A stretch of DNA of 55,702 bases, the filler included, from Sluysia triapertura (lineage: Eukaryota): assembly GCA_046118255.1 (NCBI GenBank). It is 4 parts of 4 records of this genome, joined end to end, with 100 filler letters (N's around TTAATTAATTAA, not from the genome) between each part and the next. Parts side by side here need not be neighbours in the genome. Positions count along the whole stretch, not along the records: positions 44,268 to 55,702 come from JBJNIA010184768.1; 3 more parts are not named here. One strand, 5' to 3'. Positions 1-55,702 of the stretch are shown here, in pieces (the first letter of the stretch is position 1; the number at the start of each line of letters is the position of its first letter). The notes beneath the pieces are model-generated. The model was given only the letters and a program-made list of their open reading frames with translations, ran no database searches and was not told where the DNA came from. A program made the translations under genes and the position numbers.

Positions 1-2307
1 GTTACATCACGACATTAATGGATAATTTGGTTGAAATATCTAATAAGCAGATTTCAGTCGAAGATAATGAAAATGATTTTATATTTATCATTTAGCTTTG
101 CATGAAGGAACTGGTGTATTCAAACCGTCCGATAATCATGAATTACCTTATTATTCTGTAATTAAATTAGTTTTTGTTGAAGTAATTCAGATTCGGAAAC
201 ATAAGTCAAATATTGCTAAATTATTTCAAAATAATGATGATTCTCTTAGTTATAAACTTTTAAATTGTTACAAAGAATGTTTAAGAATAAGTTGTTTTGA
301 TTTTGTAGAAGAAAACCCTTTAATCATGACATTGCATGCAGATGTATAACAAAGATATTTAAGTCTATCGTCACATTTCAAAAACGTGCTGAGTTATTCA
401 TTAACGTACGTGGTATTCGATATTTAAGAAGACTATCTCTTATGTGTTCAGTAAATTACGATCCAGAAATTTGGTTAGAATTATATCATTGGAATATTCA
501 TAATCATAATTACTTAACTGAGACCAAGGTAAAAGACAAACTAAGGTGGAAACTACTCAAGAGTTACTAAAGGTAATTGAGAAATATTTAATTGACAACG
601 TAATTGGATATGATATCAGTAACAAATACTCGGCAATTGTAAATTTTTCTTTTATCCTAAATTTTTGTAAATTATATCATTTTTTTTATTTAGAAGATCC
701 TTCTGAAGCAAAGCTGATTGAAATACAAAGGCAAATACAGTGGCAATTTTTACAATTTTTAGTTTAATATCAAATAAAATTTTTGTAAATATTCACATTT
801 TGTTTATTTATTTAAATAACACTTCAATAAATAAATTTCTTAATGTACCTAAATGTTTAATCTTTATAGAATATGGCTTTACCAATTTTAATAAAAGTTG
901 CATGTTACTTACCTTTAGATTTAAAAGACCTTTTTATAGACTGAGAATAACTCCGACAATTTATGGACAGACAATCAAATCTAGCTAAGATAAATTCTGT
1001 AAACTTAAATTCTGTAACTTAACCCTAACAAATTGGTGTCAATACGTTAAGATAACATTATTAAGTTCAAACTTTACCTTACTAAATTGTTGCCAGGAAT
1101 TAAAAATAACTGTATTAAATTATCAACCAACGCCACACCTATATTACAGGAGAACCTATTTTATTAAAACATTTTGCTTAGTAGATTGAAGAAAAGTTAC
1201 AGCAATATCAATCGAAGTTAGTTAATACTAATGGAGTAAATTTTTTGAACTCGGCAACCTGAACAACGGACAATGTAATAAAAAAATTTTTCAAGTATGC
1301 ATTATTGTTAACATTCAGGATATCCATGTTATTACTCAATTTATCATTGTTTTTATTCTTCTGTTATCTCTAGGGTAATTCAGACCCAAAATTTTGATAT
1401 AATTAATCGCGCTAATCCAATAAACACAACTTTAAAGTTTAAGAATAAAGTGTTTATAATCAATAAAATTGGCAAAGTCGGTATATTCGTGTTGAAACTG
1501 GAGCCGAAAATTTTCGCTTGTACTTTCACAAAGGATCACACAACCTCATACAACAATTAAAATAAAATATACTCATAAAGTCGTATAGAATGAAGTTTAT
1601 AAACACTGTAAATCAGCCGTGATTGAGCTTTTAATTGCTGAAATGTCAATACATCATAGATTATCTAAAATTACCACTTAGGGAACAACGATATATCAAA
1701 AAAATAAAACTTAAAATTATTTTCACATGCAAGATTTTTTGTATCGAACACCTTCTGTTGATCTCTTTCCCTTTAATATTTTTTATATTGAATGGTTAAT
1801 CAAACCCTACATAACAAAATTAACCAGCAGTAGAAAGCAAAACAATTATTATTATATAATCATTCAATATTCCCATAATTATTTGGTATTTCAATAAAAA
1901 ATTGATTTTTTGGCTTTATTTTAATATACATGCATAGTATATTGGAATTTTAGATAATTGACAACAATATGCATTAGAATGTTTGAATATTCTAATTTTA
2001 TGTAGATAAAGTGGATTTATAATAAATTTATTGTGTAATTGTTTCGATAATTTTTTTGTATAATAAGTAACGAAAATAATCGATTACTATTAGAAATAAT
2101 ATTTCTTACATAACAAAGATGGTAGTATACAAATGAATTAATGCGAGGTTATTTTTATAACAAATCATTAATGTTTCGATGAAGTATTTTCGTGTATTTT
2201 TTCAAGTGTATTTATAAATTTAGGTATTTTAAATTATTATACTGATCATAACAGTAAGTAAGTCATTTTATTAATTATTATGAAAAAATAAACATGTAAA
2301 TAGGTGG

Positions 2308-2308
<1 letters not shown>

Positions 2309-2356
<48 letters not shown>
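2309..2356. repeat. (ATA)n microsatellite
   Basis: Perfect trinucleotide run. Confidence 0.95.
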
Positions 2357-2357
<1 letters not shown>

Positions 2358-4059
2358 GTATAACTTATAACTTGTAATATGGCAAAAATCCACGTTCTTT
2401 TAAATTTACACAAATAAAGCGAAGATCTTGATATAAAGACACCAATTTGATAAATTGTTTGATAACTACACAATAAATATTAATAACATTAACATTTTAA
2501 ACAAAATTAAATTTTTCCATTTAATAACTTCATAATATAATTTACAAAATGACTAAAATTAATCATGTTATCACCTACTAAAACCGAACAATAAAAGTTA
2601 GAGAAAATTTACCAGAGTTCAAAAGTGAATTTTAAAATAAGTGTAAAATTGTATCAAATACAAAAGTTGACAAAATAAAAAAATTAAATATGTTTTCAGA
2701 AAAAAACAAATTGAAAATTAAATATAATATTATTATTATTTGTAGTTATAAATAAAAAATTATAATTTTATTATAATTATAATTATAAGGAAAATTAAAA
2801 TAAAAGTAAATTCATAAATAAAATTTCTTAAACAATTTTTATAATTTAATTGTATTATTTATCGTCTGTGAACACAAGAAACATATTGAGTCTTATAAAA
2901 TAACATTTTCCATGTGTGTTATTTTACTTTAAAGATATATCTCTAAACAAGAACATGTGTTCCAAGTTCATTCTAATAAAAAAACAAGAATTTTCCGTAA
3001 CTTCAAAAAAATTCGTAAATCGTCTTTCCAAATCATCTATTGATATTGCATTGACAGTACAACATTTAGTTATTGATTAATTACTATGTTCAGTAAACGG
3101 CACACTATTAGCGAGGTATTTTTTGTATCATTAAAAGAATTCTCTTAAACAATAATATAGTTCAAATAAGCATAATGAGTCGACTATTCCTAAAAATGAG
3201 ATTTTACTTTTAACACACATACGAGACGTAAAAATTAAGTCATTATTATTATGTACAAAATATTTAATCAATCATACTAATGGAAAATTAATATTTCCGG
3301 TATTATTCACAAGTTTATATTGATGACAAGACGATTATAAGTTTTGTACCACGTTTACTAGATTAGTTATCTAAAGTAAGCACTTTACAATGCGTTACCT
3401 ACCGCCAAACTTAAGTAGCTCAAAACTTTAGTAACCACTGCAATATAGGTTTTAAGAAATCTATTGGTTGACAGATTTGTTCAAAAAAACAATGAATAAT
3501 TCCATCGTTTGTCACGTATGCTTATTTCCAAAAGTAAATGTTTAGATCTAGTAAATTCACCGAATTTCTAAATCTCTTACAGATAGAAAACATAAGTAGA
3601 TTGATGTAATTGAGTAGTGATAGAACCTTAGTTCATCTTATACTCCAACATAAACAAGAACTGTTATACTCAAGTGTGCTTGTGTAAATCGATGTGTTAT
3701 ATAAGAAAATTTCTAAGTATAATGAAATGGTATGTGTTTACTGGGAAGAGATATGAAGATTGGAATATGTTGATTGTGTGGAATGTGTCATAATCTTCCT
3801 TATTTTACTCGAAAAAGTAATTCTAAGTAGAAATGTCATTTAAGCATAAATGTGTTCTACTTCTAAAATTTATTTTCCATAAATTACCTTGTTCTCTTAA
3901 AAGACCTTTAAAAATGTATTGTTAATGCGCAATAAAATTTTGTAAAACTTTATATTAATTATTTTCCTTCAAAAAATATTTTATTATTAAATTTATTTTA
4001 ATTTTGTTTTAAAATGAATTTATTAAATCAAAAAATTACAAAAATATATCAAAGTTAGA

Positions 4060-4440
4060 AAGGCATCATGAAGCAATGGAATATGCGAAATTCATAATAA
4101 TAGATCTGATGCTGAAAGAAATTCTGGCATTCCGAGTCAACCGTTCGATTATGAAAGAACCAAAGGTAACATCATTAAAAAAGCTAATCCTAAATAGAAC
4201 TACAGTATAAAGGAGTCTGAACTCGAAACCATATTAAAAGAATAGATTTTGGAATTTCTGAAGCGAGAATTAGTTTACAAGCAAAATTTACAGTTGAAAT
4301 CCTGAGTTTGAATGATTTTAAAGGATATTCATATCGAGTTATAATTTTTATGAGGAAAAAGTTATAATTAAGAGCTTCGACATCTATGGCCAACATTTAC
4401 CAAGTGATTGGAAAATCAAATGTTAATAAATTTAGTGCAA
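4060..4440 (+). mobile_element. Decayed pogo/Tigger-family transposase, CENP-B HTH region
   Basis: Broken frames give ELETILKE*ILEF, LSLNDFKGYSYRVIIFMRK and LRASTSMA..HLPSDWK, compared with pogo FKAS.GW..RFM.R..LS.R.RT..AQKLP.D. Confidence 0.6.
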
Positions 4441-6419
4441 ATAAAGAATAAATAATTTAAAATCTGCCAAGTTATATCATCGATAATTAACACAGATTTA
4501 ATCCTTATTAAATTCAATATTAATGAACCTCGCACAGCAAAGTTCTTTGATTTTTCAATATTTTTCAATATATATATTCTTTATAAAACTATAATTGAAA
4601 ATTAATTCAATTAATGTTTTTGTGTGTAAGTATAATTTATACCTTCAATTTGTGTAATGTCAAATGTCAAAATTACGCCTTTTCATAATATATTAAAAAC
4701 CTAATTATTTGTTGCAACATTAAGATATTTTTATTTAAATCTGTTCTATAATTTTTCGTTAATTTTTACTTAGCATATTTTTCTGATATTATATATTTGA
4801 GTAAAATCTTATTACATTTAGAAATTAGTCTTTATGTAATAGAATAGTACATTGATTTTGATGTCATGAAAAAAATTTAGTTAAATCAAGTGTATTTTAC
4901 TAAATTTGAAAGTCTCATTTATGTTAAAATTTTTGAAATGCAACTAATATCATTGTGACTTATAAAGGAAAAGGTAATGTTCTTTATTCTTATAATATCC
5001 TTGGTATGAATTAAAATAAAATTTTATAGTTTCGTGACAGAATTTTGTTTATACCTGAGTTTACAACGCATGATTTAATTCAAAATTGGTACTCTCTTCT
5101 TTTCGCTGGTTTCAAAACAATTATATGTCGACAACAACCTATGAGTTAGTTTCGAGATGCTGTTATTTATAGTTCGAAACAACTATTCTGCAGAATGATG
5201 TTGAGGGTATAGTTAGCAAACAGTGGATTTAGTGAATCAATGCGATCATACTTTTACTGAGTCGGTACTAGATTCACTCATTAATTTAATACAAGTTCCC
5301 GAAAAATTCAAAGAATCTTTGAAACAACAAAATAGTCGAGAACATTTGAACTATATCGTAATTCTCCACAAGCATTCATTTTTACATGACAATTATACAT
5401 TTTATTTTATTAATTTCATTTTTTGTGCATCATTGTTCTTAGACGATAGGTCCTTTAAAATGTCTAAATTAGAGCCCTCGGTTTTCAAATTATTCAAAGG
5501 CTTTACGCCTCTTTTAAAGTTCGTAACAATGCTCAAAGGCTTTAAGCTAGTTTATAAGTTGATAGTTGATAAACTTCCATAAGCCTATGTTAATAGTTTG
5601 CAAGTGTATCATTGCTTTAATAATTGTAATACATTAGATTTAAAAATAAATGCCTTATCCATGCTACTAACATTACGATACTAATATGTCTAATAATAAA
5701 ATATTTCTACCATTTAACACTAGAAGTCTTTCTCAATCTTTAGATGCTTGAAATATTAAAAATTTTAAAGACAATTACAAAAATTTCCTTATGGAATGAA
5801 TAACAAGTGTGTTCAATAAAATAAAAAAAATAACAGAAGTTAGTTCTCAAATCATAAAGTTATAAATGATTTTCATTTTGAAGAAGAAACAAAAAAATTA
5901 AAGACGATGTTGGATTGCAGATCAACTTTATGATTATACTTGATAATATTTAATAACATTTAGTTTCATGACATTTTGGATATTTTGTATATTATTTTGT
6001 AAATAACTATTTTATTTATTTTGACTTTGATATCTTAAAAATTTATTTTTTGAATTTTGATATTTTAAATATTTATTATTTTGAAAATATATCTCAATAT
6101 TATTAGTATTATAAAATAAATATTATTTTTATAAATAAAAAAATAAAATAAAATAGTAATATTTTTAAAAAGGAATCTAAAATTTGTTTAATAAAGAAAA
6201 ACAACAATTTAAATTTGTTTAAATAAATTATTTTTGTAAATGAATGTCAATATGGCGGATGTTACTATAAAAATAAACAATATTTGGAACTAAAATGAAA
6301 GAGGATTTATTCAAAACTTGGTTTTGATCAAAGATAATTTAAATTTACAGCTCTTCCATTTCCATGAATAAGTAATTTTTATTTAATAAGATGAAATTAC
6401 ACTAATTTTAATATAATAG

Positions 6420-6700
6420 AGTCTTCTAAAATCGGCTTAAAATCACTTCATTGATCCTAGGCCGTAACTGGCTTGGTTAACTTTCAACTAAATTTTGAGC
6501 TTTAGTATACCTAAGCATTAAGCTTAAGGCTTTAAAATAATAATTATTATTATATATTCCGTTTTTATTTTATTTGTGTACGTTTTCATCTGTTAATAGT
6601 AAATATTGAAATAATACTAACATTATTATTAATTTAGTTAAATAAAATTTTTGTTAATTTGATCAGACCGTAAAAATGCTGACTTAAATTATAAATATAA
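6420..6700 (+). repeat. Dispersed repeat family B head
   Basis: TAAAATCGGCTTAAAAT..CTAGGCCGTAA matches the reverse complement of ~53235-53280; CAGACCGTAAAAATGCTG then TATAAATA as at 21604-21638. Confidence 0.65.
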
Positions 6701-6792
6701 AAGCAGTGATAATAGAATATAGTGAGAATAGAGTATGCTCGAATTCTTTATAGCAATTCAAACACTCGGAAGCATTCATCTGAGGAGAATTA

Positions 6793-7495
6793 TGTGGTGG
6801 CCAACCTTTCACCTTTAATAAATTTTTTTTAATTATTTTTTCCTTTCAACCAAAATCATATCCTTTTAATATTTTCACCCGTCAAAATCAATTAAACCCA
6901 CAATTTCATAACACCAAACCACTATTACATTCAAAACCATTCAATTACATTAAAAAATTCATCTAAAATATTTTATTTTCATTTCCTATTAATCCAATCA
7001 CAAGCACAGTAGAAATCAGCTAACAGACATCTTCAAAGCAATCTAAACATTGTAAATTCACGATTTTCTATCATCCTAACAATTCTATTCATAACCTTAC
7101 AATATCAAAATTACATTTTTTAACATTGCACAACAACCTTTTTAGGATATATTAAAACTGTACTATATTTTATTCATTTCTGATCCACTAAAATCAATTT
7201 CCATATCTCAAAACATCTTTAATCTACAATCTTGTAACATTCAAACCACTATGAAACGTCAAATGAAACATTTTATGTATGATATTATAACATTAAATTC
7301 ACAATTACATCGTTAAACTTTATTTCAAATCTGTGACATTAATTCGTGACGTCATAAATTCACAATATCCTAACATTTAATCTCTCAGGCAATTGAACAC
7401 ATTAAGTTCAACAATTTAAAATGTTAAGAAACAAAAGAAACAATAGAAAGATCATGTTAAATTCAAAAACAAAGAAATTTATGTTTTTGTTTCCT
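6793..7495 (+). repeat. Dispersed repeat family A, copy 1 (~700 bp, solo-LTR-like)
   Basis: Starts TGTGGTGGCCAAC; shares CAATTAAACCCACAAT, AATTACATTAAAAATTCAT, TTCAAAGCAATC and AAAGATCATGTT blocks in order with 48719-49422; strongly G-poor + strand. Confidence 0.8.
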
Positions 7496-7547
7496 AATGT
7501 AAAAATATTAAAAAGATAAAAAATTTAAAAAAGTAAATGTTTATAAA

Positions 7548-7971
7548 ATGGCTACAAAAAATCCATATGGAATGGTTCCTTTTTCGACAGCAAAAACTGG
7601 ATATTTATCTGAAAGTTTAGTCGAAAGTATTGTTAGACAATGTGCACTTAGTACCAAAACTGAATCTAATATGCTTTCGATTAAATCATCTCAAGACCAA
7701 GTATCAAATGATCAATTACATCTATTGTATGTGAATGTGTCAAGTAGTAGTACTGTTAAATCAACGAGGACCGTTTTATGGCCTTATATTACGGAATTAA
7801 TTGTTCGATGGAAATACACAGATGCAGTTTATTATCTCCATTAACAATATTTTAGCATGTGATGCGCAGTCCAATTCAACAGATAATGAAGCTGGTGATA
7901 AAGACGGAATAACTGATTATGATGGTTTTGTTAACATTCCTTTTCAAATTAGCAAAGATGGTAACTTTCAG
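7548..7971 (+). pseudogene. Unknown gene fragment, first-exon-like, with one +1 frame break
   Basis: AAAATGG start; two overlapping ORFs with protein-like composition; plausible donor CAG|GTGATT at 7972. No family recognised. Confidence 0.35.
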
Positions 7972-8518
7972 GTGATTTTGTTTACCCATTTTATATTTGA
8001 TAAGTTTTCTTTTAAATCTTTTAGTAGTATCAAGAGTTCTCTGTCGAAATATGCTCGGAATAATCAAACTTATAATGTAAAATTAAACAATCAAATTGTT
8101 TAAAAATTATGTTTTTAGAGTTAATACTTTTCGTGATTTGTGTTTCAAATTAAATTTATTTGAATGTAAACTACTATTTCCAACATTAAAAAATATTTTA
8201 ACATGTAAATTAAGTCACATAAGGATTCTCACTAACGGAAGTAATTTTGTTGTAAATTTAAGATTAAGCTATGACGAAAAATTTTCATTAACCCCAAATA
8301 ACTTTTTATTAGTATTTAATTTGTAATTTTAACACTTTATCGCGATAGTTAATATCAATTTGGAATATTTAACTTTTATTATGATAATTATAATATTTCA
8401 TAGTAAACATTTGAATATTGATGGTTAATATTATCGATGATATTAACATACTGTTATCACCATTTCGCACAATCACGATGAATTAAAATAACGACAGCAT
8501 AAGTAACTTTAATAAAAC

Positions 8519-8600
8519 AAAATTGTTAGAAGGGCTGACAGAACAATTATCAGAGAATCAAATTGAGGTGAGAGCCCTGGTTCGAATCCTGGCACAAAAT
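8519..8600 (+). mobile_element. Decayed tRNA-derived (SINE-like) head related to the 45.1-45.3 kb elements
   Basis: Leader AAATTGTTAGA followed by GGGCTGA, as in the palindrome copies; intact B box GGTTCGAATCC at 8579-8589; A box decayed. Confidence 0.45.
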
Positions 8601-9056
8601 AGTTGTACTAGATAAGTAGAATTTTTAGATCTGCAGTTTATCCACCATTAGAAGCAAAAGCCTAAAAAAGTCGTGAGAATATTTGATTGAAAAACGATAC
8701 GTTGTTTAAAATGTATGCGTCTTCAAATTTTGCAAAATAGTCAGCGGTGTACATAAAGTTATCGAAAAATTGCTGGCGCATAAGTGTCAAATATAAATAT
8801 AATTAAATATATGAATTACATTTTCATTGTATTGCCAATGATTATTGATTAATTCCTTCTGTAAAGTATTTACACTTGATATATTTATTTTATCTAAACA
8901 CATATTTCCGGTAACTTATATTAATTTATTTTAATAAACATCTATTCCTCTGCTCCTATCCGAGTAACGACCATTTATAATTCTTTATTTATTGATTGCC
9001 ATAATAAATTCAATGAAATATTTACGATTATAAACGACGACTATAATTAGTCACAC

Positions 9057-10074
9057 TCATATTTGATTGTACACTCCACAACAACATAACATGTTTCTTC
9101 TATTGAATCGCATGGAGATTATCGGCGTTTTTTTAGTATACAGAACATCAATTATGCCTTCTAGAGCATGAGATCTTTTACCAGCACCACATGATGGATT
9201 CGAGGAGCTTGAGTCCACTTCCCCAATACTCGCACCAGCGGTTCCTATAGAACCTTCGCTACTTTGCATGTTCAACTTCAATATCTTGGTTAAATTCCAA
9301 ATATCTACTTGTCCAGCTTGTCGACCAACCGCCAGTACCGCGCCGTCTCTACACAAAGTCAAAGAATTTATTGGTCCCCCTGTCAGATCCAATCCGCCTG
9401 TAATGTGTAAAGTATCGACGAGAGGACCCGGAACGCCAGATTCACCGGTTGTATTAGCAGCATTTATTGTCGAAGATGACCTACTCAAATCCCAAATCAG
9501 AACAGACCCACAATCTCCCCCTGAGAGTAGAAACCTCCCATCTTCACTGAACTGAAGACTGTTCACCATACCCTGGAAGGAAAAACAAAAGCCAAAGCTC
9601 AATATTTTATTCAAATCTATACAACTTACTTTGTGGCCTGTAAATGATCGAACTTGAGTACCAGATCTAACATCATACAATCGAACTACTCGATCTGCCG
9701 ACCCACTGGCGATATAATTACAGTTGTTATGGAAGCGAACACAATTGACAGGCCCATAACAATCACCGACAAATTTTCGGAGAGGTCGAATACAGTCAGT
9801 AGAATACAAATTTACAGATCTGTCGTGACCCCCAGTAATGATATAATGACCATATATGGGAGCGATATCGACACACCAAAGGGGCGGAAAACCTGAAGCA
9901 CCAGTTGTTATAGATGTACCCCCGTCATTGTATTTACATAAGCACGACCAAGTTAATGTGCTCCACAGTCGTACAGTGCCATCGAATGAAGCCGATGCCA
10001 TCAGTGAATTATCTGTACTCCAGGCCAGTCCAAATACACCTTGAGAGTGACCGTGCAACTCTTTTACATTGACC
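9057..10074 (-). CDS. TAF5: TFIID subunit TAF5, last two coding exons (WD40 propeller): 10074-9630 and 9572-9057, separated by a 57-nt in-frame intron 9629-9573
   Basis: WD repeats match TAF5 in order: GHSQGVFGLAWS..ASFDGTVRLWS; TGGHDRSVNLYSTDCIRPLRKF; VRFHNNCNYIASGSADRVVRLYD..RSFTGHK|GMVNSLQFSEDGRFLLSGG; C-terminal LYTKKTPIISMRFNRRN. The 19-aa insert VSCIDLNKILSFGFCFSFQ is bounded by GTAAGT...TTCCAG. Acceptor TTTCAG ends at 10075. Confidence 0.88.
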
Positions 10075-10772
10075 CTGAAATTATCAATTTGATTGGATAA
10101 CATTGAGCGTGGAGTTAAAATCGGAAGGTAGAGCATCGAATTCGCAGCGAGGGCCCGGATTCGATTATATGGGGGCTATTTTACTCCAATCCATACTGAT
10201 TTTTGGACATTTGCGCAAAATAAATTGTTCAGCTTTTATCTTATGATAATTCTCAAACACCCTCTTTCTAACGGTTCTCACAACCATCATTTATTCGAAA
10301 AATCCGAGTTTTGTCGGTTCCCGCAGAACTTATTAACAAAGTTTCATGCAAAAAATGTGTTAAAAGATCCAATTTCTTTTATGAGTTAATTTTTTCCTAT
10401 AATAGTGGCTCGGCCATACATAATTTATTTTGTGGTTGCATTAGTTTGCATTAGTTTTCCCTTTCAATTCTATTTTACTAAAATCATATTTTTCAATTTC
10501 TACTGTTTATGTTTTATCGACAATATTTATTTCTTAATTAAGTGCATTATTTCCTTCTTAATTTCGACTTTTTGTTGCTTCTTTTGAATTCCAGTTTAAA
10601 GTTTGGTATTCGATGACAATTTGATGAGGAAAATGTGCTTTTACGATAAAAAGCTATTTATTAAGAATATTTTTAAAAATCATTTGGCGACTAACACAAG
10701 TTAATTATTTTGTTTCCTCCCTATTTAAGTGTATAATATAATCAGATAAAAATTATTTTACAATATCATTAC

Positions 10773-11254
10773 CCGGTCGAGAAAAACATGTTTTTGTTCT
10801 GCGATGCTGGAGCTAATACAGAGCTGAGATTGGTTCCATCTCCAGTACCGGCCACTCCAACTACGCTATTGCCCCCTCCGAAGGTGTTAGTGGAATTTGT
10901 AACCATCAATTGATTCAGATCGTCACTAGACTTGAGCATCGAGAATCCTGTTTCGTTAAGACATCGCACGTAGATCCCACCGCTACTCAGACCCGCTGCC
11001 AACTTGCTACAATCTTCATTGAAAGCAGCTGTATTGCACTGGCTAGCCATGTTACCAAGTGTGTACATGACACTATTCAGTGGAATACCGTCACGAAGCA
11101 GTCGTTGTTTATCGATAGTATTTCCTTCCACAGGAATTACAGTATCATTGCGACCCAAGTCTTCATTAAACAACCGACGTTTGCGACGTAATTGAGGCAT
11201 CGAATTGATTTCATCGTAGATCTGGCGGAGCTGCTGCTTATGATCGCTGCTTAA
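10773..11254 (-). CDS. TAF5: TAF5 internal exon (first WD repeat region); further upstream exons not seen before the linker at 13088
   Basis: PLNSVMYTLGNMASQCNTAAFNEDCSKLAAGLSSGGIYVR resembles TAF5 PSICFYTF.N..LT..D..DSSL.AGGF.DS.VRVW. Acceptor CCTTAG ends at 11255, donor GG|GTAATG at 10772; phase 2 matches the downstream acceptor (GG+G = Gly). Confidence 0.78.
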
Positions 11255-13087
11255 CTAAGGATGGTATGTTATTAAGTAATTTAATGTGACTAATATTCAT
11301 GACACTAAAGAAAAATTGCACGTGTTTACTTGGCGCATTTATAACTTAAATAATATACAATTATTTACTTTTAACTATAGTAGTTGAAACTGTGTATGTA
11401 TTTGTCTTAAGAAGACCTTGACCGAGTTAATGCAAGGAAAGCCTTAATATTGAGCAGTGAAATTTTAATTAATTTTTAATTATTGAATTTTTTTATACTT
11501 AGAATAATGAAAAGATAACAAAGGGAATATAAGATTATTGCTATGAAAGAGGAGGATCTAGAACTGAGTTTGAAATATCTGTAGAGCGGTTTGTTTAAGA
11601 ATAAGAACCTTAAACATTTTTCATTAAAAATTCGGTGTAAAAAGCTGAAATTCAATTGAATTCAAAAAACTAAAATTAAATTTATGACTTTACTGTGGTA
11701 AGTAATTTAAGTAAAAAATAGATCGAGTAGAGTAGAAGAAAATAATAGATCACCATAAATCAATTTTTGTATTATGTATCTAATAGTTTCACAGGCCGTA
11801 CTATGTTACTGTCAAAATTGTGGGTTTAATTCTTTAAGATTGTTGTGATGATTTGTGTGAGAATATTTTACTGAAAAACTCAATAATTGGATGATAATGT
11901 ATGAAAGAGAATACTTGAAACCCCAATAAGTAACACGACGTTAATGCTTCTGATATGTTGATAAAACATGTATGGGGCAAAATTTTATTGTTATTTGTTT
12001 TATTGTTAATTAAAAATAGTTTTAGAAGAAGCTCTTTATTTATTTATAAAATTTACAGTTATTTTGAAGCTTCTGTTTGTTAATTAATTGAAGATTAAAC
12101 TTGATTTGTAGCAAATATCTTTTGTGTAGAAGAGATTAACTAGTAAATTGTTTTTTCTTTGCTTTATATTGAGGCCACAGATTAATTTAATTATTGAAAT
12201 TATTTAATTATTAAAACAACGAATTTTACAGTATTTTTCGGTTAGCTCCCTCTTCATTTATAAATGTTTATTTGGGAAGTCCACTTTTTATTTATTTGTT
12301 TAATTTGAATTTGTTTTTTGGAATTTTTTAGTTTAAAAGAATAATTTGATTTTTCTGTTGCGTCACCCTAGGTTCACTGATTAAATTAATGTGTTGTTAA
12401 CATTATTATAATAACTAGTTGTTAATTATCTAGTATTAATTTATATTGATAAGAGTTTATAGATGTTTAACTGTTCTGAATATTAATTTATTGTTAATTG
12501 CAAGATATATTGAATTTGCTCATTTTAGTTGTGTAATGATATCTAAATTGTACTGAATAAGTTTTGATTTATAAAGTTTGGAATTTAAGGTTAATAAAGT
12601 ATAAATTTTATTAGACTCTCTAAAACATATAAGCTCTCTGTATAAATTGTACATTCTAAAAGCATACGTTTTGGTTTCCAAATTTTTTACTATTTCCAAG
12701 AAATATTCACGACTTGCAAAAGTTAAGCACTTATAAATTATTGTCGTGATTTTGAATTCTACTCTTGATTTTATTGGTAACCAGTGTTATTCTTTAAGAT
12801 TAGATGTTCCATGAGTTTCTTTTTACTTCCTGATTGATTCATTATTAATTGTAATTTTTCACTTTCCTATATGAAATTAAGTACAATAAACTATTGTTAA
12901 AATCTTTGTTGTTAGATATCATTGAATGAACAATTAGTTTAGCTGTTTCTTTATTAATAAATTTTTGAATATTTAATATTTTATTTAATTAATATTTACA
13001 CTTTTTAACAATACATTTAATATTTTTTCCGTGTTCATTTTCGAGTCCATATAGCAACTTTTCGTACTTTTAATGCGTCATAAACAT

Positions 13088-13187
13088 NNNNNNNNNNNNN
13101 NNNNNNNNNNNNNNNNNNNNNNNNNNNNNNNTTAATTAATTAANNNNNNNNNNNNNNNNNNNNNNNNNNNNNNNNNNNNNNNNNNNN
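13088..13187. other. Artificial assembly linker N44-TTAATTAATTAA-N44
   Basis: Exactly 100 nt; central 12-mer has stops in all six frames. Confidence 0.98.
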
Positions 13188-13299
13188 ATTTTCTAGAAAA
13201 CTTAGTGATACGTCTCCAAGTTTGGTATAAAGCGTATACACTAAGCGAACTGACCCTACAGATAATTTGTTAAGGTTAAGGAAAAATCTATCATTAATA

Positions 13300-13600
13300 A
13301 AATATATATAAAATTGATGCTTATAAAGATATTAGTTCAAATGTGAACGTATGGTTGGCGCACAAGATTCCTATGATAAGATTATCAAGTAGCTACAATA
13401 ATTGGAAACAGTCATCAAACTATTTGGAAATATACTGAATGCTTAGTTTGGCTTCCTTTATCAAAACTAAGACTCAATTGTGTTAACATAATTAATTTGG
13501 AAATTCTGCTATATTCGAGTTATAAAACAGTTATCGCATCACCAGATTACTATCTGGTTCGATGTGCAAAAAACTTTATTTGAAACTTAATAATGTATCA
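13300..13600 (+). mobile_element. Possible mariner transposase remnant
   Basis: ASPDYYLVRC at 13536-13565 resembles mariner APSDYHLFRS; little else is recognisable. Confidence 0.3.
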
Positions 13601-13926
13601 AATTATATTTATAAATAGTTTTATTTATAAAACTAATTATATCCTAGCAAATTATATTTCAGTTTTGTCACATTTATTTTTAAGATTTAGCACATGCATC
13701 AAAAAGTGTGCAATATATTCCAATTTTTATCTATAATACAAAGAAAATTATTTTATCTTAATTTAAAATGTATTTTAAATAGTTATACTTTATTTTGTTT
13801 TTATAATTGTTTTAATTCATTAATTTTTAATTCAATTACCTAATTGAATACGATAGTAAATATTTTTTTAATTATTCATTGATTATTAGGATAGCTATCA
13901 TATCGACGAGAACAATCCGCAGTTTT

Positions 13927-14104
13927 ATGAATTGTTTTATATTTTCAAGTACGTTTCCTTGATTTTATGCACCATTTACCATTAGATAAAAGGAAGAAAG
14001 CTGAACTATTTCAAAGAAACGAAGCTAAAGATTTTTGTATGCAGTTAAGTTGTCCGAATTCAGTTATAAAAATTAATAGAATAATTCTTTACAATGGATA
14101 TTAA
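13927..14104 (+). promoter_or_regulatory. Poor-context upstream ORF overlapping the eIF5 AUG out of frame, split by predicted 37-nt (13949-13985) and 36-nt (14044-14079) introns
   Basis: uATGs TTT-ATG-A (13927) and TGT-ATG-C (14039) share a frame after splicing: MNCFIFSNKRKKAELFQRNEAKDFCMQIILYNGY*, with stop TAA at 14102-14104 downstream of the main ATG at 14094. Confidence 0.72.
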
Positions 14105-15160
14105 TGTTAATAAAGTCAACGACAGTTTTTATCGATATAAAATGCCTAAGCTTGTTGCAAAAGTTGAAGGTAAAGGTAACGGTATTAAAACCGTTATAGT
14201 AAATATGTCTGATATTGCTAAATCGTTGTGCCGAAAGCCTTCATACCCTATAAAGTATTTTGGGTTTGAATTAGGAGCGCAGATAAAAATAGATGATAAG
14301 TTGGATCGTTATATTATTAATGGGTCACATGATGCTAATAAATTGCAGGATGTTTTGTTTGGGTTTATAAAAAAGTTTGTTCTTTGTCAAGCTTGTGAAA
14401 ATCCGGAAACTAGTTTGTACGTTAAGAAGCCTAATTTGTTTTATCGTTGTAAAGCCTGTGGATTTAGTGATGTTTTAGATCCGACACATCGCTTAACAGC
14501 TTATATTATTAAAAACCCACCAGAAAATGAATTTGAAGGAGCATTTATAGAAGGTGAATTGATCGAAACTTGTGAAATTAGCGATGATGGATTTTCTAAG
14601 GAGAACGATGATAATTTTGATGTGGACAAAATGAATTTAAATGAAACTTTAGTGGAAATTAAATCAAAATCAGTTGAATTTAAGCAATTTATTGAAGATT
14701 TATATAGTGCAGGTTCTATTATTCAGGAAAAATCTAAAATTGCTGATAAAGCTAGAAGTTTTGATATTGGCTCGGAATTTTTTTTAGTATTAATGGATGT
14801 TGTATTTTGTAATAGAGATACTATTTTGGAAGACGTTGTTCGGTATAAGAATTTGTTTTTATACTTTACTAGGCGTGGACAAGAGGATTTTGAAATGCAA
14901 CATATGCTCCTATTGGGTTTTGAAAAATTGATAGATGAACTCAATTTATTATCGAAGTCATGTCATTTTTTAAAATGCTTGTATGATAATGACATTGTTG
15001 AAGAAGATATGATTCATGAATGGTATAATGATAAAGTAGGGTATTTTTAAAATATTATTATTTATAGACTGCTAGTGGTTTTGGTAAGAAAATTAGAGCT
15101 GAATGTAAAAAAATGGTTGAGTGGTTAATGGAGGCTGAAGAAGAAAGCGATGAAGATTGA
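14094..15160 (+). CDS. EIF5: Eukaryotic translation initiation factor 5 (344 aa): exons 14094-15035 and 15068-15160, 32-nt intron
   Basis: N-terminal DSFYRYKMPKLVAKVEGKGNGIKTVIVNM with the GAP arginine, zinc ribbon CQACENPET...CKACG, and W2-domain AA boxes (LYDNDIVEEDMIHEW; VEWLMEAEEESDED after splicing GTAGGG...TTATAG at 15036-15067). Strong start context ACAATGG. Confidence 0.95.
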
Positions 15161-16375
15161 TCATTTTTAAATTTGGTTTATGTCATTGATGTGAAACTTC
15201 AATTTTTCATCTGTTTTTTTAAATTTAATTATATCTTGGTTTGAGACAAGTTATTACTACAATATTTTTTGTGAAAGTAGTATATATTGTATCAATTTGA
15301 AATTAAATAAGTCCTGAACTTTTATTTTAAGAACTAAAAATATATGCATTTTGTTAAAAATTTTCATTTGAGTCGAAATTAATGTTGCTGAAATTCGCAT
15401 TGATTAAGTAAACTACAACATCAGAATTTGTTTTAGTGATGCTTTAATAAAATTTATGCATAATTGAGATTTTGCCTAATTTTAAAATATAATGATACTA
15501 TAGTACGAACAAGTTGATTTTTCTTAGTATTCTGTTTAATGTTAGTACATAAGGTGATTATGTACACTAAAGTGTAATGATAGTATTTACTAATTTTGCT
15601 TTGTCTAAGGAAGCACATTTTCGATGGTAAGTTTAAGTAGTACTGGGGTTTTTTTATCGGTTAATCCCTGAATTTATTGAATACTAGAATACGCTTAAGT
15701 AAATTAAAAACTTTAATTTTATCACGTAAGTAAAAAACGTTGAAATTGATTCAGTAATTATTGTTAAAAGAATATTTAAATGTTGAATAAACACAAAAGA
15801 GTACAAAAACAACTGAACGTTGGCTTAAGCTTGGAAGTATTACAGTTTAAGTGAATATTTTTCTATTTAGAAAGAGATTAAATATTAAAAAATTAAGATA
15901 TATTATTAATCATTGAAAATGTCATTAAACGCTGAATATAAAAATTAATTTTTTAATGTTTGTGTTCGGTTTCTAACTACTCGAACAATTATAAAAATAG
16001 ATTTTAGAATTTGGGTCCGCCTACGCTAAACGGTTTACCTATAAGGACGTTCGCGTAGGATTTTAAAGCTTTGTCAAATAATAACTGAAGGTCAAAAGAA
16101 CTTTTCGTGCGTATAGGATTGATAGTTATAACTATGCTATTTACCTTTTTAATCCTTTAATGTATCTACTAAAATATACTCTCTACTTTTTCTCAAAGGT
16201 TAATAAATTATATTTTTTAACGGTAGGAACTCTTGTCTATGATAGTTTTAAGTTGCAACTATGTCTTAATGTCTTTGTGTACGTGATATCAATAACTGTA
16301 TTTTCTTTCTAATTAATAATTTCTCTTTAATGGTCAATAGACTAATTTACGTCTTTAAAAAATGTAAAAAGAAAC

Positions 16376-16512
16376 TTAATTATTCTTCAAATTTATAATG
16401 TTTTACTTTCAACCGTTGCTTTTATTACTAAATCTAAATAAAATATTAATTATTCTTCAAATTTATAATGCTTTACTTTCAATCGTTGCTTTTATTACTA
16501 AATCTAAATAAA
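16376..16512. repeat. Two-copy tandem duplication, period 70 bp
   Basis: TTAATTATTCTTCAAATTTATAATG...CTAAATCTAAATAAA at 16376 and 16446 with two substitutions. Confidence 0.9.
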
Positions 16513-16954
16513 CCCTTATTAACAAAACAAAATTCACTTGGGAAATTTTATTATTAAACTATGATACAATAATTTATCAAATACTAAAATAATAGGAATT
16601 TATGAATTAATACAACAACAATAAAATTCAAATAAATAATGTGGACGTATAGATCAAGAAAAATAGTAACTTCAATTAAATAATGTAACACAAAAAGCAA
16701 TGAAATTTAATTATAATAAAAATATAAATTTTAAATTTATAGTCTGATTTTAACCCAGAGGGTACCTTTGGGTTTCACTAAAATTGTATAAATGATTTTA
16801 AGTCTAGTTTAAGACCAAAAGAACAAGGTCAATAACTTAACAGTAAAATCTTACTTAATCAAATTTATCAATAAATTGTCCGTAAATTTCGTGAATGCCA
16901 CCGAAGATGATTGAACCAAATATTATCAATTCGAGTATATTACCAAATTACAGA

Positions 16955-17062
16955 TTTATAATTGCGAATTAAACAAAATCGAATATGTTATCAAGTTATA
17001 GAGTTATAATTGCGAATTAAACCAAATCGAATTTATAATTGCGAATTAAACCAGATCGAATT
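16955..17062. repeat. Three copies of a ~29-bp minisatellite unit
   Basis: TTATAATTGCGAATTAAAC(C/A)A(A/G)ATCGAAT three times. Confidence 0.85.
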
Positions 17063-17973
17063 TATTACCACGTTATGAATTAAAATTGTAGACGATCAAT
17101 TAACTCTTTTGTATCTGTATAACTTTTCGGAAATTAACTTTTAATCTTTCTACTTTGCGTCTATAAATTCTTGATTATAAATTCTAAAATGTCTTAATTT
17201 GTATTGAGCCTTATATACCTTTTTAGTCCTTTTATTTGATAAACTAATTACAATATAAATATCCGTTTTTCGATGCTAATTTCCTTTTTAAATAAATAAT
17301 TATTTATAAAAATTCATTTTTAGATAAAATATATGGTTTCCATTAAATGTTTATAATTATTACGATTAAATATTAATTTCCTTTTCATATAAATAATAAA
17401 CTAATTTCAATTTAATATACTAATTAAATTTGAAACTAAATTAATTTTTTTAAAAAATTTTTTCTTTTTTATAGAATAATATTATTTTTATACAATTATT
17501 TACAAATTTACAGACACATAATATTATAGATATTATTTACATTTTTATTCTCACATTTTACTGCAACACCGAACACATCCATCATTAATTACATCTTGTA
17601 GTAGCTGTCCTTCAACATCGATAGAAATATAAACATTAAATTTTACATATTTTAAGCACATTTCGAATTCAATCTTCTCTTCCTGAATTATTGTCAGAAT
17701 TGCGTTCCACCACAATCTGATCCCTCATTCCAGGAATCGTTATTCGTCAAAGTAGATATAAAATATAATTCAAATTCATAAGTAATGATAACCAACCAAA
17801 TATACGCTTTAAGTCTATACTGTATTTACATTAACGTACTAAAATGGTGCCATTTGAGAACAATATTTAAATATTATTAATATTATTTGTATTTGTTTTA
17901 TAAAATAAACATAGTTTGATAAAAATAACAACAAAAAAACAAGGCAAATAATAACAAAACTTTATTGTTATTA

Positions 17974-18132
17974 TTATTGTCTAATTTTCAGTAAACGATC
18001 ACAATGTTCGCGAATATTTGTATATTTAATTTGAAATTCTGATCCTACTTTGTCTGGATGAAATTTAGCACTTAATAATCGACATTTTTGACGTATTTCT
18101 TGTGTTGTAGCATTTTTTTGTAATTCCAAATA
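17974..18132 (-). CDS. Terminal exon of a DnaJ/J-domain protein with a C-terminal J domain
   Basis: YLELQKNATTQEIRQKCRLLSAKFHPDKVG has J-domain helices and the HPD motif; acceptor ATTCAG ends at 18133; the upstream part of the called ORF is an (ATT)n intronic tract. Confidence 0.7.
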   Translation of the reverse strand, partial: YLELQKNATTQEIRQKCRLLSAKFHPDKVGSEFQIKYTNIREHCDRLLKIRQ

Positions 18133-19498
18133 CTGAATTATTATAAATGAAATAATAATAATAATAATGGAAATATTAATGATAATAATCGTAATAAGGA
18201 ACAATGTCATTTATGAGTGATATATTTAAATAACGTGTAGGGAAGACCGAATATATTTTAAAATTAATAAAGGTACACTTCTTAATTAACTTAATTAAAA
18301 TACGTTTTGTAAAAAATAAAGTGATAATTTATAGATATATTAGTCTTGCCATATAAATTAAGGGCGATAACGTATGTAATTATTATTTAAATTAATTCTA
18401 AGTAATTAAGTAATATAAATTAATTGAATAAACTCAATCATATTTTAATAAATAAATTAATGATAATAATTAATTAAAAAACAATGTTTTAATTATAAAA
18501 ATAAATAATAGATAATAATAATTATTATTATAATTATAATAATTATAATGCAATATCACACCATTTGTTTATTAAGAAATATTGCAGATATAGCCAGTTT
18601 AATTCTCAAAAAAATTTTTATAAGTATAATTCACTTATTGATTGGAGAATTTTTGTTAGGTTGTCATCACTGTAGTGTTTAACTCATTCATAAACTCATT
18701 CCAACTACAAATCTTCCACACACAGTACAGCTTTACCACACTTTTCACACAGGTCAACACCTAAAATATAATATACTTTAGACATATTACGTACCTTAAA
18801 TATATTATATTAATAAACCTTATCTAAAATATAACGTAATACATTTGAATTACAATAATTTATCGCATAGCACTATATTAATTCCTTGAGATCGCCTCTT
18901 CCAACTGTACCAACTTTATGTGAATTTTCATTATCATTATTATTATTATTGATTTTTTAATCTTTCTTGCAAATTAATAGTAAACTGCTTTCCAATATTA
19001 AAATAAAGAGTTGCAAAGTTATGCTATAAAATGGAAAATAAAATTTATTAGCTTTTACAAGAAAAATTACAGACATCATGTAACTTTGACTGACCGTAGA
19101 TGCTCATGAATTAAAAAGCTTATAACAATAACGTGGATATTTGAAGGACTACGAATGTACTTATTATTACACGTATAGGCAGTATTTTTATTTGTTTGTA
19201 TATAAATGTAAATAAATATTGTGTATATATTTTTAAATATTAAATTAAGTCATTATTCTAGTTAACAGAGTTTAAACTGAAATATAGAAATATAAGCTAA
19301 AACATCAATAAATTATTTGAGATAATTTAAAAACTTATCAGAAATCTACTAATATTTAATTCATTTTGTTTAATAAATTATCATGAATGACACATAATTT
19401 TATTGTTGAGTATTGTAATTAATATATTTGTTTTATTTAAATAAATTTGAGACTATTTTTAAAATTTGTACTTACATAATATACTTTGTGTGTAAAAT

Positions 19499-20800
19499 AT
19501 GACTTCTGTAACTGAGGAAGAAGTTATTGGTATAGTGAGTTCACTGTCAGAAATGAAATTTAATTTAATCAGTTACTTAAAAGATCGTTATGAAAATTAT
19601 ATTGATATAAACACCGATATTAGATGTATTAGAATGGAATTTGACAAATTTTCTGATGATGAGAAAGTAGAAGATGTTAAAATAGAAAACAATAGAGTTG
19701 ATCAAGAACATGAAAAATTTCAAGTTCAATTGCAAGGCTTGTTGAAAATGAAAAATTTTATTGGAAAATTTGTTTAGTATTCATCAGAAAATTGAGTCCT
19801 TAAATCACACAATTCAAACTAATTTATCATTAGATGAAGATATACTTATCAATTCGAAGCAGGATTTGGAATACTTATCAACTACTTTAGACGGATTCAA
19901 AATGGAGAATTTATCATTATTTTATACGTTACTTCAAACTGCCAGCAATTTGAAAACTAATTTGAATGTACAAGTTCAAAATTTATGTATTGAAGTTATT
20001 CGCTGTCTTTCAGTTAATGTTGGACAATTAGCAAATGAATATTCAAGTGCCTTTTAGTACAATTGATGCTTTGATAAATATATTAAAATGCTTGAATCAT
20101 AATCATTTATTTGCAAATGGAATTGTGAAATTGTCAGCCGATAACGTAATTTATACAGCTTTACGTGCAATAATATCGACATGGAAACCATTACTTCAGA
20201 CTGGAAGAGATTCTAATACTCAGTATAATGAAGAAAAGAGCGTTGAATTATGCTTCAAATTACGAATGATTTTTCGAAATAATAAAGCCGAATTAGATGA
20301 CACGGTTGTGGTAAAAAATGTGAATTTAAAAAAAGATTTTTTACTTACGTTTAAAAGCGCAGTGGAATCATTACATATTTTATTAAAAGATAATATTTTA
20401 GAGTCCTTTTTAATGGAAGAATTTAATGAAAAATTAACAAAATCAATTATTGATGTTATTTTGGAACCTTTGTCTGAATCCGGATCATTATTGAAATTTA
20501 TTTACGATTTAGATCAAGTTTTAAAGCAATGTAAATGGATTAGTGACGAAAACAATGATTTATTAGATATTGTAAATAATCTTTATCAATTAACATTAGA
20601 AAGTCAATCAATTTTACTATTAGAACTAGCTCGACAACATTTTGTAAAAACTGGCTGTTTGTTGATTTGTAAGTCAATGGTAGATATAAAGAATGATCCT
20701 ATCTTTGAAACTGGTTTTGAAGAACTTAGGTTTGAATGTACGGATTCTTTAAATGATTCAAAAGATGTAAAGATGCATACACATATACTTAATGTTTCAA
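19499..20800 (+). pseudogene. ZW10-like kinetochore/NRZ protein, N-terminal to middle part, two +1 frame breaks and 3' truncation
   Basis: Three overlapping ORFs (19499, 19761, 20035). SSLSEMKFNLISYLKDRYENYI resembles ZW10 N-terminal VEEIKGEVCNMISKKYSEF, and QSILLLELARQHF resembles the ZW10 middle-domain CQDVIVAARNLM. By-eye similarity only. Confidence 0.5.
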
Positions 20801-20803
20801 TGA

Positions 20804-21230
20804 TTGAATCAAGCGTCAATACTTGTTTATCGAATTTTTCTTGGCTTTAATCAGATGCATCCACGCTGTCACTTACATTCAGATTCAAAGCCTGAAAATA
20901 CGTTGGTTGAAAATTCAATTACTCGAAAAATTAAAATTATCCATTTCGGCTTAGCTAAAAAAATCGTTGAAAAGGACGTTTTTGCTTTACAGCTCCCGAA
21001 GTTATCAATCTTGAACTTTTGTCCTACCGTACAGATATGTGGCCAACCGGAATTACAATCTCCTTAACGTTAACTGGTCACAACCCATTTGATGCAGGTA
21101 GTGAAAACGATATTCATGGTAATATACTTCGATGTAATATTGATTATACTGACGAAAGATTCGTTCGTTCGAGCAACGTGTCTAAGGATTTCAAAAAAAC
21201 ACTATTAACTAAAAAAATTAATGACTTGGA
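20804..21230 (+). pseudogene. Degenerate CAMK-group (MLCK/DAPK/titin-like) kinase fragment, subdomains VI-XI
   Basis: HLHSDSKPENTLV (cf. HLDLKPEN), IKIIHFGLAKK (DFG changed to HFG), frameshift into TAPEVINLELLSYRTDMWPTG..LTGHNPF..SKDF; no N-lobe. Confidence 0.78.
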
Positions 21231-21539
21231 TTTGATGGGAATGCGTGGTGTTTGTAATCTTAAATTTAAATATATTAATGTATGTTATTGCGTTTTCTTA
21301 CGTTTCTTCATTTATAAATTTAATCTACAATGTTGTTATAACTATAAAGACCTTAAGTCCATTTTTCTTAATTTTAAATTTGTGTATATTAAATTTAAAC
21401 GCAATAAAAATATTATTCGGCCATCAGATCTATTACAACTTTTTGAGTAAAATTATTCTTTTAAAATCTATTACAGTTGTAAAGAGATAATTTTTCAATA
21501 AAATTATTCGGTAATCAACTTAGTTTGTTTTATTTAAAA

Positions 21540-24200
21540 TCCATGATAATTTAATCATACCGTAAAAAGGCTGATTTAACCTTTAAATTATTTGAACATT
21601 TGACAGACCGTAAAAAGGCTGTCTCAATGTATAAATAAGGTTATTGACCTCAATTATTTCGCATTTCTATTATTAACTTTAACTATTCTACATTCCTATT
21701 ACACACCATTTTTGCATTGCTACCAGTTGATTTCGCTATAATTGTGACTATTTTTAACAGTTAATTTCTTTGCATTACTCATAAGTCTAATTAGACCGTC
21801 GTCAGCTAGTGACATAAATCGTCTCTAATTAGTCGTACTCTCCTCCGGACATTTTTTGACAATTTTGCCAAATAGGTTTCCTTTAAGACATAACCTTTGC
21901 ACAAGATTTGAAACTCGACAGACCAGTTTCTATGGTTATGCTAGTATGTTACCAAGGAGATATGCGCAAGCTCTGATGATTGGAGAAGAATAATCTACAA
22001 AACAAATCACATTCTTTATCAGAACCTAACAGTTCAATGCAATCATCTCGCCCCAAATCATTACACTATCTATAAATACTATCATAGTGAACAGCCAATG
22101 TCTACATATCAATATCAAAATCATCCCGACGAGTCACTATCACTTGAATCGTCAGAAGATAATGATGAAGATAAGGATGAAGAAATAGAATAGAATTTCT
22201 GAAATGTCTATTAATCAAGAAACTAGTCAAGATGAACCGCTCATAAATAAGAATGTTTTATTACAAACGATTCACAATCAGAACAAAGTACAAAAACAAA
22301 AATTACGTCAAATTTGTGGCATTGATGTCGATGTACCTCTTTCATTTCCGGATATTTGTTTTGACAATAATGAAGAAGTAACAACACAAACTAAGTACTC
22401 GTATATCAGGAACTAAACCGAAACGTTCTTCAACAAGTCGAATTAATTCCAACAGCAATACTACAAATAATTATGATGAACTTTATGATCCAACGGAAAA
22501 TCCACTAGGTCTCAATGAAAATTGTATTACTTCATCTAACATTAAACGTGCTTATGAATCCACTACCGATAACAATACTAATAATCATTTCAAAAGATCG
22601 AGCTCTAAAACGCCAAAAGATGATTCCAGTTCTAATTATTCGTCTGCATCTGCTCGGAAAAAGTCAAAAAGGGAAGAAAAGGATAAATTAAATAGTAAAT
22701 TGTTGGAATTGTTTTCAAAAATCATATGTATTTAAAAAATTAAATCCTACTTTATTAAAGATACTTTGCAATTATAGAGAAGTGGAACGTTATAATAATA
22801 TCATCTTTCAACAAAATTACCTTTATCCTAACAGTCCAGAGTTTTCTTTATATCAGCAAAACCATCCTAGAAGACTCCCGCCTACATATTCAAACAAATA
22901 TAACAGTTTATATCTAATTATTATGATAATCAATATCAGCAGTATTCAAGTCGCAAACAACCACTATTATCATCAATATTCCAGAAATTTTTTACGAATA
23001 CTCTAATAATAATAATAATATAAACAATTATCGTCAGCATAACGATAATTTTGAAAGTATGTATTCCAGTCATAATCAGTTTTATCACCTTCAAAATAGT
23101 AACATTGGTTCTGGTTCTCATAAATCACAATCGAATGAATTTTATTATAAATAGATAAAATAATGTTTTACAAGATTTATTTTTTGGTTTTTCGGTATTT
23201 CTGTTTCAGAAATTTTCTTTTCATGAGAATGTATGTAAAACCTTTATTAATTTGTTTGACAGTTCAAACATCATTTTGAAACATTAAATTTATTTGCCTT
23301 TTATAAACTGTTTATAAATCATTGTCACTTGTAAATATAATCATTAGATCCAATTTTAGCATAAATGTCTTAAATTATTTAATAAAAAAATCAATTTTTG
23401 TACTTCTATGACATGTTAAAAACAGCAAATGCTGTATGTCTCGTGTTTATTGTTGTATTTCGAAATTTGTATTATTCAACATGTGGAGGTGCAGACCTTA
23501 TTTGTGCTAATTTAGGATCGAATGATTTAAATCAAGTCTACAACAGTTCTCCAAGAGCTATTAGAGTTTTTATGGCAAATTATTCGTATACAAGATATAA
23601 ACTCTCACTTACGTCCAGAAATTTTCGAATTGAAAAAATCTGGTGAAAATACTGATAATGTTAAAGAATTATTACCAGATGACATATTAATGAGATGTGT
23701 TAATTTTCATTTAGAAAAAGTGGTTTGAGGCACATGATAAAGGGTTTTGATGATGATTTCGAAGATTATATTATTTATGCTCATTTGACGTACCGAATTG
23801 CTCCTAAAGAACTAAAAAATACAATTATTAAGCCTGGTACCATAAATAAAGAAAAATTTTCTGAAAACCGATGTTCAAAAATTATAGAAAATATAAAACT
23901 TTTAAATGTAGGTACATTTTTAACTGAAGATGATTTTCTTAATGATGCTTATAGAAAAGAAACATCAATTAAACTTCATTATAGTGGTGTAAGTACATTT
24001 ATATGTTTTCTCTCAATATTTTATTGTATTACTAAACTGTTAAATTTTGTTGTTATTTGTTTAAAATTGTTATTTTTTAAAGGCCTTAAACCTAGTTTAT
24101 TAATTAATAAGTTTATCATTGTTTTGACTGTTTTAATGTTGAAATTTAATTGTTTTATATTAAAGAAATGTTTAACTTTTTTTAATATAAATTTAAAATA
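21540..24200 (+). mobile_element. Unclassified element: family B head followed by a decayed ORF with low-complexity region and SGNH-hydrolase-like motif
   Basis: Tandem ACCGTAAAAAGGCTG motifs then TATAAATA; broken acidic/N-rich frames 21900-23150; ADLICANLGSNDL fits the SGNH block III GxND pattern. Confidence 0.45.
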
Positions 24201-26041
24201 AATAAAAATAACTATAATTTATTAATAGTAAAATATAAAAAGCCCTCTATCATAAATTTTAATAAAAAATAACTATTTTGCTTTAATCGACACACATTGT
24301 CAATTATCGTGCCTTCACAGCAGAAAATTTCTTTTAAAATATTGTCTTCACAATTATCCCACGAGTATTTATTTTACAAGTCTTCGAGATTCTTCAAAAC
24401 CAATGGAAACTTAATTCTTCAACGATAACAATACATTTAATAGTCACGTTAGACAATTTTATTATAGGATTAGCTAAATTTAATAGACGCAAAAAATCTT
24501 TGTAATATCTTTCCCTTCAACCATTTAACGAGTTGCAATAAAATACAAATAAAATACATTCATTTTTAAATACAAATAAAATGAACAATTAATACTCCAA
24601 TTGTAATTGTAGTAAATTGTATATTATTTTTATTATATTTTTATAACTTTGTTGAGTATTTGATTTTTGTCATAATATATTTATTTAACTTATACGGATT
24701 ATTCTATTCCATCGTTTTCGAAGATCTAAAAAATTACATAGTTATAAAATCAAATTAAAATCACCGACAATTAAGAATATTTTAGCAATAATAATAAAAT
24801 CAAAAAATTGCAGATTAATCTTCGGAGATCTGACGAAAATTATATAGTTTTAATCTGTCACTGCAAGAAGACAGAAACTAAATTATGACACCACTGCAAT
24901 AACTCTTTAAGCTAGACTAGCAACGTTCTTTGTTATAACCTCCAAATAACTATTTTATACGCCACTTACGTATTACCTCTTAAGTAAGCCTAATATCGTA
25001 AGGGATTCACGTAAAATCTATATAAATAAATAAAATCTTTGCATTATCATTATGATTTCTTATCATTATTTTCACACTTAATCTTCTTTTTATTCTTTTT
25101 GTTTGTATGAATTTGTATATATTTATGTATGTGTTGTTATTATCCACATTTTATTGCTTCTAACTTTCTTTATTCAACTTTCTCGTGTTGAAATTATTGA
25201 ATATATTATTCACGTATAACGATAACACAATTTGCTACTATTACAATTACTACACCATTATTGCTGCTGCTACATTATTATAAAATGTTGGTAAATAACT
25301 ACACTTTCAAAATTTTGACAATTCTTTATTATTATCAATATTATTACAAAGATTATTATTTTTTTGTGTTTTTTACATTCAATTTTTAATTAAATTTTAG
25401 TTACTTAAAATAATGAGTAACTAAAATTTCATTAAAAAATGTCTATTATTATTGCTACTGTAACATAATATTTATTAAATTCTGAGGTAACGCAAATTCC
25501 ATTTAAAATAAAAATCGTTTTAAAGTAAAATTAAAATCATTTTCATTAAGACTATAATGCCTTTCATCAATTTAAAATGAGATTTAATAGAGTTAATATA
25601 AATTCAAAATTTAATAGCAAAATACAGTGAGATTCTATATTAAAATTATTTGAATATGAATGTAAAATTATTAAGTAATCAAAAATTAAATTAACCTTAA
25701 AATTGAAATTTAATAAAACATGGAAGGCAATGAATATCATTTATTATTGTACTAGTTTTACTATCATTATTATTATTACTGTCACTATTATACTGCACTA
25801 CTCTTTATGATAGAAAGCAATTAATATTATTATACTCGCTGTAAATAAAGAATATACACACTATGATTGCTATTATACGTGTGTTATTAAATTACTACAT
25901 ATACTATTACTACTATATACGTTTTAAACTTTTAGAGAGTCATTTACTATATTGATAATTATTTAACATTTATAATATTGGAAATGATATTATCATTTAT
26001 TAATTCATTTCGTTTATTATTAGCGTAACATTATAATTGAC

Positions 26042-26226
26042 TCTGGCTCTGAACCATTAGACCATACAGTGGGAAAAATAAGGGTTGTCTTACATTTTCA
26101 ATAAACAATGCATACCACCTCGTTTTTAGTAGTAATCGATTCATCACCGTATCTGGCTCTGATCCATTAGACCATAGAGTGAGATAGATAAGAGTTGTCT
26201 TACATTTTCAATAAACAAAACATACC
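26042..26226. repeat. Two-copy direct repeat (~75 bp, period 110)
   Basis: TCTGGCTCTGA.CCATTAGACCATA.AGTG...GTTGTCTTACATTTTCAATAAACAA..CATACC at 26042 and 26152. Confidence 0.88.
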
Positions 26227-28838
26227 GTATCATTACATATTGTCCTATTACAATTATTTTAATAATATCGTCATTACTGTATTGGAAATAATTCTATAAT
26301 ATTGGAAATAATTTATTATCGAAAATTCTAGTATAAAAGGAGGTAAGAATATTAAAAAACTCACACAATAATACTCTGTACTCAATTCGATATTCACGAG
26401 AGCCACACGGGTTATAACCAATATTCCGAAGTTTGACTTATAAAAAATAACAAATGGTTCAAGTTACTGATCCAGCTAAGCAATTCGAGTTACCCATTTA
26501 GCAAACAACTACATCGAAATTTTATGTTATTCGTTGTGAGTAAGTGATTTTGATTGCCTTTCTTTGTTTGTAAACATTATTGTTAAAGTTAAAATTGTAC
26601 ATTTTACAAAATTTTTATATCTAGATATTCATTTTGCGTTAATTTATAAATGAACTATTTCGTTTTTATTTTGTTATAACTAAATTGAGGGTAGCTCCCT
26701 AAAAAAGAGGATATATATATTGATTGATTAAGTTGAAACCTGAACATTTACGAATAACGTTCAATTACAGTTGAGTGTTACTAATTCATACCTCCAGTTA
26801 AGTTTAATATAAAGTGATAACATTAATTGAGATCTTCAGAATAATTATAAATTCCATAAAGAGATTTGAATTAATAATAAAGAACAAGAATTTTTTAAAG
26901 TATAAAACATTATCCAGACATATTTAAATTTGATAAAAATTTGATTAAATAAAAACAAAGAGATAACGCATAAATTTTTAAAGACTCAGAAGAAACCGAG
27001 AATAAATTTACATTAACATATTGTAAAAACTTTATTACACAACTACTAATGAGATTTTGCGGTAGAAGAAACCATCTGTATTGAAGAAACGTATTCTTCA
27101 TCATACCGTATCCATATAAATTCTGGCATGAATGTTTCGAACCTGTGTCTGATTTGAGTGATCGTGAGAAGGAAATAACTGAATAACCGAAATAAAAAGA
27201 GTGTACTAACAAATTCATTAGGAATGTTAATAAAGTTAAACAAGATTTAAAGTGGTGTCTACTAAAGTCAGCCACGAGTTATATTTTTCATTCATTTTGT
27301 AATTTAAAGCCCTTTGTTTTGAATAAAGTTACACTTTCAGATTTAATATATGACATGAAATGTGGCTACTCGGTCTGGTCTAAATTTATTGTGTGTTCTT
27401 ATTTATTGTAATAGTAATTATGAAATTTAAAAGTTATGCTAAAAATTTAGTTACATTAAAATTGTGAAGAAAACAATGTAATGATAGATGTTACTTGCCG
27501 TATATTTTTAAAGTCTCTTAGTAATACTGATATTGTTTTTAATTTAAATAGTTTGTTGTTGAAGCACCAATTATACCAATGAAGGATATCAAATATATTA
27601 TGGATAAGGATATGAATCTCGATGCTGAATCTTTTGATTTTCTTCAAATATAAAGTTATTGTTATTGTATTATTAGTTATAAGTTTGAAATTTTAACATT
27701 AAAAATTAGCCACAGTTATCCATAAACAAATACATAATTTTAAACCAGTCATTAACTAAACACTTGGTGAATGCTATCTTGCAAGATGGGAAGTAGTCAT
27801 CAACATGATTAGTGCTGATTGATTGTAATCGGGTTACTTTTATTGTAAGTAACTTTCATAATTTTATTTATTGCAAAATACTAGCCAAAATCGTAGCCAC
27901 TAAATTTTCAAAAATTTAAAATTTGTATTGGTAAATTTAAAATTAAATTGGTGCCCTGATCACTCTCTAAATTGGTATAATGCCACCAGTTTGATGACTT
28001 ACCTATGTGCAGTGTGGAAATTCTGCAAATTTTCCTGTACTAAATAATTTATTTTGTGTTGTACAATGATTATTTAATAAAATTATGTTTTATTTTATTA
28101 TACTTTTAGTTCGGATTTTTGAATTTGTTTAGATTTGTGTTTTGATATTCTTTCTTTATTAAATCTTATACAACTTCTTGATAATTAATTGTTTCTTATT
28201 TTTTACTGGATGAACCAATCAAATTTTAACACTGAATAACATAAAAAATAAAACTCTGGTTGTTTTTTTGTAGAGTTTGTTAGTATGATTCTTTTATATT
28301 AATTATTTATCCAATTTGTTTTTATTATAAATATATTTGGTATTTTTTATTACGATTAAATTAAAATTGATTATAATTTTAACTAAAATAATTATTATAA
28401 AATCAGTGACAAAACAGATTAAAATTTAGTATTAAAACTTTACAAAAATTAAATAGTAAAAATATATTAAATAAAAGCTAAAATTTCGTGACACAGTTAC
28501 CATATTACTTGCTGCAGTCGTTCATAAATCGAAAATAATCAATATAAAAATTATAAAATAGACACAAAACGTGAAATTGACCATTTATTGTTCATTAATA
28601 AACATAAAAATATTTGGTAATGATAAATTTGTATAGATACTAATTACATAAACAACTAATTACGAACTGTAGAGAAAATAATATAATAGTACAAAAGAAA
28701 TTTATAAAAATAATTCTAAAACAGATCAATAGAGAAATATCAATAGTTATTTATTGAATGCATTCCGTCTCCCATAAAAATTCATTAAGTTTTTTATATG
28801 GTTTTATTAGATTGTTGTTGAATTTGGTACAAGAATAC

Positions 28839-28839
<1 letters not shown>

Positions 28840-28910
<71 letters not shown>

Positions 28911-28916
28911 GTTATT
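28840..28916. repeat. (ATT)n microsatellite at a contig end
   Basis: Near-perfect trinucleotide run abutting the N linker. Confidence 0.95.
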
Positions 28917-29016
28917 NNNNNNNNNNNNNNNNNNNNNNNNNNNNNNNNNNNNNNNNNNNNTTAATTAATTAANNNNNNNNNNNNNNNNNNNNNNNNNNNN
29001 NNNNNNNNNNNNNNNN
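28917..29016. other. Artificial assembly linker
   Basis: Same 100-nt structure. Confidence 0.98.
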
Positions 29017-30165
29017 TATATCATCAGAAATATTTGAAAAATAATGATGTGTTCATAAAATTAGTTTAGTTGTAATTTCTTTAAAATGGTATGACTGTTT
29101 TTGTTACATTATCAACATACAATTTATTAAATTAGGAGAATGATGATTACTTATTTTTATTTTAATTTTTTATACATGAATTAACAAATTATTAAAAAAT
29201 GAATTGGAAAAATATCAGATAACAATGATCAAATGGAGAAATTTAATCCAAATATCTTTGTACTCACTGAAAAAGGTGAGTTAAAATCTTTTTGAGATAG
29301 GGTTTCTACATTTTACAATTTAATACAATTTAAAGATGTTTCGTTGCTTTATTTTAATGTGATAAGTGTTCTAACATGGAGTAACAATCTTTGGAAGCAT
29401 TTATCAATATGAAAAATTATTTTCGAAATTAAAATACACTACAAACAATTTCAAAAAAATTGATCAACAATCACTCGTAAAAACTGCCCAATATTGAATT
29501 TCTCATCAATTTTTTGATTATAACTTTGTAAGATTTTTCAATGATTCCTATGATTTCTTAAGCTAAATCAATTTTTGCAATTACTTTAACAAACTTATAC
29601 AATATACGTAATTTTCAATATTTTAAGTTTTACCGTCTTCGTTGTACGTACCATGTACTTATAAATACGTGATCCTACTTGCGAAGTCAAAAAAGTTGGC
29701 GAACCTATTTTACAATAATGATGTATAGAAATATCATTGTGGTGAGCTGAAAATCAAAACACTCTGATTATAAACACAATCGTATGCAAACATCAACACA
29801 ATTTAACACGAATCTTGCAAATAAAATCTTAAACAAATTTCAACGTAATCTTACACAATATATCAAATCACAATTTTATAATATAATATTAAAATCACGG
29901 TTTAAAATCAAAATTTCTTATACTCACTAATTTAACGTTTTATTAAAATTATTGTTAGTACTATTGTTGTTGTTCTTTAAACTTACCAATCTTATGCTTT
30001 TACTTTCGCATGTATGTATGTATGTATGTATTGATCCGCTTGATTCTTGGTATCAAATGAAAGCTCTTTAATGTGACTATTATTTTTGAAAAATTCCTAT
30101 TGTTTGACAAGTCATCTTTAAAAAACTATTACAGAAAATAAAAATTAATTAATTATTATCTAATA

Positions 30166-31512
30166 CAGGCATGGCCAACATTTTTTGCCCCCGGGTCGGA
30201 TTGTAAAAAAATTTTTTTACGGATACTGAACTAAAAATGGTAATAAGAGAAGCACTTATTCATTTAGGTGTTATGAAACTTTTCTTATGAACCTGTCTAT
30301 AAATAATTGTAAGTAATCACAACATCAAATTAGCATAATAACTAATGCGAAGTGTTGAGACGGCTTGTATATCGCTTATTAGTTTTTTATATCTTGTTCT
30401 ATATTTGTAGTGGCTATTCTTAACGCAGCCTCCAAATGAGAATCATCAAATGCAAATCTTTCATTAAAGAAAAGGTTTGTCCATGGCATTAAGATATTCA
30501 AGGAGATCAATAAATTTCCTGTGATTTTGATCGTAGGTAATTCCTTATTTCACAACTACATTTGTAAGATTCAATCGATACATCGAATAATGCAATGTAT
30601 GGGTATAATTTTTGACTTAGATCGATTTCGAAAATCTTATCTTCGATGCGTTCGATGAATCCTGTATGTTTTCCGGCCATATTTGGTGATTCATCTGTTG
30701 CAACATTCATCAATTTTTTCCAATCTACATTGTACTTCAAAAGACACTTTTCAATCTCTCGGAAAAGATCTTTTCCTCTTGGTGTGCTTTTCATCGGAAC
30801 AATTGACAGAAGTTCCTCTGAAATTTGAAAATCTTCAGTGATAGTCCTGATAAAAATTACAACTAAGCAGTGCCTTTTACATCACAACTTTTGTCCAGAG
30901 CTATTGCATAAAAGTTGACCCATTTTAAATTATCTAATAATTGATTACTTATATTAGCATTTAAATTTTATATTCTTCTAACTACAATTTTCATAGATAG
31001 GTTTATATTTTAAAATTTACTTTTACACATCACATAACAAACATCCAACAGGCATTTTTTACAAATTCTCCTTCAACAAGAGATTTTCCGCATTATAACT
31101 AATAAACTTGCTTCAGTAGCAGATTCCTGTAAGAGATTTCGCTTTAATAAGGCACTTTATTGGAGAGTTAATTTTATTATCAAATCTGCAACTTACTTTT
31201 TTCGACTTTCTTCACTAAAATTTCAAAGCGTAAGTTGCATGCTTAGTTTGAAAATGTCTTCTCAAGTTGTATTCTTATGAAACTGCCACACTCGAATTAC
31301 AAATAAGACAAACTACTTCATTACTGTACATTGTAAAAAAAATTTCCATCTCCACTCCTCATTAAATATTCGGCATCCTAAATCTACTTTTAGCTTTTTT
31401 GAAGCTATCATTAGAAGAAAATACAAAATATTAAAATACCGTATTAATACGTAAATAATATCGTAACTAACTGAAACAATGTTAAATTTATACAAAGACT
31501 TGGAGACCGCTA
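30166..31512 (-). mobile_element. Decayed hAT (Buster/SPIN/GTF2IRD2-like) DNA transposon
   Basis: KKLKVDLGCRIFNEEWRWKFF, VCLICNSSVAV..YNLRRHFQTKH and KSTPRGKDLF..DWKKLMNVATDESPNMAGKHTGF are typical of this clade; many stops and frameshifts; imperfect hAT-type termini CAGGCATGGCCAA (30166) and TTGGAGACCGCTA (to 31512). Confidence 0.85.
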
Positions 31513-33004
31513 TAGCGCAAATTATAGTAAATATTTTTTTAAAATTAATTTAATGCATTAAATAACAACTGATGATAAAAATTAATCGCGAATTCACTCG
31601 ATTAATAACTGAAAGTTGAATTTTATGTTGAAAAGTTCTTCATTGACCATATCTAATAGTACTGTTAATTTTTGTGTCTAGTCATGTGATAAATCCTACG
31701 TTGGAACAGTACCGAATTTTTAATTCAATCATTTACCAGATAATGATAGTATTGATCGAACATAGAGAAATAAATTTTAACAAATTGTGGGCTTGGTGAA
31801 ATTGATATTAGACCATTATCAGAAAGTTTAATGCATAATAAAACAATAACAAAATTTAATTTAACTGATAATTGTTTAGTTGACATCGGTATTATTCCGT
31901 TCTAATTAAATTTGACTTATAATCGATTAACTCATATTTATTCACAAAATTTTAGTGAAACATTATCGAATTGCACAAATATTATAATCATATATTTAAG
32001 TCATAATCTTTTCAGTGATAGAGTTTCAATAACATTATGTGACTTATTAATTTAAAATATTTATGTCTGTCTTATAAATTTTTTATTAAATTTTGATAAT
32101 CTTAATACTCAAAAAATCATGAGTAAATTTAAGACAGGTTTATGTAAAAATACGTCAAATAAAACGCTCTACTTATCTCATATTTCATTTTATAATAAAA
32201 TATCTTTTCATTAAAGTTTCGTTAAAGTATTAAAAACAAATGAAACCTTAGATGAATTAATCTATACTGAATGTTTAATTTCTTTATCTAAACAACTACA
32301 TCAATGTAAAGTAATAAAAATCTTACGATTAGATTTAAATACAATTTTAACAGTTATTAATTTTTAAAACCACCATTTAGAATTTTGATTTTTGACAGTG
32401 TAAAAGTAAATGAAATTAAAACTTTAGTGAAAATTTTCGTGAACTAATTCCAGATTTAATAATACCAACTGGTGTTAGGTTAATAGAAACAATAACTTCC
32501 GACATTAGTTCATTACATCGATTAAGACTATTAAGACTATTAAGACTATTTTGTTTATATTTGTTAAGTTATTTTGTTTTATTTATTAAATTAACTTGCC
32601 CATTGAATTTTGTACACGTTTAATTCATCAAATCTAAAAAATTCAAAATAAAAATAATAAATAAATCTGTAAAAAATTTTTAAGAGATATCAGAAATTAA
32701 ATTAAACATAAAAATTTTAAAATTCGAATATACTATTGAATTTATCAAATATTTAAAGATAAAGAAGTTAGGAGCAGAAAAATTAGAATTGAGATTCATT
32801 AATAAGTTTGCTAGCAGATCTAAAATAACAAATAAATTTATAACAAAACCATCCTCAAAACAATAATGAAAAATCATTTTTAATTAAAAATTATGAACTT
32901 TATTGCATCATTATGCAGCTTTAAACTATGTTTACAGCATCAATATTTGATTTAAAATATTGAATATACTCGCAATTTTATTCGTATTACTTTTCAATAC
33001 ATAC

Positions 33005-33154
33005 CTTTTTAACGGGAACCGTAGACTTGAGCCAACTAACAACTTCAGGTTTTTCGTGCCTTCTGGATTTTTGCTTTTTATCTCCCTCTACTCTTGCTGA
33101 TAAAGAATCTTCTTCTTCTGAATTAATTTCCAAAGCTCTACGAGTCAACTTTCC
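33005..33154 (-). CDS. LIG4: DNA ligase IV exon 3 (linker before BRCT domains); later exons not found
   Basis: TTTTAG|GGAAAG...AAAAAG|GTATGT encodes GKLTRRALEINSEEEDS...KKQKSRRHEKPEVVSWLKSTVPVKK, continuing LIG4 GKL..acidic/basic linker in phase 0. Not in the ORF track. Confidence 0.72.
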
Positions 33155-34096
33155 CTAAAATAAACAATCAATTATTTAACACATTTATTTCATTGGAAAT
33201 CCAAATCTAAACTTTGTTAATTAGGCAGTTTAAAATGGTCAATGAAAATAAAGTCAAAATAAAAATATTTATATATTTCAATTCATTGAATCAATTCTCA
33301 AACAACTTTAATTACATTTTAATTACAACTTTAAGTATAACATTTTATTTTTTTGTAAAACAAAAGATTGATGCAGATATTTTTAAATTATTAAAAATGA
33401 AACATTGTACAAAGACAAAAGGAAAATAAAGTAAAGAAGATCGGCAAAATTATTCTGTTCCTGATGAGTTTTGCAAAAATGTTCTTATGTCAAGAGTTAA
33501 TTCAATAACAAAAATGAACCATGTTAATTGTGGTATAGACAATAAGCCCACGATTTAGTTTTTGTGTTCTGAATTTTATAATTTAGCTTTGATTTTAATA
33601 AAACGTTTTAAGCATTATGTATTTATTTGTAGTTTACTTTGAATATTTTGAAAATGTTTAATCTGACTTTTATTTTGAGTAAGATACACGCATTTGTAGG
33701 TATTAAAGTTTCTGACAATACAGCAATAGTTGCTAAAGCTCGTGTTTACGCCATTTGTATATAACATCACTAAATATGTCAAGCTCAACGAGGAAGGATT
33801 TTTAAAACTATTTTAAACGTTTAATTATCCTAAGGGAAAAACTTGTGTTTAATATTTCTTATGCATTAAATTGTTATGTACGGAAAAATTGAATCTGTTT
33901 TCTTTCCGACTTTCATGATTTCGCGCATAATCATTCATACAACAATGAAGTTTTTAATTACTGTTAGACTGAGTTGAAGTTTGGTTGTTAATTTGTTTTT
34001 ATTGTTGTACTTCATCGCAAACTCAATGTACGTTATTACATTGATATAATTGGTTATCAAAAAAATATTTTTTTGTTAGTTCATTATATTACAAAC

Positions 34097-34390
34097 CTTA
34101 TTTTCATATCTTAAACTTTCCAAATCTTCCAATGTTATACAATCCTCTACTGGATTCTTGTCGTCCCGAAACCTATCTATTCTACTAAATCGAAGAGTAC
34201 ATCCAGTAGCATAATTGTTACTATTCATAATTTCAGCCGCTTTCAATTGGACAATAAACGATTTAGATGGTTCAATTAATAAATCTGGTCGATCCTTATG
34301 CTTACCAGATAATACTAACCAACTTGGTATTGAATCTTTGTTGAATTTTGTCCAGTGTGGCAGCATTTTTGTGTTGTATTCGTATAAAAT
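34097..34390 (-). CDS. LIG4: DNA ligase IV exon 2 (OB fold, motif VI)
   Basis: ILYEYNTKMLPHW..PDLLIEPSKSFIVQLKAAEI..YATGCTLRFSRIDRFRDDK; acceptor AACTAG ends at 34391, donor AAG|GTTTGT at 34096; both phase 0. Confidence 0.88.
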
Positions 34391-36194
34391 CTAGTTATAT
34401 ATGTCAAACAATCGTTTAAATGTAAATATTATTTAAATTTTGTTAATTAATGCAAATTCAAAACACTTTAAATTAATATAATTTAACATAATTAAACTGG
34501 GTAAGTAATCAAATTACGAAAATTTCGATAATTTGCAGTTTTTCAAGTCATTATAGAAACACGTATAGAAATATAATTTCTATGATTTAACATGTAATGA
34601 ATGAATCAGTAGGATCAATTGTCTGGTAAAATAAAGATAAAGTATCTTTGAACAAATATTCATCTGGCGTGCATGAAGAAATAAGAGTTCAAATTTTAGA
34701 ATATGGAATCTATGGAAAGCCTTTGTGCAAATTCATATAAGTTTATGCGGCGTAATCAATATTGCGCAATTAATGGTAAAAAATACGCTTAAAATATAAT
34801 GGGATTTGGACTTAATAAAGCCCAAAAATTATGACAGAAATAGTGAAAAAGATATGAGATATATTGATCATATTTTCATTGATGAAACAATTATTAAAAC
34901 AGAGGAAATAAAATTGTTATTCGAAAATTTTGAGTTAATATACAAAAAGCTTTAATACGTATGCATTAAAATGACAAAATAGTGAAATGGAAACAAATGT
35001 GATAAAAGTTGTTGAAAACGAAAGCATATTTCCTCTGACAAGATTGTTGTTCGCATGTTATAATTAGAAAGATTATCAGAAGTTTATTGAATGTAAAACT
35101 GCTCGAAAAATTAAATTGATTATTAAACGGAATGCAAAATCATCTACAATAATTATATTACTATCCAAATAGATAAATCATGCATAAAACATACCTTATA
35201 CAACGTTATCTATGCATTCAATGAAAATTACAAAAATTACAAATTATTAATACTTTATTTATATTGAATGCACTTCTCCAGCAATGCGATCCTCACATTC
35301 ATTAAGGACTTTACCAAGCATTTTATACATCTTATCTCTTCATTAAAATGCTTTTCCTATTCATGTTTTATTTTGATGTCTGATAAACTTTTCACTAAAG
35401 AATTTAAGATCTATCAGTTATTAGCATTGTGTAGCAAACAGAAAACTTTATTTCAAAAGATTTAAAAAAGGAAACATTTTGAAACAAAAGAATGTTAAAT
35501 GTGAAAATAAAAAGTTTTTAATTCATTTACCAGGTACCTTATGTTATGGTGTAAATTAAGCCGAGTCCAACAAAATATTTAATTTTTACAAAACAATGCA
35601 TAACTTATACGAAATTAATCACTCTTCAAAACTTAGCAACTTCGGACTTAAACAATTACATGTATAAATCACAAAGATGGTATACTGTGGTGCAACTTAA
35701 GTTTAGATGAACTGAAAGTTTGATTAAAGACATAAATGTTGCTGAAATAGATAATATAGCCAAAGAATTAAATCTATGTATTAAATGGATTTGAAAAATG
35801 TAATTATTAAATCTCATAATAAATCATTAGTATGAGATCGTGAAAAAGTCAATATCAAATCATTTTTTGAAATGGTGATGGAAATTTTATGAGTGAAGGC
35901 AGAAATGTCAAGAGCTTAAGATTTTAATAAAATAAGATTTTAACCAGTAATAAAGAATACAAACTACGTAGAATTTCTCATAGCTATGCCTAAGGTAAAA
36001 ATTTGGACATTAAACGAATATCTACACAGTATCAAGAATGTTAAACTATCAGCACAGAACTAATTAGATGAAGAATAAGTAGTATAAATTGGACTTTGAT
36101 GTTACAAAATTTAACAATCAAAAGTACGTAACGATCATAGATTATGGTCCGTGTCAATTTGCAGTTGGCAAGGGGATTAACAATGTTTTTATTG

Positions 36195-36370
36195 CAATTC
36201 GTTTTATAGTCTTATGATTGCGTTCTATAATTCCATTACAATTTAGCCTACTTTCTGAGTTTGGTCAACAGACAATTAGAGTACATTTTATTTCAATGAA
36301 TTCCAAAATATTATGAGTAGAATATTTTCTTAATACTTCAGCGCAATCATAAAGATTATAAAACGAATTG
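36195..36370. mobile_element. MITE-like element with ~28-bp inverted ends inside LIG4 intron 1
   Basis: CAATTCGTTTTATAGTCTTATGATTGCG versus CGCAATCATAAAGATTATAAAACGAATTG. Confidence 0.65.
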
Positions 36371-37221
36371 TAGCAAAATCGAAGATTGATATAGGAATAA
36401 TATCATACCATCGGAAGGCAAAAAAATTAATCACGGTCTTCGTTAGTTTATAGTTATTCTACAAATTATAATAATAGATATAACTGACGACGATATGTAT
36501 AGAGCAATGACGTAAAAGAAAGCTCTTTAAGAAATTGCAGAAAAAATACCTTCAATAACAATACATTTCCAATAAAATATTGAATGAATGGATTTAAACG
36601 TCTTTAAAATTTAATTTATCAATGTTTCTTTTTTTTAATAACAAAGAAACACTTTTTGAACTTTTATTTATACATTGTTATAATTTATCAGTCTGAAAAA
36701 ATGAATAAATTCATATAAGATTAACTAGATGGTTGAATTGTACAAATACACAACTTTAACTATAAGAATTTTATATTTCACTATCTTTCCCTTTACTTTC
36801 CAGAATTTACAATCAAATGAACTAAATAAATTTACATTCTGAATGGTAAGTTATATTATATTTTATTAAGTTTATTATAAAAGCATTTTCACATATTTAC
36901 AATGGACCTCCAAATAGAGTACCCTTAACTTGGAATCTATTTTTTGATTAACACAGTACACAGCTTCCAAAAGTAACATTCGAACTTAATAGGAAACTAT
37001 TGGATAAAACTAACAGAATTTCATGTATGAAAGAGGTCAAATAAATTGTTAAATCCTACGACATTTATCAAAACCATTTATTACACTACTAGTTAATAAA
37101 TTATAGACTTTGAAAACTTACAAAGATATTTTATAAAATTTCTAATAAATCTTAAATTATTTTAATTAATTAATTTAATTTAAAAAATTAATTAAATTTT
37201 TTCATTAATATAATTACAAAC

Positions 37222-38721
37222 TTTTCTAGAAAAACCTGATCCAACTTTAGTAAAGCTTATAAATTTATCTCCCGATTTAACAGCACATAAAAAATCATGA
37301 ATTAATTGACTACCAGAAAAATATCCACCCACTATAACACAATCCAATTCTTCATGTAATCCCAATACATAATCAGGTTTCATTTTGAACCAACCACCTT
37401 TTCGAGAATTTACTTTATACAACGAATCTAGACGTTTGATCATCAATCCTTCATCACAATTTGATATTGCGTCATTAAATGCTTCAATACACTCACTTCT
37501 GGTAGTAGCTTCTTTCCATTTAGATAACTGAATTCTTCCTTCTAATTCTGAATGTAAAATTTCCGTATCTAATATCCTTTTTCGTTCTTTTAATTCTGTG
37601 CTTATTAATGATGCTTTATTTAAATATAGAATATCGAATGCAATAAAACATGGCGAATAGCCTGATAATTCTTCCACATTTTTTCTTTTTATATCAAAGT
37701 CTTCTGCTTTAGTACCCATTTTTTTAGTCAATGCATTATAACCCATCATTTCTCCATCTAAAATACAATTTCGAACAGTTGGCATGAATTGTTGATGTAT
37801 GTACTGTGTTAAAGTTCCTAAACTTCGATCTGATCCGTAACTATTAGTCCATTCTAATCCATTTCTAGACCAATAGCGATACATATCACCATCTTTATGC
37901 AACTGAACTCTTTCTCCATCGTATTTAGTTTCATAAATAAATTTTTTTCCTTCTAATTGACAAATAATATTTCGTGCATCACCACGTTCACTCAACATCG
38001 GTTTAAATGGTTTAAATAATTGTACATCAAAACTATCCACAACTTCGGCACCAGCTTCTTTAAATTTGGAACAAATTGCTTCCAAATCATTTGTAACATT
38101 ATAAAATTCTTCGGCAGAAGGATGGTATGTTTTGAAAATAAATTTAGAATTCATTCCTAAATAAAGATCTTTAAGAATAATGCGAACAAGCCACTTTTGA
38201 TCAAGAGCATTCATATTTTGTAATAAATACATCAGATTTTCAGTAACTAGATCTTTGCTAGAACTTCCGTTACCTTCAGCTATTTTATCTAATTTTTCAT
38301 TAACTTCAGAAATACTAATAACACCTTTAAAGGGACACCGTTCCTTTAAAATTCCATATACTACTTCAGAAAAATCACCTACTTTATTTTTATTATATTT
38401 TGGTGATTTATAATTGATTAATTTTTTTGCATCCGGATTTTCATCCCCTAAGCATAAAAGATTACAATATATGCGCGCCAATGCATGTTCTCTAATGCCA
38501 TATGATTGACGAGACTTATCACAAGTTGGAAGAAGTAACCTCATTACCGGAAAAAATGAATCGCCACTATAATTCAAGTTAGTTATACTTGCGCCATGCA
38601 GGCGCCACTGATTGATAAACTGTTTCAAAAGATTCTGCTTATCACTTATTTTGTTCGCTTTAGATATACGTTCCAATAATCCAACTAATTCTGAAAAACG
38701 AACATTTTCTGCAATTGACAT
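37222..38721 (-). CDS. LIG4: DNA ligase IV exon 1 (500 codons: DNA-binding and adenylation domains, start of OB fold)
   Basis: SFFPVMRLLLP..RQSYGIRE (LIG4-type DBD), motif I ETKYDGERVQLH, III ILDGEM, IIIa FIAFDILYLN, IV DEGLMIK, V RKGGWFKMKPDYV; donor AAA|GTTTGT at 37221. Confidence 0.93.
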
Positions 38722-39183
38722 AATACAAAAATTAAATAAAAATTAAATTTTGATGTTAAAATATTAAATTAATTATTTTAAATAATAGAGTTATTAAATT
38801 TACTCCTATAAGTTCAAGTTTTTCTCAAAGTAATTTAAAGTGTTATGTATTTAACTCTAATTAATACTATTCATACTCTAATTAATACTATATATTCACA
38901 AAATATTGCCATTAATAACAAAAATTAAGATGACATACGAATAACATTCACAAATAATGTAGCAAAATCTAAAGGCTACAAAAAAAGAAATAGTTAATAG
39001 AACTATGGTCTCCAATATAAATGGGTGATAATTATTTTTCTATATTAAAATAATCATCGTTAGAAAATCTTACACATTCAAACGCTAAATTAATATTTAT
39101 TTATGATTTTTTTTGGATGCGTTTACTGGAAATGTTTTAAATTGCCATAAGAATAATACTTTAAATTGGAATTTAAACCTACA

Positions 39184-39284
39184 TTAATCCTTTCGACACC
39201 GCTTGGCCCAGTTGGTCCCACTCGTATTTCTACAAGTTTCTCAGGCTTAGGAAGGTCATGTTACATATGGTTTTAGAGGATTAA
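39184..39284. mobile_element. ~100-bp TTAA-flanked MITE
   Basis: TTAATCCTTTCGACACC ... GGTTTTAGAGGATTAA imperfect inverted ends. Confidence 0.45.
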
Positions 39285-39751
39285 ATAAGGACAATGTTTT
39301 GCATAATCGTTTCTGTTTGTGCGAAAAATATTTGAATCAAATAAAATAAGTGAAAATATTATAAAGTCTAAAGTTGTTATTAATTTTTTAGAAGATGGCA
39401 GATTGCTTTAGAACATTCCACACTTTGATAGAGAATACTAAATTTACCAATTTTCACATTTTATGCTATTTCATTGAAAATTCATGAAAAATTATACATT
39501 TTTTATTAATTAACACTAACGCAAGTGGCGCCAGCTTTTTAATGGCTTTTCTCACATATATTTCATATAATCTCTCAAATAAATTTATGTTTGCAAAAAT
39601 GCGTTCACCGGCGGTTAAAGGGTTAAATAGATAAAAATTTATATGATGTGTAGATTTTTGTCGTAATTCACTATCGAAGAACAAATGTGAAATCTTTTGA
39701 TTTATACAAAAAACAAGTACAAAAATAATTTTCAATGACAAAAATCAACAG

Positions 39752-39909
39752 TTAACCTTCCGTCCACCAGTCGAGTCTAATGGGCCTGAGTGTAAATTTC
39801 ACTAGTTATTTTCTAGTAATATGTTACATGAAAATTGTTTTGACTTTCTGTTTTATGAAAAAAATTAATTTTGCAATGTTACTTATACTTTTGGTAGACA
39901 GAAGGTTGA
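39752..39909. mobile_element. ~158-bp piggyBac-type MITE
   Basis: Ends TTAACCTTCCGTCCACCA and TGGTAGACAGAAGGTTGA are complementary at 15 of 18 positions. Confidence 0.6.
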
Positions 39910-42900
39910 AATAAAACTCTTGAAACTTTTATATAAAAATCAAGCATAAAATTTTTTTAAATGTTTTATGAAGTCATAGCTGATTTAATCGGCCGTTCAT
40001 ATTTTTTCAGCTATTAATGTTGGCGTGGTATGTTCGATATCACACCATTTATAGTAACAGAAATAATAAAAATGAGTAAGTTGTAGAAACCTGGTAAAAT
40101 ATTTATTACTATATTTATCACTACTATTTATTACTTATTATATTGATTATTATTATTATTGCAAGTGTTTTTCCTAATTAAACTATTATGCAAAATAAAA
40201 TAATGGGTCAGCCTAGGGTAAATGACCTAAATCCTAATGGAAGGAATTTGATTCAGTAACTTTGAATAATTCACAATTCTACTTTATCTGAGGCTACTTT
40301 CGGCATAATCAAGCCGTAACCATTAGAATAAGTTCTCTCAGGATAAATTAAATCAAGACATTTAATGACAGTCAAAATAATAAAATACCTATAAGGATTT
40401 AAGTTATCTACCATAGACGGATCCTCCATTCATTTTTATTTCGTAAGTCGCAAAAAGCACATTCGTATTTATCTTTGTATAAAATTTTTATGACAGATTA
40501 ATTGTAAAATGATCTTATAATTACAAATTTATAAACAAAAAGAGGACCCTTATATGTAATTGGTAGGTATAAGTAAATTAAAATTTATAACGCAAATAAA
40601 ACAGAAGAGTTATAGAATTATATCTATTTTTACTTTAAATTTATCAATTTTAGTTGGGGATACACCGGACCCTATTAAAATTTATTTTGCGTTGGTTAGT
40701 AATAAGAAAAACCACAGCATATTAAAATCAAAGATGAGAAAATTAAATGCACAATAATACTGAACCACAATAACTGAATATTTCTCAGATTAATTTTCTT
40801 TTTATGATTTTAACAATTTTAACGGGATTTTGATCTATGTTGACGAAGGAATAAATTATATGAATTAAGTTATATATTGAAAATGAACCAAAGCACGTAT
40901 TAAGTAGAAAAGTTTATAATAAGATACATAAAAATGTAACAAATTCATTTCAGAATATTAAGATTATATACATATATGTATTTGTATTTTTTGTATTAAT
41001 TTATAAAATATTATAATAATTAAAAATTAAAATAAAATAAAATTACAAAAATTATAAAAGTAATAAGGAGTTTATGAAAATATATAAAATAAAATGATCC
41101 ATTAAAAATGGAGTTTAGGAAAATAAATGAAATAAAATAGTCCAATAAATTAATGGATTTTTGTAAATAATAATATAATAAATTAATGGGTCCTTTTTTA
41201 GACAAAATAGAATAAAATAATCCATTAATTAATGGATAATAATGGGTTTAAAAAATAATATAAATATCAATTTCTTCATAATTATGACACAATTTTTTCT
41301 TTGGTTTTCAAGTTGAGTTTACAATGACTAAATTTTCATTTATATGTGAGAAATTTAGAATAAAATCGATATTTTATTGTGAGTTCACCAACGTACTGGC
41401 TTACCAGTTAGGGCCAGCCGTTGGATTTTTGATAAATTAAAAGAAAGTCTCAAAATGTAATGTGCACTAAAGACTTTTAGCTGTTTGGAAACAAATGTGT
41501 ATTAAAAACTTTTAGTCTTCTGGAGGTAAATAAATTTTAAGAGAATTAATATTAATAAGCAGACTTTTCGTTGATTCCTTTATACGGAATCTTTAAAAAT
41601 TATTTTACCTAGCTAGAGGTAAATTCTAGCGGTTGGAAGCATGTGGCAGTTGAAGCTATATAATTTATAATAATGAAAATCCAAAGGAGTTGATATAATT
41701 TATTCTTGAAAAATGTTGTATAGCAATACAATAATATAAATGTCTATTTTACGTAAATTAACTGTGTAAGTTAATTTCCTATCAACAAATTTTAAAAATA
41801 ATATTATGTGTATAGATCTATGAAAAGATCCAACAGTTAAATTAAATAATTTAAGTAAGATTTTCGTATGATACTATGCAGTAACTACCTTAAAAATAAT
41901 TAAACTAACGTGGTTTATAACAATAAGTTTTTAATCGTATAAAAATATTCAAGTCGTATTGATCTGCCAAAATATACTGAAATTCGAGTTGTAATTGAAA
42001 ATTATATTTTTTTAAAATATGTCCAAGTTCTGAAATTTGCTGGTTTAAGTAGTATCAATTCGGCCTTGACCCGAATGAAACAAAATTAAAAATCTTTATA
42101 AAAAATTTTATAAACCACGTTAATTAACTAAGATTCAAAAGTTTTAACTAAAATTAATATTCTAATATTTTAAAAATTTTAATATTCAAAATAAAAATTA
42201 CAAAATCAAAAATTACTTTTTAAAAGTAAAAATTCCAAATTTAATAATGAATTCGATAATAAAAATTCAACAATTATAATAAATGTATAAAATCAATAAT
42301 TTTTAAGCAATTGTAATAGATGTATAAAATCAATAATTATTCGATTTGGTGCTATATTTACAAGTACTGTGTTCAAATGTGTATTTAGATGATGATGCGT
42401 TTACGTATTTACATATAATTTTTGATCCATTTTTAATACAATGATCCATTACAATAAATCGACATCATCTTTGAGCTTGATCAACATAGTTTAAAGTGAT
42501 TGTTATCAATTGAAGATTTTTGAATTCGTCAATATTAGTCTTCAACAAACTAATTCAAATTATTTGTCACATACCAATTAATTTTACAAAACTCAAGTAG
42601 TAAGTACGTCTTGAATAGTTTGAATTGTTATAGAATCATAAGTGTGAGAAAAGTTTGACTAATTTATTACATTAACTTTAATTATTCACATATCTTGGAG
42701 TTATACCTCCATAAGTCGCAGACTACGAGAGAGAACATAATATTATTAATCTATTTTGCATACGTTTTCGTAAGAAAAAACAGCAATAATTACAAAATAA
42801 TTACAATTTGAGTACAATATTAACTCTTAATAACGAAGGTAAAATCTTATAAAATTAAAACGTACAACTTAAAAGTGAGAATTAAAGAATCATGAGATGT

Positions 42901-44167
42901 CGAATAGTATGAATCTAATGCTGTCTGGCCCAAAGTCCTTTGTCGATAATGCAAAATCAATCGCCTGTCTTTCTTTGTCGAGTAGATGGAATGATATTGT
43001 TGAAAAGAGTTGAGTCGTACATACCGTCGGAATTGGCCGTTGAATCGATGCTGATTGAAGATTTAGAGGTTGAAGAAGAGAGCGAAGAAGCAGAACAAGA
43101 AGTTACTAAATAATTAGCTGCAGGAAAGGAAGTAGATGAAGGGAACAGTTCAGTAAAAATGACATATCTTTTTAGAAATTAAAATCAAAAAGAGACACCA
43201 TGTCAAAAGCGAAACGGACCTGGAGGAAATTCATGGAACAAATGATTTCAAATTATTATTTTTAACCAACCAAGATGTATATTATTATGCACCGACATAA
43301 TGCAACCAAGATCCCGCCGTGAAAACACTCAACCAGTATTGGCAGATTTTATCTTTCACTCAGTCTTTCTCTTTTGAGCATGTTGGTCATGTAGGAAATT
43401 CTTAATACACAAACCGAGTCTAATCTTAGTTTTAAAATGAAATTGTCTATGATATGGAACAAATTATGAGTGAAAGCCACAAATAAAATTTTCTTTTCGT
43501 CCTGCGCAGAAATAAAGGGAACATGTATAAAGTATGTCGTGATATTGGATATCAGATTCGTAAAGAGCCAGCAAAAGGAATTGCTGTCCGACAGGAGGCA
43601 AGGGAAAAAGCAATACTTTGTACTTCGGATAGTTTTACTCTTCATTGTTAAAGGTACACTTACTCGTGAAAAGGAAATGAACCATAAGAAAGAGAGGGAC
43701 CATATCCATCACGAGCCTCTGCTATGTACAATGCATCAAAGTATAATGCATTATGAGTGTTGGGTATTTGTTCAAAGCAATTGAAGGTTGTGGAATGGAA
43801 AGAAAAAAGATGTGAGTTTTATGTTTACTTATGTGTACTAGATCAGTTTTGGAAACCTTACATTTTCTTAAGAAAAGGGTGGACGCTTCATGTTTGCTTT
43901 CAAAAGATGTTGTTGCTTATAGAAGTATATGAGTTTGCATCTACAACGATTTCGATTTTGTGATTGAGTTAGACATGGCAGAAAGTTAGATTTTGGTCTC
44001 TCTATAGCGAAAAGGCTGATATTTTATTTTAGAGGAGGTTGAATTATTTCAACTTCGGTATTTGCATCTAGCACATTCGCACGATTAATGTGTTGTGTCT
44101 TTTAATACTTTTATTTTCCCAAATTATTAAATCAAAACTCAATAATTAAATAAACTCAAAACCTCAG

Positions 44168-44267
44168 NNNNNNNNNNNNNNNNNNNNNNNNNNNNNNNNN
44201 NNNNNNNNNNNTTAATTAATTAANNNNNNNNNNNNNNNNNNNNNNNNNNNNNNNNNNNNNNNNNNNN
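44168..44267. other. Artificial assembly linker
   Basis: Same 100-nt structure. Confidence 0.98.
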
Positions 44268-44418
44268 TTGGTGAATGTAAGTTAGTAAAGTGTTATGATT
44301 GTGTATTGTTGTTTTATGCGGTGAGTTGTGTGGTGATTATAGCTGCATAGTATGATTGTGATTAAAATTATTTTAGTGAAGTTATTTTCAAGCTTAAATT
44401 ATGGGGTTGGCCACTACA
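44268..44418 (-). repeat. Family A-related 5' end, truncated by the linker
   Basis: Reverse complement starts TGTAGTGGCCAACCCC followed by C/A-rich sequence. Confidence 0.5.
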
Positions 44419-45100
44419 TAACTGACTTAGTATTTTCCAAATCAGAAAAATCAATTAATTAGTCGACATTCTTCATTTTTTACATTAATTTTTTAAAAAT
44501 CTGCGATATTAAAACGATTTTATTAAAATTGTTTTTAATTTAATTATTTGTTACTTAATGTTTTATTTACATTTGATTTTTGAATTATTTTCTTCTTTGC
44601 CGATTCCATAGTTAATGAAAATTGTAAATTTAATCATCCAATAAGTTACAAGTTTAGCTAATATTTGTGAACAAATTATATTTGTTCTTTTTTTCTATTT
44701 TAAGTTATAATTAAATTCAAAATGGGCTCTATTTCATGACACTCATATTTTAATTAAATTTAATGGATTTAGATACATTGATTTTAATTCAATAAATCCA
44801 AGTATCGATTATTTGTATAACTATTAAAATAAACAATAAATATATAAAATGATAAATGTAAATATTAATAAACTTTTATAATATGTTTTATTTTATTAAT
44901 TAAAATAGTAATGTTGGATAATTAAAAAATTAAAATAAGAATTATCTGTTCATGTTTACCGATGGATACAAAACAAACTATTTTATTAGTTGTATTTATT
45001 TCTCCGAAATATTGAGCTGAATAGAAAAATGATTATATAAAATGTACTTTCATAAAAAAAGTATCCAAATTATTCATGTATACTGTTAGACTTCGTAAAA

Positions 45101-45171
45101 TGGACTGACCGGATTCGAACCCGGGACCATCGCTGCGCAGTTCGAATGCTCTACCAATGAGCTATCAGCCC
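45101..45171 (-). tRNA. tRNA-Ala-like gene (TGC-type, irregular anticodon arm), divergent partner of the 45275 copy
   Basis: GGGCTGA-TA-GCTC-ATTGGTA-GAGC...CCGGGTTCGAATCCGG-TCAGTCC-A followed directly by TTTT; G3.U70 kept; T arm is one base short and the anticodon stem pairs poorly. Confidence 0.5.
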
Positions 45172-45274
45172 CCGTCTAACAATTTCATTTTCAATATATT
45201 CAATTATACTACTTGGCACTATACTACGTGCCAAGTAGTATAATTGAATATATTAAAAATGAAATTGTTAGATG

Positions 45275-45345
45275 GGGCTGGTAGCTCAGTGGTAGAGCAT
45301 CGACTAAGCAGACGATGGTCCCGGGTTCGATCCCCGGTCAGTCCA
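45275..45345 (+). tRNA. tRNA-Ala-like gene (AGC-type, irregular anticodon arm; may be a pseudogene or SINE head)
   Basis: Acceptor GGGCTGG/TCAGTCC with G3.U70 and A73; A box TAGCTCAGTGG; perfect T arm CCGGG-TTCGATC-CCCGG; anticodon arm TCGAC-TAAGCA-GACGA has a 6-nt loop and one mismatch. Confidence 0.6.
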
Positions 45346-45607
45346 TGGATAAGCCGCGGCTTATATGTATAATATCTTTAATAATGTAACTGCTAAACAA
45401 AAAATCGAACTTATTATTATTATTATCATTATTATTATTACTATTATTATTATTAATTTGTCGTCTGGCAAGATTTTCAAAGATTATAAAATATTAGATT
45501 TTATTTTTTTGAAATTTTGCTTTTGATTTTGTAAACTTAGAAATTTCTAAATTCGAAGTCTGGTTTGGCTACATGACTTTCTTTGAATTTATTAAATGAT
45601 CTTTCAT

Positions 45608-45638
<31 letters not shown>

Positions 45639-48600
45639 TTTTTAATACAAGATGAATCGGTATTACATTTTGTTTATAACAATTATTTTTGCTTACTGTA
45701 CATATTTTCTTATATATCATGCTTATTAAATGGAATGATTGTCTGAAATGTTTTGTTATTTTTCTGTACAAAAACCTATTTAATTTGATTTTCAAATTTT
45801 AATCTGTAAAATTAATTCATGTATTTTTATCTAAAATAATTCAAGATGCAATATTCGTAATGAAATCGATTAGTATCGTTTACTTGTAATATTATTATAT
45901 TGTTTGTCTTGTTTGAATATTAGTAATGAATTATTTAAAAATCTTCATGACCGTTTCTAGTTTTTTACTTTAAAAAATACTATGAAATTATATTGATTTT
46001 TTTTACTGTTTTATAATATGACTTTTCATTTTATATTTAATTTTGTAAAATCTAAACAAAAATCAAACAAGTCAAATTTTGCGGATATACTTAATGAACA
46101 ATGTTATAAGGAAATTTCAATAGTACAAACAACGGTCACAAGTAATATGGAAAGTTCAAGAAATAAGTATGGATAATAAGGAGATAAGCACGAATACAAT
46201 AATTAAAAAGAACGAAAATAGTACAAAGAATTTCTTTGTATTGACACTTAATTTTTATCATAATATACATGCTATTTACTATTTATTATATTCTTACTTG
46301 TAATAGAATCTTAAGAGCTAATAATACCGGTGATTGTATGAATAGGTATCCATAAAACCTTAGTAGTTTAGTACGTTTGTGATCCTATTTTATTTCCATT
46401 TAATCCTCTACAAGTTATATTTAATTCCAGCGAAAACACAAATAAACGCCCGACTCTTATTCTTCTAACAATTATGATTTTAAATACGGATTCGTCTGCG
46501 GTATACGGTTTATAACGTAAAGTAGACGCATCCATAGAAAATGACTACGAAAGAAATTTGCCTAATATCGCTAATGAAAGTCACTTTAATTCTTTAATTT
46601 TCTAAATTAAACAAGTGGTCTGTCAACTTATCAAATTGTTAATTCGTGTAACAATTTTAATTCTAACGTCAAATATGTCTATGATCGTACTCTTATTTTA
46701 AATCTAAAGATTCTTTAAGTCAATTTATGCTCAATTACGTTTATTATTATGTTTGTGTAATTCTGTCTTCCAAAAATTATGAAACTCAAGTAAATTTATC
46801 TTATTTTATGTTATCAAATAAACAATAATAATAACAGTACGTAATTTTTTCAAATAATAATTAACGAACAAAAGGTCAATAAAATTATCAACGAATTTAC
46901 AAACAATGGAACAATTATAATAATAATAGGTTAACAAAAGAAAAATAATCTTTTTCTAATTGTAAACAAAGAATTTTGGTTGAGTTTAATACTTGGGTGT
47001 AAAAATTAAATGATTTTGCGTAAGATTTTAAGGCTAAATGTATTAAAGCCTAACTTAACAATAATTATCTTACTGAAATTCTGATAAAATATTCTCCAAA
47101 ATTGATGCAATTAATATTGTCCAATTTTCTCAAAGTCGTCCAATTTCCAAATCGATTCAATTAGTGTTATCTATTTTCAAATTACTTCTAAAAGATCTAA
47201 GTCCAAATAAATTCTGGCGAATAAAATGATGAATATCTCGTTGACCAAATTTCAAAAAATCCGAATATCACGACGATAACACCTTCTTGTTTAAACGTTT
47301 ATAAAAATTCCTTCACTAACTTGTGTGTTTTGTTTGCCGTATTTATATTTATTGATGATGGACCATAACTCTTCTTGATATCATAAAATATTTTTATTTA
47401 TCAGAATTCAATAATAGAATTGTTTTTTAATGATGAATTCTTAATGTCATAAAATATTTTATTTATAATAGAATTGTTTTTTTAATGATTTTAATGATAT
47501 TTTTATTAGTTTTCTTTATGAATTAACTTTTGTATAATAATTTTAGAACACAAACATTAAATAATTTTTTAGATACAATTTTTTCAAAGTTTTTAATACA
47601 ATTTCAAAAATAAAATTTTTTAATATTTTATCAAAATTAATATTAATACAAAAATTAATATCAAAATTAATACAAAATTTACAAAGATTTTTAATAAATA
47701 CAATACCCAAATCGAATTTAAATTATTTATCTATTAATTTAATTACATTTATTTTATATTATAGTTGTATTATAGGCATACTTCGCATATAATACAGTGG
47801 TAGTAATATGTTCCGAACTTGAAGATAATGATGGGTCGGTGAATATAAAAATCCGAAATGTAAACATTTTCTTATCGGATCATCTTCGACAGATGTCAAT
47901 ATTTATGTTAAATTAATGCTGAAGATGCAAAGGGTTAAAAACTGAATGTCTCAAATGCTAAATATTTGAAAACATTTAAAAACAGGACTATTTAAAATAA
48001 AAATTCAACTATATCGTTGTGATTTGCTACTTTAAAAAAATTTTAATTGTAAAAATATGCTTTTATTTTGTGTGATATAGTTATGCTATTTTCGAAATCT
48101 AGTAGCCGAAATAAAGTGGTTATCAATAAAAGATAATACGGATGTTCATAGTGAAAAATTGAAGTATTGGCTTTATTTAGATTCTATGAGAATAAGAAAA
48201 TCTTCATAGCGTTTACATTTATATTTATGAATGAGGAAGATTTATGACGACGAAGATTATCAAGCGTATTATTTATATAATCATATTATTAGATAAAACG
48301 ATAAAGAACATAAAAATAGTCATGAAACAGGTGAAACTAAGGTTTGATGCTTATAGGTTAATAGCAATATCACAACAGAAAGTCCAGTACAGATCAACTA
48401 TGCTGGGATTTACTAACTTTTGCGGAAGATATTAAAGTTTACGAATTTGTTTCACGAAAAGCAGGATTTTAAAGATCTAGATCGTCAATCGCCACTTGAA
48501 ATTAACAAATAGCTTAAGTTAATTGATGAAATCGATTTTAAAGAACGTCAATGACACATCGAATGTGTTACTTCTGTTGTAAGTTTGAAAATGGTAACAA

Positions 48601-48718
48601 TCTTTCAGATCCGGAAGATCTTATTTTGTCTCCAGTATATGTTTACCAATAAACTGATAAATAGGTGAATAAATATAATAATAATAATAAAAATAAAAAT
48701 AATATTAATATTAATAAA

Positions 48719-49422
48719 TGTGGTGGCCAACTTATTTCCCTAATGAGTTTTATAAAAATTACATAAAATTTCACTAACCTAATAATCATTCTCAAAATCT
48801 ATAAATCACCTTCAAAAATCAACAGAAAACAACATTAACCTAAATTAACACATTCTACATAAAACCATACTTTTAAACATTTTAATACTTCCAAATTTAA
48901 CTCTTACATCCACTAAAAACATCTTCATCCTTTAAAACCAATTAAACCCACAATCTCATAACATTCAAACCAGAATCACATTCAATACCATCAAATTACA
49001 TTAAAAATTCATTTAAAGTATTTTGTCTTTTATCTCAAAACAATGCAAGTACAATCACATTCGAAATTAATCAATAGAGATTTTCAAAGCAATCCAAACA
49101 TTAAATCCTGACAACCAAACACGACTTTATTTCAAAACACCAGTTCATATTCATCACTCATTTTAACGTTTACACTTAAGTCATAACCTTTTGCACCCTA
49201 TTAGATCTTCAGTATCTAAAATTTCCTTAAAACTAGAAAACATTAGTTAAAATTTATATTAAAACGCATTACGCATTATTTTATATCTTTAAGCCGTAAC
49301 ATCGGAAATTCACAATTCTTTAAAGTTTATTGTTCTTATAAATTTTAGATATGTTAAGGAAAGTAAAAGAAAGACATAAAGATCATGTTGTTTATTGCGG
49401 GACAAGGAGTTCATGTGTTTTT
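48719..49422 (+). repeat. Dispersed repeat family A, copy 2
   Basis: Colinear with 6793-7495, same TGTGGTGGCCAAC start. Confidence 0.8.
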
Positions 49423-49909
49423 AGGATAATAATAATAACATTTTATTATTATTATTATTATCTCCATTTTTAATTTTCATTATTTTTGTTAGTAAAATTA
49501 TTTCGTAACTACCACTACCAGTAGTGATTACATAAGATTTACAATTACACTTAATGTCACCACTGATAGTGGTTCATACATCAATCATTCAATTCTTGTT
49601 CTTTATTATTGGTCGTCCAACCAGATTTATTCTAATTACTATTTTTATATTTTCTGGTTGGATGGCCAATCAGGTTGATGTTTGCTATAAAAGGTTTTTT
49701 GATATTATTATATAACCAATCAATGATTACGGTAGCACAAATTTTTGGCTGTATCAAAAATTGTTAATTCCTTAAAAAATTTTACGCATTAAAATTTTCA
49801 GATTAAAAATAACGAAAAAGATTTTTGTTTAATTACAATTTGGCAGCAATTTTAAACTTGTTAGAAAACGCAATTTATATAAATTTATCGATTTTGCTAA
49901 TAAGTAATT

Positions 49910-50849
49910 GTGTTAAAAAATATGTTTTACGTTAAAGTTATTAATGCTACAGATGATCAGAATACAGTTAATGAATTTAATAATGTAAACTTTCAAGCAC
50001 ATAAGGATGAAGATCAGTATAACATGTTTAACATTAGTAAAGATGATAAAGTTCCAGTTATAATTGCTCAAGATAATCAGAATAAAGTTGATGACAAGTA
50101 TAACAACTATCAAATATGCAATTATAAAGATAAGTTTAACCTGATCGACAGCAGTAAAAATGATAATGTTTCAGTTATAAGTGCAAAAGATGATCAAAAT
50201 AAAGTTAATGATGTTGAATATAACAACTATCAAATATGTAATTATAAAGACAAGTACAGCCTGATTGACAACAATAAAGATGATAATATTCTGGTTATTA
50301 ATGTTAAAGACTATAATTTCGAGCATATAATTTTGAAGATCAGTATAATGCGATAGTAGAGATGATTTCCGAAATAACAATCTTGAAGATGACAGTGGCG
50401 AAGTCAATAATGTCGAAGTCAAGTATTGTGAGGCTAGAAGTGATAACCCGAATGACAATAAAGATAACAGTGTTGGAGATGAGTTTACGAAAACTAAGAA
50501 GAAGAAAGATATTCATTATCAAGTCAAAAACATTAAAGAATATGATGGTTTCTTTCGCCGTTATGAAGATAATTTTTACAAATTTAAACAGTGCAAAGTT
50601 AAATTTTTTAGTATTCATAAAAATAATAAATATCTTTTCGAATTTATTTATTATAAATTAATTGTATTTAAATTTCTTAATGATAATAATATTTATACTG
50701 GTGATAAAAATAAATCTAAGGTTAACGAAAGATATAACAATAGTAATGAGTATTTATGTTCACCTAATGATTATAAACGTAATGACCCTCGACTTAGAGA
50801 TAATGAGCATGGATATTACATGTTCAATAAACAAAAATTACTCATCTAG
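49910..50849 (+). pseudogene. Decayed N/D/K-rich ORF with internal ~120-nt tandem repeats
   Basis: Repeated YNNYQICNYKDK..LID..KDDN..VI units; a further stop-free frame 50349-50849 lacks an early start codon; upstream GGCCAATCAG and TATAAAAGG at ~49663-49694. Confidence 0.4.
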
Positions 50850-51304
50850 CTGCTCTGTGTCCAGCTTCTACTGATAATACAAGTATTTGCTTAATGCGTG
50901 GAGTGTTCTGTACTTGACCAATAATATTAACAATATAGAATATCTTTCTAAATAAGTATAAAAACTTCTAATATAGTTAAAAATCAAACATAGCTTCTTT
51001 GAAAAATTTAGAATTTATTCGGAATTTTCATTATTTATCGTCTTTAGATACTTCTTTAGACGTACATTCAACTGAAGTATTATGTTCATGAACCTTTTGT
51101 GCTTTTTTATGCATTTTTAAGCTTCTGATCGATTTTTCCTAGTCTTTCAAATGATGATGGCGATAATCAATCTCAAACATTCTTTTTCTAATTCGTCGTT
51201 TCCCCAAATTTGTAGACACTTAAATTTTAAATTTAAACCCTCTAATTAAATAATGATAAATTTAAACCCTCTAAAATCATATAAAATACTTTATTTATAA
51301 ATCT

Positions 51305-52552
51305 CTAACACTAAACACACCGTCGGTCTATCTATAGATATTCTTACCAACACGGGCCAAATGACCCATATCTATAAAATCATATCTTTTATGTGATACA
51401 TCCAATTTTTTCATTTGAACCTGTTGTATTTATATCAAATTAAACTATTACAGTTTATCCTTATCTTGATTTAAAATAGAAAAATAACAAATCAGTATAT
51501 TTTTTAGACAAAAACATATATTGAAACAGATACATTTAATAAAAATTAAACATATGAAAACATTTCTGATTATTTTTACATACAAAAATAAAAGATAAAT
51601 CAATTTAATGGCTTTATCGTATTTGTGGTAAATAATGAAATATTTAGCTCTTATCGGTTTCCATGCATTATTTTACATCTTATAGGGTTTTCAGGAGCAC
51701 TTTTGCTACATACATATTTACTGCATTTAGAACAGATTGTTGTTGTTTTGTTTCCATTGCAATATTTTATCTGGCACCGCTGTCATGCAGATGAATCCGT
51801 AGATAGTTTTGCATTTCTTAGATTTTCTTTTTCCTCTTCTTGGACATCTTTGAAATTTTCTGCCAGCTCTTAGGCTGGTTTGAATAGAAACTTTTGCTTC
51901 CATATGATTCTTGCCAGATCCAAAATATTGAAAAAAACTTGTAACGACCATCTTCGTGATTTAGATTTTACGGTATATTTTCTTGCCATTAGATGTGACA
52001 CATCAACACCACATTTAGTATTGCTGTAGAACCTGATTGTGTCAGGTTCACACTTAATAGTGTCTTCAATTTTGATAGATTTATGCTTTGAACTAAGTAG
52101 CTTTACTTTTGAATAGTTTATTTGAATAAAGGGGTATGTAATCCTTCGCCTGTTTGGCAAACTTAGGTAATTCTTTTTGTTCACCTGGATAGTCCCGGCA
52201 ACTGTGCAGCCAGAGATAGACCTGTAAAAGTTATACCTATACATGTATATGTGATAACATTTTTTATTAATATATTTTACATTTATAAACATTATAAGTA
52301 TTTATGTTACATAAAAACATAATGAAAACCTCAGGTTTGCATAGAATTTAAATCAGGGTCAATTGACCAATCACGGTAGTTTATGAAACGTTGCATTTTT
52401 TTCTTAAAAGAAGCAGAAGTAAAAAACGTTATACGAAAAAGAATGAATTAATGTTTTAAGAACATTCATTGCAAAAAATAAATAATTGGTAAAAAATCAT
52501 AGAATAACCCTTAAATGGGTCATTTGACCCGGCATGGTGTGTTTACTGTTAA
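51305..52552 (-). mobile_element. Internally deleted piggyBac (PGBD4-like) element with both TIRs
   Basis: PDTIRFYSNTKCGVDV..YTVKSKSRRWSLQVFFNILDLA and a Cys-rich C-terminus; TIRs cTAACACTAAACACACC (51305) and GGTGTGTTTACTGTTAA (to 52552); subterminal inverted GGGCCAAATGACCCAT / ATGGGTCATTTGACCC. Confidence 0.88.
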
Positions 52553-52729
52553 AATCACTTAAAAATTAATTATTTTCCAAAAAAGCAATATTATTATTCC
52601 AAAAAAGAAAGCTATTTTTCAAAAATGAAATTATTTTTCGAAAAAAGAAAATTCGTTTCTAAAAATAGAATGTTATAGAATTGCAAGTGTTTTACTTACA
52701 AAAGCTTAAACTTACACTTACAAAAAAAC

Positions 52730-53290
52730 CTGAAGGTTAGTTCGATTAATTAGATACCATTTTAATCTGAGCGAAGACGTTCTAATTAGATTTTCTTAAC
52801 GTAGCGACGAAGCTTACCTATTATTCAATGCAAAGGAAAATGCTTACGGGAGTTCGTATCGGATTATGAGGATTCGTAAAATCTTAAAACGACAAGTAAC
52901 CAATTTATATGTAACGACAGTATTTTTTGGACAAATGTTTATTATTAATTCGTAATTTAAGTCAGCTAGTTACGATCTGACAATATGATATAAGATTTTA
53001 GAGGTTAAGTCAATCTATTACGGTCTGACAAAGTGCACAATAATTTAAACGTTTTAAAGGAAAAACAATTATTAATGTACGGAATATTTATTGTACAAAA
53101 TCTAATTATACAAAGTTTAATTTTGGACTAAATAAAATACAAAGATAAAAAATAATTATATTAATCATAAAGATTTTAAGCCTTACGAAACATCTCATAG
53201 GCTAATGTGATTTTAGATTAAGCTTATATATTCTTCTTAGGGTCTAGAAAAATCAATGTATTTTAAGTCAGATTTAAAAAAACTCTATTA
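52730..53290 (-). repeat. Dispersed repeat family B head (homologous to 6420-6700 and 21540-21870)
   Basis: Reverse complement TCAGATCGTAACTAGCTGACTTAAATTA versus TCAGACCGTAAAAATGCTGACTTAAATTA at 6663; TCTAATTAGAACGTC..TCTAATTAATCGAACT versus TCTAATTAGACCGTC..TCTAATTAGTCGTACT at 21786. Confidence 0.7.
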
Positions 53291-55702
53291 ATTTAAAATT
53301 AGAGTTATATAAAACTTATACAAAAAACTCTACCTAAACATGGAACTGAAATTTGCAATCTGGTAAGCTTCGATATTAAATGATTGCTAAATTCTGTGTT
53401 GCCGAATTGTAAATTATAATTCCAGAATTTTATGGTTTATATGTTAAAATCTGCCATATTGACATTAATTGTTGATATTTCTTTAAAAATAATCCGTTAA
53501 AACAAAATTTCATTTTTATTAATTTTCATGTTTAATAATAAAATTATTTATACTAAAAATCAAATATTTCATTTTAATTTTCTAAACGTTTACTTAATTT
53601 TTATTATATTAATTTTTATAATAAAAATAATATTTAAATCAAATAATATTTAAATTATTAACATAAATATTGCTTTATAAAAATGATATTTAATTAAATA
53701 ATAAAATATTATTAAAAATAAATAATTAAATGTAATCAAAAAAATGTTATTCCATTTATCAAAAATGTTATTTCCAATAGAACATTGAATCGATATTCAT
53801 TGGTTGATGAGTGATATATAAACTAGCATCAGTTTAATGAGAATCACCATTTTAAATCTACCACTTTGAAAATTTACCAATTTTTTAACTATTCCATATT
53901 GATCAGTCGTTTTTAAGACTATCGTATCTTATTAAGCGAATCAGAGAAGATTTTTTATTGATTCCATGTTAAATGTAAGTTATTTTGTATAAGGTGATAC
54001 TAATTTTGAATGATAAAATTGGTATCTTAAGATACAGGTAAATTTAAATTTCTAAAGAAAAAGTTAACTTTTCCGGTAAATTGAGGGACAAAATGCAGGT
54101 AAATTAAAGCATCAACAAAAAAAGTTAGACTAAAATAGATTTAACTTTAATATTTATAAATAATTTTATTATTTCTTCTTTCTTAATATAATTTCTACAA
54201 TCTTTGTAAATTGTTGAATTTTTGAATAATAAAATGTTTGAATTTTATTTCATTGATAATTGTATTGTAATAAGCTTTATTTATAAAATATTATTGGATA
54301 AAGACATTTTTATAAGTATCAAATTGATTAGTAGTCTTGAATCCTTGCAATTATGATTAAGTTAATTGCTAAATTATCAAGTTGTAAGACGTTTACTGTA
54401 ACTGAACCCTGCTAAAAAATATTTTGCCTCAGGTTATGTATTAGAGAAAAACTTGGTTCATAATAATAATAATAATAATAGTAATAAAAATAATATTATA
54501 ATCATCATCATAAAATATAAATGAAGGTTTATGAATCTATGAAAATAAACAACAAATAATTTATGAAAACGTAAAATATTTTAATAATTTTTGGCAAAAT
54601 AAAATTTTTGCTTATTTATGTTTATTTTGTTGTTTCTAACACAAATACTAATGCACACAGAAAAGAGACAATAATTGGGGGTTCAGCGATCGTGATATTT
54701 GAAGAGCTAAAGATGATACATTTTTATTCGACTGTGTAATGTTAATAAGTTTAGAATGTTTTCTCGCTAGATCATGTAATAAGATCAATTGTATAGGTTC
54801 AGATGGTTGTTCCTATGGTAATTAATTTTGTTGACTTATTGGAGCAGAAAACATATCTGAGTGGATATCTATATTTTTATTCTTTTGATGTATTAAGATT
54901 TGTGTGCCATTTTGATTGTTATTGTTAGCATTTGTTATCTTTTTGTTATCTCGACATGGTTGTCGGAGTATAAAGTAAAGGATCAACATTTTCTAAAGTT
55001 TTCCGAATATTATAAGCATATTTATTAATTAATTTAATTAAATTTGTTTAAAAAAACAATTTCACTCAATAATCTCGCGCAGGATGAAATACAAACACCG
55101 ACATAATACGAATCATGTCAACGTAATTGACGTAAAATTATCAGTTTTAATTAATTTTCTTCATTAAATTTCTGTATATTATAATGAGCGTACGTAGTAA
55201 AAGTATATATCAAATTAATGCTTATTAAGAGCTCATTTTATATATATGTTATTTAATTTGACATACCATTAATGTGCTAGACATTATTTCAAAAGTTATT
55301 ATTGAAAATAAGTTTTATATTTGATTCAATTTTAGTTGATGTATCATTTTTATCAATAAGTATTGTTATAATCATTATGTTAAATTTTAATTTTATTATT
55401 TTAAAAAGATAAGAGTTTGTTTGTCACAAAACATATTATTTTTGATAATTTCTAGATAATACTAAGACAAAAATTCGACGGAAATTAATGTTCAAATCGA
55501 TTAATACAATTGGTCGTCATAAATTAATAAGCATGCACAACATCATTGAATTTTATGAACGAAATAAAAAGAAATAACCTTTTCCAAGGTTTTATATGTT
55601 AAAGTATTAAAGTACATTTCTTAATTAATTTAGTTAAAATTTGTTTAATTTGATAAATTAAGCACATTCACAGATCTAGAGCTTCCGAGTAAAAGATTCA
55701 GA

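Follow-up and report, generated by a model that had tools for sequence, protein, structure and literature searches.

The window analysed here is a 55,702-nt stretch (filler included) of the Sluysia triapertura genome assembly GCA_046118255.1, made up of four parts of four records joined end to end, and the locus under study lies in an 11.4-kb piece of it (positions 44,268 to 55,702, record JBJNIA010184768.1). This piece averages approximately 25% GC and looks like the intergenic, repeat-bearing DNA of an AT-rich eukaryote; no convincing host gene was found in it, and it holds (TTA)n microsatellites and the C-terminal remnant of a piggyBac-like transposase. At 45100-45346, two tRNA-Ala-like units facing outward form the outer arms of a long foldback palindrome, the inner arms of which are AT-rich leaders. 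From left to right, the features are as follows.

45084-45100, minus strand: 3' trailer of the left unit, with TTTT directly after A73 and then 13 nt ending in GTCTAACA; contig alignments and joints begin at 45084
45101-45171, minus strand: left tRNA-Ala-like unit (Rfam tRNA model, 40.7 bits; ARAGORN at relaxed thresholds)
45172-45219, minus strand: AT-rich leader of the left unit (inner arm), on the 5' side of the tRNA-like body (inverted repeat I1; deepest bin of contig depth)
45220-45227, no strand: 8-nt loop TATACTAC at the centre; a second TATACTAC lies inside the left inner arm
45228-45274, plus strand: right AT-rich leader (inner arm), identified from the sequence, the inverted repeat and high contig depth
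45275-45345, plus strand: right tRNA-Ala-like unit (Rfam tRNA model, 50.4 bits; ARAGORN)

Folded as single-stranded DNA, 45100-45346 forms one near-perfect hairpin of 247 bp with its 8-nt loop at 45220-45227, as the first-pass annotation had described. The energy of this DNA hairpin is -117.2 kcal/mol, compared with -24.7 +/- 3.3 kcal/mol for 200 shuffles (z = -28). According to a repeat finder, complementarity between the inner arms (45170-45219 and 45228-45277) is 96%. In the arm-to-arm alignment, 1 of 45 positions differs in the AT-rich inner part, which agrees with the earlier count of 44/45 matches, and approximately 16 of 128 aligned columns differ over the whole arms; with 10 nt of non-homologous flank taken in, an alternative alignment has a column identity of 89%. 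TATA-like runs occur in the right leader at about -35 to -16 relative to the tRNA-like start. The foldback is without coding capacity, as its open reading frames span only 27-42 amino acids. Its outer ends are unequal, with a 17-nt trailer on the left and a stop at CCAT on the right, and no target-site duplication was seen around it (the left flank ends in GTATAC before 45084 and the right flank begins with GGATAAG after 45346).

The surrounding piece contains several further features. A perfect 16-nt palindrome with a GC-rich core (ATAAGCCGCGGCTTAT, 45349-45364) follows the foldback on its right side after 3 nt, within surroundings that are otherwise AT-rich; its depth is 0 in the contigs of run X1 described below, so it apparently lies outside the abundant repeat family. 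Microsatellites of (TTA)n/(ATA)n type, with 10-20 units, occupy 45411-45455, 45608-45639, 48675-48717 and 54460-54517, two of them within 300 nt of the right end of the foldback. At 49904-50846 on the plus strand, two adjoining stop-free stretches of 150 and 166 codons lie in different frames within 25% GC DNA, the first containing 2.2 copies of a 120-nt (40-codon) tandem repeat. This region has no Pfam match, and the reading frame at 50349-50846 had no relative by word search or among 1.84 billion representative proteins. The region represents an orphan gene or else a frame that is open by chance. A search of protein records for exact matches to three reading frames of the window found none. 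The piggyBac-like sequence at 51669-52106 on the minus strand corresponds to the C-terminal part of the transposase (PF13843, E = 0.001, which falls below Pfam's cutoff) and is 54% identical over 164 amino acids to a product encoded on Logan contig L001. Since the N-terminal 415 amino acids have no match in the piece, it is a remnant. The relatives of this reading frame are only 60-79% identical products on short contigs of 31-34% GC, which probably come from other organisms. Adjoining the remnant, at 52568-52670, are five copies of a 20-nt tandem repeat (AATTATTTTCCAAAAAAGAA). A candidate mariner remnant at 54651-54812 was rejected, being without Pfam support.

Both tRNA-like units score as cloverleaves above the gathering score of the Rfam tRNA model RF00005, which is 29. 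ARAGORN at its default settings recognised the right unit alone and gave it a four-base 'anticodon', aagc; at relaxed thresholds it drew both. In these drawings the acceptor stem of either unit consists of G1-C72, G2-C71, G3.U70, C4-G69, U5-A68 and G6-C67, followed by the discriminator base A73, so that the G3:U70 pair and the A73 of a canonical tRNA-Ala are present in both. Pair 7 is A7-U66 in the left unit and G7.U66 in the right unit. The D arm is intact in both, whereas the T arm is perfect in the right unit and has lost one base in the left. A boxes (TAGCTCAGTGG and TAGCTCATTGG) and B boxes (GGTTCGATCCC and GGTTCGAATCC) are consensus-like in both units and face outward. The first-pass annotation had listed the boxes, G3.U70 and A73 as conserved on both sides, and its description of outward-facing Pol III promoters on a palindromic DNA element fits what is seen. 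The left unit has a TTTT run, resembling a Pol III terminator, directly after the discriminator base; no T run was found 3' of the right unit for approximately 130 nt.

The anticodon arms are a different matter. In a canonical tRNA-Ala, the anticodon stem has 5 bp and the loop 7 nt, with positions 34-36 forming an Ala anticodon. Neither unit has this layout: ARAGORN draws a loop of 8 nt ('aagc') in the right unit, where the stem is closed by an A.A mismatch, and a loop of 6 nt ('gc') in the left unit. The triplets AGC and TGC, which had been read as Ala anticodons, are indeed both present, but neither lies within a loop of the normal 7 nt. A tRNA intron was considered as the source of these odd loops and rejected, since the intron mode of ARAGORN returned the same drawings. 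In neither unit does the minimum-energy RNA structure take the cloverleaf form (z = -0.6 and -2.3).

An 8-bp inverted repeat (TGTTAGAC / GTCTAACA, at 45084-45091 and 45175-45182) brackets the left body together with its TTTT trailer, and the motif TGTTAGA also occurs just before the right tRNA-like body. The bracket may be a relic of tRNA gene capture, or it may be due to chance.

The abundance of these sequences was assessed by aligning contigs of the only public run found to contain this locus (X1, from a single study) to 44600-45900, a region of which 68% of the sampled words were present in the run. A total of 6369 contigs aligned, 1475 of them at >=99% identity, 2549 at 95-99% and 2345 at 90-95%. 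Over the six bins from 45084 to 45347, the summed contig depth, which is not a copy number, was 778,991, 870,891, 907,170, 484,838, 801,368 and 766,130. The first of these bins (45084-45127, depth 778,991) covers the left trailer side, and the deepest of all (907,170) is the AT-rich left inner arm. The unique right flank is represented by a 380-nt contig with zero differences and a depth of 13.2, and the other flank bins range from 0 to 60. Measured as summed contig depth in run X1, the repeat is thus approximately 40,000- to 70,000-fold deeper than the unique flank. So high a ratio, distributed among thousands of variant contigs, shows that the foldback is part of a very abundant, diversified family of repeats, comprising roughly 10^4-10^5 units. 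No second copy was found in the 11.4-kb piece. An inner-arm 24-mer, a T-arm/acceptor 26-mer and a degenerate leader/body junction had no matches in contigs of metagenomes, viruses and prokaryote genomes, and the translated repeat, searched against protein collections for spurious reading frames of other copies, also gave no match.

The depth profile also defines what is repeated. Alignments and joints of the family start at 45084, which is 17 nt outside the left body, and the depth falls to 0 in the bin after 45347. Since the inner arm is as deep as the body and the family starts at 45084, the repeated unit looks like a whole former tRNA gene. It consists of a leader of at least 48 nt, a tRNA-like body of 71 nt, TTTT and a further 13 nt, giving approximately 136 nt in total; at this locus the right unit is cut just after CCAT. 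The family occurs in several arrangements. Variants with internal deletions inside the body, a direct-tandem joint (45191 joined back to 45084 across 17 other letters) and an opposite-strand joint were each observed in single contigs, and 10 contigs continue into other sequence after 45219.

These observations bear directly on the possibility that the two units work as tRNA-like genes. Their Pol III transcripts would be processed and charged by AlaRS through G3:U70 and A73, and would then act as non-decoding or frameshifting tRNA mimics. AlaRS ignores the anticodon, and such a role would be consistent with the intact A and B boxes, acceptor stem, G3.U70 and A73 of both units, with the change at position 7 that preserves pairing, and with the TTTT run that directly follows the left unit. 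Nevertheless, a canonical tRNA-Ala gene has a modest copy number within unique flanks, whereas here the leader and the left trailer are as deep as the body, and a very high abundance with thousands of variants, including deleted forms, is the pattern of a repeat and not of a selected gene. Moreover, the anticodon loops of 6 and 8 nt, the damaged left T arm, the folds that are not cloverleaves and a right unit without a nearby terminator all speak against such a function, which we consider very unlikely. The chargeable, non-decoding mimics put forward in the first-pass annotation thus find no support: the unit is an abundant, variable repeat with defective anticodon loops. The other outcome that it had envisaged, decay of an abundant SINE-like repeat, largely corresponds to what was found, with unit and spacer at approximately 40,000-70,000 times the flank depth. 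Judging from the promoter boxes, some transcription from the units is possible, although the hairpin would not be its product, since the internal promoters point outward.

Known tRNA-derived SINEs include rodent ID/BC1, which derives from tRNA-Ala, and the dimeric Twin SINE of Culex. The present repeat resembles them in its tRNA-related head with internal A and B boxes, its degenerate anticodon arm, its very high copy number and its many decayed variants. There are, however, three distinguishable differences. The first is found upstream: the head of a SINE stands at the 5' end of the unit with unique DNA before it, whereas here at least 48 nt upstream of the tRNA-like part belong to the repeat, and it is this upstream inner arm that has the greatest depth. 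The second occurs downstream, where a SINE has a 3' body or tail and target-site duplications. Here, TTTT directly follows the tRNA-like part, the unit ends 17 nt past the body with a depth of 0 beyond 45347, there is no LINE-like or A-rich tail, and no target-site duplication was seen. The third is the arrangement of the units, which is head-to-head and not tandem. Because leader and trailer recur at the same frequency as the body, we infer copying at the DNA level, and not SINE retroposition of a transcript starting at tRNA base 1. Inverted-repeat Alus, which are inverted SINE pairs, offer a further comparison: they too place two SINE-like units in opposite orientation, making a long intramolecular duplex possible, but at this locus the units are separated by only 8 nt, their heads point outward and the shared leader forms the inner stem.

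Taken together, the evidence favours a reading to which we assign a probability of approximately 0.6, namely that the hairpin is a head-to-head dimer of a ~136-nt unit from a very abundant repeat derived from a tRNA-Ala gene, that this repeat spread by DNA copying and that its arms have decayed. The unit would be a whole former tRNA gene, with its AT-rich 5' leader, tRNA-like body, TTTT and 13-nt trailer, that kept the internal Pol III promoter boxes and an alanine-type acceptor stem while its anticodon arm was broken. The family would have spread by DNA copying, either as a foldback/MITE-like transposon or through satellite-like amplification, and head-to-head pairing of two ~136-nt units would have produced the foldback at 45100-45346. 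The arms would then have diverged neutrally by ordinary decay, the bodies faster than the AT-rich leader. Some features sit less easily with this reading. In both arms the acceptor stem, D arm and promoter boxes are intact, as would also be expected if a transcribed product were under selection; this copy also has unequal outer ends and no target-site duplication around it.

A related question is whether the palindrome as a whole, and not the single unit, is what moves. In that case the locus would be a foldback or MITE-type DNA transposon of approximately 250-265 bp, with long terminal inverted repeats that each carry a captured tRNA-Ala gene, and it would be moved by a transposase encoded elsewhere. 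Established examples of such elements are Drosophila FB, zebrafish Angel and the plant elements Stowaway and Tourist. The foldback resembles them in being ~250 bp in size, almost entirely inverted repeat, AT-rich inside, non-coding and very abundant; the inclusion of leader and trailer within the repeat fits movement at the DNA level, and the left terminus at 45084 is common to other copies. On the other hand, the arms at this locus are tRNA-gene-like, the outer ends are unequal, and the flanks share no short repeat that could represent the target-site duplication expected at both ends of such an element. The right end of the foldback may be truncated, so the missing duplication weakens assignment to the MITE/foldback class but does not exclude it. 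The centre of the palindrome is also informative, as the depth of the central bin (484,838) is about half that of its neighbours and 10 contigs enter different sequence past 45219; the junction with the 8-nt loop is therefore not demonstrably common, and direct-tandem and other arrangements are present as well. We regard a mobile palindrome as a possible but rather doubtful explanation. The two units here may represent the long inverted ends of a single element, or two separate units that became paired locally, head-to-head. A high abundance and a left terminus common to other copies were observed, while the palindromic organisation of other copies is a property that short contigs cannot display. 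Phrase and sequence searches of the literature, with repeat libraries outside their scope, found no description of a tRNA-gene-like foldback or MITE or of tRNA-Ala-derived repeats of such a kind, and this silence is weak evidence of novelty.

The centre of the foldback deserves separate attention, because no contig of run X1 crosses it, the breaks lying at 45220 and 45229. Repeats of high copy number are easily misassembled, and two repeat copies could have been wrongly joined in inverted orientation in the assembly. However, hairpin arms longer than the word length are expected to break short-word contigs at any hairpin, and for the same reason such contigs cannot show whether other family copies are palindromic. 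Furthermore, palindromes that arise from chimeric reads are perfect, whereas the arms here differ at approximately 16 of 128 columns, which argues against this type of sequencing artefact, and they enclose an asymmetric 8-nt loop. An overlap join, in turn, cannot link a sequence to its own reverse complement. A misjoin is accordingly extremely unlikely.

A further possibility is that the palindrome gives rise to hairpin RNA. Transcripts reading through the 247-bp foldback would form a long double-stranded hairpin that could be diced to siRNAs or miRNA-like RNAs, and these could in turn silence the family. The RNA of the 289-nt region folds into a single hairpin (-197 kcal/mol, z = -24.5), and the region gives weak matches to Rfam models of long-hairpin miRNAs, with which it shares the overall shape. 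The scores for MIR7723, mir-1662, mir-4866 and mir-3473 (68.7, 39.7, 37.4 and 29.1 bits) nevertheless lie well under the respective gathering thresholds of 200, 85, 100 and 71.8. These families were rejected, since the matches are far below threshold and stem from generic hairpin pairing and not from shared sequence. In addition, the internal Pol III promoters face outward and would not transcribe the hairpin. A role as a small-RNA source is thus predicted to be quite unlikely.

The pattern of divergence between the arms remains to be explained. The tRNA bodies do differ most in the anticodon arm, as the first-pass annotation had stated: 9 of 18 alignment columns differ there, compared with 6 of 54 in the rest of the body, corresponding to about five mutational events. 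The excess has p = 0.001, a value that counts alignment columns which are not independent. Comparison with the family clarifies where the changes arose. A 30-nt fragment comprising the D arm and the anticodon arm is common to 16 other family contigs, and the left arm is two substitutions away from it; the right arm differs from it by two one-base deletions and three substitutions, and has an extra A just beyond the fragment. For the T loop, the right arm has the majority form of the family, CCGGGGATCGAACC, whereas a base is missing from the left arm. The left arm also has an extra G at the leader/body junction, which is absent in 43% of the depth. Each arm thus has private departures from the commoner family form, and the 'variable anticodon arm' is mostly a cluster of about five events in the right arm.

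The spacer was found to be better conserved than the bodies, with 3 of 49 columns differing compared with 15 of 72, a statistically modest difference (Fisher p = 0.036). The first-pass annotation had taken this to be unexpected of a neutral duplication, but the argument is weak given that p value and the contrast in composition. The bodies are 58-59% GC and contain 5-6 CpG, whereas the leaders are 23-28% GC and contain 0-1 CpG. In a 25% GC genome, GC- and CpG-rich bodies are expected to change faster than an AT-rich spacer from mutation pressure alone. Mutation pressure may therefore underlie the greater divergence of the bodies, as an expectation from base composition and not a measured rate.

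A bolder proposal combines several of these elements. In this scheme, a DNA-level foldback mechanism would have multiplied the whole Pol III unit (leader, tRNA-Ala-like body with G3:U70 and A73, and terminator) into tens of thousands of copies. A subset of them would be transcribed, giving either hairpin small RNAs or RNAs that have 8-nt anticodon loops and can be charged with alanine, and these products would have a cellular role. We give this proposal only slim odds; if true, it would define a new class of mobile tRNA-gene mimic.

Overall, the locus most probably represents mobile or repetitive DNA in decay rather than two special tRNA genes. An odd-looking locus is thereby explained as repeat DNA, and the case for special tRNA mimics is removed. 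The repeated unit nevertheless carries an upstream leader and a terminator, which are not expected of a classical SINE, so a whole tRNA gene may have entered DNA-level amplification. Tens of thousands of intact A/B-box pairs, together with long palindromes, could have consequences in this organism for the titration of Pol III factors, for chromatin boundaries and for the stability of the genome.
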